Positions 1-64,000 of a DNA stretch of 64,000 nt are shown here, one piece after another. Source of the DNA: Patescibacteria group bacterium (GTDB lineage: Bacteria; Patescibacteriota; Patescibacteriia; Patescibacteriales; UBA12465); contig JBMNFW010000001.1 of assembly GCA_050949525.1 (NCBI GenBank), positions 527,890 through 591,889 on the forward strand, written 5' to 3'. The translations under genes and the position numbers were made by a program. Numbering within the stretch: the stretch's first letter is position 1; every line of letters begins with the position of its first letter. Under the pieces are notes generated by a model that made no database searches, was not told the DNA's origin, and saw only the letters and a program-made list of their open reading frames with translations.

Positions 1-379
1 TTAAGCGACCAGTATCACGATCACTTAATAGATCTTCATATTTTTTAATTGATTTCTTAACCACCGCAAAGTTAGTTAATAATCCACCAATCCATTTACC
101 AACAATATAAGGAGCTTTAAGTTCTTCAGCCATCTTCTTTAGAGGCTCCCTAACCTGCTTCTTAGTCCCGACAAAAAGAATGGTTTTATCCTCTTTTCTT
201 AATTTAACCATAAACTCTAAAGCTAACTTAAGTTGCTCTTGAGTTTTTTCTAGGTTAATAATATAGATACCATTTTTCTTAGTGAAAATAAAAGGTTCCA
301 TTTTAGGATGCCAACGATTAGTACGATGACCAAAGTGCATCCCAGCCTTCATCATCTCTTCTAATTTTGGAATTTGCAT
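1..379 (-). CDS. rpsB: 30S ribosomal protein S2, N-terminal part (gene runs off the left window edge)
   Basis: Not in the ORF track (no stop in window). Manual translation from ATG 379-377: MQIPKLEEMMKAGMHFGHRTNRWHPKMEPFIFTKKNGIYIINLEKT...FVGTKKQ. The HFGH.T.RW.PKM block is an S2 signature. Confidence 0.85.
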   Translation of the reverse strand, partial: MQIPKLEEMMKAGMHFGHRTNRWHPKMEPFIFTKKNGIYIINLEKTQEQLKLALEFMVKLRKEDKTILFVGTKKQVREPLKKMAEELKAPYIVGKWIGGLLTNFAVVKKSIKKYEDLLSDRDTGRL

Positions 380-466
380 AAATTCTTTCTTTTAACACCT
401 GTTTGTAAAATTTATATTTATGTAATATAAACAAGAAAATTTGAACAAACATGTTTTTTTATTAAT

Positions 467-499
467 AAAACAGCTTAAAATCCCTATTTAAGCTGTTTT
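467..499 (-). terminator. Hairpin terminator downstream of the 540..3734 gene
   Basis: Perfect 13-bp stem aaaacagcttaaa / tttaagctgtttt with a 7-nt loop, 40 nt after the stop codon; A/T runs on both sides. Confidence 0.6.
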
Positions 500-539
500 A
501 ATGATACCGAATTTAAAAATGAAAGTCAATACTAAACAT

Positions 540-3500
540 CTACTCTTTAATACATCGAATCGAATATCCATTAGGGCTATATTGTTTACCAGCAAGAGCC
601 ATATATTCACCAGCTCCGGTCCAATTGTTTTCATTAGCTAGAACATATCCTAAATCACTAGAGGTATCAGCAGAAAAAATAGTCCGTGTTCCAAGATCAG
701 TAAATCTTCCATCAGATTGTCTAACTCCAACTGGCAAAGCAGTAAATCCAAAATCATTAGTTCCAGTCCAAGGGATTATATCATTTGAAGAAGATTTTAA
801 TTTTTCTGCAATTTTCCAACAAGGAGTTGTGTGATTCCAAAAATCACAAGATGTTTCCCCGGATATTGTCTTAGCTAATTTAATCCAATCATTATCATTA
901 GGTATTTTCCAACCATTAGGACAAAGAGTAACTTGATCCACTGCTGAAACATTATATAGAACACCTAAAATTGGATAAGCCTGAAATGTAAAATTATTAT
1001 ATCCTATTTTATAATTCTTAGCGGCTAATAAATCATTTCCGTCATATCCAAGAACTCCGTAACTAGGTTTATTATCATTTGTTAAATTTGTATAGGTAGC
1101 ATTATCGTGAACAACTGGTAGATATCTTAAATTATCTTGAAACCAACATTGTTCTCCAATTTGAACTGTTTTGTAAATTTCCATATCTCTAGTATCTAGA
1201 ACTTTATCACCACAATCAAAAATTGGATCATCTTTAAAAAATTCAGTAGTTAGAACTATATTATCAGTAACATTATTTTCACCCAATCTAGTACTACTAG
1301 TATTATAATCAGACCACTTAGTAAAAGTATAATCAGAATTAGGAGTAGCAATGATTTCTTGATTATGTGATCCCCCAAAAGGAACTGTTATTACTATCTC
1401 ATCTTTTAGAGCTCCATCATCTAAACTAATCTTTCCACCATCACTACTTTTATAGGTGATAGTTTTAACATTATCTTCTATACAGCGAACTGAACCCTGT
1501 AACATTTTAGGCATTTTATGAAAGGACATTTCATTGATACCCATACAGGCAGCTACCCCTGGATTAAATAAGGCCAGAGTCCAAGCATTACTTGATGATT
1601 CACTGTCAATAGTCTTGGTATAGAAGCCAATTGCATGTCCTTGTAAATCAAAAGCTTCTGAAGTACCGGTCATTCCAGCTCTAAAACCAGCCGGAAGAGC
1701 CGAAAATCCCGAACTATTACTACTAGCATCCCAAGAAGTATCTTTCAAATCTTGGTGATTTTTACCTTTTATTAATTCTTCAAATTCTAGGATAGAAGGA
1801 AGATGCCAACCATCAGGACAAAGACCGCGACTATCCACTACTGCCGCAAAATTGTACAAAGCTCCATAATTATGACTTCGACTATTTTCTTCATCATTAT
1901 CATACCAACTATAGAGACCAGAGCTAGTGCTCATTATTTCATTTAAATCATTAGAGGTAGAGATAGGTGAACCATCATTGTATAAGGTAGTTCTCAGATT
2001 ATCCTGAAACCAACATTCATTATCTATTTCTACTGTTCGATATAATTCTCGATCTCGAGCATCAAAGAAAATATCACCACATACTTCATATTTTTTTACA
2101 AATTCAGCTGTGATAGTTATATTATCATCAATATTATCCAATCTATTACTACTAGTATTAAAATCAGACCATTTAACAAAATGATAGTTATCATTAGGGA
2201 TAGCAGTAATTTCATAAGGAGATATTTCTCCAAATGGAGCTGTAACTACTATTTCATCTTTTAAAATCTCATCACCTAAATGAATCTTTCCACCATCACT
2301 ACTTTTGTAGGTGATGGTTTTAGGACTATCCTGTAAACATCTAACTGGTATTTGAACTAGTTTATGAATCGCCTCTATAAAAAGTTCATCATCAGGTATT
2401 TCTGCACTAACCAAATCTTTAGTTAAAAGCATACCATAATTTCTATCTGAAAAATTATTTAAAGTAGTTCTTGTCCAGAAACTTGTCATAAATCCCTGAG
2501 AATCAAAAATATCCATTCTAATGCCAGTCGGAAGGGCTGAAAAACCAGTAGAATTATTACCATCACTCCAAGAGGTATCTCTGAAATCTTGAGAAATCCG
2601 ACCATCCATTAAATTTAAAAAATCCTGCTTAGACGGTAAATGCCAGCCATCAGGACAAGCATTTACTGCTGCTCCCCAATTATATAAAGCACCATAATTA
2701 TTATTCCGACTATTAGCCTCGTCATTATTATACCAACTGTATAAACCATAATCACTATTAGGATCAAATGTACTAAGAACATCATATACATCATAATCAA
2801 CTGGTGTAATAGGAATAGGTGAACCATCATTGTATAAGGTAGTTCTCAAATTATCTTGAAACCAACATTCATCATCAATTTTAACTGTACGATAGATTTC
2901 ACCATCTCTCTCATCAATGAAGTCATCACCACAGATCCATTCTTTAACTGATGATCCAGAAGAACTAATTGGTAATAATGGTAAAGGTAAAGCACTTTCT
3001 TCAGTTTGATCGTTTCTTGTACTAGTAATAGTGATAGTATTACCATAGATGATTTGATTATCAGAGGTAATGAGATAGGCTCGGAAGAAGGGATAAGTAC
3101 CAGGAACTAGATTTTGAATATTAAGAGTATAACTATTATTAGTATTAACAGTATCATCTATTACTTTATCTTCATAATCATCTAAACTAGGAACTAGTTT
3201 AATATCAGGTAATACAGAATAATCATAGATAATACCTCGTTCTTTAATACTAATATTATCAGGATTGATAATATTAGTAGTAATAGGGATAATATGAGAG
3301 AAATCTTTTAATTCTTCAATCTTCTGAGTTTCTAAGATAATATTATTAATATCATCATTATTATTATCTAATAATGTATCTTCTAAACCTAATTCTCTTA
3401 ATATATCTAGAGCTTCATGAGGACGACCTAAATAGATAGCTTCTAAAGTATCAGGATGGATGTAATAGGCTCGGCCATCTTCTTCGACTGATATTAATAT

Positions 3501-3734
3501 GACTCCAGCTAATCTTTCTGGGAACTTAGTAGCTAGAAATCTATCGAGATCAGCTTTAGATATACCTAGACCTAGTTTTTGCATAATATCGAAGGCTTCT
3601 CTAGGACTAGACAGAGACTTTCTTTCAGCAGGACTTAATACTCGACCAGGAGAGAAAGAAATATTAGCTAGAGAGAAAGTAATGGAAGCCAGGAATAATA
3701 GTCCGAGGCTTAGTATTAGAATTCGTTTTTTCAT
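540..3734 (-). CDS. Secreted multi-module lectin-like protein with three Fibrobacter-succinogenes-major-paralogous (TIGR02145-like) domains
   Basis: 1064-aa ORF with signal peptide MKKRILILSLGLLFLASITFSLA. Three modules, each a Listeria/Bacteroides-type repeat (TITYKSSDGGKI...Y.F.KWSD) followed by D.RD..Y.TV.I...CWF.DNL ... GALYN ... CPDGWHLPS ... GFSALP.G.R ... VRC. Confidence 0.8.
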   Translation of the reverse strand: MKKRILILSLGLLFLASITFSLANISFSPGRVLSPAERKSLSSPREAFDIMQKLGLGISKADLDRFLATKFPERLAGVILISVEEDGRAYYIHPDTLEAIYLGRPHEALDILRELGLEDTLLDNNNDDINNIILETQKIEELKDFSHIIPITTNIINPDNISIKERGIIYDYSVLPDIKLVPSLDDYEDKVIDDTVNTNNSYTLNIQNLVPGTYPFFRAYLITSDNQIIYGNTITITSTRNDQTEESALPLPLLPISSSGSSVKEWICGDDFIDERDGEIYRTVKIDDECWFQDNLRTTLYNDGSPIPITPVDYDVYDVLSTFDPNSDYGLYSWYNNDEANSRNNNYGALYNWGAAVNACPDGWHLPSKQDFLNLMDGRISQDFRDTSWSDGNNSTGFSALPTGIRMDIFDSQGFMTSFWTRTTLNNFSDRNYGMLLTKDLVSAEIPDDELFIEAIHKLVQIPVRCLQDSPKTITYKSSDGGKIHLGDEILKDEIVVTAPFGEISPYEITAIPNDNYHFVKWSDFNTSSNRLDNIDDNITITAEFVKKYEVCGDIFFDARDRELYRTVEIDNECWFQDNLRTTLYNDGSPISTSNDLNEIMSTSSGLYSWYDNDEENSRSHNYGALYNFAAVVDSRGLCPDGWHLPSILEFEELIKGKNHQDLKDTSWDASSNSSGFSALPAGFRAGMTGTSEAFDLQGHAIGFYTKTIDSESSSNAWTLALFNPGVAACMGINEMSFHKMPKMLQGSVRCIEDNVKTITYKSSDGGKISLDDGALKDEIVITVPFGGSHNQEIIATPNSDYTFTKWSDYNTSSTRLGENNVTDNIVLTTEFFKDDPIFDCGDKVLDTRDMEIYKTVQIGEQCWFQDNLRYLPVVHDNATYTNLTNDNKPSYGVLGYDGNDLLAAKNYKIGYNNFTFQAYPILGVLYNVSAVDQVTLCPNGWKIPNDNDWIKLAKTISGETSCDFWNHTTPCWKIAEKLKSSSNDIIPWTGTNDFGFTALPVGVRQSDGRFTDLGTRTIFSADTSSDLGYVLANENNWTGAGEYMALAGKQYSPNGYSIRCIKE
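2901..3713. repeat. Copy A of an 813-bp near-identical direct repeat (partner 21511..22323)
   Basis: Base-by-base comparison at constant offset 18610. I see only 5 mismatches (2991, 3579, 3585, 3634, 3690), all transitions. Confidence 0.9.
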
Positions 3735-3770
3735 ATGGTTTATGATTAATTGTATTATATGTATATTATA

Positions 3771-4733
3771 CTACTTTTGTGGGAAAAGATAAAGTAAAAT
3801 ATCTTCCATTTCATCATAAGTAGAGGCTAACATTAATTTAGATCTCAATTCAGCGGCTCCAGGAAAATCTTTAAAATACCAAACTAAATGCCCTTTAAAT
3901 TCATTAACACTAATATCACCATATTTCCCCTGTCGCTCTTTTAAATGCTTTAAAGCCACTTTAAATGATAACTCTTTCTCTTCTAAAGGAGAAAGATTAA
4001 TATATTGATCGGAAAAAACCCAAGGTCTTCCCAAAGCCCCTCGCCCAATACCAACCCCATCCACTCCTGTTTCTTTTTTTAAATCCTGAGCCTCATCTAA
4101 GCTCTTTACCCCACCATTAGCAAGAATAATTCCAGAAAAATATTTACGACTTTGCTTGATTACCTCAACATCAATCGGTCCAGAAAACAATTGATTCAAA
4201 GTCCGACCATGTATCATTAAAGCTGAAACTGGTAAATCAATAATATTTTTTAAAAAATCAATTAATGTTACTGAAAAAGCTTCGGTTCTCACTTTAATAG
4301 ACAAGGGTAAAGAAGTATTATCTAAAACCCGCTGAATAATCTCTCGACTTAATTTTAAATTAGACATTAATTTAGATCCAGCTCCTTGTTTTAAAACTTT
4401 TTTAACTGGACAACCAAAATTAATATCAATTCCATCAGGCCTTAACTCTTTCTCAATAAATTTAACGGCTGAAACAAAATGCTCTGGATTTGAACCAAAA
4501 AGTTGTACAATATAGGGGCGCTCTTTTTCTTGAAACTCTAATAGTTTTAAAGTTTTTTGAGAATCATAATGTAAGCCTGAAACCGACGCCATTTCACTAT
4601 AGACTAAATCAGCTCCAAAATCTTTACACACAGAACGAAAAACTGAGTCCGTAAACCCAGCTAAAGGAGCTAAAGCTAAAATAGCTGTATCTCCTTTCTC
4701 CTGTTTTAATTGCTGCCAAAAATTTAAAGCCAT
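3771..4733 (-). CDS. dus: tRNA-dihydrouridine synthase
   Basis: 320 aa. LAPLAGFTDSVFRSVCKDFGADLVYSEMASV and DINFGCPVKKV are Dus-family TIM-barrel motifs. Confidence 0.8.
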   Translation of the reverse strand: MALNFWQQLKQEKGDTAILALAPLAGFTDSVFRSVCKDFGADLVYSEMASVSGLHYDSQKTLKLLEFQEKERPYIVQLFGSNPEHFVSAVKFIEKELRPDGIDINFGCPVKKVLKQGAGSKLMSNLKLSREIIQRVLDNTSLPLSIKVRTEAFSVTLIDFLKNIIDLPVSALMIHGRTLNQLFSGPIDVEVIKQSRKYFSGIILANGGVKSLDEAQDLKKETGVDGVGIGRGALGRPWVFSDQYINLSPLEEKELSFKVALKHLKERQGKYGDISVNEFKGHLVWYFKDFPGAAELRSKLMLASTYDEMEDILLYLFPQK

Positions 4734-6145
4734 TATTTCTTAATTAAATCTATTACTCCATCTGGACCATCATTAATTTCATAACCTAAAGCTAATAATT
4801 CTTGTCGCAAACGATCAGCCTCTAAAAAGTCTTTTTTTTCTCGAGCCACCCTTCTCTCCTCAACTATTTTTTTTACCTCATCTGGATAAGAGTCTTGAGT
4901 GGTTAAAATTGAAGCTAAATTCAAACCCCATACTTGATCAAAATCTAAAATAGTAGCTAATTTATCTTCGGAAGAAATATCTGATTTTAGAATCTCAGAA
5001 ATTAAAGCTAAGGTTCGACTAACATTAAAATCATCTAATAAATATTCTAAAAATTGATTTTTAAACTCTTCATTAAGTTGCCCTAAATTTGAACCTAATT
5101 TTTTAAGTTTAGATTCTAAACCACTCAAGGCCTTCTGAGATGCTTTAAGAGCCTCAAAGGTAAAGTTCTGCTGAGAACGATAATGAGCTTGAAGATAAAA
5201 ATATCGTAAAGCCCGAGGAGAGAATCCCTTATCTTCTAAATCTTTAAGAGTATAAGCTGTGCCGCTAGATTTAGACATCTTACCATTATTAATCAATAAA
5301 TGTTCATTATGAATCCAATAATTAGCTAATTTAACTCCATTAGCGGCCTCACTCTGAGCAATTTCATTACTATGATGAACACTAACATGTTCTATTCCCC
5401 CCATATGAATATCAATAGTATCCCCAAGACTCTTCTTAATCATAGCAGAGCATTCTAAATGCCAACCAGGAAAACCCTCTCCATTAGATACTAGAGGAGA
5501 ATTAAAGGGTGAAGGCCAAGTTTGTAAAGCGTGACGATGAACCCCCGCTTTAAAAAACCAAATAGCAAAGTCCTGAGGATCTCGTTTTTGCTCATCACTA
5601 ACCAGTCCCCGCCCAGCTCCAGCTAAATTTTTTTCAATTTTACGACCCGATAATTCATTATATCTTTCAAATTTTTTAACTTCAAAATATATAGCTAAAT
5701 CAGTAACGTAAGCATAACCTTTAGCAATTAAAAGTTGAACCATTTCAATCATCTCGGGAATATTTTCTGTAGCCCGAAGCTTAAAGCTAGGCTCTAAGAT
5801 ATTAATTTTAGCGACATCTTCTTCAAAAATCTTAATAAACTTATTAGCTACTTCTTCCGGACTAATATTTTCCGCCTGAGAAGTTTTAGTCATCTTATCC
5901 ATTCCCTCATCTTGATCAGAAACTAAATGCCCCACATCAGTATAATTTCTAGTCATTGACACCTCATAATTAAGATATTTAAAAGTACGATGAACAATAT
6001 CAGCACAATAACTTCCTCGTAAATTTCCAATATGCTGTGACCAATACACTGTCGGACCACAGTAATAAAAAGAAAGATGACCAGCTTTAATAGGCTTAAA
6101 TTCTTCTTTCCTTCGACCTAAAGTATTATAAATTAAAATTTTCAT
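4733..6145 (-). CDS. cysS: Cysteine--tRNA ligase
   Basis: 470 aa. YYCGPTVY..HIGN (HIGH motif), GWHLECSAM and KMSKS are present. 1-nt overlap with the dus start and 4-nt overlap with the tgt stop. Confidence 0.92.
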   Translation of the reverse strand: MKILIYNTLGRRKEEFKPIKAGHLSFYYCGPTVYWSQHIGNLRGSYCADIVHRTFKYLNYEVSMTRNYTDVGHLVSDQDEGMDKMTKTSQAENISPEEVANKFIKIFEEDVAKINILEPSFKLRATENIPEMIEMVQLLIAKGYAYVTDLAIYFEVKKFERYNELSGRKIEKNLAGAGRGLVSDEQKRDPQDFAIWFFKAGVHRHALQTWPSPFNSPLVSNGEGFPGWHLECSAMIKKSLGDTIDIHMGGIEHVSVHHSNEIAQSEAANGVKLANYWIHNEHLLINNGKMSKSSGTAYTLKDLEDKGFSPRALRYFYLQAHYRSQQNFTFEALKASQKALSGLESKLKKLGSNLGQLNEEFKNQFLEYLLDDFNVSRTLALISEILKSDISSEDKLATILDFDQVWGLNLASILTTQDSYPDEVKKIVEERRVAREKKDFLEADRLRQELLALGYEINDGPDGVIDLIKK

Positions 6146-7239
6146 ATTTTTCTCATTAAACTAGCATAAAACTCTAAGTTATTCAAGCTAGCCCACTTAA
6201 AAGCTAGGCCTTCATTAAGCTTAAAAAGATGATGTAAATAAGCTAAGGAATGTTCTTGTAATTCCTTAAATTGAGACTGAGAATTAATGGGTTTAAAACT
6301 CTCTCGATACTTAGCTTGTTTAATATTTAAAGTATTATAAAAATTAATTGATTTAATTTCAGTCTTATCTTTAAATTGATATAATCGCCCATGACGCCCT
6401 TCTCGACTAGGAATAACACAATCAAAAGCATTCCAGCCCATTTGATAACAACGATAAATATCAGCCGGACTACCAATACCTAAAGCAAATTTAATCCGAT
6501 CATCGGGAATAATCTGAGCAGTAAAAGAAAGTATTTTATCTAAAAACTTACCAGCCTCATCAACTGGACGTCCCCCAAAACCATAAACAGTAAAAATAAC
6601 TTTTTCTCCTAAAAATTTTTCATTCTCTATTTCCATTAAAGCCTCTAGGCATTTTTTTCGCAAATCAATACTTAATCCTCCTTGAACTACCGCCACCAAA
6701 TGAGGTCGGTGACCTTCAATCATTTTTCTTTTCTTAATTTGTCTAATATATTCTTGACGACTCCGTCGAGCCCAACGAATAGTTCTCTCCACTGACTGCT
6801 CCATATCAGATAATGATAACTCATGTGGCGGACAATCATCTAAGCAAACAATAAAATCAGTTCCTAAATCAAATTGAATTTGAATTGATTTCTCAGGACT
6901 AATTTCTTGCCGTGACCCATCCAAAGGTGATTTAAAAATAGCGCCCTCTTCTGTAATTCTACCTAAGGATTTATTTTGATGAATAAGGGAAAATATTTGA
7001 AATCCACCACTATCCGAAAGGAGAGGTCCTGACCAATTCATAAATTGATGAATACCACCTGCCTTTTTTATAACTCTAAGCCCTGGCTGTAAAAAAAGAT
7101 GAAAAGTATTAACTACCAAAGCCGAGATCCCAGCTTTTTTTAATTCAGCTTGACTACAAGTTTTTATAAAACCCCGAGTAGCATCAGGCATAAAAAGAGG
7201 TAGTCGAATATTACCGTGTAGAGTTTCTTTAAATTTCAT
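6142..7239 (-). CDS. tgt: Queuine/guanine tRNA-ribosyltransferase homolog lacking the canonical zinc ligands
   Basis: 365 aa. LFMPDATRG, SDSGGFQ, CLDDC, VQGG and AFDCVIPSREGRHG match TGT blocks. The C.C..C...H zinc site reads S.F..L...N here. Confidence 0.75.
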   Translation of the reverse strand: MKFKETLHGNIRLPLFMPDATRGFIKTCSQAELKKAGISALVVNTFHLFLQPGLRVIKKAGGIHQFMNWSGPLLSDSGGFQIFSLIHQNKSLGRITEEGAIFKSPLDGSRQEISPEKSIQIQFDLGTDFIVCLDDCPPHELSLSDMEQSVERTIRWARRSRQEYIRQIKKRKMIEGHRPHLVAVVQGGLSIDLRKKCLEALMEIENEKFLGEKVIFTVYGFGGRPVDEAGKFLDKILSFTAQIIPDDRIKFALGIGSPADIYRCYQMGWNAFDCVIPSREGRHGRLYQFKDKTEIKSINFYNTLNIKQAKYRESFKPINSQSQFKELQEHSLAYLHHLFKLNEGLAFKWASLNNLEFYASLMRKI

Positions 7240-7242
7240 AAA

Positions 7243-9165
7243 TTAATTAACTCGACCATCACTACTAAGATTAGCAATGGCATCATCTTCTAAACGAGTA
7301 GTTTTAGCTTCAGTTCTTTTTTTAATAATATCCCGAGTTTCAACATCTAAAGCCTCTAAATTAGAACCGGAAGATAATATCATAATCTTATTATAATCAC
7401 CCTCATTAGGAATAACAGAAACTGAAAAATCAACGTTAACTTCATTAACCCCTAAAGGCCAGCGACTAAGATTCCAAGATACTCGATTATTTAAAGGATC
7501 AAAATTTAAATTACCGGCACTTAGATTATAATTATCATCCCAAATAACATAAGAGGGTAAATCTAAAGTTAAATTTAAATCCTGTAATTCATGTAAAGTA
7601 TTTTTTAATTTCCAATAATAGCGAAAAGAGCTTTGCTCCCCCACCACTGGTGGTAAAGGGCCAGAGCCAACTGGAATATTATCTTCATCAAAATAGAAAA
7701 CTTTTTCCTCAATTTCTAGATCACTATTAATTTTATTAACTAGAATATTACTCTTATTATCACTTAAATTTTCAGTCCCATCTTTTAACTCCTCAATATT
7801 ACCGATACTAAACTGAGCATAACTTTTTACCTCCAAGCTTTGCTCCGATCTTAACTTTTTAAAATCTCCTAAAGCTAAAGAAAATTTAATTTCCCCTCCT
7901 TCCCCAGGAGCTAATTCTTTTAATTGAGATATTTCTTGAGAGGTCCAGGTAATAGTTTTTCGACTCAAACGCCCTTTATTACTATCACTTAATTTACTCC
8001 AATCAATAAAATCATTATCAATAACAGCCATAATGACTAAATCTTTCATATCACGATCCCCCTTATTAGAATACTTGATGGTATAATCTAAATCTTGCCC
8101 AAAACTAACCGGAAAATCATTAGACTTATCATTAATAATTAAACTTAAATGCAAATCACTTTTTATCACTTCTAAATCCACCTCTCTCTCTAAAAAAGTA
8201 AGAGAATGATCCTCCGAATCTAAATATTTTAAAGACCACTTAAAGTCATCGGAACCCTCTTCTTTCTGGCTAATACGATATTTAAAATCAAACTCTACTT
8301 TGTCCAACACACTTAACCCCTCTTCTTTAAATTCGATTTTAAAATCATAATCACCAATTTTTTCAATAGTAAAAACATTATTTTCTTCTTCCTTCTCTAC
8401 TAACTTAATGGAAAAAATATTTTCCGGTCCTTGAAAAGATAAAACTAAAGGATTTAAATTATTCGCCGGAAAATTTCTTAAACTTAAACTTAAAGGATAT
8501 TCTTCTCCTACTAAAACGGTGGAAAAATAATCTTCTTGAACCTGAAAAGGAAGCGACTGAATCATAATTGAATTAAAATATTCTCGACCAAAACTAGATG
8601 ATAAACCACTGATTTTATAACTAGTCTTTAAAGATAATAAATTATTAATCCTCTCTTGATTAATTATTTTACCACGAATCTTGATTTTACCACCTAATTT
8701 AGCTCCTAGATTTTCTATCACCCAAGATTTATTATCCTCGGTTTTATCAATAGAATAAACTTCTAACAAAACAAAGTTTTCTGGATACTCAATATTCAAC
8801 TCCACCATCTCTAATTTATAATTACTGGAATTAAAATAATCAATTTCATAGAAAAATTCTTCCCCTAAAGAAATTTTAGCCGGAGCATTAATACTAATAT
8901 CTAAAACTGAATTACTATCAGGTTCAGTTTTAAAAAAACTAATAGCCCAATAAATTAAAGCTATTAATACCGCTAAAAAAAATAATCGCAATAACCAAGA
9001 CAAAATAGGATGACGACGTTTCTTTATTTTTATCGTCTTAAAATCTGGTAACTCACCATTTTGACTATACATTTCTAATAACTCTTCTTCAACTATATTT
9101 TTTTTAGTTTTTTTTCGACCAATATCCGCTTTAATTTTGTGTTTAGTAAAAATTTCTTGACTCAT
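7243..9165 (-). CDS. Membrane-anchored envelope protein, function unknown
   Basis: 640 aa. Basic N-terminus, one TM helix (ILSWLLRLFFLAVLIALIYWAISFF), then a long beta-rich region with DUF11/CARDB-like repeat character. No catalytic motif recognised. Confidence 0.6.
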   Translation of the reverse strand: MSQEIFTKHKIKADIGRKKTKKNIVEEELLEMYSQNGELPDFKTIKIKKRRHPILSWLLRLFFLAVLIALIYWAISFFKTEPDSNSVLDISINAPAKISLGEEFFYEIDYFNSSNYKLEMVELNIEYPENFVLLEVYSIDKTEDNKSWVIENLGAKLGGKIKIRGKIINQERINNLLSLKTSYKISGLSSSFGREYFNSIMIQSLPFQVQEDYFSTVLVGEEYPLSLSLRNFPANNLNPLVLSFQGPENIFSIKLVEKEEENNVFTIEKIGDYDFKIEFKEEGLSVLDKVEFDFKYRISQKEEGSDDFKWSLKYLDSEDHSLTFLEREVDLEVIKSDLHLSLIINDKSNDFPVSFGQDLDYTIKYSNKGDRDMKDLVIMAVIDNDFIDWSKLSDSNKGRLSRKTITWTSQEISQLKELAPGEGGEIKFSLALGDFKKLRSEQSLEVKSYAQFSIGNIEELKDGTENLSDNKSNILVNKINSDLEIEEKVFYFDEDNIPVGSGPLPPVVGEQSSFRYYWKLKNTLHELQDLNLTLDLPSYVIWDDNYNLSAGNLNFDPLNNRVSWNLSRWPLGVNEVNVDFSVSVIPNEGDYNKIMILSSGSNLEALDVETRDIIKKRTEAKTTRLEDDAIANLSSDGRVN

Positions 9166-9182
9166 ATATTTAAATTAAATAT

Positions 9183-11516
9183 TTATTCCAATTTAATAAC
9201 AAAGTAACGATCATATTCCAAGGGTCCATTAAATTTAAGATCGGTTTTTTCTGGATAAGACCAAATAACTCGCAAAGGACTAGAATTAGAAAAATCATAT
9301 TTAAATTTAGTCTTACTAGCACCAGCTTGTTTCTGCCATAATAGAGAATAATTTAAAGAAGAACTAAAACTCAATCTAAAAGGTAATTGATATTCGATTT
9401 CAATGACCTGACTCTGACCTGGATCTAACATTGTCCAATTGGCAAAAACGGTTTTACCGGATTCTTGATAAATTTTAGTACCACTTTCTAAATCAAGTTC
9501 AGCTCGATTCTCACTACTTTCCAAAATTTCATTCTTTTCTAAAAAATCTTCCGACTTTTTAAAATATTCCTTATCGGGAGCTACAAATCCTTGAGCTCTA
9601 ACTAAAGTTGAGCCTAAAGGAACATAAATGCGCATCCAATTAACATTACGGACACCATAAAATAAATTAGATTCATTGGCGGGATGCTGTCGTTCAATCA
9701 CTAATTTATTCCAAATAGTACCATCAGCTCGAAGCTCACTACTCAAACTATAATTACTCTCCACCACCTTATCAGTTTTAGCACCAGCAATATTAGAATT
9801 AACCACCATTAAATAATCCAAAGGAGCTTCTTTCACTTCCCCTGCCCAAGATCGATATTCAACTTCTTTCTGTAATTCTGGATTATCAAAGTATAATAAA
9901 ATATTTTTTTGATTCAAATTTCTTTCCAACATTTCTAAAGATTTTAATAAAGTTTCCTGATTAAAATTCTTAAAAAACTGATCTAAAACCTTAACCATTA
10001 AATCACCAATAATTCGTTTAGGCTCATTCCTTAACCACTTATCAGGTTCTGATTCTAAACGCTCTAAAACATCAGTCTGAAGCTCCATTTCTTGATAAAG
10101 TTCAGGTTTACCCGTCACCTCTACTATTTCTTGAATCAAATCCCAATAATTATTACTATCAACAATAATGCCGTAGTCAGAACTAATATCAATCGGGCCA
10201 GTTATCTCTAAAAGATCACCTAAAATATCAGGCGTAATAGCAATAACTCCATCCACACTAGAACCACCACTTTTTTCATAAAACCATTTTAGATTTTGCG
10301 CCGACATTCGCCAATCAGGCCACCAATTAGCATCCCAAAAATACCATTGAGGTCTAATTAAATGTAATGGCTTCGGTGACTCCATTAATACCTTTAATGA
10401 TCCGGCAGTATCATAAGATCCTCCAGCCGGTACCTCCACCCGCTCTATTTGCCCCTTCTTTATATCAATCAAAGCATAACTACCAATAAATCCTCCAGTG
10501 GCTCTAATCTCAGCATTATTTTGGAAAATAATTAAATAACGACGATCAGACTCTAAACCAATAAAATCCTTAAGACCTGGAATTAGCTTCAAAAAAGACG
10601 AAAAATTTCTTTCTAAAACTAGAGCTTGATTCTTGATGTTTAAAAACTGCTCCTGATATTCTGATGGAATAGATTTAACCTTAATTTGAGATAAATTCTT
10701 ATTTATCCTTTTAATATCAGATTCTAATTTTTGACTATAATTCTGAAATTCAGAAAAAGCAGCGGGCTCAGAAAAAGATCTAAATAAAGCTTCCACGGCT
10801 AGAGTAAAATTATCACCAGCAATTGATAAATCAAGACCAATTTGACTAATTTTTTTAGACTCAGAAGCTAACTTTAATTTATTATCCTTAGAAAAAGAAG
10901 CTAGAAAAATCAAAAACTCATCAATCTTATTCAGCTCCTCTTGAATCAAAAGAAAGCTTTCTCCAGCGGCTAAGAAATTTTGTTGAGCCGAACTAAGGTC
11001 TAATTGAGAAAAATCTAAGGAAGCTTCTCCTAACTTAGATAAAGCTTGATAAGAATAATTTAAAATATTTTTCTGAGTTTTATGTTCTGATATTAATTTA
11101 TAATAACTAAATAATTTAAAAGGAATAACTATTAAAAAAAGTAATAAAATAAAATAAAAAACTGACCGAGACTTAGAAGACTGATAAGCTTGCTTAATTT
11201 TAAGATTAATATTAGGTAAAGTCTTAAACTTTAAAGGAAGTTTTTGATTTTTAGGTTTAGATTTTTTAAACTTTATCTTTCTAAAAGGCCAAGCAAGTAA
11301 TTCCAATAACTTAAATATTAGCCAAAAAATAGGATAAAAAGTAATCTTCTTAAGACGAGAAAAATTAATCCTAGTTTTTCTGCTTTTAACTTTCGGCTTC
11401 TTAAGCTCCTCTACCTTATCTTTTTCCTTAGCCTTAGGTGGACGTAAATCAACCACAAAACTAGATCGTTGATCATCTCGAGAAACTCCAATTTTATGCT
11501 TTTTTATAACTCCCAT
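9183..11516 (-). CDS. DUF4012 domain-containing membrane protein
   Basis: 777 aa with N-terminal TM segments. NNAEIRATGGFIGSYALIDIKKGQI is the DUF4012 signature block. Confidence 0.75.
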   Translation of the reverse strand: MGVIKKHKIGVSRDDQRSSFVVDLRPPKAKEKDKVEELKKPKVKSRKTRINFSRLKKITFYPIFWLIFKLLELLAWPFRKIKFKKSKPKNQKLPLKFKTLPNINLKIKQAYQSSKSRSVFYFILLLFLIVIPFKLFSYYKLISEHKTQKNILNYSYQALSKLGEASLDFSQLDLSSAQQNFLAAGESFLLIQEELNKIDEFLIFLASFSKDNKLKLASESKKISQIGLDLSIAGDNFTLAVEALFRSFSEPAAFSEFQNYSQKLESDIKRINKNLSQIKVKSIPSEYQEQFLNIKNQALVLERNFSSFLKLIPGLKDFIGLESDRRYLIIFQNNAEIRATGGFIGSYALIDIKKGQIERVEVPAGGSYDTAGSLKVLMESPKPLHLIRPQWYFWDANWWPDWRMSAQNLKWFYEKSGGSSVDGVIAITPDILGDLLEITGPIDISSDYGIIVDSNNYWDLIQEIVEVTGKPELYQEMELQTDVLERLESEPDKWLRNEPKRIIGDLMVKVLDQFFKNFNQETLLKSLEMLERNLNQKNILLYFDNPELQKEVEYRSWAGEVKEAPLDYLMVVNSNIAGAKTDKVVESNYSLSSELRADGTIWNKLVIERQHPANESNLFYGVRNVNWMRIYVPLGSTLVRAQGFVAPDKEYFKKSEDFLEKNEILESSENRAELDLESGTKIYQESGKTVFANWTMLDPGQSQVIEIEYQLPFRLSFSSSLNYSLLWQKQAGASKTKFKYDFSNSSPLRVIWSYPEKTDLKFNGPLEYDRYFVIKLE

Positions 11517-11521
11517 AATTA

Positions 11522-12682
11522 TTATTCTAAATATATTTCTCTAGTCGCTAAAGCGCAATCCCACCAACTATATTTCTTAACCTGTTCCCGTCCTCGTTCA
11601 ATTAATTCTAACCTTAAAACTTCATTTGAAATTAATTCTCTAGATTTTTTTAAAAAATCAGCTTGATCACGAGGATCAAAATACATTGCCGCTGAACCTA
11701 AAATTTCGGGCATACTAGCAGCTTGAGAACTTAAAACTGGACAAGATTTAGCCATCGCCTCTAAAGGTGGTAAACCAAAACCTTCATATAAAGACGGAAA
11801 CGCATAGAGTAAGGCTTGTTGGTATAAAATTTCTAATTCATTATCTGGCACATAACCAGTAAAAATTACCGGACTATTATTAGGAAAAAGCTCAAAGTCC
11901 AAATCCTTTATTTGACGGTAAAAATAATCCTCTTGTCCGACTAAAACCAAGCGCAAACTCTGATCCTCCTGATATAACACTTTAAAAGCTCGTAATAGAA
12001 AATCCAAATTCTTATGCGGATAAGCATTACCAACATACAATAAAAAAGAATTTTCAATACTATAACTATTTAAAACTTTAGATTGATCCAACTTAGTTAT
12101 AAACAAAGAGTCAGAACCTTTAGCTAAATTAGCCACCCCCTCATAAGTAACCTCAATTTTATCAGCCGGAATCTTAAACTGTTCAATAATATCATTTTTA
12201 GTAAAATTAGAAACGGTAATAATTTTTTTAGATTTTTTTAAAGCTCGCTTAATAATAATCCGATAAAAAAAGTTTTTTAAATGATACAACCAAGGACTCA
12301 AAGTAGTAGCTCTAATAGTTTTAAACTTGGTTAATATTAAATCATGAATAGTAACTACAAATTCACTCGGAACAAAAAATGGCACATTAAAATGACAAAA
12401 ATGAACCAAATCTAATTTTTCTCGCTTTAAGTAAAAAGGCATTAACAATTGTTCCTTTAAACTGTACCACCGAAGCTCCATTAAAACCTTTTTAGCATTA
12501 GGATAATTATCAATAACTAATTCATCAAAATTATCTCGGCGTAAAAAAATAATATAATCATTATACTGATCAATTTTTAAAATATTATCGACTATTTCTT
12601 GAGTATAACGCCCTAAACCCTTTCCAATTGGTCCATAAAAACGAGCATCAATACCTATTCTTTTTTTTACTTTTTTTTCCAT
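11522..12682 (-). CDS. Glycosyltransferase family 1 (GT4-type, GT-B fold)
   Basis: SLYEGFGLPPLEAMA motif. Start set to ATG 12682 (MEKKVKKRIGIDARF) because the longer track ORF (to 12802) overlaps the upstream gene by 116 nt. Confidence 0.8.
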   Translation of the reverse strand: MEKKVKKRIGIDARFYGPIGKGLGRYTQEIVDNILKIDQYNDYIIFLRRDNFDELVIDNYPNAKKVLMELRWYSLKEQLLMPFYLKREKLDLVHFCHFNVPFFVPSEFVVTIHDLILTKFKTIRATTLSPWLYHLKNFFYRIIIKRALKKSKKIITVSNFTKNDIIEQFKIPADKIEVTYEGVANLAKGSDSLFITKLDQSKVLNSYSIENSFLLYVGNAYPHKNLDFLLRAFKVLYQEDQSLRLVLVGQEDYFYRQIKDLDFELFPNNSPVIFTGYVPDNELEILYQQALLYAFPSLYEGFGLPPLEAMAKSCPVLSSQAASMPEILGSAAMYFDPRDQADFLKKSRELISNEVLRLELIERGREQVKKYSWWDCALATREIYLE

Positions 12683-12686
12683 TTTT

Positions 12687-14138
12687 TTATCCAAAAGGCA
12701 AATTACTTGGAGGAGCTTTTTTAGTCGATCCAGTAGATTCAGTTTCCTCAAAAATAGAAGGAGAAGGAGAAGAAAAATCATCTGATAAAAGATCCTCTTC
12801 AATAGCCTGAGAATCGAGTTTAAACGAGTCCTCCAAAGCCAAATTAGATGGTGGTTTTTGTCGCTTAGAGGCTGTTTTTTGAATCAAAGGAGCATTAGCA
12901 GTAGCTTCAGTTGGAAAATGCCAAATAGTAGCTAATTCTTCAATATTTAATAGATAAGGAGTACAACCAGCCCAATCATCTCGATTAATATAATTATTCA
13001 TTATATTATTCTTTCTTCTAATCAAACGAGCTCCCCGATTAAAATAAGTAGTTTTAGTGGCCGTAGTACTCATATCAGGTTTAAAGCTATTTAAATCTAA
13101 GGCCGAAAATTGTTTAATATAACCAATGAAACCATTGACTACTTTTGATCTATTCATTACTTCTTTTTTAGCTAAATATACTACTCGAATTTTACACAAA
13201 AAAGCTAATTTAGAAGATTTTTCCTCAATAGCCTCAATTCTCTTTTTTTGTCGTGGAGTCAATTCCACCATAGATAATTTTTCAAACTTTTCTTCTTTTT
13301 TAGAATCAACATCTCCCCATAAAGAATAAACAAACTCGCTAAGATCCGAGATTATTTCCACTAAACCATCAATAACTCTATTCAAAAAACTAGTCTTAGG
13401 TTTCTTACCCAAAATCTTATCAATTTCAGCCTGACCATCATCTATCCAATCAAAGCCAGTTGGGATAACTATAATTTGATACATCAATTTTTCTCCTCGA
13501 CGTAAACTACTAGAAAGCTCCATTAATTCAGCCATCGGATCACGAAAAACAGTTTCATCAGGTCCTAAACGATGCTCAAACTCTTTATAGGTCTTAATCG
13601 GATACATATAATGATTAGTTTGGAGAAATTCAGCACCCCAAATATCATATTCATCATCAGGGAATTTACGAGGAAAATCTTCACAATAATCATCAATCTC
13701 AATAATCTCAGCATCAGGATACTGCGAATAAACCGCTGATTCAACTAAATTTCTAAACTTAGCTGGAGTTCTAATAATAAACTGAGTATAACCTTCTAAG
13801 CTAACAATTTCAAAACTAAAAGATAATTGATACTCACCGATAAACCACTTATCAAAGAAGTTCTGAGTACTATGAGCCCCACCTAAATAAGAAAAGAGGT
13901 TTTCCACCGCTAAGGGCGACTGAATATTACCTTTGGGAATATCAATGGCCAATATAACAAATTTATGCTTAGATCCCCATTTATTTCTAATATAAAAAAG
14001 CCATAAAGTTCGAGCACCTAATAAAAATATAATACCAAAAATAACCCAAGCAAAACGGGTTATAAAACGCCACAACATCACATCAACTGGTAAATTAAAG
14101 AAATCTTGAATCGAGCTAAAATCAACTACAATATCCAT
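12687..14138 (-). CDS. Membrane protein of unknown function with two C-terminal PPSNL motifs
   Basis: The track ORF reaches a GTG at 14174. I prefer ATG 14138 (MDIVVDF...) because 14150-14195 reads as a promoter on the minus strand (TTGCTG-16-TATAAT, also TTGATT-17-TAAAAT). Two N-terminal TM helices. The tail contains KPPSNL and ends APPSNLPFG. Confidence 0.6.
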   Translation of the reverse strand: MDIVVDFSSIQDFFNLPVDVMLWRFITRFAWVIFGIIFLLGARTLWLFYIRNKWGSKHKFVILAIDIPKGNIQSPLAVENLFSYLGGAHSTQNFFDKWFIGEYQLSFSFEIVSLEGYTQFIIRTPAKFRNLVESAVYSQYPDAEIIEIDDYCEDFPRKFPDDEYDIWGAEFLQTNHYMYPIKTYKEFEHRLGPDETVFRDPMAELMELSSSLRRGEKLMYQIIVIPTGFDWIDDGQAEIDKILGKKPKTSFLNRVIDGLVEIISDLSEFVYSLWGDVDSKKEEKFEKLSMVELTPRQKKRIEAIEEKSSKLAFLCKIRVVYLAKKEVMNRSKVVNGFIGYIKQFSALDLNSFKPDMSTTATKTTYFNRGARLIRRKNNIMNNYINRDDWAGCTPYLLNIEELATIWHFPTEATANAPLIQKTASKRQKPPSNLALEDSFKLDSQAIEEDLLSDDFSSPSPSIFEETESTGSTKKAPPSNLPFG

Positions 14139-14191
14139 AAAAATATATAAATTAAATCTATTATATTTTAACACACTTTTTCAGCAAAATC

Positions 14192-14223
14192 AAAAAAAAT
14201 ATCACCACATTTTATGGTGATAT
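14192..14223 (-). terminator. Rho-independent terminator after 14248..15258
   Basis: Stem atatcacca / tggtgatat followed, on the minus strand, by a T8 run. Confidence 0.7.
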
Positions 14224-14247
14224 TGGTTCTCTATTTTAAATATTATA

Positions 14248-15258
14248 TTATTTTTTTAAAGCATAGACTCCTCGATCAACCAACACATAACGATCATCTA
14301 AAATTAATTCATTATGAACTGATCCCGGACTTACTTTTTTATGATTAAAACCAATTTCATTTATTTTATTAGTTATTTCAGTAAAATGAAGTGGTTTCTT
14401 TTCATTCTTTAAAACTAAATAAATTTTATCAGTAATTTTTTTAGGTCGAACTTCTACCCACTCTTCTTTACCCCATTTACCAAATTTATTAGCCCCAACC
14501 CCTTTAATAGTTTGCACTAAAGAATAAAGTGGTTTATTACGATTAATGATTTCAGCCCATTCCGGAAAAGTCTCATCTTTAAAAACTTTTTTCAAATCTA
14601 AGTCATCATTATTAGTCACTCTTTTTCTATTAAAAGAGAACCATTTAATGTCTTTAATAACATCAACTAATTCTTCAAAATATAAAGTTTTCTTAATGCG
14701 ATCTAATTGTATTTTAACCTCTTCAGCTAAACTTTCTAAATAATCAATGGCTTGATTTTTTAATTTAAAGAAAGGGAAAAACTTATCAGATTTATTAACC
14801 TGATCAATTTCATCATCTAGTAATTCAGATAAAACAAATTCTAAGTATTTTTTATAAGCCTTCCGATCATGCTTAATACCCTTTTCGGTTTGATAAGTTA
14901 AAACTGTTAAGATATCTAAAAGAAAATCCTTCTCCATTGCCCCGCCATGTTCTTCCAATAATTTATTCACCATTACTTTAAGAGATTCTAAATGAGCATC
15001 TAAATCTTCAATCTTTTTTAATTTCTTTAAACTAGATTGCTCGATTTGTCGTACTCGTTCTCGAGTTAAATTGTGAAGCTTACCAATCTCCTCTAAAGTT
15101 TGAGCTCGTTCACTCTCCAAAGAAAAACGACGAGTTAAAATATCTCTCTCTCGTTCTTGTAATTCAGAAAAAAGAACCTCGACTATTTCGACGGCATTCA
15201 ATTTAATCAATTCTTTATTCTTTTGATCCTGCAATAGATCTTTTAAAATGCTGTTCAT
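14248..15258 (-). CDS. Sigma-70 region-4-like HTH protein with C-terminal HARE-HTH-like domain
   Basis: 336 aa. N-terminal RERDILTRRFSLESERAQTLEEIGKLHNLTRERVRQIEQSSLKKLKK is a sigma region 4.2 pattern. C-terminal KKPLHFTEITNKINEIG...VHNELILDDRYVLVDRGVYALK resembles the RpoE-delta/HARE-HTH fold. No sigma region 2. Confidence 0.6.
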   Translation of the reverse strand: MNSILKDLLQDQKNKELIKLNAVEIVEVLFSELQERERDILTRRFSLESERAQTLEEIGKLHNLTRERVRQIEQSSLKKLKKIEDLDAHLESLKVMVNKLLEEHGGAMEKDFLLDILTVLTYQTEKGIKHDRKAYKKYLEFVLSELLDDEIDQVNKSDKFFPFFKLKNQAIDYLESLAEEVKIQLDRIKKTLYFEELVDVIKDIKWFSFNRKRVTNNDDLDLKKVFKDETFPEWAEIINRNKPLYSLVQTIKGVGANKFGKWGKEEWVEVRPKKITDKIYLVLKNEKKPLHFTEITNKINEIGFNHKKVSPGSVHNELILDDRYVLVDRGVYALKK

Positions 15259-15324
15259 ATATATTAAAACTTAAATTATAACTCTAACCATTTAAACATA
15301 TTTCAAATAATAAGTCAAGGGCTA

Positions 15325-15360
15325 TAAAATAAAGAGAGCAATCCGAAGATTGCTCTCTCT
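15325..15360 (-). terminator. Strong Rho-independent terminator after the S-layer-like gene
   Basis: 11-bp stem agagagcaatc / gattgctctct with loop cgaa, followed by a T-rich run on the minus strand. Confidence 0.8.
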
Positions 15361-15419
15361 TTCAATTTGTATTAAAGAAAAATTGATAAAAACTTAAAAG
15401 AAAAACTAAATCCTAAGGA

Positions 15420-18416
15420 CTAGTAGTTCTGGTAATATCCACTTCCAATTGGGAATTTATTTAATCCGAATCCATCAAATCCTCCTGCAAATTCCTCAAA
15501 GTTGCTTGTTCCTTCATCCCAGGTAACACCATTTGCATTTAAGTTTACACTGATTTTGAAGTTAACACCAGCAAAAGCATCAGTATTAGCTTTAAGTTTA
15601 AAGGTTTTAGTTTGACCAGCTTCAATTTGAGCAAGATTCTCATTACCATCTACTAAACTAAATTTCATTCCATTAGCATATGATTCACTTGAAGTAGTAT
15701 TACTATCATTAATATAGATATCTGAATTAACAGGAGTAGTAGTTCCATTTACTCTAAAATCTAAACTAGTAATAGATAAAACTCCAGTACCCTCAGCAGA
15801 AACATCAAACTCTAAATATTGCTGATCAGGTCCTTCTCCTTCTCCATCAATAAGACCTTTCTTAAAGGTAAATTTTGGATAAATCTTATGAACTTTCATT
15901 ATATTGAAATCAACAGGAAGAGCTGCTGCGATTGTTGTAGAAGCATTAATACTATTTAATTGTAATTGAATAGTATTAGATGCGACAGCATCCTCACCAT
16001 AGTTAGAGTTAAATAGACCCTTTACTACGATTTCCTTAGTTTGACCAGCAGCAATTTTTAGTTTATCGTTATTAATTTTAATAGTTGAAGTTTCAAACTT
16101 GCCATCATTATTAAATTTAGCATCACTACCTAATAAGGTTGTTCCGCTGTACACTTTAATGTCTTGTAATCTCTCATTAGTAATTGTTGATGTTGCGGTT
16201 GCAAGGAAAACAAGTTCAGTAATATTTGACTCGTCACCAGCTGAATGAATTTTAAACTTAGCAATTTCTCGCTCAGTATTATCAGCTAAAATTATTCCTT
16301 CAGCAGTAGTACCAGCTTTACTTACACTAATTTTAGCGGTTTTTACTATCTTAATTTTAGCACCAGAAACATTTCCATCAATTCCGGTCTTAACTATATC
16401 ACTATCTTTGAAAATTATCTTAACAGAATCACCTTTAATATCAAATTTAATATCTCCTGTTGATATATCGCTATCATCTATTATATCTACATAAATAGAA
16501 ATAACATGTTCCCCCTTGTTAACATCAAAATTTTCTAATTTTAAGGTAGGACTATCAAGATCATCATCTTCAAAATCTCCAATAGTAGTATTATCCATCT
16601 TAACTGTTACCTTTCTAATAGCAGTAGATGTAGCGGATAAAGAACCATTAAGATCAATGGTTAGCTCTTCAACTTCAATATCTTTTTCAGTCTTAATTTT
16701 AGCTTCTAAAGCTAAAATATTCTTAGTACCATAGATATATGAATACTCTCCTAAAGGTGAGTTTTGTGTTCTAGCGATAGTAATTTCACCAGACTCAATA
16801 TTTACCTCAGAGGTTGCATTAGTGTCTGCAAAAGAAACACCAAATCCGGTGGATTTTTCTTTTCCAATATTACCACTAAAAACTTTAGTATTTTTATCAA
16901 GTTGGAAAATTACACTTGGTGTAGTAGCTTCATATTTAGCAATAACATCACCTTTAATTTTTAAGGTTGCATCTCCATTTTCCTTTAATAATTCTAATCC
17001 ATTACCAGGGAAAGTGAAGTTGATGTATTTACCATTATAAGTAGCAGCATTAGAAACGATGTTACCATCTCTTTCTAATCTAATGTTAGAAATGGTTTCA
17101 ATTAAATCCTCGCTTCCATTATTCTTAAGCTCAACATTAGTTAAGATAACATCTCTATTAATGTTAGAAACTTTTAACTCACCTAATAAGATATTCTCAT
17201 CCCCAACCTTAACATCAAGAGAAGAGTCTTTTAATTCCATTTTTAATTCTGCTACTGTGTAATCAGTAAAGCTCATTAAATTACCCATGATTGGGAAAGA
17301 TCCAGAAACAGTAGCTCCGCTAGCTGAAACAGCTGAAGCAGAAGCAATTCCTAAAGCAGAATTTCCAGCTACTTTAGGAGTAGTAGAAAGAGCCTCAACT
17401 AAAATATCAACTGAAACAGTTTGCCCAGCTGGAATAGTTAGTATTGGACTAAAAACTAAAGTAGCTTCATCGCTAGAATTTAATTTTTTAGCACTGGTGT
17501 TAAGTTTTACACCATTTTTTTCAGCAAAAACTTTAAAATCATCATCACTTAAACCAATTCTCTTAACAGTAATAGAATCTACATAAGCAGTTCCATCGTT
17601 AGAAGCAGTGAGGTTAAGAGTAGTAAAAGGAATTCGAGAAGCTACATTTGGAACAGCCATAGAAGCAGGGGTTGCTGAACTTAAAGCAACAGTAACTCCT
17701 GAACCTTGGTCAGGTCTAACAGTATCTCCACTAATATTTTGAGCAACGTTAATAATATCAGTTTCAGATCCAGTGATATCACTACCACTAGGAGTGAAAT
17801 TATTGATAGTTAAAACGTTATCAAATTGAAATCTATTAGCTTTGAAAGCAACTTCATCTTCAATTAATCGATAGTCAGAACCATCGTAATAATAGATATT
17901 GCTCTCACCAGCTTTCTTTACTAAAGAACCCATTGGAACTTCACCAGAAGCCAAAGGAGATCCGATAGTATAGTTAATGAAGAAAGAGTCAGCTACGTCA
18001 ATTACTCTTTGTTCCCAATTGTCACCGTAAAGAGCTTTAGCATCTGCCGCAGTTTGTACCCATCTTAAAACACCGTTAGCTTCAACAGCGTATACTTTAG
18101 GATCGGTAGTAATCTTCACTAATTTGGTTCCCGGTCTAACAACTACGTTAGCTGCTAGAGGATAACTAGCTAATTCATCATCAGAAATAGTAACAACACC
18201 TGAGAAGTCACTATACCATGATTTATAGGTAGCTTCATTTGGGAACACATATCTTTTTCCGTCTTTTAGGTAATATACAGCTGAATGACCATCTCTTTTG
18301 ATTAAGTCTCCAGTTTGAGCTGCAGCTTTAGTAGCCATAGGAGCAGTTAAACCACTCATGACAACTACAGTCATTACCATGACAGAAGAAGCAAAAATCT
18401 TGCGTAATTTTGTCAT
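15420..18416 (-). CDS. Large secreted surface (S-layer-like) protein
   Basis: 998 aa with signal peptide MTKLRKIFASSVMVMTVVVMSGLTAPMATKAAA. Ala/Thr/Ser/Gly/Val-rich beta-repeat body with no Cys. Codon usage is visibly different from neighbours (GCT/GGT/ACT/GTT rich), and a strong terminator follows. Confidence 0.65.
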   Translation of the reverse strand: MTKLRKIFASSVMVMTVVVMSGLTAPMATKAAAQTGDLIKRDGHSAVYYLKDGKRYVFPNEATYKSWYSDFSGVVTISDDELASYPLAANVVVRPGTKLVKITTDPKVYAVEANGVLRWVQTAADAKALYGDNWEQRVIDVADSFFINYTIGSPLASGEVPMGSLVKKAGESNIYYYDGSDYRLIEDEVAFKANRFQFDNVLTINNFTPSGSDITGSETDIINVAQNISGDTVRPDQGSGVTVALSSATPASMAVPNVASRIPFTTLNLTASNDGTAYVDSITVKRIGLSDDDFKVFAEKNGVKLNTSAKKLNSSDEATLVFSPILTIPAGQTVSVDILVEALSTTPKVAGNSALGIASASAVSASGATVSGSFPIMGNLMSFTDYTVAELKMELKDSSLDVKVGDENILLGELKVSNINRDVILTNVELKNNGSEDLIETISNIRLERDGNIVSNAATYNGKYINFTFPGNGLELLKENGDATLKIKGDVIAKYEATTPSVIFQLDKNTKVFSGNIGKEKSTGFGVSFADTNATSEVNIESGEITIARTQNSPLGEYSYIYGTKNILALEAKIKTEKDIEVEELTIDLNGSLSATSTAIRKVTVKMDNTTIGDFEDDDLDSPTLKLENFDVNKGEHVISIYVDIIDDSDISTGDIKFDIKGDSVKIIFKDSDIVKTGIDGNVSGAKIKIVKTAKISVSKAGTTAEGIILADNTEREIAKFKIHSAGDESNITELVFLATATSTITNERLQDIKVYSGTTLLGSDAKFNNDGKFETSTIKINNDKLKIAAGQTKEIVVKGLFNSNYGEDAVASNTIQLQLNSINASTTIAAALPVDFNIMKVHKIYPKFTFKKGLIDGEGEGPDQQYLEFDVSAEGTGVLSITSLDFRVNGTTTPVNSDIYINDSNTTSSESYANGMKFSLVDGNENLAQIEAGQTKTFKLKANTDAFAGVNFKISVNLNANGVTWDEGTSNFEEFAGGFDGFGLNKFPIGSGYYQNY

Positions 18417-18559
18417 AATTTTGTTTAAAGCTATCTCTAAATATTATTATTAAATAATTATTTAAAGACAATGAAATTTAGGTTTCTCCACTAGTCTTAA
18501 TTCTAAATTAATTAAATCGGTCAAATATTCCTGAATAAATCGATCAGGATCCCGCTTCC

Positions 18560-18838
18560 CCGCACACTTTAATCAAAAAGCATGTTTCGGAAAAAATTAG
18601 CATGGGATAATTTTTCACCACTCCGACTCTTTTTAATCAAAGAGTGCGGAGAAAAGCTTAATCGATCTATAGTGAAAAATTTTTTCGATTAATCTTTTCT
18701 AGAATTTTAAAAAACTTGTAAAGAAACAATTTTGGTTTTAAACGTTGCACCCTTCCCCTCGGAAGTCGACCTTTCTGGTCACAACGAATCTCCTAAATGG
18801 AGATTGTTAGTTTTCCTTTTAGTAAAAAGAAAACTAAC
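18560..18838 (-). other. Cluster of stem-loops in a 440-bp non-coding spacer (candidate structured leader or small RNA)
   Basis: Hairpins at 18806-18838 (10-bp stem), 18787-18805 (7 bp) and 18621-18651 (12 bp with one bulge), plus a Y-shaped element at 18743-18786 (cgttg[gacc..ggtc][cttcc..ggaag]caacg read on the minus strand). 18560-18570 can pair instead with 18639-18649. Strand not established. Confidence 0.35.
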
Positions 18839-18857
18839 AAACCCCACTAAGATTTAA

Positions 18858-19682
18858 TTATTTTTTAAAGATTTTTAAAGATTTTTTTACCTCATCTAAT
18901 TTTTCTAAAGCTTCCGGATAAGCCCCATCAGAAAAAAGTTTTTCAATTTCTAAAATAATATCAGTCTCACTAACTAAATCTTCTTCTTTTTTAAGTTCCG
19001 GTTCAATAATTTCTTCTTCACTACTAGTAACTAAATCTTCAACCTCATCCTCTATTTTTACCTCCTCAACAATATCTATACTAAGCTCTTCTACTTCAAT
19101 TCCATTTTCCTCACTTAGAGAACTAGCTAGGATAATATCATTTTCCACTTCCTCTTCTTTTTTCTCTTCATCCTTTAAAGTATTCTTTTCCATTTTAGTT
19201 TTAACCTTAGAAATTTCACTCATAAAACTAGAGCTTAACTTTTCAACTTGAGCTTGATTCTCTTCATTATTAAATTCAGGATCCATTAAAACATTTAAAA
19301 TATCATGAGCATGATCACTAGCAAACTGAATAGAAAGCTTATCTCTTTGATTTTGAGAAAAGGTAGTATTCAATTTAGCTTTTTCACTAATAATTCGAGC
19401 AATGTATAAAGAATTATTAGGCTTAGAGTTTCTTAAAAATCCATTACCTAAAACCAAAGAAGTAACTACTAAAACAAAAACTCCCGCTACGACTAATAGT
19501 GGTTGAGAAAAAACGGCTATAAAATTCTTAAAATTAAAAGCTGAATAAGATTTAGAATTCTCGGCTGATTTAGTATTAGAAATTTGAGATAATAAAAGAT
19601 CTCGATTAGAACATTTAGTTTCTTCGGATAATCTAATACTCTTTAAAGTCTTTAATTGTTTTAATAATTCTTTATCTGTCAT
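18858..19682 (-). CDS. Single-pass membrane protein downstream of the ECF sigma (possible anti-sigma or regulatory partner)
   Basis: 274 aa with one TM helix (FIAVFSQPLLVVAGVFVLVVTSLVLG) and a highly acidic C-terminal half. Assignment is by position only. Confidence 0.35.
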   Translation of the reverse strand: MTDKELLKQLKTLKSIRLSEETKCSNRDLLLSQISNTKSAENSKSYSAFNFKNFIAVFSQPLLVVAGVFVLVVTSLVLGNGFLRNSKPNNSLYIARIISEKAKLNTTFSQNQRDKLSIQFASDHAHDILNVLMDPEFNNEENQAQVEKLSSSFMSEISKVKTKMEKNTLKDEEKKEEEVENDIILASSLSEENGIEVEELSIDIVEEVKIEDEVEDLVTSSEEEIIEPELKKEEDLVSETDIILEIEKLFSDGAYPEALEKLDEVKKSLKIFKK

Positions 19683-19764
19683 ATTTTTATCTCTCTACTA
19701 TAGTATACGTAAAAGTTAGAAAAATGTTACACCTAAATGCTAACTTTAAACCTATAAACATTGG

Positions 19765-19803
19765 TTAAAAAAGACTTAAGTCCACATTTTTGTGGACTTA
19801 AGT
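19765..19803 (-). terminator. Intrinsic terminator overlapping the ECF sigma stop codon
   Basis: Perfect 12-bp stem acttaagtccac / gtggacttaagt with loop attttt, then cTTTTTTaacc on the minus strand. Confidence 0.7.
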
Positions 19804-20379
19804 AGATATTTTATCCTCCATTAATAACTCCTTTAAGGCCTTTAAGGCCCGATGCAAAAGAACCCTTACATTAATTTTTTTCTTACCACTAAGACTAGAA
19901 ATCTCATCTAAAGATAACTCATTAACAAAACGCATTATGATTATCTCTCGATACTCATTCTTTAACTCCATAATCTTCTGTAATAATATTTGGTAGTCCC
20001 CTTTAATCTCCAAACTTAACTCAATATTATAATCTTCATCCACTACATCAATAGGATTATTTTCATCATCCAAAGATAAAGTATCAGGACGACGTTCTCG
20101 GTAATAATCTACTATTACATTTCTAGCAATCCGATATACTAAAGCTCGCAAGGTTTCTTTAGCCCCAACTTTATTCTTCTGTAAATATTCCCAAGTTTTT
20201 AAAAAAACTAAAGAAGATAAATCACTAGCCTCATCTTTTTTCCCAATCTTAAAAAAGATGAAACGATAAATATCATCAATATTTTTATTATATAAATCTT
20301 CAAAGGCTTGCTGATCTTTAGCTCGTAGACGATCTTTGAGATTTCTTTCTTTTAATTTTTCAATTATATTTAAAGACAT
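19798..20379 (-). CDS. ECF-type RNA polymerase sigma-70 family factor
   Basis: Region 2 (IDDIYRFIFFKIG..DEASDLSSLVFLKTWEYL) and region 4 HTH (REIIIMRFVNELSLDEISSLSGKKKINVRVLLHRALKALKE). The track ORF starts at TTG 20403; the first ATG is 20379. Confidence 0.8.
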   Translation of the reverse strand: MSLNIIEKLKERNLKDRLRAKDQQAFEDLYNKNIDDIYRFIFFKIGKKDEASDLSSLVFLKTWEYLQKNKVGAKETLRALVYRIARNVIVDYYRERRPDTLSLDDENNPIDVVDEDYNIELSLEIKGDYQILLQKIMELKNEYREIIIMRFVNELSLDEISSLSGKKKINVRVLLHRALKALKELLMEDKIST

Positions 20380-20464
20380 TTTTTTATTTTCTCTATTCAG
20401 CAAAAAACCAAGACTTCAACATAAAAAAGAAGCTTAAAACTTCTATTTAAATAGTAACACAATA

Positions 20465-20504
20465 AAAAAGAAAAAACAAGGCATTATCACCTGCCTTGTT
20501 TTTT
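20465..20504 (-). terminator. Terminator after the second lectin-like gene
   Basis: Stem aacaaggc / gccttgtt extended by A/T pairs, then a T-run on the minus strand, 20 nt after the stop. Confidence 0.6.
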
Positions 20505-20523
20505 AAATATTAATAGATTTTAA

Positions 20524-22344
20524 CTATCGCCCCCTCGGTCGCTCCTCAGCCAAATTTTCCATCGCTAATTCATCATCAGATATTTTTACACAACGAACAG
20601 AAAAAGCATTAGGATTAGTACGAGAACTAATCACATCCTTAATTTGAGACTCATCATTTAAAGACTCTAAAAAGACTACTCGATCACCAATAGTAAGACC
20701 GGAACCAGGACGACTAGCGGTCATATCACTATCACTCAATCTCATATTATCAAGCCAAAAATAAGCTTTCTCTCCTTTTTCAAAAAATCCATCTTCCGGT
20801 CCGTTATAATAACCACCGGGTAAAGCGGTAAAACCAATTGTATTACCTCCATCCCAAAACGGACTCTTGGATTTTAAAGCATAACCAGCCAATTCAAATC
20901 TAGTAACATTATTATCATCACCTATTGAAACAGGGACCTCTTCACCAACTAATCCCATTAACGCCACCCAATCACTATAAGTAGCCACTCTCCAGCCATC
21001 AGGGCAAATACTTCTTCTTACTCCTAAATTTAAATTTTCATTATTATCTATTATTAACATTCCATCATCTTGAGATAACTGATTACCTTGAGGTAAAAAA
21101 TGCTGACCAGCTTGAGGTGATGCAGACTGTTCCACAATATATAATAGCCGGGTATATAAGCCGCCATATTTTTTACAATTCTCTATGTCATTATCATAAC
21201 AATATTTTTCTACAACCCTCTCAGATGTAGCTATATTTTCAATTCTCCCGCCACTTGGTAACTCATCACCATTTTCTGGTAACATATCAATATCCCCCTC
21301 CTGATTATTTTCTGAACTATCCATCATTTCGCCAAAATTTAAATTTTCTCTAAACCAACATTGATCAATAATTTTAATATTATTATTGTCATCTATATTA
21401 TTATTGTCATCTGGTCCAGTAATAGGTTGATTGTCATCACCTATTAATGGCAAAACTCCACCTAATGTAGGTTTTTTTAATCCCTTAATTAAAACCGTCT
21501 TGTACACTTGACCATCTCTCTCATCAATGAAGTCATCACCACAGATCCATTCTTTAACTGATGATCCAGAAGAACTAATTGGTAATAATGGTAAAGGTAA
21601 AACACTTTCTTCAGTTTGATCGTTTCTTGTACTAGTAATAGTGATAGTATTACCATAGATGATTTGATTATCAGAGGTAATGAGATAGGCTCGGAAGAAG
21701 GGATAAGTACCAGGAACTAGATTTTGAATATTAAGAGTATAACTATTATTAGTATTAACAGTATCATCTATTACTTTATCTTCATAATCATCTAAACTAG
21801 GAACTAGTTTAATATCAGGTAATACAGAATAATCATAGATAATACCTCGTTCTTTAATACTAATATTATCAGGATTGATAATATTAGTAGTAATAGGGAT
21901 AATATGAGAGAAATCTTTTAATTCTTCAATCTTCTGAGTTTCTAAGATAATATTATTAATATCATCATTATTATTATCTAATAATGTATCTTCTAAACCT
22001 AATTCTCTTAATATATCTAGAGCTTCATGAGGACGACCTAAATAGATAGCTTCTAAAGTATCAGGATGGATGTAATAGGCTCGGCCATCTTCTTCGACTG
22101 ATATTAATATGACTCCAGCTAATCTTTCTGGGAACTTAGTAGCTAGAAATCTATCGAGATCAGCTTTAGATATACCTAGACCTAGTTTCTGCATGATATC
22201 GAAGGCTTCTCTAGGACTAGACAGAGACTTTCTTTCAGCAGGATTTAATACTCGACCAGGAGAGAAAGAAATATTAGCTAGAGAGAAAGTAATGGAAGCT
22301 AGGAATAATAGTCCGAGGCTTAGAAAAACAATTTTTTTCTTCAT
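20524..22344 (-). CDS. Secreted lectin-like protein, paralog of 540..3734, with one insertion-rich Fibrobacter-paralogous-type domain
   Basis: N-terminal ~270 aa are almost identical to 540..3734. The C-terminal part keeps DERDG.VYKTV, CWF.ENL, GGLY, CPDGWRV, GFTALPGG and VRC blocks, separated by long Asn/Asp-rich insertions. Start chosen by homology (MKKKIVFLSL); the track ORF has two more in-frame ATGs up to 22356. Confidence 0.8.
   Translation of the reverse strand: MKKKIVFLSLGLLFLASITFSLANISFSPGRVLNPAERKSLSSPREAFDIMQKLGLGISKADLDRFLATKFPERLAGVILISVEEDGRAYYIHPDTLEAIYLGRPHEALDILRELGLEDTLLDNNNDDINNIILETQKIEELKDFSHIIPITTNIINPDNISIKERGIIYDYSVLPDIKLVPSLDDYEDKVIDDTVNTNNSYTLNIQNLVPGTYPFFRAYLITSDNQIIYGNTITITSTRNDQTEESVLPLPLLPISSSGSSVKEWICGDDFIDERDGQVYKTVLIKGLKKPTLGGVLPLIGDDNQPITGPDDNNNIDDNNNIKIIDQCWFRENLNFGEMMDSSENNQEGDIDMLPENGDELPSGGRIENIATSERVVEKYCYDNDIENCKKYGGLYTRLLYIVEQSASPQAGQHFLPQGNQLSQDDGMLIIDNNENLNLGVRRSICPDGWRVATYSDWVALMGLVGEEVPVSIGDDNNVTRFELAGYALKSKSPFWDGGNTIGFTALPGGYYNGPEDGFFEKGEKAYFWLDNMRLSDSDMTASRPGSGLTIGDRVVFLESLNDESQIKDVISSRTNPNAFSVRCVKISDDELAMENLAEERPRGR
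21511..22323. repeat. Copy B of the 813-bp near-identical direct repeat (partner 2901..3713)
   Basis: See copy A; same orientation, offset 18610. Confidence 0.9.
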
Positions 22345-22409
22345 AGACATAGACATTTACTTAATTATAATTAACTATATGATCAATTATTGCATAAATG
22401 TCAATAAAA

Positions 22410-22438
22410 TTGACTTAAAAATCATTCTAAGTTAAACT
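22410..22438 (+). promoter_or_regulatory. Sigma-70-like promoter for the HTH gene
   Basis: TTGACT (22410-15), 17-nt spacer, TAAACT (22433-38), 14 nt before the ATG. Confidence 0.4.
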
Positions 22439-22451
22439 TAAAATTACTTTT

Positions 22452-22709
22452 ATGATTACTAAACCTAAAAAAATTGAACGTCAAATATGGCTCTCAGTTT
22501 CTGAATCAGCTAAACTAGCTGGGGTAGATAGTAAAACTATTAGACGAGCTATTAAAGCCAAAAATATTAAGTATAAAGTTTTGGGTAATCGTTATGCTAT
22601 TCGTCTTCAATCAGTAATCGATTTCGCGCATCATAACACTAAACTACGGAATAAATTTTACACCCAAGGCTTGGGACAATACATCGCTAAATTTAAAAAA
22701 GATTACTAA
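22452..22709 (+). CDS. Small helix-turn-helix DNA-binding protein (excisionase/MerR-type HTH)
   Basis: 85 aa. WLSVSESAKLAGVDSKTIRRAIKAKNIKY is an HTH_17-like pattern. Divergently transcribed from the second lectin-like gene. Confidence 0.6.
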   Translation: MITKPKKIERQIWLSVSESAKLAGVDSKTIRRAIKAKNIKYKVLGNRYAIRLQSVIDFAHHNTKLRNKFYTQGLGQYIAKFKKDY

Positions 22710-22717
22710 ACCTTAAA

Positions 22718-22761
22718 CAAAAAAAGAAAGCAACCACTCTATGGCGGTTGCTTTCTTTTTA
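22718..22761. terminator. Bidirectional terminator between convergent genes
   Basis: Stem agaaagcaacc / ggttgctttct flanked by an A-run upstream and a T-run downstream. Confidence 0.7.
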
Positions 22762-22788
22762 TTATGTAATTCTTTTTATCAATTGTTA

Positions 22789-23061
22789 CTAAAGAATTGC
22801 ATCCTTAGCTGCTTTTGCAACTCGGAATTTAACAACTTTTTTAGCTGGAATGTGAATCTCCTCTCCAGTAGCAGGGTTTCTTCCCATTCGAGCTTTTCGA
22901 TTTTGAAGAACTAATTTACCAAATCCAGGTAAAGTAAATTCTCCGTTCTTTTTTGTTTCGCTATAAGCGATATTGGTTAGGCTGTCCATAAAATCAACAA
23001 CCTCCTTCTTACTTAAGCCATTTTTTTCAGCTAAAGTAGAAATTAACTGTGCTTTTGTCAT
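22789..23061 (-). CDS. hup: DNA-binding protein HU
   Basis: 90 aa. MTKAQLISTLAEK...GFGKLVLQNRKARMGRNPATGEEIHIPAKKVVKFR is the HU/IHF signature. Confidence 0.9.
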   Translation of the reverse strand: MTKAQLISTLAEKNGLSKKEVVDFMDSLTNIAYSETKKNGEFTLPGFGKLVLQNRKARMGRNPATGEEIHIPAKKVVKFRVAKAAKDAIL

Positions 23062-23178
23062 AATTTTTAAATTAATTTTAAAAAACTTTTAATAAGTACT
23101 TTAAAATTAATTTTGATTAATTTTTAATAACTAATTGAAAAAGAATTAATTGTATATATATTATAGCACTTTTTCAGA

Positions 23179-24270
23179 TTATGGCAATATTTCCAATATT
23201 TGACTAATACTACTCTGCTTAGTTTTTATTAAATAAGGTTTAAAGTCAATTTTATAAATCTCCGAATCTTTTTTAAAATTTACTTCAATTGCTAAACCTT
23301 CTTGAGTCTTATCGGAAAAATATTGATCGAAAATAAAGTTACCGAGAGAATAGAAAATAGGTTTGTCTTGATAAACTTCATAATCCTGAACCACATGAGG
23401 ATGATGACCAATAATTAAATCCGCTCCAGCTTCAACCATTGCTCGAGCTAAAGATCGTTGCTTATCATTAGCTCTCTCTTGATATTCTTGACCAAAATGA
23501 ACATTAACAATTACTAAATCATTATTATCTTTTAAATCCTTAATTCGATTTAAAACTTCTTGCTCATCAATATCTCGATACACTGAACTAAAACCAAGAA
23601 AAACTATTCTTTCTCCCTTTATCTCTAAAACCACATCAGAACAATTATTAAAATCTAAGATAGGCATCTCCTCCCCCAAAATTACTGACTCAGAACTAGT
23701 AGTAAAAGCTAAATGAGCATCCTGACAACCAGAATAATAGAAACCTAATTGACTAAGATTTCTATAGGTTTCCTCAATACCAATTCGCCCCTGATCAGAT
23801 AAATGATTATTAGCTAAATTAAAAAAATTAATATTATATTTCTTTAATTCTTTAATTATTTCGGGCTTAAAAGCAAAATCATAAAGATTATGAGGTGGAT
23901 AATGCTGTCCCTCATTAGTTACTGCTCCTTCTAAATTAGCTGAGATTAAGTCATAATTTTCAAAAAAAGACTCCGCTTCAGCTAAACTAAAAAGAGAATC
24001 TAATCCTTGTCGATTAATAATTTCCCCAACATGTCTATCTAACATTAAATCACCGAAGAATAAAAATCGGAGCTCCAAAGAATCATCTTCCTTTATTTCT
24101 TCCACTTCATTATTACTACTAGACCAAATTTCTAAACTGGGATTTTCTTCAATTATTTTTCGATCAAACTTTAAACTCTGTCGTTCTTGCCAAACAGAAA
24201 AATTCTGTCCCACCACTATAACAGCCAAAAAAATAATTAAAACAATTAAAAAAGGTCGTATAATCTTCAT
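23179..24270 (-). CDS. CapA-family (PGA_cap) metallophosphatase-like protein
   Basis: 363 aa with an N-terminal TM. FFGDLMLDRH, ANLEGA, NLANNHLSDQG and GHHPHVVQ motifs. Confidence 0.75.
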   Translation of the reverse strand: MKIIRPFLIVLIIFLAVIVVGQNFSVWQERQSLKFDRKIIEENPSLEIWSSSNNEVEEIKEDDSLELRFLFFGDLMLDRHVGEIINRQGLDSLFSLAEAESFFENYDLISANLEGAVTNEGQHYPPHNLYDFAFKPEIIKELKKYNINFFNLANNHLSDQGRIGIEETYRNLSQLGFYYSGCQDAHLAFTTSSESVILGEEMPILDFNNCSDVVLEIKGERIVFLGFSSVYRDIDEQEVLNRIKDLKDNNDLVIVNVHFGQEYQERANDKQRSLARAMVEAGADLIIGHHPHVVQDYEVYQDKPIFYSLGNFIFDQYFSDKTQEGLAIEVNFKKDSEIYKIDFKPYLIKTKQSSISQILEILP

Positions 24271-24278
24271 ATTTTATT

Positions 24279-24731
24279 CTAATTACAAGCCGTGCTAGTA
24301 GATGTAATTCCAGTTGGAGTAGCACATTTAATACCAGCATCAAGATTTCCAGTGCTTCCCCCTAAACAAAACTCAATTACATAACTAGCACCAGAATTAA
24401 TTTGATGATAATTATAACTAGAGCTAAGACAGGATCCATCAGCTGGACTAGGTCCACTAGGAACAATAGCCATATAAACACTACTAGAATCATAAGCAAT
24501 ACTAGCCCCAGCTACTAAATCACTAGGATATTTCTGCCAATCATTAAAGTATAATTCTAAAGCGGTTTGAATTTGTTTAATATCAGCTATTCTTTTAGCA
24601 TCTCGAGCACTCTTACGAGCCTGTTGTAAAGAAATAACAGCCAAAGTCGCCAAAACACCGATAATAGCAATGACAACTAATAATTCAACTAAAGAAAAAC
24701 CAGCTTTTTTATTTTTCTCTCTTTTAATCAT
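24279..24731 (-). CDS. Type IV pilin-like protein (prepilin N-terminal cleavage/methylation domain)
   Basis: 150 aa. KAGFSLVELLVVIAIIGVLATLAV is a class III signal. The N-terminal ~65 aa are nearly identical to 56970..57410. Confidence 0.85.
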   Translation of the reverse strand: MIKREKNKKAGFSLVELLVVIAIIGVLATLAVISLQQARKSARDAKRIADIKQIQTALELYFNDWQKYPSDLVAGASIAYDSSSVYMAIVPSGPSPADGSCLSSSYNYHQINSGASYVIEFCLGGSTGNLDAGIKCATPTGITSTSTACN

Positions 24732-24827
24732 AAATTTAAGTTAAATTAATTATATCTTTATTATACCAAATATTTGACTTTATATCCACCTTATTATATA
24801 ACTTAAGTAGATCTTTAAAAATGAGAA

Positions 24828-25394
24828 ATGGAAACAATAACAATAAAAGAAAAATCACTGATCGACAAAATAGAAATTGTCGATCATCACGAAGTCGAAG
24901 CTTCGTGGAATCTACTCCCGTTAAAGAATCACCCAATTCATTTTCCCAAAAATTTCCTATCGGAAATTGATGAAGAAAGTGATTTCTTTATCATTTACTT
25001 ATCGGGAACCCCGATAAAAAAAATGAAAAAAATAAAAAAAGACATAGCTCTTAACATCCAAGAGTTGGATGTTAGAGAATGGGACCGGTATTCTCAATCG
25101 GGATACCATCTCATTAAACTGGGACCTCTAGAAAACGTGGTCCCAAATCAGAGAGAAATCATAATGCCATCGGAATGGCGTCGAGCTAATATCCGAGAAG
25201 CCCTAGAAATCGCCTTTTTTCTCCAAAAAAGAGGCATATATCTGGACTCATGGCATGCGTGCTATGGCCAAACAAACAAATGGGGCGAAAAAAAATTTAA
25301 TTTATTGAAATCCTCTCCTAGAAAAATAACAGCAATCTGTAGGGATATAATCTCAGATCATTACCATCTGAGACCCTTGCTAATATATGAGTAA
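24828..25394 (+). CDS. Hypothetical protein (orphan)
   Basis: 188-aa ORF with no recognisable motif. Own promoter-like TTGACT-17-TATAAC at 24775-24803, and a terminator directly after the stop. Confidence 0.5.
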   Translation: METITIKEKSLIDKIEIVDHHEVEASWNLLPLKNHPIHFPKNFLSEIDEESDFFIIYLSGTPIKKMKKIKKDIALNIQELDVREWDRYSQSGYHLIKLGPLENVVPNQREIIMPSEWRRANIREALEIAFFLQKRGIYLDSWHACYGQTNKWGEKKFNLLKSSPRKITAICRDIISDHYHLRPLLIYE

Positions 25395-25395
25395 T

Positions 25396-25427
25396 AAAAA
25401 ATAAACCTTCAATAGAAGGTTTTTTTA
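25396..25427. terminator. Bidirectional terminator
   Basis: Stem aaaccttc / gaaggttt with loop aata, A-run before and T-run after. Overlaps the stop of the convergent AI-2E gene. Confidence 0.7.
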
Positions 25428-26453
25428 TTTCTCTAACTTATCAGAGAACTCAGTCTCATAAATATGGAAAATAGAAGCTACTAAAGACATAACTAGAGGA
25501 CCAATAATTATCCCCCAAAAAGCAAATAATTTCACACCCCCCAAAATAGATAGAATAACAAATATAGGATTAAGAGCCGGCGGACTCTTGATCAAATATT
25601 TTTTAATAGAATGTTTAGCTAATCCAATGCTTAGTATACACCAAATAAGAATAAGTAATCCCTGCCAAAAATTACCAAAGGCCATTATATATAAAGTAGC
25701 GGGTAAGTAAAAAATTACTGAACCAATATAAGGAATTAAAGACAAGAACGTCATGATAATAAAAACAAAAATAAAAGGCCAACCAACAAAGAAAAATCCG
25801 AAAGCTCCTAATAATCCCTGAACAGTAGCGCTAAAAAAAATGGAGATAAAAGTACTACGACTAATCTGACGAAACTTTTTTATTATATCTCGATCGTAAT
25901 TATTAGGTAAAGGAGAAAGAAGTATTAATCTTCGAGCTAAGGGTTTTCCCTCAATGAAGAAAAAGAACATTGTTAAAATTATAATACCAATTGACAATAA
26001 AGATTTTCCGGCCCCTCTAACAATTACACTAGTACCGCTTAATAACCAATTTTTGATACTATTAGTATTCTCAATTATCGCTTTTTTTAAAACCTTTTCA
26101 ACCGAATCTCCTAATTCTAATTTTTCTAAAAAATCAAATTGAAAAAATTTAGCCTGATTAACTATATCATTTACCTGACCATAAGAACTAACAGCTCTCT
26201 TACCTACAAAAACTAAAAAATGACTTAAGGGAGCCACCACAATTAAAATTAAGAATAAACATAAAACAAAAGAAGAAAAATACTTCTTGTTCCCCAAAAA
26301 TTTAGTTAATTTTTCATGCCAAGGATAAAAAATTGATACTAAGACAGTAGCAATGATAATTTCCGCCCAAAAAGGACGAAATAATAGAAAAATACCACCT
26401 AAACTTAGGATGAGTAGAAAAATTAAAAATGGTCGATGAAATTTTTTAGCCAT
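25425..26453 (-). CDS. AI-2E family transporter (PerM/UPF0118)
   Basis: 342 aa and polytopic. LSLIPYIGSVIFYLPATLY and GGVKLFAFWGIIIGP blocks. Paralog of 34042..35073. Confidence 0.75.
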   Translation of the reverse strand: MAKKFHRPFLIFLLILSLGGIFLLFRPFWAEIIIATVLVSIFYPWHEKLTKFLGNKKYFSSFVLCLFLILIVVAPLSHFLVFVGKRAVSSYGQVNDIVNQAKFFQFDFLEKLELGDSVEKVLKKAIIENTNSIKNWLLSGTSVIVRGAGKSLLSIGIIILTMFFFFIEGKPLARRLILLSPLPNNYDRDIIKKFRQISRSTFISIFFSATVQGLLGAFGFFFVGWPFIFVFIIMTFLSLIPYIGSVIFYLPATLYIMAFGNFWQGLLILIWCILSIGLAKHSIKKYLIKSPPALNPIFVILSILGGVKLFAFWGIIIGPLVMSLVASIFHIYETEFSDKLEK

Positions 26454-26456
26454 AAA

Positions 26457-27821
26457 TTAAAATTCATACACCTGTCCAAAATCAGGAATTAAAGCTTTGG
26501 TTTTTATTTTCTTACGAACCTCTTCCGCTATTAAATAACAAGACTTCTCTTCCCCATGTACTAAAAAAACATATTTAGGTTTAGGGGCTCTCATTTTATT
26601 CAACCACTTTACCAAAGCATCATGATCAGCATGAGCTGAATAAGAGTTAATAACTGAAACCTTAGCTTTCACATCGTATTTCATATTATCAATTAAAACT
26701 GATTTATGACCAGTTAGAAGTTTACGACCTAAAGATCCGGGAACCTGATAAGCTACTAACATCACCTGACTATTTTTATCCTCTAGATTAAACTTTAAAT
26801 GATAAGTAATTCGTCCACCGTTACACATTCCACCTCCAGCTAAAACCACTTTAGGTGGAGCTACATGATTAATCTTTTTTGAATCTTCAGACAAAAGAGT
26901 AAATTCTAATCCCGGAAATTCAAACAATTCATCACCAGAAGCAATTAAATCTAAAGAAGTTTTATCATAAAGATCTTCATAATCTTTATATATCTCAGTA
27001 GCTTTAATAGCTAGAGGGCTATCTAAATAGATTGGAACATAGGGAATCTTCCTATTCTCAACCAAGTCATTTAATTCATATAATATCTCTTGAACTTTTT
27101 CTAAAGCAAAAATTGGAATCATTAAAGTCCCCTTTCTTTTAACACAATCAATAATGGTTCGACGAATTGTCTCCAAGCCCTTATCACGAGATTCATGTAA
27201 AACTCCAGCATAAGTTGATTCTATAATAACAATATCAGCCCCATCAGCATATTCAATATCCTTTATAATCCGAGCGGGTGAATTACCTAAATCACCGGAA
27301 TAAATAATCTTCTTTTCTTCGGACCCTTCTTTAACCCAAATTTCAAAAAAGCAAGATCCTAAAATATGTCCAGCATTGCGCAATCTAACTCGAACATCAT
27401 TAGATATTATTATCTCCTCACCATAGGGTAATTCATGAAAAAGCTTCATCACTTCTCGAGCATCATCTTCCGAATAAAATGGTTCACGTCCCATATCCCG
27501 AGCTTCGGAATAAATTATCTTAGCTGAATCTTCTAACATTAGGGCGGCTAAATCTCGAGTAGCGGCAGTGCTATATATTTTCCCCGAAAAACCATGTTTG
27601 TATAATTTTGGTAATCGACCACAATGATCAATATGAGCATGAGTTAATAGAACAAAATTAATTTCTTCAGGAGCAAAAGAAAAATCATCCAGGTTGCGAT
27701 TATTAACATAATCCTCCCCTTGAAACATACCACAATCTAATAAAAATTTACTTTTTCTAGTCTCAACCAAAATACAAGATCCGGTTACTTCTCGACTAGC
27801 TCCATGAAACGATATCTTCAT
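26457..27821 (-). CDS. MBL-fold beta-CASP ribonuclease (RNase J/CPSF-like)
   Basis: 454 aa. FLLDCGMFQG, LLTHAHIDHCGRLP and a C-terminal SAHADHDAL motif. Confidence 0.8.
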   Translation of the reverse strand: MKISFHGASREVTGSCILVETRKSKFLLDCGMFQGEDYVNNRNLDDFSFAPEEINFVLLTHAHIDHCGRLPKLYKHGFSGKIYSTAATRDLAALMLEDSAKIIYSEARDMGREPFYSEDDAREVMKLFHELPYGEEIIISNDVRVRLRNAGHILGSCFFEIWVKEGSEEKKIIYSGDLGNSPARIIKDIEYADGADIVIIESTYAGVLHESRDKGLETIRRTIIDCVKRKGTLMIPIFALEKVQEILYELNDLVENRKIPYVPIYLDSPLAIKATEIYKDYEDLYDKTSLDLIASGDELFEFPGLEFTLLSEDSKKINHVAPPKVVLAGGGMCNGGRITYHLKFNLEDKNSQVMLVAYQVPGSLGRKLLTGHKSVLIDNMKYDVKAKVSVINSYSAHADHDALVKWLNKMRAPKPKYVFLVHGEEKSCYLIAEEVRKKIKTKALIPDFGQVYEF

Positions 27822-27824
27822 AAT

Positions 27825-28361
27825 TTATTTATTTTTCCTAAATTTTTCTCCGTAAACATTAACATCATCTAAAAGATCGTTTTCTTGCCAATCAGATACC
27901 CAATCAGACACTTGATAAACCTTAAAAGAATTATCAGGCTCTTGAGATACAAACTCTTTCAAGCCAGCATTAATAATCATTTTTTTACATATAAAACACG
28001 GATAGGCTTTAATAATTTCTAATTCATTATTAGAATTTACCCTTTCCGAATACACATACATAGTTCCACCTAACAGACTAACACCAGCGCGAGCTGCATT
28101 AATAATAGCATTTTGTTCCGCATGAACACTGCGACACATTTCATATCTTTGACCCGAAGGAATAGCTAACTCATTACGCAAACAATTACCTCGCTCTAAA
28201 CAATCCCTAGTTTTTCGAGGGGCTCCGATATAGCCAGTAGAAATGATTTGATCATCCCGAACAATAATAGCCCCATGCTGAGCTCGAAAACAAGCAGAAC
28301 GACGAGCTACCTCTCGAGCAATATTTAAATAATATTCAATTTTATCTAATCTCTTTTTCAT
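27825..28361 (-). CDS. comEB: Deoxycytidylate (dCMP) deaminase
   Basis: 178 aa. HAEQNAI and PCFICKKMIINAG zinc motifs (H.E ... PC..C). Confidence 0.8.
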   Translation of the reverse strand: MKKRLDKIEYYLNIAREVARRSACFRAQHGAIIVRDDQIISTGYIGAPRKTRDCLERGNCLRNELAIPSGQRYEMCRSVHAEQNAIINAARAGVSLLGGTMYVYSERVNSNNELEIIKAYPCFICKKMIINAGLKEFVSQEPDNSFKVYQVSDWVSDWQENDLLDDVNVYGEKFRKNK

Positions 28362-28400
28362 ATTAATTATTATAACAAAGAAAAACGAATAATTAAAACT

Positions 28401-28805
28401 CTACTTTTTTCTAAAGAGAATAAGTAAACCGATAAAGATTAAAAGTAATGGCCAAAAAGTAATCCAAAAAAATCTAAAAATCCTAAAACCAAAAATAATA
28501 TCAGTTAACAGAATAAAACCTAAAAGAATAAATATTAAACCAAGAAGAACGCTCCAATCAATTTTCTTTTTTTCAGATATTTCTTCACCATCAATAATTT
28601 TATTCTCCGATTTCTGTTCCTCAGCGGGAATTAAGATAGCACAAATTAAATAAACTATTAATCCTGACCCGCCGCCAATGAATAAAGCTAGAAATATTAA
28701 ACGCACTATTATAGTATCAATTTCAAAATATTGCGCTATACCTCCACAAACACCAAAGAGAAAACGATCACTTCTAGATCGATAAATTTTTTTCCTGTTA
28801 GACAT
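28401..28805 (-). CDS. PspC domain-containing membrane protein
   Basis: 134 aa. IYRSRSDRFLFGVCGGIAQYFEIDTIIVRLIF is the PspC domain. Confidence 0.75.
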   Translation of the reverse strand: MSNRKKIYRSRSDRFLFGVCGGIAQYFEIDTIIVRLIFLALFIGGGSGLIVYLICAILIPAEEQKSENKIIDGEEISEKKKIDWSVLLGLIFILLGFILLTDIIFGFRIFRFFWITFWPLLLIFIGLLILFRKK

Positions 28806-28817
28806 AAATTTTAAATA

Positions 28818-29198
28818 TTAATAATTAGAATAATACTGTTTAACTTGATTTCTTAAATTATCATCACTAAACGAAAATGATAAAACCTTTTTAGCTATAT
28901 CACGCGGAAACATTTTTTTAATAGATGAAACGTAATAAGAGCCATCCATAGGTAATTCATATTTAATAACCCGATCTTCATCTTTATCAAATACAAACTT
29001 ATAAGCCATCGAACTACCAGAACCACTTATTATTTCATTATTTTCCAAATAATAAGACTCAGCTAAAATCCACATATAAGCATAACGATATTTATCATCT
29101 TCTCTAATACCAAAATCATGATAATCTATAAATAACTTATAGGCTTCATTAAATCTTTCTGGATTATTATCATGATCAATTAAATATTGAACAGCCAA
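28818..29198 (-). CDS. Hypothetical protein; the frame stays open upstream and encodes a signal-anchor without a canonical start
   Basis: The track ORF starts at TTG 29198. The same frame is open to 29321 and reads (ATA)KKLILIAIIVIITGLLYFRWGNNNEKLYD before it. Confidence 0.5.
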   Translation of the reverse strand: MAVQYLIDHDNNPERFNEAYKLFIDYHDFGIREDDKYRYAYMWILAESYYLENNEIISGSGSSMAYKFVFDKDEDRVIKYELPMDGSYYVSSIKKMFPRDIAKKVLSFSFSDDNLRNQVKQYYSNY

Positions 29199-29345
29199 AT
29201 CATATAATTTCTCATTATTATTCCCCCACCTAAAATATAATAATCCAGTAATAATAACAATAATCGCAATGAGAATGAGTTTCTTTATATTTATTAATTT
29301 CGCTCTTATTTTACCAACTATTTATTGATTTGTAAAATTTTATAT

Positions 29346-29373
29346 ACAAAAAAATAGACAATATTAGTCTATT
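29346..29373 (-). terminator. Terminator after the 1246-aa gene
   Basis: Stem aatagac / gtctatt followed by T7 on the minus strand. A second hairpin cacgg..ccgtg lies at 29380-29398. Confidence 0.55.
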
Positions 29374-29387
29374 TAATCGCACGGGGT
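29371..29387. repeat. Distal copy of a tRNA-Trp 3'-end/flank-derived direct repeat
   Basis: atttaatc-gcacggg-gt here versus atttaatc-aac-gcacggg-at at 33358-33377, which covers the last 8 nt of tRNA-Trp plus its 3' flank. Confidence 0.5.
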
Positions 29388-29438
29388 CGTGGACCGTGTT
29401 AGAACTGAAATTATTATTAAATCAACTTATTTAGTAAA

Positions 29439-32400
29439 TTAATCCACCAAATAAGTCTGTCTAACAATATTATATCCATTAAACTTAGTGTCATCCTCCG
29501 ACTTTAAATCAACAGCCTCTAAGGTTTTTGATAATTCACTTAGATATTTAAAGAGCACCGGCCTATTACTCGCCGAACCGCCTGAATGATCATCAATTAC
29601 AATAGCCGTTTTGCGATTTTCTTTTTCGGCCAAACTTTTTACATAACCTATAACCTTATCATAAAAGTCTTTAACCGATAATGAATTAATTAAATTTTCT
29701 ATAGGATTAAAACCTCTAATAACTAACAACGGCTCTCCATTTTTTGATTCTGTTTCAATCAACATAAAAGCTCCGGCTAATCTCTCATATTTTGTTTCTG
29801 GATTTTGTCTAATAATAACCGAGGTAAAATTAGGGAATTCTTTCAAAATACTACTATACTTTGAAGCCCAGCAAGCATCAGCTATATGTCCAGAAAATTC
29901 AGTTAATACCCCCCTGGTCGGAATTAATTGAATTTTAGAAACATCTTTAGATTGGCCACCGACACCTTGTAATAAAGCCATCTCTTCACTAATAGCTTGG
30001 GCTGAAATTATTTCATTGAACATTCTTTTCGCTTTCTTATCAGTAAAATATTTGGACATAGTCTCTTGATTAGTAATATGATCAATAAAATCAAGAACCC
30101 AAGACATATCACTAATATTTGGCCTATCTAAATCAATATTATCCAAATCGAAATTTAAGCTTTGTTTGTTTCTAGCAAAACTCATTAAAAAAACTGACCG
30201 CCTTAATAATTCATTAAATTTATTATTTCTAGCTAAAATTGAAAAATTATTTTGAAAATCTTTCAAATCTCTTATATTAATAGATTCGAGTAAGTTTATT
30301 TTTTGATTAATCCCCTCCCTGGCCATAGGATTGGGCATATTATTAACTTTTTCTTTTAATTCTTTAATCAATTCTAATCTCTTTTTCTCTATTTCTTCCA
30401 CTAATTTACTAAGAGGAAATTTTTCTTGATACAAGTTTTTAGCGGCTTTAATGGAGTCAACTAACACGGAAAATCTATTTAAAAAATGCTCATTAAATTG
30501 ATGATTCTCTCTGCCGCTAGTATCGGATTTGGCGATTAACAATTCTGAGCTAGGTCTAAAATTACGATTAAGCCCTTTTATTTCACCAGCATTCTTATGA
30601 TTAACATAATTAATAATAATATTTTTAAAACTCTCGTCATCCTTTGTCCCCCACCTAGCCTCTTGCAGTCTGATATATGATTGAAAATATGGCAAATACG
30701 AAGAACTATTATCTCCCTGCAATAAAACTTCGGGGTTAAAATCTTCCGAAATAATTTCTTTTTTAAATTCAGTAAATCTCTCCTGTAATTCTCTCAAGCC
30801 GTCATTACCGCCCTTTTTCAATTTTAATTTTTTTATAATTTCTTTGTCATCACCACTAATACCCTTAATCATATTATAATTATCAGCACTAGCAAAAGCT
30901 CCAAATATTTCCGAGGTTTTAGCGACCAACTTATCTAAAGGGGGATTAAAATATTCATTAATTTTTACAATTTTAGGAAATTCCTGAAGCGAATTTATTA
31001 ATTCATTGCCAAAATCCCGATTAAGATTCTCAAATTTTTCTATATTATTAACTAAAGAGTCAACGGCTTTTGTCTCAACTAACTTCAAGGCTATTTCCTG
31101 ATCTAATTTTTTAAATTTTTCCAAATTATCAATTAATAAATTAATATTACCTGCCTCAATCAATCTATTGGCCAAATCTTTATCAGCCGCGAAACATAAA
31201 TCTAAGTCTTCCTGAGAACGAGATAAAATATTTTTATTTGATAATTTAATAAAAAAATAAGTTAAAGTCTGGTTATCGTCGTTCGTAAATAAATCTATAT
31301 TTTTTATATAAAAAGAATCTTCTGGTTTATTTTTAATACTCTTTATAATTGAAAAGAATGAAACAACCTTTTCACCAATATTTTTTTCAATAAACTTATC
31401 AAGATAATCGCCCGAAATCTGGAAATCTAAATCCGACAAAGAATTATTTTTAATAGCATAAATCAAAAAATCTTCAAAAGCTTCAGTTCTGCCTATTTTT
31501 TCAACAAACTTGTTTTTATTATCAGCTGTTAGGCTGATAAAACCTTTATCCAACAACTTCTTTAAAGAATCAGCACTATTAACTTTCTCTAAAAAATAAT
31601 CGAAAAGACCGCAATCTTCAAAATATTTTAAATCAATACTGCTATCCGCAAATCTATCTCCAAAATTATCAATTAAGCCCTTTAGAGTCTCCGAGCTTGG
31701 TTTAAAACTGTTAAAATTTGAGAAGATAATATATTCTTCGCCGGCATCAATAAATAATTGCAAAACTTTATCAGATAAATGAGAGAAGTTTTTTATATTT
31801 TTTTTGATAGCCCCCGCATAACCATTTTCCCATAATTTAATAATATTTTCTTCTCCAATATTATCTATCCTGTTTATTTTTGCCGCCAAAACATCCATAT
31901 CACCTTCATTTATAATATTTGCAATTAAACTATCCGTGGCAATCCCTTCTTTAAGGTCATATCTTCTTAAAATATAAGAACTTTGCCTATTTTTCTTTAA
32001 TTTTTCAATTAATATTTTTTTATCAAAACCAGCGTCACAATACGCAGTTCTTTCTAAAAGGACTGGGGCATAACCATTTTCAGCCATTTCATAAAATTTT
32101 TCTAAATCTTTAACGTTTGCGTGGTTGCGATTGTTGTAATTATCACCCAATACCAAAGTTATATCAGCAATAAACTTATCTCTAGTATCTCGATATTCTT
32201 GCTTATCTTCTTCTGACAAACTATTATTAATTTCATCATCTGCAACTGTTATTCCATAATAAATAATTAACGCATAGGCCTTTTTTAATTCTGATGAACT
32301 CTTAATATGTTTATCAATAAAATCTAATACTAGGTCTTCTCTTGTATCTAAATTAAAGCACTTTAAAATTTTATCTAAAGCCCAAAGAGGATTAGTTTCA

Positions 32401-33179
32401 GGAAAACGATCAAAATTATGTAAAAATTTATCTATCACTTCATCGGCTCCATTATTAAAAATATCTTTAGCCACTAAATTACTGAACGATTCAAATTTAG
32501 GGAAAATTTGGGAATAATATAGATCAGACTGCTGTTTATTTTCAATCATCCTATCAGCGACAAAAGACGGCAAAGTTTTAAAACTATAATAATCACGATC
32601 TCTATAAAAACTGTCTAAAACCCCAAGTTCATTTAGAACCAACAAAGCATCAGAATCAAGATCTCTTTTTTCAAGATTGTATTTATTAGAACCTTTATTT
32701 CTATTATATTCATTTTTATTGGATAAATAATTTTTAGCCGCCTTATAAAAAGCTTCTTTCTTACTATTATTCACCGCAACATCAAGTATGTCCTCGTGAT
32801 CTACGTCCTGCTCTTTCTTATATTGAAGTTCTGGATTTTTATGAAGTTCTGAGGTTTTAAAACTTAATAATAATAAATGATTATAATAACAACTATCTGC
32901 TGTGGCATCTTCACTTAATAAATCAGCTTCTGCCTTAGCGGTTAAAATATTTTTTAAATCAATTATATCTTTTTCAATAGATTGAATTGGACTAATTCCA
33001 TTATTTGATCGCCAATCCATTAATTCCTGCAACCATTCCTGGATAATATCCTCCGCTTTTTTCTCTTGACCGATTTTTTTAAAATAATGACTAAAAATCT
33101 CCGCTGATAAGCCAAGCTCTTTATCAATGTTTTGCCAATATTCAATTTTATTTTCTTTTTTAATTTGTTCAAATTTCAT
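29439..33179 (-). CDS. Very large orphan protein (1246 aa) with no signal peptide or TM segment
   Basis: Uninterrupted 3741-nt ORF, highly polar and Asn/Lys/Asp/Glu/Ile-rich. No catalytic motif recognised except a C-terminal GHIADACWAS ... VIDDHSGGSASNRP Cys/His pair. Confidence 0.7.
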   Translation of the reverse strand: MKFEQIKKENKIEYWQNIDKELGLSAEIFSHYFKKIGQEKKAEDIIQEWLQELMDWRSNNGISPIQSIEKDIIDLKNILTAKAEADLLSEDATADSCYYNHLLLLSFKTSELHKNPELQYKKEQDVDHEDILDVAVNNSKKEAFYKAAKNYLSNKNEYNRNKGSNKYNLEKRDLDSDALLVLNELGVLDSFYRDRDYYSFKTLPSFVADRMIENKQQSDLYYSQIFPKFESFSNLVAKDIFNNGADEVIDKFLHNFDRFPETNPLWALDKILKCFNLDTREDLVLDFIDKHIKSSSELKKAYALIIYYGITVADDEINNSLSEEDKQEYRDTRDKFIADITLVLGDNYNNRNHANVKDLEKFYEMAENGYAPVLLERTAYCDAGFDKKILIEKLKKNRQSSYILRRYDLKEGIATDSLIANIINEGDMDVLAAKINRIDNIGEENIIKLWENGYAGAIKKNIKNFSHLSDKVLQLFIDAGEEYIIFSNFNSFKPSSETLKGLIDNFGDRFADSSIDLKYFEDCGLFDYFLEKVNSADSLKKLLDKGFISLTADNKNKFVEKIGRTEAFEDFLIYAIKNNSLSDLDFQISGDYLDKFIEKNIGEKVVSFFSIIKSIKNKPEDSFYIKNIDLFTNDDNQTLTYFFIKLSNKNILSRSQEDLDLCFAADKDLANRLIEAGNINLLIDNLEKFKKLDQEIALKLVETKAVDSLVNNIEKFENLNRDFGNELINSLQEFPKIVKINEYFNPPLDKLVAKTSEIFGAFASADNYNMIKGISGDDKEIIKKLKLKKGGNDGLRELQERFTEFKKEIISEDFNPEVLLQGDNSSSYLPYFQSYIRLQEARWGTKDDESFKNIIINYVNHKNAGEIKGLNRNFRPSSELLIAKSDTSGRENHQFNEHFLNRFSVLVDSIKAAKNLYQEKFPLSKLVEEIEKKRLELIKELKEKVNNMPNPMAREGINQKINLLESINIRDLKDFQNNFSILARNNKFNELLRRSVFLMSFARNKQSLNFDLDNIDLDRPNISDMSWVLDFIDHITNQETMSKYFTDKKAKRMFNEIISAQAISEEMALLQGVGGQSKDVSKIQLIPTRGVLTEFSGHIADACWASKYSSILKEFPNFTSVIIRQNPETKYERLAGAFMLIETESKNGEPLLVIRGFNPIENLINSLSVKDFYDKVIGYVKSLAEKENRKTAIVIDDHSGGSASNRPVLFKYLSELSKTLEAVDLKSEDDTKFNGYNIVRQTYLVD

Positions 33180-33303
33180 ATTTTATCCAGTAAAATCTTA
33201 TCTTTATTTTACCAATAATTTAGCCATTTGTAAATCAAAACAAGGGCACTCTAGCTAAAAACCTGCTAATTTGGCTAATTTTCTATTCCCATAAAGGTGT
33301 TAG

Positions 33304-33325
33304 CACCTATCTAGGAATCGAACCC
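33304..33325 (-). other. tRNA 3'-half-like remnant (acceptor 3' strand plus T-arm), not an intact tRNA
   Basis: cacctatctaggaatcgaaccc here versus cacgggatgcaggaatcgaaccc in tRNA-Trp (13-nt identical T-arm core). No matching 5' half can be folded. Confidence 0.45.
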
Positions 33326-33357
33326 TAAAATGCTCGGTTTCTGAGTTACTTTACACG

Positions 33358-33377
33358 ATTTAATCAACGCACGGGAT
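33358..33377. repeat. Proximal copy of the direct repeat (tRNA-Trp 3' end plus flank)
   Basis: See 29371..29387. Confidence 0.5.
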
Positions 33378-33440
33378 GCAGGAATCGAACCCACGTCTTT
33401 TCTTTTGGAGAGAAACATGTTACCACTACACCAATCCCGC
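33370..33440 (-). tRNA. trnW: tRNA-Trp (anticodon CCA)
   Basis: Manual cloverleaf: acceptor GCGGGAU/AUCCCGU (G1-U72), anticodon stem UUUCU/AGAAA, loop CUCCAAA, T-loop UUCGAUU. CCA end not encoded. Confidence 0.85.
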
Positions 33441-33493
33441 TCGGGTTTTCATTATATCTAAAAAATATCTTTTTATCAACAACCCTTAGTTTC

Positions 33494-34024
33494 TTAATAA
33501 GTTTCAACAAAGATCTCAAAATGAGCTTGAGGATGAGCACAAGCTGGACATTCTTCTGGAGCCTCTGTTCCCTCGTGAATATAACCACAATTATTACACT
33601 TCCATCTTTTTACTTCATCTCTCTTAAATACCATATCTTTTTCAATATTTTCTAAAAGCTTTTTAAATCGAGCTTCATGAGCTTCTTCAACCTCCGCTAC
33701 TTCACGGAATTGATAAGCGATATCTTCATGCCCCTCCTCTAAGGCTTCTTTTTCCATTCGAGGATACATCGAACTATGCTCATAATTTTCCCCTTCAATA
33801 GCAGCCCTTAAATCATCTTTAATATCCTCATGAATATAACCTAATCTTTTGGCCCATAATTTAGCATGCTCTTTTTCATTACGAGCTGTTTCTTCAAAAA
33901 TATTAGCAATTTGGACATAGCCAGCCTTACGAAAAGCACTGGCATAATAATCATAACGACTACGAGCCATGCATTCACCAGCAAAAGCTTCTTCTAAATT
34001 CTTCTTTGTTTTTTCACCTAACAT
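33494..34024 (-). CDS. rbr: Rubrerythrin
   Basis: 176 aa. Ferritin-like di-iron E..H motifs (EKEHAKLW, EEAHEARF) and a C-terminal rubredoxin-like CNNCG...CPACAHP. Confidence 0.9.
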   Translation of the reverse strand: MLGEKTKKNLEEAFAGECMARSRYDYYASAFRKAGYVQIANIFEETARNEKEHAKLWAKRLGYIHEDIKDDLRAAIEGENYEHSSMYPRMEKEALEEGHEDIAYQFREVAEVEEAHEARFKKLLENIEKDMVFKRDEVKRWKCNNCGYIHEGTEAPEECPACAHPQAHFEIFVETY

Positions 34025-34041
34025 AATATTAAAATTAATTA

Positions 34042-35073
34042 TTATTTTTCTAAAACTTTTTCATACTCTAATTCATAAATATGAAAAACAGTCATCACTA
34101 AAGATAAAATTAAAGGACCCAAAACTAAACCCCAAAAACCAAATAATACTACACCACCTGATAGAGCAAAGATTATAAAGATCGGATTAATTTTATTATG
34201 ACCATGTAAAATCCAAGCTCGTAATAAATTATCAATATTACCAATAACTATAGCTCCCCAAGCAATAATAAAAGCGCCGGTAAAAACTTGCCCTGAAGCT
34301 ATTAAAAACAATCCAATCGGAATATAAATAATCATAGAACCAATATATGGAATTAAAGAAAACATCGCAATAAAAAGTCCTGGATAAAAAGCTGGAACCC
34401 CCACAATAACAAAACCTAAAGCTCCAACTAAACCTTGAACTCCAGCCACTAAAAAAGTTGAAATCATAGAAGCATAACTAGTTTCGCGAAACTTTTTAAA
34501 AATCTCTAAATCATATTTATTTGGTAAAGGTGACCATAGTTTTAATTTTTCTAACATTCTCTCACCATCAATAAAGAAGAAGAACATAGCTAAAAAAATC
34601 AAAGCTAGAGAAAAAAGAAAAGCCGTAGTCTTCTTAATAATAACCGCTGCTCCCTTAGTTAAATATTCACTTAAACCTTTAGTGGTTTTAAGAATAAAGG
34701 TTTTAAAATCAAAATTATCGGAATTAAAAAATCCAATCCGATCCATTAAATCACCTTGATTCTTATCAATCGCATCTAAAAAATTAAGTGTTTCTGAATA
34801 AGCCACTGGAGCCTTTTTACTAAAAAAAACAATTATTCCTGAAACTGGTAATATCACCACTATTAATAACGATAAACACATTAAAAAAGCTGCAATTTTT
34901 TTTCGCCCACCTAAAAAACGACTCAATTTTAAAAAGGGACTATAAAAAACTGAGGTTAAAACAGCAGCAATAATTATTTCCACCAAAAAAGGCCGAAATA
35001 AAAGGATAACGGCCACTGAAGCTACAATAACTAAAAATATTAAAAAATATTTGGCGAAAGCTTTATCTTTCAT
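34042..35073 (-). CDS. AI-2E family transporter (PerM/UPF0118)
   Basis: 343 aa and polytopic. Same block order as 25425..26453 (FSLIPYIGSMIIYIP, GGVVLFGFWGLVLGP). Confidence 0.75.
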   Translation of the reverse strand: MKDKAFAKYFLIFLVIVASVAVILLFRPFLVEIIIAAVLTSVFYSPFLKLSRFLGGRKKIAAFLMCLSLLIVVILPVSGIIVFFSKKAPVAYSETLNFLDAIDKNQGDLMDRIGFFNSDNFDFKTFILKTTKGLSEYLTKGAAVIIKKTTAFLFSLALIFLAMFFFFIDGERMLEKLKLWSPLPNKYDLEIFKKFRETSYASMISTFLVAGVQGLVGALGFVIVGVPAFYPGLFIAMFSLIPYIGSMIIYIPIGLFLIASGQVFTGAFIIAWGAIVIGNIDNLLRAWILHGHNKINPIFIIFALSGGVVLFGFWGLVLGPLILSLVMTVFHIYELEYEKVLEK

Positions 35074-35080
35074 TTAAATA

Positions 35081-35239
35081 TTATTTAGTTTCTTTATGAA
35101 GAGTATTTTTACGACAAAACTTACAATACTTACTTAACTCTAATCGAACCGCCTTCAAAGTCTTTTTATTTTTACGAGAATGATGATTAACTTTTTTACA
35201 TTCACTACACTCCAATTTAATCAAATTATCTTGAGACAT
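35081..35239 (-). CDS. rpmG: 50S ribosomal protein L33
   Basis: Absent from the ORF track (52 aa). Manual translation: [52 protein letters not shown]. The C..C...C..C and HKE(T)K end are typical of L33. Confidence 0.85.
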
Positions 35240-35304
35240 ATTTTTATCTTAATAAATAATAACAATACTGGGTATTATAACAAAGAAACATCAAAAGTCA
35301 AATA

Positions 35305-36159
35305 CTATTTTTGACAAAAAGAACAATAATGTGTCCCACGACCTACTACTCGATCCTTCTGTATTAAATTAGAACATTTTTTACAAGTCTGACCATCTCG
35401 ACCATAAACCTTTAAGTATTTTTGATAATTTCCCTTCTCACCTTGACTATCTAAATAATTACTAAAAGTAGTACCCTTGGCCATCACCGCCTTCTTTAAA
35501 ATCTTACTAATATTAGAAAATATCATTTTCTTTTCTATTAAAGATAGAGACTCAATCTTGCGTTGCGGTAAAACAGCACTAGCAAAAAGTATCTCATCCG
35601 CATAAATATTGCCAATACCGCTGATTAAAGATTGATCTAAAAGAAAAGCTTTAACATTTTTTCTTTTATGTTTTTCACTTAAATTTAAAAAATCTTGAAA
35701 TTTCATAGTCTCTAAGGGTTCTAAGCCAAATTTCTTTTTAATCTTCTCTAACTCCGAAGTTGAAACTAATTTTAAATAAGCGAAACGACGACTATCATTT
35801 AAGGCTAATAAATCTCCAGAAGAAAAAATAATTTGAAAACGTTGATGTTTAAAAACTTGTTCTGGTCCTGAGTCTAAATGACCCCCGATAATAAATTTAT
35901 TAGAACCGGACGGCCAATAAATTAATTGACCGGTCATCTTAAGATGAATCAATAAAAAAAGAGAGCTATTCTTAAAACTAAAAATTAAAAGCTTAGCTCG
36001 ACGATCAATTTTTTTTATTCGATCTCCTTTTAAAGATTGATAAGACTTTAAAGCTGGTTTTAATTTAGAGTCCAATATCTTTATAGTCGCAATTTTCTTT
36101 CCTAGTATAAAACCTTCTAGACCACGTCTAATTGTTTCAACTTCTGGTAATTCAGGCAT
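35305..36159 (-). CDS. mutM: Formamidopyrimidine-DNA glycosylase
   Basis: 284 aa. N-terminal MPELPEVE, H2TH region and a C-terminal zinc finger CKKC...CSFCQ. Confidence 0.9.
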   Translation of the reverse strand: MPELPEVETIRRGLEGFILGKKIATIKILDSKLKPALKSYQSLKGDRIKKIDRRAKLLIFSFKNSSLFLLIHLKMTGQLIYWPSGSNKFIIGGHLDSGPEQVFKHQRFQIIFSSGDLLALNDSRRFAYLKLVSTSELEKIKKKFGLEPLETMKFQDFLNLSEKHKRKNVKAFLLDQSLISGIGNIYADEILFASAVLPQRKIESLSLIEKKMIFSNISKILKKAVMAKGTTFSNYLDSQGEKGNYQKYLKVYGRDGQTCKKCSNLIQKDRVVGRGTHYCSFCQK

Positions 36160-36292
36160 AGATTAAAGGATATATAATAAAAAACCAACCACCGCCAATA
36201 ATAAAAATAAGACTAAAAATATCTTTAAAAAACTTCGACCAATTTTATCTGGATTAATAAGCATAGACCTATTCTATCAAACTTTTTTAGAC

Positions 36293-36321
36293 TTGACAAT
36301 CTTTAATTATGGGTGTATATT
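36293..36321 (+). promoter_or_regulatory. Near-consensus sigma-70 promoter of the DUF5320-DUF134 operon
   Basis: TTGACA (36293-98), exact 17-nt spacer, TATATT (36316-21). Strong SD GAAAGGGGGTG 5-14 nt before ATG 36363. Confidence 0.7.
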
Positions 36322-36362
36322 CAAAATAGATAATAATTAATAACTAGAAAGGGGGTGTTAAT

Positions 36363-36578
36363 ATGCCTAAATTTGATGGAACTGGCCCTAGTGATCAAGG
36401 TCCTCGAAGCGGTCGAGGAATGGGATCCTGTGGTCATAGAATGAGATTCTGCGGTCGACGACGATTCTCTTCACCTAAAAATGAATTAGCTTTCTTAGAG
36501 GAAGAAGAACAAGCCCTAGAAAAAGAGCTAGCAATTATTAAAGAAGAAAAAGCCGCTCTAGAAGATCAGTTAAAATAA
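36363..36578 (+). CDS. DUF5320 family protein
   Basis: 71 aa. MPKFDGTGP..GPRSGRGMGSCG followed by a coiled-coil EEEEQALEKELAIIKEEKAALE; typical DUF5320 layout. Confidence 0.7.
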   Translation: MPKFDGTGPSDQGPRSGRGMGSCGHRMRFCGRRRFSSPKNELAFLEEEEQALEKELAIIKEEKAALEDQLK

Positions 36579-36582
36579 AATT

Positions 36583-36873
36583 ATGTCACGACCAAGACTT
36601 CTTAGAAAAATTAATTTTGATCCCTCAGTAACATATTTTAAACCTCAAGGGATCCCCTTAAAAGATCTGGAGGTAGTGCATTTAGAATTAGAAGAAATTG
36701 AAGCTTATCGCCTAAGATACATTAAAAACTTAGAACAACAAGAAGCCGCCACTATTATGCACACTTCTCAGAGCACTTACCAAAGAATATTGTACTCAGC
36801 TTCAAAAAAAATAGCTGATGCTTTAATTAATGGTAAGGCCATTAATATTATTAACAATTCTTATGAAGAATAA
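36583..36873 (+). CDS. DUF134 (UPF0251) DNA-binding protein
   Basis: 96 aa. MSRPR..R.I...P....FKP.GIP...LE.V.L..EE.EA.RL motif and a sigma-like HTH (EQQEAATIMHTSQSTYQRIL). Confidence 0.75.
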   Translation: MSRPRLLRKINFDPSVTYFKPQGIPLKDLEVVHLELEEIEAYRLRYIKNLEQQEAATIMHTSQSTYQRILYSASKKIADALINGKAINIINNSYEE

Positions 36874-37798
36874 TAGATTAATCTTAATTTTTGTCCTGAT
36901 TTTAATATTGGTAATAGTAATAAAAAATATTAACCGAACAGAAATCGAAGATAAAAAAATCAACGCTTCTTTAATGTTAATTGAATTTGAAAGAATTGAG
37001 GGTATTTTACAATGGGAAAAAGAATTAGATAATCGCAACCTTAACGCCTTAGTTAAAGTTCAAGACAATATTTTAGAAGAATATCCAGAAGTTTTCAAAA
37101 GATTAGCCGATAAAGGTTATGAAATAGCTGGAGGCTATGATAAAGCTCCTTTTTGGGATATGAGTTATGAAGAGCAATATCAACACCTCAAAGCTTCACA
37201 AGATTTAGTAGAAAGTATCACTGGTAAAAAAATGCGAGTTTTTGGTAGCCGCTATTTCGCCTATGACGAAACCACTTTAAAGGCTGCTAGCGACCTTGGA
37301 ATTGAATACCTCTTAGGTCGTGGAGTAAATGATGTAGAAGCTACGATCTATCAACCAGAAGAATATAATACTAAAATTATTTCCGTAACTAATGTGGATG
37401 TCGGAGAACCAATGGGACGAGGATCTCTATGTGATTACAGTCTTTGGGCTCGAGGAGCTGATGCTAAAGAGTTTGGTAAAATACTAGATGAAAGTATAGC
37501 TAAAAATCCAGACCACATGATTTTAGTTTCACATTCCTATTTAGGAGGAACTAGATTAGAATGGTGGAACGAATATGAAAAAGCTTTAAATTCTGAAAAA
37601 ATTTCTTGGAAAACCTTTGATCAATGGTTAGAGGATCAAGAAATAGTTATCTTGCCTAATGCTGAAATTCCAGTTAATAATGAAGTAAATTACACCAACC
37701 CTAATCCTGATAAAGCTATGGAAGATTATGATCCTATTCCCGGAATTGAAAATTGCTTAGATTCTGGTTTATCCGGTGATGAAATAATGTGTCTCTAG
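36863..37798 (+). CDS. Membrane-anchored protein, weakly polysaccharide-deacetylase (NodB)-like
   Basis: Start set to ATG 36863 (MKNNRLILIFVLILILVIV), an 11-nt overlap with the DUF134 gene. FGSRYFAYDETTLKAASDLGIEY and ILVSHS resemble NodB blocks, but the metal-binding D/H motifs are not obvious. Confidence 0.45.
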   Translation: MKNNRLILIFVLILILVIVIKNINRTEIEDKKINASLMLIEFERIEGILQWEKELDNRNLNALVKVQDNILEEYPEVFKRLADKGYEIAGGYDKAPFWDMSYEEQYQHLKASQDLVESITGKKMRVFGSRYFAYDETTLKAASDLGIEYLLGRGVNDVEATIYQPEEYNTKIISVTNVDVGEPMGRGSLCDYSLWARGADAKEFGKILDESIAKNPDHMILVSHSYLGGTRLEWWNEYEKALNSEKISWKTFDQWLEDQEIVILPNAEIPVNNEVNYTNPNPDKAMEDYDPIPGIENCLDSGLSGDEIMCL

Positions 37799-37820
37799 AA
37801 AATAAATAAATATAATAAAA

Positions 37821-37849
37821 AACAACACTAGACATTAGTGTTGTTTTTT
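37821..37849 (+). terminator. Rho-independent terminator
   Basis: Perfect 10-bp stem aacaacacta / tagtgttgtt with loop gacat, then TTTT. Confidence 0.75.
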
Positions 37850-37850
37850 G

Positions 37851-37933
37851 TGGGCCGAGCAAGATTCGAACTTGCGAAGGCTAACGCCAGCAGATTTACA
37901 GTCTGCCCCAGTTGACCGCTTTGGTATCGACCC
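37851..37933 (-). tRNA. trnY: tRNA-Tyr (anticodon GTA), long variable arm
   Basis: Acceptor GGGUCGA/UCGGCCC, anticodon stem GCAGA/UCUGC, loop CUGUAAA, T-arm GCAAG-UUCGAAU-CUUGC. CCA not encoded. Track ORF 37828..38052 is spurious. Confidence 0.85.
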
Positions 37934-37973
37934 TCATATTCACTTAAGTATTTTACAAGAAAAAAAATTAATG

Positions 37974-38426
37974 TCAAACACCTAAAGAAGAAAAAAGAAA
38001 CTTTATTAAGGCATAAGAAAAGAAAACTATAAAAATACCAACCGTCGCCCAAATAACAATGTTTTTCCCTTTAGTAATATTTTGCTCATTTCCAGCAGCC
38101 GTCATCCAAGTAAAGCCACCATAAACAAACATTAATAAAGATAAAGATCCAACTATTCCTAAAACAGCTGATATTACTCTACCAATTATTAAAGGTATAT
38201 CATCACTCCCAATAGGATTATCTAAACTTACTATAGTTAAATTATCGGATGGAGGAGTATTCTGTCCCTCACCCCCACCGGAACCAGTATTCTGTCCCTC
38301 ACCCCCACCGGAACCAGTATTAGAAGTATTATTAGCTAAAACAACATTAAAAAAAGACAAAGAAAAAACTAAAACTAAACTTAAAGCCAGAAATTTATAA
38401 ACATTATTTTTTTTACTCTTAAACAT
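37974..38426 (-). CDS. T4SS-pilin-like (TrbC/VirB2-type, PF18895-like) small membrane protein
   Basis: 150 aa. Signal peptide, Gly-rich tandem repeat, then IIGRVISAVLGIVGSLSLLMFVYGGFTWMTAAGNEQNITKGKNIVIWATVGIFIVF, the two-helix pilin core. Confidence 0.6.
   Translation of the reverse strand: MFKSKKNNVYKFLALSLVLVFSLSFFNVVLANNTSNTGSGGGEGQNTGSGGGEGQNTPPSDNLTIVSLDNPIGSDDIPLIIGRVISAVLGIVGSLSLLMFVYGGFTWMTAAGNEQNITKGKNIVIWATVGIFIVFFSYALIKFLFSSLGV
38257..38320. repeat. Perfect 30-bp in-frame tandem repeat (2.1 copies) inside the pilin-like gene
   Basis: gtattctgtccctcacccccaccggaacca occurs twice, plus gtat. Encodes TGSGGGEGQN twice. Confidence 0.9.
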
Positions 38427-38437
38427 AAAATTATTAA

Positions 38438-38785
38438 TTAAACACCTATAGAAACAAAAATATATTTAACAACAGCATAGGAAAAGAAAATAAAAGCTAA
38501 TCCTAAAGCTGACCAAATTAAAACACTTTTTCCCTTTTGAACATTCCTATCATTACCTGCGGCAGTCATCCAAACAATACCTCCATAAACAAATAAAACT
38601 AAAGCGATGGATCCAATAACACCAAAAAGAGAACTAATAACCCTACCAATCACCACTGGAGCGCTAGTTCCTAGAGGGCTAATCATACCATCATCAGTAA
38701 CCGGATTAGCTAAGGTTAAGAAAGGCCAAATCAAACTAGCGGACACTAAAAAAAATATAAATTTGCTCTTTAATTTTTTAAACAT
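38438..38785 (-). CDS. T4SS-pilin-like (TrbC/VirB2-type) small membrane protein, paralog
   Basis: 115 aa. VIGRVISSLFGVIGSIALVLFVYGGIVWMTAAGNDRNVQKGKSVLIWSALGLAFIFF. Confidence 0.6.
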   Translation of the reverse strand: MFKKLKSKFIFFLVSASLIWPFLTLANPVTDDGMISPLGTSAPVVIGRVISSLFGVIGSIALVLFVYGGIVWMTAAGNDRNVQKGKSVLIWSALGLAFIFFSYAVVKYIFVSIGV

Positions 38786-38844
38786 AAAATGCTTTAATAA
38801 AAAATTACTATCCTAATTTTATCATCATTCCTTCAAAAAAGCAA

Positions 38845-38871
38845 ATAAAAAAAGGAGTACTAGACTCCTTT
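38845..38871 (-). terminator. Rho-independent terminator after 38880..39548
   Basis: Stem aaaggagt / actccttt followed by a T-run on the minus strand. Confidence 0.65.
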
Positions 38872-38879
38872 TCCCCGAC

Positions 38880-39548
38880 TTAGATTCTTCTAAGTCGGAA
38901 TATTATTCTTTGTCCGTCTTCAGTAGCTCTGAAGCGGATCTTTATATCTCCCTGAGGATCCGGAAACTGTTCCATAGTTCCGTTTCCTAGGACAAATTCT
39001 TGTCCATTACTATAAAACATATGGTATTGCCCTTTATTAGCAAATACCTTGAATTTATAGCCCACCAGAAAATCTACCCAAGGACTCATCTCTCCTTCAT
39101 TAAGAAGAAAGACATGTTCCTCAATTTCGTCTACTACTATTTCTGGCTTTACAGGAGCTGCTGAAGATGCTCTATCATCTATTCCATAATGCCATATTAA
39201 TATGGCAAAGAATAGAGTAATTAAAGTATAGGGAACGGCCTTAGAAACATTTGTTTCTTTGGGGTTGATGATGTTCCCCACCTTTAATATTAAAGCTGCC
39301 ATTACTAAACTAGTAACGGCTTTAATCCAGAAATCTAATTCTGGATATTTTGAAAAATGGAAGAATGATAATAGTAGTAAAAAGATTACTACTATCACTC
39401 CCCCGATTAGGAAAGATAAGAGAAAACCAACAATATTATCCCCCATCCCTCCTTCTTTCAAGATTTTTTTCTTTTCAACATTTTCTTTTTCTTTTTTACT
39501 ACTATTTTCAATTCTTGCAACCATTTTTTTAAATTTTTTATTCAACAT
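38880..39548 (-). CDS. Membrane protein with C-terminal beta-rich soluble domain (possible NfeD-like partner of the SPFH protein)
   Basis: 222 aa. Three or four TM helices, then a ~90-aa beta-rich C-terminus. The ATG overlaps the SPFH stop by 11 nt (translational coupling). NfeD assignment rests on architecture and context only. Confidence 0.45.
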   Translation of the reverse strand: MLNKKFKKMVARIENSSKKEKENVEKKKILKEGGMGDNIVGFLLSFLIGGVIVVIFLLLLSFFHFSKYPELDFWIKAVTSLVMAALILKVGNIINPKETNVSKAVPYTLITLFFAILIWHYGIDDRASSAAPVKPEIVVDEIEEHVFLLNEGEMSPWVDFLVGYKFKVFANKGQYHMFYSNGQEFVLGNGTMEQFPDPQGDIKIRFRATEDGQRIIFRLRRI

Positions 39549-40527
39549 TTAAATTTTTTAGAGCGGCTAACATACCGCCAACCGACTTACCATTATCAAT
39601 GATAAAGGTTTTATCGGTACTACTGAGACTTTGCCATTTTTTAGTCTCAGCTAAGTAAGCTAAAATAGTGTCAGGTGAACAACCAGCCTTAGCTAATAGT
39701 TCAACTTGTTTTCTTAGCCCACCACCCGTTAATTCCAAAGTTTTGGCCTCAGCCTTGGCAAGGATTTTCATTTCCTCAGCCTTGTCTAAGGCTATTTCTT
39801 TGTTAATTTTCGCCTCATGTCTTTGTCGATTGAGAACTATCTCCTCTTCCGACAATTCAACATCAGAAATATTAATGGCCATAATCTCTACGCCATAAAC
39901 ATTTCTAATTGAAGCAAATAATGAAGGATTTTCAACCTCAATATCGGTCAAACTTAATCCACCTTCTCGAGCCTCTCTAGCGTTTTTCTTTCCCAGAGAA
40001 GTCCTAGTTAAAGAGGAAATAATTCCTCTAATGATCTTATCCGCCTCACCCTCGAAAGCATACTTTCCAACTTCGACTACTCGATAGTTGAAAACTGCTT
40101 CAACTCCGGCCGAGATTCCCTCATGGAAATCTACTTTATTGCCGTCATCAAAGATGTTATTCTCCACTGTTCCTAGGAAAATAGTTTCCTTAAGAACGTT
40201 GAAGCGGAAAAATGGGAAAATGAAATAATAACCCGGCTCTAAATAGCCGTGATATTTTCCATTTTCCAAAACTATCGCTACATGATTCTGTGGCACAGCT
40301 GTATAGCCGCGACCACCAATGTCAGTAGCACCGCTATTACGGAGAAATCGAAATCCTTCGATTAATCCAATAGTAGCTAATAACAAACCGGCTATTAAGC
40401 TGATAAGGATTGATAAACCAATACCTACCCCTAATAAAGCTAGGGCTAGGCCAAGAAAGATAGTGATTAAAATCACTATCACGAAAAAGTAGGGCCATTG
40501 GCTCCCAATGAATTTTATATCTCTCAT
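39538..40527 (-). CDS. SPFH/band-7 (stomatin/prohibitin-like) domain protein
   Basis: 329 aa. Two N-terminal TM helices, an SPFH core (VPQNHVAIVLENGKYHGYLEPGYYFIFPF...) and a coiled-coil AEAK-rich tail. Confidence 0.75.
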   Translation of the reverse strand: MRDIKFIGSQWPYFFVIVILITIFLGLALALLGVGIGLSILISLIAGLLLATIGLIEGFRFLRNSGATDIGGRGYTAVPQNHVAIVLENGKYHGYLEPGYYFIFPFFRFNVLKETIFLGTVENNIFDDGNKVDFHEGISAGVEAVFNYRVVEVGKYAFEGEADKIIRGIISSLTRTSLGKKNAREAREGGLSLTDIEVENPSLFASIRNVYGVEIMAINISDVELSEEEIVLNRQRHEAKINKEIALDKAEEMKILAKAEAKTLELTGGGLRKQVELLAKAGCSPDTILAYLAETKKWQSLSSTDKTFIIDNGKSVGGMLAALKNLNVE

Positions 40528-40580
40528 AATATTAAATTTTTAAAGTTCTAAGTCAGTCCGAGTAACCAACTATTCAAATC

Positions 40581-40609
40581 ATTATACCATATTTACCGCC
40601 AAAAGTCAA
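40581..40609 (-). promoter_or_regulatory. Consensus sigma-70 promoter (extended -10) of the SPFH operon
   Basis: Minus strand reads TTGACT, 17 nt, then TGgTATAAT. The -10 is at 40586-40581 and the -35 at 40609-40604, ~50 nt upstream of ATG 40527. Confidence 0.75.
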
Positions 40610-40610
40610 G

Positions 40611-40633
40611 AAAAAAGCTACCTAATGGTAGCT
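40611..40633 (-). terminator. Rho-independent terminator after the HNH gene
   Basis: Stem agctacc / ggtagct followed by TTTTTT on the minus strand, 5 nt after the stop. Confidence 0.7.
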
Positions 40634-40638
40634 ACACT

Positions 40639-40914
40639 TTACTTCAAAAGTTTATCACGATTAAATGAATAATCATCAATAAAGCTTTTTTGATTTCCCC
40701 AGAAATAAGTTTCTAGGAAAATCAGGATTTCTTGTGGAGTCATGTTTTGGAACAAATCATGATATTTATCATGATATGACTCCATAATTAGTATTAAGTT
40801 GTCTGGCTCATCACTTCCACCACGACTCCGTGGTATAATATGATGAGTTGTAAGCGCCTGATTTTTACGGCGCTTTTCTCTTTTATTACTATTTCTTTCG
40901 CGACTGTGATTCAT
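40639..40914 (-). CDS. Small HNH endonuclease
   Basis: 91 aa from ATG 40914. THHIIPRSRGGSDEPDNLILIMESYHDKYH is an HNH motif (H-N-H). The upstream part of track ORF 40639..40977 is really tRNA-Thr. Confidence 0.7.
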   Translation of the reverse strand: MNHSRERNSNKREKRRKNQALTTHHIIPRSRGGSDEPDNLILIMESYHDKYHDLFQNMTPQEILIFLETYFWGNQKSFIDDYSFNRDKLLK

Positions 40915-40916
40915 CT

Positions 40917-40992
40917 TGGAGCCGTCTTCGGGGCTTGAACCCGAGACCTTTTCCTTACCATGGAAACGCTCTACCAACTGAGCTAAGACGGC
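40917..40992 (-). tRNA. trnT: tRNA-Thr (anticodon GGT), CCA encoded
   Basis: Acceptor GCCGUCU/AGACGGC, anticodon stem UUUCC/GGAAA, loop AUGGUAA, T-arm UCGGG-UUCAAGC-CCCGA, 3' UCCA. Confidence 0.9.
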
Positions 40993-41000
40993 TAAATATA

Positions 41001-41795
41001 TTAAAGGGCTTCAATCTGCTTTTTCCAATCCGAAATATTATTATTATCCGGATTAACTTCTATAATTCTATCCAATATCCTACCAGCCTCTAATTTATCT
41101 TTTTTCATTATACACAAATTTAACATTAAATCAAGATAACGAGGATTTTTAGCATCTAAACTTAATGATTCTTCTAAATGAAGCTTGGCCTGATCAAGAT
41201 CTCCTAAAGACTGATTGATTAAACATAAAGAATGATTAATATTAGCCACCTCATTATTAGATCGAGGTTCTGGTTCAGTTTTAGCTAATTTTAAAGTGTA
41301 TAATAATGTTTGCTTAGCTTCTTGATACTTATCTTGACTATGATAAACCTCACCTAAATCCCAAAAAGCTAAAAAATTCTTATCATCTAATTTAATAACT
41401 TCAATCAATTTTTTTTCTGCCTCATCCCAAGATTCTTGTTTAGCTAAAACTTTAGCTTGATTTAATAATATTTTAATTCGATCCTCTAAATTAATATCCT
41501 CTAAACTTAACTCCTCTTTCTTATGCCGTCGCTCAGCTTTTAAATCTTTAAGTTTTTTTTCCCAAACTTGAAAGATTCGAGAAAAAAAATCATTAATTTT
41601 CTTAAAAATTTTATCAAAAAATTTAAACTTTCTCTTAATTCTTTCTTGAATTATTTTTTCTTTAGTTTGTCGCTCCTTTTCCTCTGGAATATTATCCACA
41701 TCTAAAACAGCTAAAGCCGGAAAATGACGAAGAGTAATAATTATCGCTACTATCAAGGCTAGAGAAATAATAATTAAAGGCCAAATATCGTACAT
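41001..41795 (-). CDS. TPR repeat protein with N-terminal membrane anchor
   Basis: 264 aa. TM IWPLIIISLALIVAIIITL, then three or four TPR-like units (W.LGEVY...KYQEA, LG.LDQA). Confidence 0.65.
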   Translation of the reverse strand: MYDIWPLIIISLALIVAIIITLRHFPALAVLDVDNIPEEKERQTKEKIIQERIKRKFKFFDKIFKKINDFFSRIFQVWEKKLKDLKAERRHKKEELSLEDINLEDRIKILLNQAKVLAKQESWDEAEKKLIEVIKLDDKNFLAFWDLGEVYHSQDKYQEAKQTLLYTLKLAKTEPEPRSNNEVANINHSLCLINQSLGDLDQAKLHLEESLSLDAKNPRYLDLMLNLCIMKKDKLEAGRILDRIIEVNPDNNNISDWKKQIEAL

Positions 41796-41798
41796 AAA

Positions 41799-42542
41799 TT
41801 AAAAATTCTTAATTATATTAACAAAATCCAAAGGCTTTAAACTAGCTCCACCAATTAAAAAACCATCTAAATCTGTTAGATTTTTAAAATCAAGATAATT
41901 ATTTAAATTAACACTACCACCATAAACAATTTTAAAGCGCCAGGATTTAGCCTGCAAAACCTTTTTAATAGCCTGAAAAGCCTCAACCGCTTCTAAGGGT
42001 TTAACTGTTAATCCACTACCAATCGCCCAAACTGGTTCATAGGCAATAATAATTCTAGCTGAATCAATTTTATCTAATTTTGAAAAAGCAGTCTGAAGTT
42101 GCTGTTTAATAATTTTAATTGTTTCCCCCTTTTTCCTTTGTTCCCAAGTTTCGCCAATAGCTAAAATTGGAACAATATTACTATTCTCTAAAACATTCTT
42201 TAATTTATCAGCCACTAAACTATCATCAGAAAAATATTGACGTCTCTCACTATGACCAATTAAAACAAATTGAGCCTTGACTTGCTTTAAAGATTCTAAA
42301 GGAACCTCTCCGGTATAGGCTCCGAGAGGAAAAGGGGCCACATCCTGAGCACCATAATAAATCCGAGAATCTAAATTTTTAATCACCTCCGGTAACGCTA
42401 AAAAATCAGGTAACACTACAACTTGATGTTGCGTTTTAATCTTAACTAAAGAACGAGATAAACTCCGGCTCAAAGCCAAAGCAGATTTCAAATCTAAGTT
42501 CATCTTCCAATTAGCAATAATAATTTTTTTATTCTTTGACAT
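41799..42542 (-). CDS. tpiA: Triose-phosphate isomerase
   Basis: 247 aa. IIANWKMN, IGHSERR, AYEPVWAIGSG and GGASL motifs. Confidence 0.92.
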   Translation of the reverse strand: MSKNKKIIIANWKMNLDLKSALALSRSLSRSLVKIKTQHQVVVLPDFLALPEVIKNLDSRIYYGAQDVAPFPLGAYTGEVPLESLKQVKAQFVLIGHSERRQYFSDDSLVADKLKNVLENSNIVPILAIGETWEQRKKGETIKIIKQQLQTAFSKLDKIDSARIIIAYEPVWAIGSGLTVKPLEAVEAFQAIKKVLQAKSWRFKIVYGGSVNLNNYLDFKNLTDLDGFLIGGASLKPLDFVNIIKNF

Positions 42543-42544
42543 AA

Positions 42545-43474
42545 TTAATTTAAATTATCTTTTGACCAAGCGATAGTTCTTTTAATGCCATCTGATAATT
42601 CAACTTGAGCTTGCCAATCTAAAACTTTTTTAGCTAGATCAGTCTTTAAACAACTACGACGTTCTTCACCTAATTTAGCTGGTTGAAACTCAATATCAAT
42701 TTTATGACCTAAGGCCTCTTCAATAGCTGAAACAATTTCTAATAGACTGGACTCTTTACCAGTACCAATATTAAAAGTTCCGACTGTTTCATCATCCATC
42801 TTAGATACTAAAGCTCTAACTACGTCATCAACATAAATAAAATCTCGGGTTTGTAAACCATCACCATAAATATAGCTAGTTTTTCCTTCCACCGCATTAT
42901 TAATGAAAATAGCAATCACTCCCGCCTCACCACCTTTATACTGTCGTGGACCATATACATTAGCTAATCGAGCATTCAAATATTTTTGTCCAAAAACTCG
43001 ATGATAATAATTTAAATATTTTTCAAAAACCAATTTATTAATCCCATAAGGTGAAACTGGATTAGTCGCATAATTTTCAGGAGTTGGAATTTCTTCTGGA
43101 AAACCATAAATCGCTCCACCAGAAGAAGTAAAAATTATTTTCTTAACCCCATGACGATGTGAACTTTCTAAAACATTTAAAGCCCCTAAAACATTAATCC
43201 TATTATCTAATTCCATATCTTCAACTGATTTTCTAACATCAATCTGAGCTGCTAAATGAAAAACATAATCAAATTTTTCTCGAGCAAACACTTCCTCCAA
43301 TTCTGGAGCCTGACAGATATCAATCTGATAAAAAACAGCTTGATCATTTACATAATCTTTTTTTCCACTAAAAAGATTATCCACTACCACCACTTGATGC
43401 CCTAATTCGATTAATTTATCCACTAAATTGGAACCAATAAATCCAGCACCACCACTCACTAATATTTTGGCCAT
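42545..43474 (-). CDS. NAD-dependent epimerase/dehydratase (UDP-glucose 4-epimerase-like)
   Basis: 309 aa. ILVSGGAGFIGSNLV Rossmann motif, SSGGAIYG and YGINK (Y...K). Confidence 0.8.
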   Translation of the reverse strand: MAKILVSGGAGFIGSNLVDKLIELGHQVVVVDNLFSGKKDYVNDQAVFYQIDICQAPELEEVFAREKFDYVFHLAAQIDVRKSVEDMELDNRINVLGALNVLESSHRHGVKKIIFTSSGGAIYGFPEEIPTPENYATNPVSPYGINKLVFEKYLNYYHRVFGQKYLNARLANVYGPRQYKGGEAGVIAIFINNAVEGKTSYIYGDGLQTRDFIYVDDVVRALVSKMDDETVGTFNIGTGKESSLLEIVSAIEEALGHKIDIEFQPAKLGEERRSCLKTDLAKKVLDWQAQVELSDGIKRTIAWSKDNLN

Positions 43475-43547
43475 ATGATATAAAATTAAATGTAAATTAT
43501 AGCTAGATTATACTATACTTAAAGTTTTTCGTAAACCTTTAGAACCT

Positions 43548-43576
43548 TTGACCAGCTAGGTTTCTTTTGATATAAT
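43548..43576 (+). promoter_or_regulatory. Consensus sigma-70 promoter (extended -10) upstream of gyrB
   Basis: TTGACC (43548-53), 17-nt spacer ending in TGa, TATAAT (43571-76). Confidence 0.75.
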
Positions 43577-43630
43577 AAGACTAGATAGAAAATCTTAGCT
43601 ATCCTTTTTTATTTAAAATAATAATGAAAT

Positions 43631-45562
43631 ATGTCAGAAAAAAGTAAAAAAACTAACAATTATGGAGCCGATGCCATTACCGTCCTAGAAGGTTTAGATC
43701 CAGTTCGTAAAAGACCCGGAATGTATATTGGATCCACTTCCTCTACTGGACTACATCATTTAATTTGGGAAGTAGTTGATAATGGTGTTGATGAGGCAAT
43801 GGCTGGTTACGCCAATGAAATTACTGTTACTCTGTTAGCTGATGGCATGATTCAAATTGAAGATAATGGTCGAGGCATCCCAGTAGACAAACATCCAACT
43901 ACGGGAGTTTCAGCTCTCGAGACGGTTTTAACCAAACTTCATGCCGGAGGAAAATTCGGTGGAGGTGGATATAAAGTTTCTGGTGGTTTACACGGAGTTG
44001 GAGTTTCAGTGGTTAACGCTTTGAGTGAATATTTAAAAGCTGAAATTCATCGTGATGGACAAATCTGGCAACAAGAATATAAAGCCGGTAAAGCTCTAAA
44101 AAATGTTAAAGCTATTGGAAAAACTAAAAAAACTGGAACTATTATCACTTTTAAGCCGGATAGTAGTATTTTTACTGAAACTGAATTTAGTTGGGGTCGA
44201 ATACTAGATCGCCTTCGCCAACAGTCCTATCTAACCAAGGGCATCACTATGAATATTATCGATCAACGACCTGATCATTCGCTCAAAAAATATCGCTTTT
44301 ACTTTGAAGGTGGCATCAAATCATATATTAAATCTCTCCATCGACAAAAAAATGTCATGCATGATACTATTTTTTATTTAGAAAAAGATATTGATGATGC
44401 TAAAATAGAAGTAGCTTTACAATATAATGATGAATATAATGAAACGACTCTTCCCTTTGCTAATAATATTTACAACGTTGACGGAGGAACTCATTTAGTA
44501 GGCTTTCGAACTGCTCTTACCCGAACCCTTAATACTTACGCTCGCAATAAAAATCTATTAAAAGAAAAAGATGAAAACCTAAGTGGAGAAGACGTTCGCG
44601 AAGGTTTAACAGCTATAATCAGTGTTAAGCTTTCCAATCCTCAATTTGAAGGTCAAACTAAAGGTAAGTTAGGTAATGCCGAAATTAAAACTTATGTAGA
44701 ACAAGCTTTTGGTGAAGCTTTTACTATCTTCCTTGAAGAAAACCCTAAAGAAGCTGAAAGTATTATTGGAAAATGTATTTTATCCTCTCAAGCTCGCTTA
44801 GCCGCTCGAACCGCTCGAGCTAATATTCTCAGAAAAGGAGCTTTAGAAGGCATGACTTTACCCGGAAAACTAGCTGATTGTTCTAGTAATAAAGCTGAAG
44901 AATGTGAATTATATATCGTAGAGGGAGACTCAGCTGGTGGTAGCGCTAAACAAGGACGAGATCGTCGTTTTCAAGCTATATTACCATTACGAGGAAAAAT
45001 ATTAAATGTTGAAAGAGCTCGTTTAGATAAAATGTTAAGTAATAATGAAATTAAAAACATGGTAATTGCCTTTGGAACTAATATTGCGGAACAATTAGAT
45101 CTAGAAAAACTACGTTATCATCGAATCATTATTATGACTGATGCTGATGTTGATGGAGCTCATATCAGAACTCTACTACTAACTCTCTTCTTCCGTTATT
45201 TTAACCCCCTAATTAGTGCTGGTCATATCTATATTGCTCAACCGCCCCTTTATCAATTAAAAAAGGGAAATCAAGCTCGCTACGCTTATTCAGAGGAGGA
45301 AAAAGATAAGATTATAAAAGAGATGGGCCAAGGAGAGGATAATAAAGTCTCAGTACAACGTTATAAAGGTTTAGGAGAGATGAATCCAGAACAACTCTGG
45401 GATACTACTATGAATCCAGAGACTCGTATTATTAAACAAGTTACTATTGAAGATGCCGCTAAAGCTGATATTGTTTTTGATATGTTAATGGGAGATGATG
45501 TTTCTAAAAGAAGACATTTTATACAAACTCATGCTAAAGAGGTTAGTAATCTTGATATTTAA
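43631..45562 (+). CDS. gyrB: DNA gyrase subunit B
   Basis: 643 aa. GLEPVRKRPGMYIG, LHHLIWEVVDN, GGLHGVG, EGDSAGGSAK, IMTDADVDGAHI and QRYKGLGEM motifs. Confidence 0.97.
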   Translation: MSEKSKKTNNYGADAITVLEGLDPVRKRPGMYIGSTSSTGLHHLIWEVVDNGVDEAMAGYANEITVTLLADGMIQIEDNGRGIPVDKHPTTGVSALETVLTKLHAGGKFGGGGYKVSGGLHGVGVSVVNALSEYLKAEIHRDGQIWQQEYKAGKALKNVKAIGKTKKTGTIITFKPDSSIFTETEFSWGRILDRLRQQSYLTKGITMNIIDQRPDHSLKKYRFYFEGGIKSYIKSLHRQKNVMHDTIFYLEKDIDDAKIEVALQYNDEYNETTLPFANNIYNVDGGTHLVGFRTALTRTLNTYARNKNLLKEKDENLSGEDVREGLTAIISVKLSNPQFEGQTKGKLGNAEIKTYVEQAFGEAFTIFLEENPKEAESIIGKCILSSQARLAARTARANILRKGALEGMTLPGKLADCSSNKAEECELYIVEGDSAGGSAKQGRDRRFQAILPLRGKILNVERARLDKMLSNNEIKNMVIAFGTNIAEQLDLEKLRYHRIIIMTDADVDGAHIRTLLLTLFFRYFNPLISAGHIYIAQPPLYQLKKGNQARYAYSEEEKDKIIKEMGQGEDNKVSVQRYKGLGEMNPEQLWDTTMNPETRIIKQVTIEDAAKADIVFDMLMGDDVSKRRHFIQTHAKEVSNLDI

Positions 45563-45580
45563 TTATTAATAAAAAAAGCT

Positions 45581-46039
45581 ATGAACCCCTACTTAATGTT
45601 TCTCACTCCATTTATAGCCGCGGGATCAGCCCAATTTATTAAAATTCTAATTGGTCATCCCAAGAAACTAAGTTTTAAAGATTTATTCCGACTCACCTAT
45701 GCGGGAATGCCTTCAGGACATAGCGCTTTTGTATCCTCATTAACCATGCTCATAGCCTTAATTCAAGGTTTTAATTCTCCCATTTTTCTTTTAAGTTTAG
45801 TATTTACCTTCATCGTTATTAATGATGCTCTTAAACTAAGGCGTTATTTAGGAAAACAAGGTGAAGTTATTAATACTCTCATTAAAGACTTAAAAGAAGA
45901 TCAATTTTTAGATGAAGAATACCCGCTATTATTAGAAAGAATTGGACATACAAAAATAGAGGCCCTAGTTGGATCTCTATTAGGAATATTGGTTTCTTTA
46001 ATAATGTTTTTTTTAATTGATCCTTTTCTGTTTAAATAA
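45581..46039 (+). CDS. Divergent PAP2 family (DUF212) membrane protein
   Basis: 152 aa. GMPSGHSAFVSSL motif with four TM helices. Convergent 8-nt overlap with the next gene. Confidence 0.7.
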   Translation: MNPYLMFLTPFIAAGSAQFIKILIGHPKKLSFKDLFRLTYAGMPSGHSAFVSSLTMLIALIQGFNSPIFLLSLVFTFIVINDALKLRRYLGKQGEVINTLIKDLKEDQFLDEEYPLLLERIGHTKIEALVGSLLGILVSLIMFFLIDPFLFK

Positions 46040-46889
46040 AGCTATCTTCTTTCATGCTAGAGCTAAGAGGCAAATTTAGAATCTTTAAGATACTCGGAGC
46101 AATTTTTAAATAGTTTCCCTGAGGACTCAATAAACTAAGATCATTATTAGGAGCTTCTTTAAGACCAATAGTCTTGCCCATAAAATTTGATCCGATAATT
46201 AATAAAGGAACATTATTTTTTGTTCTTTTTTTGTTAGCTAAACCAGTACCTATATTAAAAACATCTTCCGCTCCACCATAAGCACTGCTAACTATTAAAA
46301 CTCCATCCACTTCTAAAACCGCCGTAGCGATTTTATCTAAATAAGCTGAAACATTTTCTACCGCTGAAATAACTGACAAAAAATCCCCCTTTAATACTTC
46401 TTGCCCAATCTCAGAAATACAAGAGAAAATAAAATTATAACTATTGGACTTAATATTTTTAATTAAAGTATCAACTAAATCATTGGAATTAAAAAAGGAT
46501 TTTAATAAACGCCGACGATTATCCACTATTAACCAATCCTCCCCGGTTAATCGACTAGAACTCTGATTAAAAAAAGTCGACACTAGAGGAAAATCAGAAC
46601 TACTAGCTATCCTTAATTGTCTTAAATTAAACTGAGAAATAATTTTAGCCACTGAAATTGGAGACTGGACCTCGCTCTCAGGATGACAAGAGCAGCCCAT
46701 AGATCGATAAGTTCGACTTAATTCAAAATCCCAGCCCTCTAAAACCGTAGCTGGAAAATTATTAACTAAATTTTTAAACCCAGGGATCTGAGCTTTGCGA
46801 ATAGCATTATTCTCAGTATTAAGAGAAATACCCCAACCATCGAGATTAAGAAAAACTAATAATTTATTTTTAACCGTAGTACTAGGCAT
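46032..46889 (-). CDS. Truncated, active-site-degenerate homolog of cofactor-independent phosphoglycerate mutase (iPGM)
   Basis: 285 aa from ATG 46889 (track ORF starts at TTG 46904). LNLDGWGI...NAIRKAQIPGF matches the iPGM N-terminus and FNLRQLRIASSSDFPLVSTFFN...GEDWLIVDN matches LRQLRIAETEKYPHVTFF...GEDRILI. The whole transferase domain, the catalytic Ser and the metal ligands are missing. Confidence 0.65.
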   Translation of the reverse strand: MPSTTVKNKLLVFLNLDGWGISLNTENNAIRKAQIPGFKNLVNNFPATVLEGWDFELSRTYRSMGCSCHPESEVQSPISVAKIISQFNLRQLRIASSSDFPLVSTFFNQSSSRLTGEDWLIVDNRRRLLKSFFNSNDLVDTLIKNIKSNSYNFIFSCISEIGQEVLKGDFLSVISAVENVSAYLDKIATAVLEVDGVLIVSSAYGGAEDVFNIGTGLANKKRTKNNVPLLIIGSNFMGKTIGLKEAPNNDLSLLSPQGNYLKIAPSILKILNLPLSSSMKEDSFI

Positions 46890-48135
46890 AAAGATTTTCT
46901 TCAATTTCCATTAAACGATTATACTTAACTAATCTTTCACTTCGAGATAGGGATCCTGATTTTATATACTCAGCCGATACTGCTACTGATAAATCAGCAA
47001 TAAAGTCATCACAAGTTTCTCCACTTCGATGTGAAATCATTAATTTATATTTATTAGCTTGAGCTTTTTTAATCGTATCAATAGTTTCTGATAAAGTTCC
47101 AACTTGATTGGGCTTAATTAGAATAGCATTAGCCGCTTTATTCTTAATACCTCGACTCAACCTAACCTTATTAGTCACAAACAAATCATCACCAATCAAG
47201 ACAACTTTAGATCCTAAACTTTTGGTTAATTTTTGCCAAGAAGTCCAATCATCTTCCGCCAAACCATCTTCAATAAATAACAATTTATATCTTTCATACC
47301 AATCTCGATATAAATTAATTAAATCATCAGATTTTAAAGCCTTACCAGCTAATTGATAAGTCTTGGTTTTAGAATCAAAAAACTCTGAAGATCCAACATC
47401 ACTTCCTAAAAAGAAATCTCGACCCAGTTCATATTTTAAATTTTTTCCAGCTACTTTAATTAAATCTAAGGCCGCTTGATTATCCGCAAGATCAGGTGCG
47501 TAACCACCCTCATTACCCAATCCAGTGCTTAAACCTTGACTCTTTAAAATCCGACCTAGCTCATGAAAAATCTCTGAACCCATTCTAATCTTTTCCGCTA
47601 CTGATTTAATAGCGGGATTAGGTACTATCATAAACTCCTGAAAATCAAGATTATTATCAGCATGAGCCCCACCATTAATAATGTTAAAAGATGGGCTAGG
47701 AAGACGATACTTTTTAGAAAAACCAAAACTATCAGCTAAATATTCATATAACTCCATCTCCTTAAACTTAGCAGCTAATCGAGCCGTAGCTAATGATAGA
47801 GCTAGAATAGCATTAGCCCCTAATCTATCCTTATTCTTAGTACCATCTAATTTAATCATTATTTGATCAATCTTTTTTGGCTTTAAAATATCCTGACCAA
47901 TTAAAGCTTTAGTTAATGGTCCATTGATATTCTTCACAGCTTTTAAAACACCTAAACCTCGATATCTCTTTTTATCCCTATCTCTTAACTCACACGCTTC
48001 ATAGGCTCCCGTAGAAGCCCCTGATGGAACACTAGCCTTAGCATTTAAGCCATTACTTAAAAAAACTCGAGCTTCCACCGTCGGATTTCCTCGAGAATCT
48101 AAGATCTCTCGTCCTTTAATTTTAGTAATAATCAT
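46882..48135 (-). CDS. eno: Enolase
   Basis: 417 aa. REILDSRGNPTVE, SGASTG..EA.ELRD, SHRSGET and SRSERL.KYN motifs. Confidence 0.97.
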   Translation of the reverse strand: MIITKIKGREILDSRGNPTVEARVFLSNGLNAKASVPSGASTGAYEACELRDRDKKRYRGLGVLKAVKNINGPLTKALIGQDILKPKKIDQIMIKLDGTKNKDRLGANAILALSLATARLAAKFKEMELYEYLADSFGFSKKYRLPSPSFNIINGGAHADNNLDFQEFMIVPNPAIKSVAEKIRMGSEIFHELGRILKSQGLSTGLGNEGGYAPDLADNQAALDLIKVAGKNLKYELGRDFFLGSDVGSSEFFDSKTKTYQLAGKALKSDDLINLYRDWYERYKLLFIEDGLAEDDWTSWQKLTKSLGSKVVLIGDDLFVTNKVRLSRGIKNKAANAILIKPNQVGTLSETIDTIKKAQANKYKLMISHRSGETCDDFIADLSVAVSAEYIKSGSLSRSERLVKYNRLMEIEENLYA

Positions 48136-48150
48136 ATATTTAAATTAATT

Positions 48151-49317
48151 TTAATTAATCCCCGGCATCTTTTGTCCGGATAAATAACTTAACATCGCAC
48201 CTCCACCAGTTGATACCCAATCAAAATCCTTCTTAACTTGAGCTAAATTCACTGCTGCCACGGTTTCACCTCCCCCAACTAAACTAAAAGCTCCGGCTTT
48301 AGATCTTTTAGCAATAGCCTTAGCTAAGTTTAGGGTTCCTGATCTAAACTCCTCTTTCTCAAAATAACCTAAAGGTCCATTCCAAACTATAGTTTGAGCT
48401 GATTTGATATATTCAGAAAAAAGTTTTAAAGTTTGTGGTCCTAAATCTAAAATATTATCATATTCCGTTATTTGCTCCAGTCTTTTATTCATCACTTTAG
48501 ATCCATTAGACTTCACCACCACATCACTAGGTAGTATAATTTTTTTAGTCTTTAAAAGTTTTAATAACTCAACCTGATTAAAATCATCAACTAATGATTT
48601 ACCAGTTTCAAAACCCTGAGCTTGAAAAAAATTATTAGCTAAGGCTCCTCCAATTAAAACATAATCAGCTATCTTTAATAGTTTTTTAATAATAGCTAAT
48701 TTAGTAGAAATCTTAGCCCCTCCCATTACCACCACTAAAGGTTTTTTGGGAGAAAGTATTTTATTCAAATTATTAATCTCTGCTTCTAATAATAATCCTG
48801 CATAAGCTTTAACATCTGTATCTAAAATAGCGGAAATGGAAGAATTAGCTCGATGAGATACCGCAAAAGCTTCATTAACATAAATTGGTGCTAATGAAGC
48901 AAAAGATTTAGCTAAACGACGACAATCTCGCTCTTCTCCTGGATAAAATCTAAGATTATCTAAAGCAAAAATTTTAACATCTTTTTCAGATTTTAAAATC
49001 CGCCTAACATCAGTCCACTTAGAATAATTTTGATAATCAAAAAAGAAAATTTTTTGATTTAAATTTTTAGCTAAATGATTAATAACGGGTCGAAGAGAAT
49101 ATTTGGAATCAAAACCATTTTTAGGTTGCCCTAAATGACTAGCAATAATCAAACGATTATCATTTTGAAGTAAAAGATTAATCGTGGCTAAACTTTGTTG
49201 AATTTTAAAATCTTCTTTAATCTTACCTTTCTCTTGAGGTAAGTTAAGATCTAAACGCAAAAAAACTAACTGCCCCTTAATTAAATGAAGATTAGGTTTT
49301 AAACTTTTTAATCTCAT
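48151..49317 (-). CDS. pgk: Phosphoglycerate kinase
   Basis: 388 aa. RLDLNLP, SHLGQP, NEAF.VSHRA, MGGAK.S.K and GGGA motifs. Confidence 0.93.
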   Translation of the reverse strand: MRLKSLKPNLHLIKGQLVFLRLDLNLPQEKGKIKEDFKIQQSLATINLLLQNDNRLIIASHLGQPKNGFDSKYSLRPVINHLAKNLNQKIFFFDYQNYSKWTDVRRILKSEKDVKIFALDNLRFYPGEERDCRRLAKSFASLAPIYVNEAFAVSHRANSSISAILDTDVKAYAGLLLEAEINNLNKILSPKKPLVVVMGGAKISTKLAIIKKLLKIADYVLIGGALANNFFQAQGFETGKSLVDDFNQVELLKLLKTKKIILPSDVVVKSNGSKVMNKRLEQITEYDNILDLGPQTLKLFSEYIKSAQTIVWNGPLGYFEKEEFRSGTLNLAKAIAKRSKAGAFSLVGGGETVAAVNLAQVKKDFDWVSTGGGAMLSYLSGQKMPGIN

Positions 49318-49320
49318 AAA

Positions 49321-50415
49321 CTATTTTAATTCTACTTTTAATTCCATTAATTGTCCTTCCCGTAGCACTATAATACTTAATTTATCTCCTGGAATAAAAT
49401 TATTTAAAACATCATTAAAATTAGCCTTATCATTAATTTCATGATTATTAACCTGAGTAATAATATCTCCAGCAATTAAACCACTAGATTCAGCCAAAGA
49501 ACCGGCTACAACTCGAGAAACTATATTACCTTTTAAAGGTAATTTAGGATCAATAACATTCTTTAAATCTAAATACCAAAGACCAAATTTAAGTGGGACC
49601 ATTTCTTTATTCTTCAAAAAACCATAAATTAAAGGCCGAAAAGCATGAACACTTTCCACTTCCAAGTTCTTATTAATCAAAGCAATCAAATCTCCGCTCA
49701 GGTTAAAGATATAGGCTTGGGCAAAATTATCATCAATATCTTGACTTAAGTTAATCTGACTATGATACTGATCCGAAAATTTTAAATCCTCCCCAGAATC
49801 AATTGATTTAATAGCATTTAGAGCTAGTTCACCTTGAAAATTATATAATAAAACAGTCTGACCAGGATTAAGATCAGAAATATTTGAAAAATTTCGTACC
49901 GGTAGATTAGTAGCTTTTTTAATTTTAACTAACAGAAAACCCTCCGAACTAAAATCTAAAACCTCTTCAATCTCCTGAACCTTTTTTTCTTTTTTGGACA
50001 CTAATACATAATCCTCAATTTTATTCACTATATCTAAATTAAAATCTTTTTGCCCTAAAATATTAACCATCACCCAACCATCACTACTAATTACTAAGCC
50101 AGAAAAAAGCTCCTCTCCTAAACTATAACTATCCTTCTCATTTTTTAAAAAAATACCCACTACTGATTCATTTAAATAATTAAGAGTTTCATCAATTTTT
50201 AAATCTTGACTAATATATACTCGTCGCGGATCCTGAATCACTAAGCTAGTATTATTATACTTAGGAGAATCGAGGTCTAAACTTTGATTTAAATCTCTTA
50301 AAGTATTTAAAGAAGATAAAGAAAGAGATAAAAAAATCAAAGTTCCAATTGTTAATCCTAAAATTAGAATTAAAATAATAGTGGTAAAAATTGAACTTTT
50401 TTTTGTTTTTTTCAT
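49321..50415 (-). CDS. Membrane-anchored HtrA/DegP-like protein with PDZ domain; catalytic triad not recognisable
   Basis: 364 aa. N-terminal TM and a C-terminal PDZ (GSLAESSGLIAGDIITQVNNHEIND...). The trypsin-like blocks read VNILG (for TNNHV), GFLLVKI (for DLALLKI) and FNLSGDL (for GNSGGPL). Confidence 0.6.
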   Translation of the reverse strand: MKKTKKSSIFTTIILILILGLTIGTLIFLSLSLSSLNTLRDLNQSLDLDSPKYNNTSLVIQDPRRVYISQDLKIDETLNYLNESVVGIFLKNEKDSYSLGEELFSGLVISSDGWVMVNILGQKDFNLDIVNKIEDYVLVSKKEKKVQEIEEVLDFSSEGFLLVKIKKATNLPVRNFSNISDLNPGQTVLLYNFQGELALNAIKSIDSGEDLKFSDQYHSQINLSQDIDDNFAQAYIFNLSGDLIALINKNLEVESVHAFRPLIYGFLKNKEMVPLKFGLWYLDLKNVIDPKLPLKGNIVSRVVAGSLAESSGLIAGDIITQVNNHEINDKANFNDVLNNFIPGDKLSIIVLREGQLMELKVELK

Positions 50416-50422
50416 AGTTTCT

Positions 50423-51160
50423 TTAACGCCATTTGACTGATAATAATATCAAAATCAAAAGGGATATTATAAAAATTAAATTGTATTTTATTTTTTTAGG
50501 CCCTAAGTCTCTATTTAAATAAAGCCTAATAAAGCTTAGACCAGCATAATAAAGTACTGATAATAATAAAGCAATAATATTATAATTAAACGGCAGAAAA
50601 AAGAAAGACCAAATAAGAGGAATTAGGGATAATAAAAATATAATCAAGAAAAATACCGACAAGGACCTGGGTTGAGATAATAAAGAAATATTAAGCCCAG
50701 CTATTAAAAATATAAAAATACTAAGAAATAGAAAAACCCAAACCGAATTAATATTCAAGAAATAATTTAAACTATAGAAAAAAGAACTAGCTAAAAAAAC
50801 TGATAACAAGCTAATAATATCACTCCAAACTAATAAACTAGTAAACTTTCTTTTCTTTAAATTTAAACAATAACAATAAGACAGAATAATAGCTATTAAA
50901 ATAAAAAAGATAAAATAAAATGACGGAACTGAAATTGATAAAAAGAAAAGAAAACTATTAAGAAAGAAAAAAGGTAAAAGGGGTAAAAGAAATTTATCTC
51001 GATTCCATAAATCTTTTCGAAAAAAAAGAATCAAAAAAGAAAACAGAAAAACATTAAAAACAATAATAAAATAATAAAACAAACGAGACCAGATAAAAGC
51101 TGAACTAATTATCAGAAAAAATAATAAATGACTAAAAAATATTTTCTTTCTTAAATTCAT
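50423..51160 (-). CDS. Polytopic membrane protein, function unknown
   Basis: 245 aa, Phe/Leu/Ile/Ser-rich, about 7 predicted TM helices. Confidence 0.55.
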   Translation of the reverse strand: MNLRKKIFFSHLLFFLIISSAFIWSRLFYYFIIVFNVFLFSFLILFFRKDLWNRDKFLLPLLPFFFLNSFLFFLSISVPSFYFIFFILIAIILSYCYCLNLKKRKFTSLLVWSDIISLLSVFLASSFFYSLNYFLNINSVWVFLFLSIFIFLIAGLNISLLSQPRSLSVFFLIIFLLSLIPLIWSFFFLPFNYNIIALLLSVLYYAGLSFIRLYLNRDLGPKKIKYNLIFIISLLILILLSVKWR

Positions 51161-51161
51161 A

Positions 51162-51463
51162 ATTTACTGCCCCAATTTCAAATCCTTAATCAATTTTAAG
51201 TCTTCCAGATTACTAATCTTCATTGATTTGGAAAAAATAGAGTAAAGATAATCTTCAATATATAAAGCTCGTTGAACTCGAGAAGAATGAAGATAATCAC
51301 TAGCTTGACCCTATTTACTGCCCCAATTTCAAATCCTTAATCAATTTTAAGTCTTCCAGATTACTAATCTTCATTGATTTGGAAAAAATAGAGTAAAGAT
51401 AATCTTCAATATATAAAGCTCGTTGAACTCGAGAAGAATGAAGATAATCACTAGCTTGACCCT
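51162..51463. repeat. Perfect 151-bp tandem duplication (51162-51312 and 51313-51463)
   Basis: The two units are identical base for base. Unit 2 is the last 49 codons plus stop of 51315..53471; unit 1 is a non-translated copy between that gene and the start of 50423..51160. Confidence 0.92.
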
Positions 51464-53471
51464 TCAAATGATTAATTTCTCCCTTTAACTTTATCTGATT
51501 ATCAATAATTTCAAACACCAAAAAACCGCTGAACTTTATATTATCCCAATAATCGCCACTTAAAGAATCAGCGAATAATAAAACTGGAACTACAATAATA
51601 TTTTTATCTACTGAAGCTAAGAAAGCATGATGATCATATAAAGCCGCCGATTCACTATAACGATTACCAATGACATAAGAATCTAACTCCACTGGAGTAT
51701 CAGCTGAAACATCAAATAATGATAATTTTAATCCAGTATTAACTACCCGATCATTAACCAAATCAGTAGCTCGACCAAAACCAATTAATTGCTGATCTTT
51801 CCAAGGATGAAGATAATTAGAAAATCCCGGAATTTTTAATTCTCCAGAAATTACTGGATGATAAGGATTACTTAAATCTAAAGAAAATAAAGGATCTATT
51901 TGTTCAAAAGTAACTACATAGGCCTGATCCCCTAAAAATCGGACAGCATAAATTCTCTCTCCCGGGGCCATATTTTCTAAACTAGATATAATTTGTAAAT
52001 TAGAATCTAAGATATACACATTATTACTAGTTTCCGAAGCCGAAGCATATTTAGACCAAGAAACATTTCTAGTAGTAGCTACTCGGAAAAAACTCTGATA
52101 TTCATCTAAAGAAAATTGATTTAGCAAAGATCCAGGAACAGTTCCCTCCACCATTGGCTCCACAATACCATTAAGAGCTGAAAGTTTGTAAATCACTGTA
52201 GTTTCTACCTCATTTTCAATATTAGGATAACGCTCTAAAACCGCTTGAGTTAATTCTTTTTCTAAAGATTCCTGCTCTGATAAACTTAAAAGAGAAACAT
52301 AAAGATCTAAAACTTGTCTAATCTTATACCTCTTCTCACTAGCACTTAAAACCTTTTCCGAAGTATTTTTTATCTCTTCAATTAGATCTCGATCTTTGGT
52401 ACTTAATTTAAGATAAACTAAATCTAATAAAACTTCAGACTCAATATCATATTCATTTAAATATTTGGTATAAGCCAAATAAATATTATTAGGAGAAACA
52501 TAGATATGCTGACTAGCTGGTAATAGATAATGACTAGAGCGAAGATCATTTTTAGAATCAAAAATATTAATTGAATAAATTGAAGAAAAACTAAGACTAT
52601 CGTAAATAGTATCAAAATAATAAACCTCGGACGGATAACATTTTAGACCCTCCTGACACATTAAATCTATTTTTTCTCCTTGATAAAGAACTTCAGGTAA
52701 AATTCTCGGGGATAAATTATAATTATTAACTATAAAATAAACATGATCACCAATTAAGCGAGAATTAAAATATGATCCATCTATTTTAAAATCTTTTTCC
52801 TTAATCGGAGTTTGAGGATCACTAACATCGAAGACCTGTAAAAAAACTTGAGAAGAAAAACTCGGATAAATAGCTATTTTTTCATTATTATTAGAATTAA
52901 AATCATTACCAAAAACTACTAATTTACCATCTTTTAAATAAATATTTAAAGGCTGATTCTCAAATTTCATATGACTTAAAACTTGAGCCTTTTCCACTGG
53001 ATATGATTCTGTAATATACAAATCTTGATCACTTAAAACGTAAATATACTGACCATCAGTTTTAACAACATCAGCCTCGTCAACTCCTTCAACCTGAATA
53101 TTAGTTTCAGAAAAATCGACCGACTGATCAACACTATCAGCCATATCAGCCATTAGCTTATTAGTAGCAAATTCTACTAACGGCATCGAACTTTCTCTTT
53201 TTAAATTACGACTATGAATGTTAGTATTATTTAAATTTTCTTCAACAAAACTCTCTAATTCCTGGTACGAAGCAAAACTCTTTATTAAACCATTGCCATT
53301 ATTACTAAAAAAATCTCGAGAAGGAAGTTGGGTAATAACATTTTTTTGATCAATTGGTTTTTCCGCTACCATTAAATCCTTTATCTTTAAAATCACAAAA
53401 GAAACAATAATAACTACTAAGAAAAAAGATAAAATGATAGTTTTAAAATTAAGTTTTCTCTCCGATGACAT
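51315..53471 (-). CDS. Secreted beta-propeller domain protein (COG4880/PF09826-like)
   Basis: 718 aa with an N-terminal TM/signal anchor. FSETNIQVEGVDEADVVKTDGQYIYV is the characteristic Beta_propel block. Confidence 0.65.
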   Translation of the reverse strand: MSSERKLNFKTIILSFFLVVIIVSFVILKIKDLMVAEKPIDQKNVITQLPSRDFFSNNGNGLIKSFASYQELESFVEENLNNTNIHSRNLKRESSMPLVEFATNKLMADMADSVDQSVDFSETNIQVEGVDEADVVKTDGQYIYVLSDQDLYITESYPVEKAQVLSHMKFENQPLNIYLKDGKLVVFGNDFNSNNNEKIAIYPSFSSQVFLQVFDVSDPQTPIKEKDFKIDGSYFNSRLIGDHVYFIVNNYNLSPRILPEVLYQGEKIDLMCQEGLKCYPSEVYYFDTIYDSLSFSSIYSINIFDSKNDLRSSHYLLPASQHIYVSPNNIYLAYTKYLNEYDIESEVLLDLVYLKLSTKDRDLIEEIKNTSEKVLSASEKRYKIRQVLDLYVSLLSLSEQESLEKELTQAVLERYPNIENEVETTVIYKLSALNGIVEPMVEGTVPGSLLNQFSLDEYQSFFRVATTRNVSWSKYASASETSNNVYILDSNLQIISSLENMAPGERIYAVRFLGDQAYVVTFEQIDPLFSLDLSNPYHPVISGELKIPGFSNYLHPWKDQQLIGFGRATDLVNDRVVNTGLKLSLFDVSADTPVELDSYVIGNRYSESAALYDHHAFLASVDKNIIVVPVLLFADSLSGDYWDNIKFSGFLVFEIIDNQIKLKGEINHLKGQASDYLHSSRVQRALYIEDYLYSIFSKSMKISNLEDLKLIKDLKLGQ

Positions 53472-53539
53472 AAAAATTTTAATTAATTATAATAATATTA
53501 TTATACCACTAAAATAATAAATAATCAAACTAATGTATT

Positions 53540-54612
53540 AGTCCACGTCATTTTGGAAAAAAATTATTATTAACCAAATAATTCATCGGAGATACTAATT
53601 CAAGGCTCCAATGTGGTCTATCGGTATTATACCAAAGAAGCCAATCAATTAACAAATTATTAAAATCATCTAAATTATCAAAGTATTTTTCACCACTCCA
53701 ATCAATGAATTCTTCTTGAATAGTCCTATTAAACTTCTCAATATGACCCTGTTTGTATGGTCTACCTGGATAATTGAAATAATGCTCAATTTTTCTCTCT
53801 TCTAAGTATTTTTTAAAATAGAGATGGAATTCTAAACCATTATCAGTCTGAACAGCCTTAATATTAAAGGGCATGACTTCTTCTAATTTTTTAAAAAAAT
53901 CTTTAGCATTAGAGCTACTAATTCTGTTATAGGCATAAGCGAAAGCTGTTCGGCTAAAAGTATCAACAGCGGTAATAATATATCTCTTTAATCCATTGTG
54001 AAATCTAACAACAGTATCTATCTCTATTAAATCCCCAGGATTATTTACTTGTAATTCCTTAGGTTTTCTTTTCTTTTTAGTTTTTTTAATTTTTTTAATC
54101 TTACCAAAATGAGATATTTTCTGTCTATGATGATATATATCTTTATCTTTAATAATTCTACCTATCTTTGATTCTGAGTATATTGGTAAATTATTAATTT
54201 CACAAAATTTATCTAAAAATTTTTTAACTTTAGTTTTATCCATATTAGGACAAATCTCTAGTCTTAAACGTCTAATCTCTTTTAATATCAGAGGATGTAT
54301 TTCTCTTTTATTCTTGTTAATCCTAGCTTGGGATTTAGGATTGAGAGCTTCTATCTTGCCACCCCCTTCTCTAAATATTTTTTGCCAATTGTATAGGGTA
54401 GATTTTTTAACCCCAAAGGCATCAGTAGTGGCTTGAAGGCCATATTGCTTCCAAAATTCTAATATTTTGAGTCTTTGTCTAGCTTCTTTGGTAATCATAT
54501 ATTTTTGCTTAATTGCATCATTATATAATGTACCAAATCCGGGACAATTATAGTACTTAAACTTTATCTGCATACATTTTGGGCTTTTTATTTTCCAAAA
54601 TGTATCTGAACT
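53540..54612 (-). mobile_element. IS481-like (IS3/IS481 superfamily) insertion sequence, ~1073 bp
   Basis: Imperfect terminal inverted repeats AGTCCACGT-CATTTTGGAAAA (53540-60) and AGTTCAGATACATTTTGGAAAA (reverse complement of 54591-612). Possible 4-bp TSD TATT (53536-39 and 54613-16). Single DDE transposase ORF. Confidence 0.75.
53548..54573 (-). CDS. DDE (rve/integrase core) transposase, IS481-like
   Basis: 341 aa. N-terminal HTH (KKSTLYNWQKIF), then IEIDTV...ITAVDTFSR...VQTDNGLEF...YNTDRPHWSL. The stop lies inside the left IR. Confidence 0.85.
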   Translation of the reverse strand: MQIKFKYYNCPGFGTLYNDAIKQKYMITKEARQRLKILEFWKQYGLQATTDAFGVKKSTLYNWQKIFREGGGKIEALNPKSQARINKNKREIHPLILKEIRRLRLEICPNMDKTKVKKFLDKFCEINNLPIYSESKIGRIIKDKDIYHHRQKISHFGKIKKIKKTKKKRKPKELQVNNPGDLIEIDTVVRFHNGLKRYIITAVDTFSRTAFAYAYNRISSSNAKDFFKKLEEVMPFNIKAVQTDNGLEFHLYFKKYLEERKIEHYFNYPGRPYKQGHIEKFNRTIQEEFIDWSGEKYFDNLDDFNNLLIDWLLWYNTDRPHWSLELVSPMNYLVNNNFFPK

Positions 54613-54832
54613 TATTCAAAAAGAATTTAAAACTAAGGCTTAAAAATACCTTGCTTTACAAAGAAAAAATCTTGTGCTAAGCTAAAGATATTAAAAATAA
54701 TAAGTAAAACCTGTTTTAGGACTTAATCATAATGACTTTATTAAAACACTTAAATTATATCTACTATTATAAATTTAACTCAATTATAGTCTAATTTGGT
54801 CGTTTTATTATCCTCAAACAAGTAAAAAAAAT

Positions 54833-56347
54833 ATGATGTATATCTATCTAATCTTAACTTTGGTAGTTGGTTTTTTCTTGGCCTATATCTATTTTAAGAA
54901 ATCATCTAAATCTAAAGTGGAAGGAGCTGAAAATAGAGCTGAAAAAATAATCAATGAAGCTAAAACTAAACAAAAAAAATACGAATTAGAAACTCAGGAA
55001 AAAGCTTTAAAAATAATTGAAGAAGCTAAACGAGAAGAAGCTAATCGACGAAAAGAAATTAATCATCTTCAACGACGACTTGAACAACGAGAAACAGCTT
55101 TCTCACAAAAACTTTTAGCCTTAGAAGAAAAACAACAAAAACTTTATGATAAGGTTAATGAAGTTCAGGAAATTAAAGAAAAAATTAAAGATATTAAGAT
55201 TGAACAAGAAAAGAAATTAGAAAGTCTAGCTAATCTTAGCCCTGAAGAAGCTAAAGAAATACTATTAAAAGAAATTGAAGAGAAAAACAGTGAAGACCTA
55301 TTAGCTCGAATCACTAAATTAAAAAATGAATCAGACGAAGTTATTAAAGAAAAAGCTATGGATATGCTAGCCTTTGTTATTCAAAGATTAGCTCCCGCCT
55401 ATACCGCTGAATTAAGTACCACTATTGTTGATTTACCAAATGATGAAATGAAAGGCCGAATCATTGGTCGTGAGGGGCGTAATATTAAATCAATTGAACA
55501 AATGACTGGGGTTGAGATTATTGTTGATGATACTCCTAATGCTATTACTATTTCTGGTTTTTCCTTAATCCGACGTCATATAGCTAAAAAAGCTTTAGAA
55601 TATTTAATTAAGGATGGTAGAATTCATCCAACTAAGATTGAAGATGCTGTCAGTAAAGCTAAGGTTGATATCGCTTCTGATATCAAAAAAGCTGGAGATG
55701 AAGCTATTTATGAATTAGGGGTTACCGGTTTTGATCCGAAATTAACCCAAATTATTGGACGACTTAAATACCGAACCAGCTATGGTCAAAATGCCTTAGA
55801 ACACTCCATCGAAGTAGCTCATTTATCCGGCATGTTAGCTCGAGAATTAGGGGCTGATGCTAATATGGCTAAAAAAGCTGGCCTTTTACACGATATTGGA
55901 AAAGCGGTTGATCATGAAGTTCAGGGAAATCATACTGAGATTGGCCGTGATATTCTAAAGAAGTTCAATATGCCCGAAGAAATTATTGCTCCCGTAGAAA
56001 CTCATCATGACGACAATCCTAAAACCCTTTTATCAATTATTGTTAAAACAGCTGATGCTATCTCTTCAGCTCGTCCTGGAGCTCGACACGATTCCTATGA
56101 AAACTATATCCAACGCTTAGAAGAGCTAGAAGGAATTGCTAATTCTTTTGAAGGGGTTGAAAAAAGCTATGCCATCCAAGCTGGACGAGAAGTTCGAATC
56201 TTCATCTCCCCTGAAAAAATAGATGATCTTAAATCTTATGAAATAGCTCGAGAAATTGCTAAAAAAATTGAACAAGAATTAAAATATCCCGGAGAAATTA
56301 AAGTTAATATTATTAGAGAATTAAGAGTTATTGAATATGCCCGCTAA
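54833..56347 (+). CDS. rny: Ribonuclease Y
   Basis: 504 aa. N-terminal TM, coiled coil, KH domain (GRIIGREGRNIK) and HD domain (LLHDIGKA...ETHHD). Confidence 0.95.
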   Translation: MMYIYLILTLVVGFFLAYIYFKKSSKSKVEGAENRAEKIINEAKTKQKKYELETQEKALKIIEEAKREEANRRKEINHLQRRLEQRETAFSQKLLALEEKQQKLYDKVNEVQEIKEKIKDIKIEQEKKLESLANLSPEEAKEILLKEIEEKNSEDLLARITKLKNESDEVIKEKAMDMLAFVIQRLAPAYTAELSTTIVDLPNDEMKGRIIGREGRNIKSIEQMTGVEIIVDDTPNAITISGFSLIRRHIAKKALEYLIKDGRIHPTKIEDAVSKAKVDIASDIKKAGDEAIYELGVTGFDPKLTQIIGRLKYRTSYGQNALEHSIEVAHLSGMLARELGADANMAKKAGLLHDIGKAVDHEVQGNHTEIGRDILKKFNMPEEIIAPVETHHDDNPKTLLSIIVKTADAISSARPGARHDSYENYIQRLEELEGIANSFEGVEKSYAIQAGREVRIFISPEKIDDLKSYEIAREIAKKIEQELKYPGEIKVNIIRELRVIEYAR

Positions 56348-56639
56348 AAAATTCATTAATCCTAAAGATTTAGCTGAAATTTTAGCCGAAAAAAAGGATT
56401 TAAAAATAAATAAAAAACAAGCTGAAGAGATTATTAAATCCTTAGCTAATTTAATTATTAAAAAATTGCAAGAAAATCAAACAGTAAAGATAACTGGTTT
56501 TGGTACTTTTAGTACTAAAAACCGTCATGCTCGAGCTGGGGTTAATCCTCAAAAACCAGAGGAAAGAATAAAAATCCCAGCTGTGAGAGTAATAAAATTT
56601 AAAGCCGGAAAAAGATTAAAAGATGCTTTAAAAAAATAA
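56337..56639 (+). CDS. HU/IHF-family DNA-binding protein
   Basis: 100 aa from ATG 56337 (track uses TTG 56331). GFGTFSTKNRHARAGVNPQKPEERIKIPAVRVIKFKAGK. Overlaps the rny stop by 11 nt. Confidence 0.85.
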   Translation: MPAKKFINPKDLAEILAEKKDLKINKKQAEEIIKSLANLIIKKLQENQTVKITGFGTFSTKNRHARAGVNPQKPEERIKIPAVRVIKFKAGKRLKDALKK

Positions 56640-56643
56640 CTAT

Positions 56644-56672
56644 TTGCTAAAAATATTTTTTTCAATTATAAT
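56644..56672 (+). promoter_or_regulatory. Sigma-70 promoter of the tRNA operon
   Basis: TTGCTA (56644-49), 17-nt spacer, TATAAT (56667-72), 9 nt before the first tRNA. Confidence 0.7.
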
Positions 56673-56681
56673 GTTTTTATT

Positions 56682-56755
56682 GTGCCTATAGCTCAATTGG
56701 ATAGAGCATCTGGCTTCGGACCAGAAGGTTGTGGGTTCGAGTCCTACTGGGCACA
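56682..56755 (+). tRNA. trnR: tRNA-Arg (anticodon TCG)
   Basis: Acceptor GUGCCUA/UGGGCAC, anticodon stem UCUGG/CCAGA, loop CUUCGGA, T-loop UUCGAGU. CCA not encoded. Confidence 0.85.
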
Positions 56756-56768
56756 CATTTAAAAGACA

Positions 56769-56842
56769 GGCTGGGTAGCTCAGTTGGTTAGAGCGTAGCA
56801 CTCATAACGCTAAGGTCGAGGGTTCGATCCCCTCCCCCGCCA
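56769..56842 (+). tRNA. trnM: tRNA with CAT anticodon (Met, or Ile2 if lysidine-modified)
   Basis: Loop CUCAUAA, T-arm GAGGG-UUCGAUC-CCCUC. As read it has a U4-C69 and an A31-C39 mismatch. Not initiator-like (no 3 G-C pairs in the anticodon stem). Confidence 0.7.
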
Positions 56843-56851
56843 CTAATTAAA

Positions 56852-56927
56852 GCGCTGTTAGCTCAGCTGGTAGAGCAGCTCCCTCTTAAGGAGAAGGTCA
56901 AAGGTTCGAATCCTTTACGGCGCACCA
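56852..56927 (+). tRNA. trnK: tRNA-Lys (anticodon CTT), CCA encoded
   Basis: Acceptor GCGCUGU/ACGGCGC, anticodon stem GCUCC/GGAGA, loop CUCUUAA, T-arm AAAGG-UUCGAAU-CCUUU, 3' ACCA. Confidence 0.9.
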
Positions 56928-56957
56928 AAAAACCGACTTTGATCGGTTTTTTTGTTT
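56927..56957. terminator. Bidirectional terminator (tRNA operon / pilin gene)
   Basis: Stem aaaaaaccga / tcggtttttt, flanked by A and T runs. Confidence 0.7.
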
Positions 56958-56969
56958 TATTATTTTTAA

Positions 56970-57410
56970 CTATTGAGAAGACACTCCACCGGGATGAGCA
57001 CACTTTGGTCCAGCATCTAAACCTCCAACTTGACCACCTAAACAAAATGATAAAGTATAGGAACCATTATCCGTGGAAGTCGGAGCATAATCATAACTGT
57101 TTTGATCAGCAGTACAATTTCCATCAGCTGGACTTGGGGCAGTTGGCAAAACCGCCATATAAATATTACTACCACTAGCAATAGTTGAGGTAACGGATGA
57201 AGCAGCTGGATATTCTTGCCAATCATTAAAGTACAATTCTAAAGCAGTTTGAATTTGCTTAATATCGGCAATTCTTTTAGCATCTCGAGCACTCTTACGA
57301 GCCTGTTGTAAAGAAATTACCGCTAAGGTAGCTAAAACACCGATAATAGCAATAACGACTAATAATTCTACTAAAGAAAATCCAGCCTTGTTTTTATTCT
57401 TCTTGTTCAT
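56970..57410 (-). CDS. Type IV pilin-like protein (prepilin N-terminal methylation domain)
   Basis: 146 aa from ATG 57410 (MNKKNKNKAGFSLVELLVVIAIIGVLA). The track ORF extends to TTG 57497, overlapping murA. Confidence 0.85.
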   Translation of the reverse strand: MNKKNKNKAGFSLVELLVVIAIIGVLATLAVISLQQARKSARDAKRIADIKQIQTALELYFNDWQEYPAASSVTSTIASGSNIYMAVLPTAPSPADGNCTADQNSYDYAPTSTDNGSYTLSFCLGGQVGGLDAGPKCAHPGGVSSQ

Positions 57411-57468
57411 ATTGTTATAGTTAAGTTTTATAATTATATTGTAATTATAGCGAAAAAAATGATATTGG

Positions 57469-58731
57469 TCAATCTTCTCGAATAATATTAGCCCCAATTT
57501 TTCTTAAACGCTCATCAATTCTTTCATAACCTCGATCAATCTGATAAATATTATCGATCTCGGTTGTCCCCTTAGCAATTAAAGCTGCAATTAATAGAGC
57601 GATACCAGCTCTAATATCAGGACTAATTAATTTTTTTCCGTAAAGTTTAGTGGGACCAGAAACCACAACTCGATGAGGATCACACATAGTAATGTTAGCT
57701 CCCATCTGTGATAACATATCAGTCCAGATTAATCGTCGATCATAAATAGTTTCATGAATTAAGGAATTACCTTTAGCTTGTGTCATTAAAACTACATAAG
57801 GTGATTGAAGATCAGTAGGAAAACCTGGATATTCATGAGTTTGAATATTATATGGTTTTAAATTTTGACTCTTTTTCATTTGAATATAATTCTTCCCAAC
57901 TTCAAAATTAACTCCAATCTTTTTAAAAACACTCAACAATGCTTCCACATTACTCGGATCACAATTCTTTATTAACAAATCAGATTGAGTAACAGCCGCT
58001 AAAATAGCAAAAGATCCAGTTTCTATTCTATCAGGCATAATTTTAATACTACCACCTCTTAATTTTTTAACTCCATCAATAATGATAGTCGGAGTTCCAG
58101 CTCCCTTAATTTTAGCCCCAACTTTATTCAAATAATCAGCTAAATATTTAATCTCAGGTTCCATAGCACAATTCTTTAAAATTGTTCGTCCTTCAGCCAA
58201 ACAGGCAGTCATCATTAAATTCTCAGTTACAGTTACTGAAACTTTAGGAAAGAAAAACTCCGCCCCCTTTAATTTTTTAGCCTTAAGATGATAAAACTTT
58301 TCCTCAACTTTAATTTCAGCTCCCAAAGCTTTAAAACCATCTAAAAATAAATCGATTGGACGTCCACCCGCACCAATTACACAACCACCTGGATGAGGAA
58401 AACGAATCTCTTTAAAGCGAGCCAATAATGGACCAACAAACATAATCGAGGTTCTAAACTTATCCGCCAACTTAGCTGGGAGCTCCTTAGTTTTTAAATT
58501 TTTAGCTTCAATAACATATTTATTAGAAGACTTCTTCTCAACCTTAAAACCTATAGCCGACATCAACTCCAATGATTTCTCAGTATCCTCAATCCGAGGC
58601 ATATTACTAATTACCATCGGCTCCGCTAATAAAATAGCCGCTGGAATAACCTTTAAAGCTAAATTTTTAGCTCCGTTAACTTTTATTTCCCCAGACAATT
58701 TTTGCTGTCCTTTAATGATAAATTTGGCCAT
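57469..58731 (-). CDS. murA: UDP-N-acetylglucosamine 1-carboxyvinyltransferase
   Basis: 420 aa. KFIIKGQQKLSGEIKVNGAKN, PGGCVIGAGGRPID (active-site Cys) and FPTDLQ motifs. Confidence 0.95.
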   Translation of the reverse strand: MAKFIIKGQQKLSGEIKVNGAKNLALKVIPAAILLAEPMVISNMPRIEDTEKSLELMSAIGFKVEKKSSNKYVIEAKNLKTKELPAKLADKFRTSIMFVGPLLARFKEIRFPHPGGCVIGAGGRPIDLFLDGFKALGAEIKVEEKFYHLKAKKLKGAEFFFPKVSVTVTENLMMTACLAEGRTILKNCAMEPEIKYLADYLNKVGAKIKGAGTPTIIIDGVKKLRGGSIKIMPDRIETGSFAILAAVTQSDLLIKNCDPSNVEALLSVFKKIGVNFEVGKNYIQMKKSQNLKPYNIQTHEYPGFPTDLQSPYVVLMTQAKGNSLIHETIYDRRLIWTDMLSQMGANITMCDPHRVVVSGPTKLYGKKLISPDIRAGIALLIAALIAKGTTEIDNIYQIDRGYERIDERLRKIGANIIRED

Positions 58732-58749
58732 AGAATATTGTATTAATTA

Positions 58750-60081
58750 TTATTGAATTAAAATACTAAATAAACCACTGAGCTGACCTTGTGAACCAGA
58801 AAAATACAAAATATTATTACTCTTATCCAAAGCTAAATCCAACACCTCATCTAAAGAGCTAATAGTTAATAATGATTTATTATACCGTAAATCCAAAATC
58901 TTGATATCCTTATCAGTAGAAAAAATCAAATAATTTTTAGGATGCCAAAGCAAATTTTTAATTTCAGTTTCAAAACGACTAATTAAAAACTTTTCCGCCA
59001 ACACAGTATTAAAAGAATAAATCTCTAAATCAGAATGATAAATTAAATTATTAGCATCAACCAAGTCTAAACCCGAAACATTATCTAAAACAGCCCAAAA
59101 GGAATTAAAATGAGACGACGTTTTAACAATATGCACGCTCTTAAATTGTGGGTTATAGATATAGACAAAATCAGAAGCTCCTGGATTTATAATCTCATAA
59201 TCCAAAGAAAATGGTAACTCAATCTCTTTTAAAAGTTCCTTATTTTTATAAGAATAAATTCTTAAAAAAGATTGCTGTTCTTCACTAATAATTAAAAAAT
59301 AAAAACCATTATAAAACTCATAATCAATAATATTTTTTATCAAAAAAACATTATCTTGTTGCTTCGAAGAAAGATGATATTTAAACAAACCAGAATCTTG
59401 AAGATAAAATAAATTATTAGCTCGAATCTTAAGTTTTGATAACGAATTTGTAGCTAGAAAAGACAAATCTTGATAATTTTTTCTAGCCTCATCAAATATT
59501 AAAGAATTATTTAAAAGAAGGCGACGACCATCTAAAAAATCCAAATCTTTTAAATTAGGATCAGAAAAAACTTCTTGCCCAGTTTTTAAATCAATCACCT
59601 TAAAATCATCCTTTAATATAATTTTTTGTGATCGAGTATTAAGTTCAAAATTCTGAGCCGTAGTCTTAAAAAAATTAAACGCTTCTTCCTTTTTGAATAA
59701 AACAATATCTTCCATATAAGTAGATTGCCCGGGATAAATCTGAAATTTTTGTTGCCAAGGCCAATAACCATCTAACTCTAAACTCAATAAATAAGTTCCG
59801 GGAAGAAGTCCTCTAATCTTACTAGGACTAAGTATCTTTTTATTCCTTTTAATTTCATTATCAAAAATTAAATCTCGACTTTGACGACTAAGATTAATCT
59901 CAGCCCCGCGAGGTTTAGAATCAATAGCTAATATTCCAGTTTTTTGAATTAAATCCTGACCACTTAAAAGACCGGTAACTGATACTTTGTAACCAGAAGC
60001 TGACAAAGAAAAAAATATGGTCATGATAATAAAAACCAGAACAAAAAGAACAAAAAGAAAATTTCTAAAAGGATAAGACAT
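58750..60081 (-). CDS. Membrane-anchored PEGA-domain protein with beta-propeller-like C-terminal region
   Basis: 443 aa. N-terminal TM and a PEGA-like IDSKPRGAEINL...LLPGTYLLSLELDGYWPW. The remainder is beta-rich. Confidence 0.55.
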   Translation of the reverse strand: MSYPFRNFLFVLFVLVFIIMTIFFSLSASGYKVSVTGLLSGQDLIQKTGILAIDSKPRGAEINLSRQSRDLIFDNEIKRNKKILSPSKIRGLLPGTYLLSLELDGYWPWQQKFQIYPGQSTYMEDIVLFKKEEAFNFFKTTAQNFELNTRSQKIILKDDFKVIDLKTGQEVFSDPNLKDLDFLDGRRLLLNNSLIFDEARKNYQDLSFLATNSLSKLKIRANNLFYLQDSGLFKYHLSSKQQDNVFLIKNIIDYEFYNGFYFLIISEEQQSFLRIYSYKNKELLKEIELPFSLDYEIINPGASDFVYIYNPQFKSVHIVKTSSHFNSFWAVLDNVSGLDLVDANNLIYHSDLEIYSFNTVLAEKFLISRFETEIKNLLWHPKNYLIFSTDKDIKILDLRYNKSLLTISSLDEVLDLALDKSNNILYFSGSQGQLSGLFSILIQ

Positions 60082-60083
60082 AA

Positions 60084-60962
60084 TTAAAAATCTTGTGACA
60101 AGTCTTTAATAAAGCTCTTTAAGTCATCTTTAATTTCCTCATCTTTAATACCTAACTTTAAAGTAGCTTTAATTAAATTTAATTTATTCCCAGTATCTAA
60201 CCACTCCCCCTCAATCTTCTTACCATAAATAGGGCGATTATTCTCTAACATTAAATCAAAAGCATCAGCTAACCTAATTTCACCCGATTTACCATCTTTC
60301 ATTCCTGACAAAACCTGAAGAACCTCGGGAGTGATAACATAAAGACCCACGGCAGCCAAATTAGATGGAGCTTGTCCAATTTCAGGTTTTTCAACAAACT
60401 TTTTAATTTCAAAATCTCCCTGACCTAAATCTAATCCATCAATCACCCCAAACTTATTAACCTCATTTTTATCCACCTCCGACAAACCAATCACCGGATC
60501 TTGATAACGATTATATAAATCAATAATTTGTTTAACTGGAGAAACTGGAGCATCATAAAGAGTATCACCAAACATAATTAAAACAGGTTCATCAAATATT
60601 AAATGAGAAGCACAATTAATAGCATGACCATCACCTAAAGGAACCGCCTGACGAACATAAGAAAATTTAGCTAAAGAATCTATTTTTTTAATCTTAGCCA
60701 CTAAATCTAATTTATTCTTCTCAACTAAAGTATGCTCCAATTCAAAAGAATGATCAAAATGATCTTCAATCGCCCGCTTTCCTCGACCAGTAACAAAAAT
60801 AATCTCCTCAATTCCAGCTGAAACAGCATCCTCAACTAAATATTGAATAACTGGCTTGTCAACTACTGGCAACATTTCTTTAGGTTGAGCTTTAGTAGCT
60901 GGCAAAAATCGAGTTCCAAAACCAGCTACCGGCATAATCGCTTTTTTAACTTTTTTTACCAT
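60084..60962 (-). CDS. galU: UTP--glucose-1-phosphate uridylyltransferase
   Basis: 292 aa. KAIMPVAGFGTRFLPATKAQPKEMLPVVDKPVIQY and VEKP motifs. Confidence 0.93.
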   Translation of the reverse strand: MVKKVKKAIMPVAGFGTRFLPATKAQPKEMLPVVDKPVIQYLVEDAVSAGIEEIIFVTGRGKRAIEDHFDHSFELEHTLVEKNKLDLVAKIKKIDSLAKFSYVRQAVPLGDGHAINCASHLIFDEPVLIMFGDTLYDAPVSPVKQIIDLYNRYQDPVIGLSEVDKNEVNKFGVIDGLDLGQGDFEIKKFVEKPEIGQAPSNLAAVGLYVITPEVLQVLSGMKDGKSGEIRLADAFDLMLENNRPIYGKKIEGEWLDTGNKLNLIKATLKLGIKDEEIKDDLKSFIKDLSQDF

Positions 60963-60978
60963 ATGTTTAAATTATTAA

Positions 60979-61758
60979 TTATTTTCTTAAACCCCATTTC
61001 CGAAAATATTTAAACCAAGACCTAATATGTTCCTGAGCTAACTTATCTTTAAAAATAGATTGATACCAAGGAAGTCGAGCACTCTCTCGAGCATGATGAT
61101 GAATAATTTCAGCCCGCGGATTATAAACCACCTTCTTGTCAGCTTGCCACGCTCGACGACAAACATCAATATCCTCAAAATACATAAAGAATCGCTCATC
61201 AAAACCTTCAAAACCAGAACGACGAATCATTAAACAAGACCCCATTAACCAATCAACTTCTTTAATTATATCATGAGAAAAACTTTTCATCAAAAACCAA
61301 TCAAGATGTCTTTGAAAAAATCTACCTAAAAAAGTTCGACGAAAAATCGGAGTCCAAGGACGAGGAAAATGAGCGCAAGACAACTGTAAACTTCCATCCG
61401 GATTTAAAAGCTTAGGTCCAACTATATAAACATCAGGATTATCCTTAATATATTTCCATAAAATTTGAACGGAATCTTTCTGTAAAACTGTATCGGGATT
61501 TAAAATCAAAACAAACTCTCCTTGAGCTATATTTATTCCTAAATTATTACCACCACCCATGCCTAAATTAACTGGACTTTCAATTAATTTAAAATCAATA
61601 ATCTCAGTTTTAAAACCTTCCAACTTATCACCAGAATTATTCTCAATGACAATTATTTCATACTTAATACCATCCAAATCCGCTGACTTAATTGACTCTA
61701 AACAAGCTCTTAATTTTTCTTTTGATTTGTAATTAACAATAACTATAGATAAATCCAT
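60979..61758 (-). CDS. Glycosyltransferase family 2
   Basis: 259 aa. LSIVIVNYKS, IVIENNSGD, LILNPDT and FMYFEDIDVC (GT-A, D.D). Confidence 0.85.
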   Translation of the reverse strand: MDLSIVIVNYKSKEKLRACLESIKSADLDGIKYEIIVIENNSGDKLEGFKTEIIDFKLIESPVNLGMGGGNNLGINIAQGEFVLILNPDTVLQKDSVQILWKYIKDNPDVYIVGPKLLNPDGSLQLSCAHFPRPWTPIFRRTFLGRFFQRHLDWFLMKSFSHDIIKEVDWLMGSCLMIRRSGFEGFDERFFMYFEDIDVCRRAWQADKKVVYNPRAEIIHHHARESARLPWYQSIFKDKLAQEHIRSWFKYFRKWGLRK

Positions 61759-61768
61759 AAACTATAAA

Positions 61769-62827
61769 TTAAATTTTAAAAACTTTAAGTATAAACTTTA
61801 AGCCAGAAAAATAAATAGAAAAAAAATAATTAGCAATTCTAAGAGCCGGGCTATCAATTTCTTGATAAGAAATACATCCGGAAATCTTATCAATAATTTG
61901 ATAGTCTTTAATTTTTCTAAAACGCTGAATGGTACGTCGAGAACGGAAAATCCGACGTAAATTTATTGGATTAAGAAAATATAACCAAACAGCTATTTTC
62001 TTTTTAAACCATGAATTACGAAGAGAGAAATAAATTTGCCCTAATTCCATTACAATAAAGGCGGGAAAAATTAAGACTAAGGTTAAAGCTCGATAATTTT
62101 TCAAAATAGTAATAATACGATTACGATCCATGTAATAAAATTTATTAATCGAACGCCCAAACTCATATTTATGATAAACCACTGAATCTTCAACTAAAAC
62201 ACAACGATAATTAGCTAACCATATTCGCCAACCCAAATCCTGATCTTCATTATACATAAAATATGATTCATCAAAAAGACCAACTTCTTTCAAAACTTCA
62301 GCCTTGAATAAAACAGCTGCCCCCGAAGGATAATGCATTTCCAAATCTTTAACCCCCTGGTATTCATCGCGATAATTATTACAATAGCCAAAGCCTAAAA
62401 AATGACTACTATTACCTAAACTATTAATCAAATGTTTCTCCGGCCATAACATTAAACGAGATTGTAAAGCGCCCGCACTAGCATCTAATTCAGCTCGCTT
62501 TATTAAATTACTAAGAGCTTTTTGATCTTCAATAACAGTATCCATATTCAAAAGAAGAATATAAGGTATTCCCTTACTTAAGGCGACTTTAATAGCATCA
62601 TTATTCCCCTTAGCAAAACCATCGTTATTAGAATTACAAATGATATTAGCCTCCGGAGCTGAATTTTGTAAAAATTCAAAAGACTCTACCGTGCTAGAGT
62701 TATCAACTATATAAAGATCAATTTCTGACCACATATCTTGCTGACGCAAACCCTGCAAACAATCAGCTAAATATTTCTTAGCATAATCTTTGTAATTAAT
62801 TAAAATAACAGCAACTTTTTTATTCAT
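61769..62827 (-). CDS. Glycosyltransferase family 2 with C-terminal membrane region
   Basis: Start set to ATG 62827 (MNKKVAVILINYKDY), an 8-nt overlap with the upstream GT2. VDNSST, LLLNMDT and FMYNEDQDL motifs. Confidence 0.8.
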   Translation of the reverse strand: MNKKVAVILINYKDYAKKYLADCLQGLRQQDMWSEIDLYIVDNSSTVESFEFLQNSAPEANIICNSNNDGFAKGNNDAIKVALSKGIPYILLLNMDTVIEDQKALSNLIKRAELDASAGALQSRLMLWPEKHLINSLGNSSHFLGFGYCNNYRDEYQGVKDLEMHYPSGAAVLFKAEVLKEVGLFDESYFMYNEDQDLGWRIWLANYRCVLVEDSVVYHKYEFGRSINKFYYMDRNRIITILKNYRALTLVLIFPAFIVMELGQIYFSLRNSWFKKKIAVWLYFLNPINLRRIFRSRRTIQRFRKIKDYQIIDKISGCISYQEIDSPALRIANYFFSIYFSGLKFILKVFKI

Positions 62828-63695
62828 GACTTCGTTTCTTAAATATAAACATGGAAAAGAAAATAGCCAAAGCTTTACCAAGCGGCCAAAAAAATTTAAG
62901 AACATAGTACTGCCAAGCAGCTTCCCATTTCTTAAAATATTTTAACATTGATTCAGAAAAATATTTTTGAGCTCGACCTCTTTTTAATAAAGAAAAACTT
63001 TGGCCAACATAATCTAAACAAAAAACCTGAGGATTATACCAAACCTCTCCTTTTAGTTTATACACTTGACGACAAAAATCAACCTCCTCAAACCATAAAA
63101 AATATCGTTCATCCAAAAGAGCTGTAGGCTCGGAGCTAATTTTCTGCCAAGACAACTTATTAATCATAAAAAAAGATCCTCGAACTGAGTCAACCGCCTG
63201 AGCTCGATTATAATCAAAATCAGTATATAAATAAGATTTGAGTAAATTAGGAAACAGATGAGGTAATTTTAAAATAATAGCTAACTGATCCCAAAACTTA
63301 GGAAAACGTCGCACATGTTTAATTAATTTTTTATCAGCATTCAATAAAGCGCCAGAAGAAACTACTGCTTGAGGATTTTGTTTAGCAAAAGCTAAAGCAT
63401 CTCTTAAAGTTTCGGAAAAAACTTGCATATCAGGATTTAGAAGTAATATAAAGTCTCCTTGGGATTTTTTAATGGCAATATTACTAGCTCGAGCAAAACC
63501 TAAATTTTCTTCATTCCTTATTAATTTAACCTCAGGAAATAATTCGGCTACCATATCGGCCGATCCATCAATAGAGGCATTATCAACAACAAAAATCTCC
63601 CGCGAAAAAGATCCTAAAGAATTAAAAAGAGCTTCTAAATTTAAACGAAGCTTATCTTTAACATTATAAGAAACTATAACAATTGATAAATCCAT
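62820..63695 (-). CDS. Glycosyltransferase family 2
   Basis: 291 aa. LSIVIVSYNV, VVDNASIDGS, LLLNPDM and LWFEEVDFC motifs. Confidence 0.85.
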   Translation of the reverse strand: MDLSIVIVSYNVKDKLRLNLEALFNSLGSFSREIFVVDNASIDGSADMVAELFPEVKLIRNEENLGFARASNIAIKKSQGDFILLLNPDMQVFSETLRDALAFAKQNPQAVVSSGALLNADKKLIKHVRRFPKFWDQLAIILKLPHLFPNLLKSYLYTDFDYNRAQAVDSVRGSFFMINKLSWQKISSEPTALLDERYFLWFEEVDFCRQVYKLKGEVWYNPQVFCLDYVGQSFSLLKRGRAQKYFSESMLKYFKKWEAAWQYYVLKFFWPLGKALAIFFSMFIFKKRSHE

Positions 63696-63701
63696 AAAAC
63701 A

Positions 63702-63998
63702 TTAAAACTTTAACTTAACTAACTTCAAACGATCAGAACTCCCACTAATAATTTTAGCTTCAGCTCCAAATTCTTTTTTTAAAAATTTAAGCAAATCCTT
63801 ATTAGCCTTACCTTTATCAGCCGGAGCTTTTATTTTAACACTCAAAACCTCAGTTTCTCGACCTGAAATATTAGCCAATTCTAAATTTTTAAACGCAGTA
63901 ATATCACTCCCAGGAAAAACTTTACAAAGTAAATACAATTCCCCCTTATCTCTTAACTTTTTTTGATAATCACTAATCATAAGTAAAAAGAATAGCAT
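63702..63998 (-). CDS. DUF167 (YggU-like) family protein
   Basis: 98 aa. VKIKAPADKGKANKDLLKFLKKEFG...I.SG..SR.K.V is the DUF167 pattern. An alternative ATG at 63980 is possible. Confidence 0.65.
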   Translation of the reverse strand: MLFFLLMISDYQKKLRDKGELYLLCKVFPGSDITAFKNLELANISGRETEVLSVKIKAPADKGKANKDLLKFLKKEFGAEAKIISGSSDRLKLVKLKF

Positions 63999-64000
63999 TC

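Follow-up and report, generated by a model that had tools for sequence, protein, structure and literature searches.

The 64-kb stretch of patescibacterial DNA analysed here (the window) carries intact pgk and eno genes with no canonical phosphoglycerate mutase (PGM) between them, which raises the question of how carbon moves from 3-phosphoglycerate (3PG) to 2-phosphoglycerate (2PG) in these ultra-small bacteria. Directly after eno lies a short gene whose product is labelled by IMG as a cofactor-independent PGM (iPGM). What this protein is, and whether it could supply the missing step, depends on which parts of an iPGM it retains and on how it has been treated by selection.

The short gene lies on the minus strand, which corrects the strand of the original prediction, and runs from an ATG at 46889 to a stop codon at 46032-46034, encoding 285 aa; an alternative upstream start (TTG at 46904) would give 290 aa. 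The ORF coordinates agree with the earlier description of a 285-aa frame that directly follows eno with an 8-nt overlap, the ATG falling within the final eno codons (Table 1). At its 3' end the gene is overlapped, again by 8 nt, by a convergent DUF212 gene, and thus there is no space for a hidden second domain. The eno translation contains the sequences SGASTG, IEDG, GDDL, KPNQVGT and SHRSGET, the signature motifs of enolase, which match its active site. A convergent DUF212-gyrB pair separates the short gene from tpiA, whose position is kept in relatives. The original prediction had named a frameshifted fragment of a full-length gene as the contrary case, and this is not what we find: iPGM-like fragments were not detected in the other frames of the 64-kb window, and the intact ORF encodes an identical protein on contigs of four independent samples (independent assemblies).

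Table 1. Coordinates of the short iPGM-derived gene, its parts and its glycolytic neighbours in the window.
Feature	Position	Strand	Evidence or remarks
Short iPGM-derived gene; phosphatase (alkaline-phosphatase-like) domain only	46032..46889	(-)	ORF list, sequence, PF01676, AlphaFold2, Foldseek
N-terminal phosphatase segment, residues 9-54	46728..46865	(-)	Aligns to 1EJJ 4-49; hhalign of N-terminal blocks E = 1e-20
10-aa deletion site, between Leu57 and Ser58	46716..46721	(-)	Profile-profile and MAFFT alignments
Junction/linker, residues ~66-78, where the ~230-aa phosphotransferase domain is missing	46656..46694	(-)	Alignment gaps, pLDDT
C-terminal phosphatase segment, residues 79-285	46035..46655	(-)	phmmer to 1EJJ 316-474; hhalign E = 2.6e-62
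Loop insertion GKTIGLKEAPNNDLSLLSPQG, residues 238-258	46116..46178	(-)	Present in copy-2 proteins, absent from copy 1 and canonical iPGMs
8-nt overlap ATGCCTAG, eno end and short-gene start codon	46882..46889	(-)	Sequence
eno, enolase, 417 aa, directly upstream of the short gene in the operon	46882..48135	(-)	PF03952 and PF00113
pgk, phosphoglycerate kinase, 388 aa, upstream of eno	48151..49317	(-)	PF00162
tpiA, triose-phosphate isomerase, ~3.5 kb downstream of the short gene	41799..42542	(-)	PF00121

The homology of the short protein to both halves of the iPGM phosphatase domain is far beyond chance. The Metalloenzyme family PF01676 matches it over profile positions 6-250 of 252 (E = 9e-16), and the score of 58.6 bits against a gathering score of 24.3 places the protein within this domain family. 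The scores against the NCBIfam iPGM equivalogs fall below both cut-offs, at 67.3 bits for TIGR01307 (cut-off 330.65) and 73.7 bits for NF003897 (cut-off 862). With phmmer, residues 9-54 align to residues 4-49 of the PDB chain 1EJJ and residues 79-234 to residues 316-474, and a profile of the short family aligns to the iPGM profile with E = 2.6e-62 (hhalign). The AlphaFold2 model is a confident fold (pLDDT 92.4, pTM 0.92) that matches iPGM structures in Foldseek with E ~1e-16 and TM-scores of 0.78-0.81 normalised to the query. The phosphatase-domain fold is thus shared with iPGM/GpmI (TIGR01307, PRK05434; PDB 1EJJ, 1O98, 2IFY, 5VPU) at a query-normalised TM-score of ~0.8, as are the motifs DGWG, NAI, QL(R/K)IA, FFN, GED, xGxAE, NPVP and IAPTIL, and the short gene, like that of iPGM/GpmI, adjoins eno within a glycolytic operon. 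Descent from iPGM, originally proposed from an alignment by eye, is therefore upheld by the PF01676 match, the 1EJJ and profile-profile alignments and Foldseek, and these include both the profile alignment and the structure prediction that had been suggested as checks.

The other half of the enzyme is gone, as had been predicted. The Pfam scan gave no match to PF06415 (iPGM_N) in the short protein, which lacks the two-domain architecture of iPGM, ~190-240 alignment columns being absent. The substrate residues of the transferase domain, His123, Arg153, Asp154, Arg185, Arg191, Arg257, Arg260 and Arg262 (catalytic residues are numbered here according to the Bacillus stearothermophilus iPGM), have been lost with it. 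The junction left behind is variable, and residues 71-80 have a lower pLDDT (82) than the rest of the model.

The remaining phosphatase domain has lost almost all of its catalytic residues. The N-terminal segment holds ENNAIRKA and DGWG, in which Asp17 is the equivalent of the metal ligand Asp12. Beyond this segment, the profile-profile alignment places a 10-aa deletion that takes out the GLPxGQMGNS loop carrying the nucleophile Ser62, such that GNSEVGHxNxGAGR of iPGM corresponds to (deleted)-SRTYRSMGCSC and His66 to Tyr61. Ser58, a residue conserved across 94% of the close clade, pairs with Glu63 in this alignment, a single column away from Ser62, and may be a vestigial serine in its place. 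Lys336 is replaced by Asp99, and five of the six metal ligands are lost (D403 to G162, H407 to L166, D444 to A203, H445 to Y204 and H462 to R222), leaving Asp12 as the sole survivor among nine phosphatase-domain catalytic residues. Compared with iPGM/GpmI, the short protein is hence without PF06415, the Ser62 loop, Lys336, Asp403, His407, Asp444, His445 and His462, and it has an extra loop of ~12-17 aa. The original prediction was right about the loss of the serine motif and of the metal ligands, including the replacement of DH by AY at D444 and H445. Its by-eye register was off by a few residues for two motifs: the serine motif is deleted in place of being substituted, and D403 and H407 correspond to G162 and L166 and not to Glu and Gln. 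Asp12 is retained. With the transferase domain, the Ser62 loop, Lys336 and five of six Mn ligands lost, interconversion of 3PG and 2PG by the iPGM mechanism is not to be expected, and the short protein, judged from its sequence, cannot be the iPGM-type mutase that some pipelines label it as.

The origin of the short gene is revealed by relatives in which eno is followed by two iPGM genes in tandem, copy 1 and then copy 2. Such tandem pairs are present at loci L011, L047, L050, L060 and L061; at L011 copy 1 is intact and the adjoining copy 2 is already shortened. The full-length copy 2 (L047 5995-7611, L060 11601-13217 and L061 3055-4644) is ~530 aa long, has 17 of 17 scored catalytic residues and adjoins copy 1, whereas the short protein is half its size and catalytically dead, with no copy 1 beside its gene. 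The two have in common their position downstream of eno and an EAPNNDLSL-type loop, located between the NPVP strand and the IAPT helix (GLKEAPNNDLSLLSPQG in the window). This loop (EAPNNDLSLL) is the best-conserved clade-specific segment, residues 245-253 being 96-100% conserved, and it lengthens the spacer at this point to 34 aa in the window protein (canonical iPGMs, 17 aa; copy 1, 22 aa). We define membership of the copy-2 lineage, a class introduced in the present analysis, by the ~12-17 aa loop with its D-[LIVM]-[ST] motif, which the window protein possesses; of 51 short proteins 49 contain this motif, and all 150 copy-1 or canonical proteins lack it. Searches with the short protein likewise give phmmer E-values of 2e-41 to 2e-30 against copy 2 and only 1e-13 to 2e-10 against copy 1. 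These comparisons indicate that copy 2 is the direct parent lineage of the short gene. The word relic, used in the original prediction, holds as regards descent from iPGM, while the loop insertion and the tandem loci identify the gene as a copy-2 paralog and not as the remnant of a housekeeping PGM.

A chimera, in which a single deletion would have joined the N-terminal part of copy 1 to the C-terminal part of copy 2, was considered and rejected, since the N-terminal segment (YPAT-type) is nearer, if weakly, to copy 2, and since L011 keeps copy 1 beside a shortened copy 2.

Across the copy-2 lineage, full-length and short proteins range from having all to having none of the catalytic residues. 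Short forms keep from zero to nine of the nine phosphatase-domain residues, the full set being retained in a few short relatives (P0063, P0251 and P0341), and many full-length copy-2-like proteins are eroded too. Partly metal-competent orthologues that keep D12, D403, H407 and H445 occupy the same gene position at L035-L039 and L048, and a dead full-length form directly follows eno at L064. (The apparently degraded enolase gene at L064, of 369 + 78 aa, was ruled out as such and reflects a scaffold gap, a run of N.) At L065 a gene whose product ends in DEMTGRSLI, the typical iPGM C-terminus, precedes another dead full-length form, and a dead copy-2 form placed downstream of another iPGM gene implies that the copy-2 lineage has a role other than PGM. 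The Falkowbacteria-like clade to which the window belongs has no copy 1 at this locus, where eno is followed by the dead short form alone. A tree built from the phosphatase domain by neighbour joining, which is too coarse for events to be counted, places intact-site short forms apart from the large eroded short clade and suggests that the domain may have been lost more than once.

The short form is nonetheless a persistent gene. The search recovered 61 short proteins among 90%-identity clusters, and short forms make up about 70 of the 150 best representatives at 50% identity. Intact ORFs of ~280-300 aa are present in ~35 species-representative genomes of Patescibacteria, and the order pgk-eno-short is found in almost all species with readable flanks. 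The short gene follows eno in 36 species, and in 33 of these it starts at -14 to +13 nt relative to the eno stop. The dN/dS of the short gene, taken at dS 0.5-2 in the eroded short clade, is 0.06-0.18, compared with 0.04-0.19 for pgk, 0.05-0.19 for tpi and 0.02-0.12 for eno. This purifying selection, comparable to that on pgk and tpi, is the outcome of the conservation and dN/dS check proposed with the original prediction, and together with the ~35 genomes it bears out the view that the gene is intact, translationally coupled and no simple pseudogene. The short gene is conserved as tightly as real glycolytic genes, and these sequence comparisons suggest that its job is probably non-catalytic.

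Searches for a conventional PGM returned nothing in the regions covered. When all stop-to-stop ORFs of the 64-kb window were searched by phmmer with a patescibacterial iPGM and an approximate E. coli GpmA, the short ORF was the sole match, and Pfam scans of 20 further window ORFs turned up no kind of PGM. Across all loci, a scan for the RHG motif detected no dPGM-like gene in the patescibacterial flanks (10 kb), and neither the window nor the 10-kb flanks of ~36 species contain an iPGM-, GpmA- or other PGM-like ORF. Copy-1 iPGM searches, which have low power as they cover the best 120 of 8000 matches each, tied none to contigs with short forms. The absence of a PGM at the locus and in the 64-kb window is consistent with the first of two alternatives originally offered, that no PGM step is encoded here, and the second, a non-catalytic or new function, is consistent with a level of constraint typical of a functional gene. 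Jaffe et al. 2020 (PMC7304191) report several shallow Parcubacteria clades in which PGM was not detected, the supplements to that study containing no per-genome PGM matrix. For one related ABY1 genome, the P. danicum paper lists gpmB in place of gpmI. Literature searches combining Falkowbacteria or ABY1 with phosphoglycerate mutase, or iPGM with pseudoenzyme, returned nothing.

The reading that we favour on balance, if with modest conviction, is that the short protein is a catalytically dead iPGM paralog of the copy-2 lineage kept for a non-catalytic role. It has the hallmarks of a pseudoenzyme, namely homology to an enzyme without the essential catalytic residues, purifying selection and a predicted fold. 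That the gene is a decaying relic, a slow pseudogene or an assembly or frameshift artefact without function would accord with the progressive erosion of catalytic residues across the family. However, we consider this reading refuted by the selection and conservation data, and hardly tenable given the low dN/dS at dS 0.5-2, the intact ORF in so many species-representative genomes and in ~70 clusters at 50% identity (among the 150 best), the 40-odd residues that are invariant across the clade, the confident predicted fold and the identical protein in four independent samples. The chance that the short protein is instead the phosphatase half of a split iPGM, with the transferase half encoded separately, is close to negligible: the domain-only architecture and the complete phosphatase-domain residues of P0063, P0251 and P0341 are what such a split might leave, yet in the window clade those residues are lost, and there is no iPGM_N-like ORF within 10 kb at any short-only locus or in the 64-kb window.

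A more serious alternative, though one we still think unlikely, is that a remodelled pocket binds a phosphorylated metabolite (3PG, 2PG or PEP) or carries out a new, metal-independent reaction, making the protein a sensor or a new enzyme. The best-conserved segments include loops around the former active site (DGWG, GGAED and NKKRT-N-VP). The well-conserved Ser58 beside the Ser62 column would sit at the N-terminus of a predicted helix (57-66), the His462 position is always Arg or Lys in the close clade and is preceded by NKK, the His445 position is mostly aromatic (usually Tyr or Phe), Asp17 is mostly kept, and selection equals that on enzymes. Against this, members of the close clade differ from one another at D403 (G/S/K/A/I), H407, D444 (A/T/S/V), K336 and in the Ser62 column, and the Asp12 position, mostly Asp otherwise, is Asn, Pro or Ala in sub-clades. 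Such variation at former ligand positions speaks against the exact rebuilding of a catalytic or ligand site, and one shared chemistry is hard to picture for orthologues that span partly metal-competent to fully eroded forms. We give very little credence to the possibility that the short protein itself converts 3PG to 2PG by a non-iPGM mechanism, alone or with enolase or another protein, in genomes that have no other PGM. It would explain why the flanking pgk and eno are intact and strongly constrained at a locus that lacks the canonical copy 1, which relatives carry between eno and copy 2; the PGM-free window and flanks and the shallow Parcubacteria clades without detected PGM also speak for it. 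Nevertheless the protein lacks the substrate-holding transferase domain and the nucleophile loop as well as Lys336 and five of the six metal ligands, none of the known phosphomutase chemistry is left, another iPGM gene precedes a dead copy-2 form in at least one case, and a GpmA/GpmB- or ApgM-type enzyme elsewhere in the genome is quite possible, as the gpmB of the related ABY1 genome illustrates. A bolder proposal, which we regard as rather improbable, is that the Falkowbacteria-like clade has no conventional PGM at all and that the short protein would be an obligate partner of enolase (possibly of PGK), enabling metal-independent conversion of 3PG to 2PG or rewiring lower glycolysis to bypass the step. 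It should be noted in relation to a non-catalytic role that housekeeping-level constraint, and intact pgk and eno around a missing PGM step, mean that the protein could still contribute to that step.

If the short protein is a non-catalytic copy-2 paralog, its retained function would be one of binding, scaffolding or regulation, and surface features that are invariant in the clade (the EAPNNDLSLL loop and the ENNAIRKA and NKKRT segments) may mediate it. The most economical partner would be a glycolytic neighbour, enolase first, given the translational coupling of the two genes, and we put enolase forward as a tentative candidate for this partner. The same gene order would arise by inheritance from an ancestral glycolytic operon. 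The short proteins are usually acidic (median pI 5.2), whereas Pgk (9.8), Tpi (9.6) and Eno (8.9) are basic, which faintly suggests electrostatic partnering; the window's own short protein is not acidic (pI 8.35).

An iPGM label on a protein unable to be a PGM would lead to glycolytic completeness being overstated, and reconstructions of CPR/Patescibacteria metabolism that accept such labels would count lower glycolysis as complete. The short family may also explain part of the PGM absence under strict HMM thresholds in some shallow Parcubacteria clades (Jaffe et al. 2020, PMC7304191). More generally, the family presents many living stages in the change from enzyme to pseudoenzyme, comprising tandem duplication, loop gain, domain loss and active-site erosion, with purifying selection during erosion as strong as on pgk and tpi where measured (in the eroded short clade).

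Within the Metalloenzyme/alkaline-phosphatase superfamily, phosphopentomutase (DeoB), ApgM/PH0037 (archaeal-type), alkaline phosphatase and the sulfatases have the same core alpha/beta fold and give weaker Foldseek matches to the short protein (E ~1e-9). All of them are active metalloenzymes that possess both a nucleophile and a bimetal site, and the DeoB and ApgM mutases additionally carry an inserted cap domain; unlike DeoB and ApgM, the short protein has neither the nucleophile and bimetal site nor the cap. A possible analogy is with the prozymes of AdoMetDC and deoxyhypusine synthase in trypanosomatids, where a dead paralog acts as partner of an active enzyme. As with the prozymes, a dead duplicate is here maintained under purifying selection, and in some relatives the dead short-lineage copy is encoded beside its live paralog. 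The short gene differs from them in that the live paralog is absent from the locus in the window clade, and in the loss of a whole domain.

The short protein belongs to the phosphatase domain of cofactor-independent phosphoglycerate mutase (iPGM) by both sequence and structure. Its sole Pfam match is PF01676 (Metalloenzyme; E = 9e-16), which is covered nearly in full, and its scores of 67-74 bits against the NCBIfam iPGM equivalogs are far below the cut-offs of 330 and 862. Alignment to PDB sequences pairs residues 9-54 with residues 4-49 of B. stearothermophilus iPGM and residues 79-234 with 316-474. These blocks correspond to the two parts of the phosphatase domain, and nothing in the short ORF matches the intervening stretch, which takes in the entire transferase domain. 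With 61 family members as input, AlphaFold2 yields a confident model (pLDDT 92.4, pTM 0.92), whose best PDB matches are iPGMs (E ~1e-16, query-normalised TM-score 0.78-0.81).

Among the catalytic positions of iPGM (B. stearothermophilus numbering), only Asp12 is kept, as Asp17. The loop of the nucleophile Ser62 is gone, a 10-residue deletion spanning GLPxGQMGNS, and the other positions are substituted: His66 by Tyr61, Lys336 by Asp99, Asp403 by Gly162, His407 by Leu166, Asp444 by Ala203, His445 by Tyr204 and His462 by Arg222. The residue map and alignments thus bear out in substance the original prediction that the transferase domain, catalytic Ser motif and Mn ligands are missing, with its by-eye register for the Ser and D..H motifs slightly off. 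Ser58, which is 94% conserved in the close clade, begins a predicted helix (57-66), one column away from Ser62, and may be a vestige of the nucleophile. Judged by its sequence, the short protein should be unable to act as an iPGM.

The window is AT-rich (G+C ~31%), with nearly all genes on the minus strand. The predicted ORF is present, and its strand, previously left unstated, is minus. An alternative upstream TTG start at 46904 would add 5 residues. Because an identical protein in the same gene context occurs on contigs of four independent samples, the short gene is not an assembly or frameshift artefact. Both pgk and eno are intact. Translated eno contains SGASTG, IEDG, GDDL, KPNQVGT and SHRSGET, which we take to be the enolase active-site motifs. 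The gene string ahead of the short gene recurs in L008, L013 and L062 (L numbers denote loci collected from relatives); gaps are 3-15 nt from the 245-aa unknown gene onward, and the string has the appearance of a single long operon in which glycolysis genes stand beside those of envelope-type proteins. The rve-family element is missing in L001 and L002, both encoding the identical short protein, and looks like a strain-level insertion. The HNH ORF (PF01844 in L001) is flanked by a Band_7 gene and by a TPR protein gene beside tpiA.

Features of the window and of related loci discussed in the text
Feature	Position	Strand	Remarks
HNH endonuclease ORF	window 40639-40977	minus	small, stand-alone
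tpiA	window 41799-42542	minus	same strand as short gene, further downstream
DUF212 gene			convergent with short gene; 8-nt overlap at its 3' end
Short gene	window 46032-46889	minus	ATG 46889, stop codon 46032-46034; 285 aa
eno	window 46882-48135	minus	8-nt overlap with short-gene start, ATGCCTAG; short-gene ATG within last eno codons
pgk	window 48151-49317	minus	15 nt before eno
PDZ protein gene		minus	364 aa; between 245-aa unknown and pgk
Beta_propel gene		minus	PF09826, 718 aa; first of gene string
Conserved gene string	window 46032-53471	minus	tightly spaced: Beta_propel, 245-aa unknown, PDZ, pgk, eno, short gene
rve-family integrase/transposase	window 53548-54573	minus	IS element; between Beta_propel gene and rny
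23S_rRNA_IVP gene	L011 7873-8244		PF05635; between eno and iPGM copy 1; 1.27-Mb contig
P0061	L011 10001-10912		transferase-less copy 2
P0217	L064 1654-3225		directly after eno, without copy 1
P0231	L065 135-1712		preceded by gene ending DEMTGRSLI, a typical iPGM C-terminus

The short gene represents a conserved family and is no relic. Searching 5.8 billion proteins brought up 61 short ones (258-303 aa, 27-100% identity), with full-length iPGMs first appearing at E = 1e-18; those named by organism are all labelled Patescibacteria or Falkowbacteria. When one genome for each GTDB species was scanned with a pattern, ~35 species-representative genomes showed short forms. In a profile search, 925 of 1.84 billion cluster representatives matched at E <= 1e-30, and the best 150 of these include ~70 short proteins and ~74 of roughly 520 aa. 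The order pgk-eno-short is found in every locus without a full-length iPGM that reaches far enough upstream, and the distance from eno stop to short-gene start is -14 to +13 nt in 33 of 36 species. Between species pairs at 72-92% protein identity, Nei-Gojobori dN/dS of the short gene (0.06-0.18) falls in the range of its neighbours (pgk 0.04-0.19, tpi 0.05-0.19, eno 0.02-0.12), and the gene is therefore constrained like these enzymes. Many species-representative MAGs with a typically patescibacterial locus (L017-L020, L022-L024, L026-L028, L030-L031, L039-L040, L046, L050) come from binchicken co-assemblies titled 'uncultured Gammaproteobacteria bacterium', an organism label that is evidently wrong.

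Several related genomes (L047, L050, L060, L061) have a tandem iPGM pair after eno, both copies being full-length with 17/17 scored catalytic residues. The second gene, copy 2, carries a ~12-17 aa insertion between the NPVP strand and the IAPT helix (GWGEAPNNDLSLISPQG in L047) that is absent from copy 1 and canonical iPGMs; the window protein has GLKEAPNNDLSLLSPQG at this site. In the collected sequences the NPVP-IAPT spacer measures 34 aa for short proteins, compared with 22 aa for copy 1 and 17 aa for canonical iPGMs, and a D-[LIVM]-[ST] motif occurs in 49 of 51 short proteins versus none of 150 canonical or copy-1 proteins. With phmmer the short family matches copy 2, to which it is far closer, at E 2e-41 to 2e-30, and copy 1 at 1e-13 to 2e-10. 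In L011, eno is followed by a small ORF, a full-length copy 1 and a copy 2 of 303 aa. In this copy 2 the transferase domain is already gone, all metal ligands remain, and Cys occupies the Ser62 position. The shared loop, the closeness to copy 2 and the L011 arrangement indicate that the window gene descends from this paralog; an origin as a decayed housekeeping PGM is rejected, as the loop and phmmer similarity point to copy 2. At L049 a full-length protein has a copy-2-type loop, with neither eno nor a second iPGM within the flanks.

Catalytic residues have eroded by degrees. Between nine and none of the nine phosphatase-domain residues are kept among 130 short proteins, with at most one in 64. 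An orthologous sub-clade at the same gene position (L035-L039, L048) keeps Asp12, Lys336, Asp403, His407 and His445; the window's clade keeps Asp12 alone, replaced by Asn in some relatives. Erosion extends to many full-length copy-2-like proteins, where it affects both domains (6/17 residues kept in P0217, 7/17 in P0231, 2/17 in P0310; P numbers denote proteins found by the searches), and the first two have the copy-2 loop. Loss of catalytic residues does not, therefore, depend on domain deletion. These three, P0339, P0279 and others are ~520 aa, match the short-family profile strongly and keep 2-7 of 17 residues. The split enolase of L064 (369-aa and 78-aa ORFs), including the 'Enolase_C fragment' reported by gene callers, is an artefact of a run of N, a scaffold gap, at ~1340-1345. 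A further set of transferase-less copy-2 proteins (P0061, P0262, P0264, P0286, P0259) has Cys for Ser62 (GNCEAGH) with all or nearly all metal ligands kept, and by sequence these might be Cys-nucleophile phosphatases; the one in L011 adjoins a normal iPGM.

These properties bear on what the protein does. Plain decay, consistent in itself with the lost residues, is highly improbable for a gene under strong purifying selection. The gene is also tightly linked to eno. The absence of a PGM of any type from the 64-kb window, and from within 10 kb of the locus in ~36 species, would give room for a hidden role of the protein in the PGM step, a reading we consider improbable. A split enzyme, with the transferase domain encoded as a separate gene, is scarcely credible. 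Copy-1-type iPGMs were not matched to short-form carriers among the best 120 of 8000 matches, a low-powered comparison. PGM went undetected in several shallow Parcubacteria clades (Jaffe et al. 2020, PMC7304191), and the short family could account for part of that absence, if the clades are the same. In KEGG-based tables for Patescibacterium, a related ABY1 genus, nine of ten genomes have gpmI and the other has gpmB (PMC11809585), so non-homologous PGM replacement occurs in the class. A remodelled, metal-free ligand or catalytic pocket is unlikely, though less so: the former ligand positions vary within the window's clade. The EAPNNDLSL loop, ENNAIRKA, NKK-R and ~40 further positions vary little or not at all there. 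The selected feature of the protein does not need iPGM chemistry.

We lean towards a pseudoenzyme derived from a glycolytic mutase, from a paralog lineage with many members lacking catalytic residues. Such a protein would act non-catalytically, as a binding, scaffolding or regulatory subunit, with the clade-specific loop as candidate interface and a glycolytic neighbour, enolase first, as the most economical partner. Interactions among PFK, PGM and enolase have reportedly been seen in Bacillus subtilis; by analogy an enolase-binding remnant would be plausible, as a lead only. Median pI is 5.2 for the short protein versus 9.8 for Pgk, 9.6 for Tpi and 8.9 for Eno at the same loci, an opposite charge that hints weakly at partnering; acidity is not universal in the family, the window's own protein having a pI of 8.35. 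Most copy-2 phosphatase domains and short proteins have an acidic pI (about 5-6); copy 1 tends to be basic, at ~9 in four of five examples.

Where named in NCBI records, short forms are "hypothetical protein"; IMG names them iPGM, and this annotation of P0004, P0014, P0015, P0040, P0042 and P0043, IMG-type short proteins from the 5.8 billion-protein search, probably gives rise to false 'complete glycolysis' calls. No description of truncated or dead iPGM homologues turned up in full-text literature searches. The family offers an unusually complete evolutionary series, has practical consequences for annotation and poses a question on lower glycolysis in these bacteria that can be tested. No characterised protein is known to work in the way of the short protein. 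It fails all the sequence-based tests that define an iPGM, and by descent is a member both of the PF01676 Metalloenzyme fold family and of the patescibacterial iPGM copy-2 lineage defined here.
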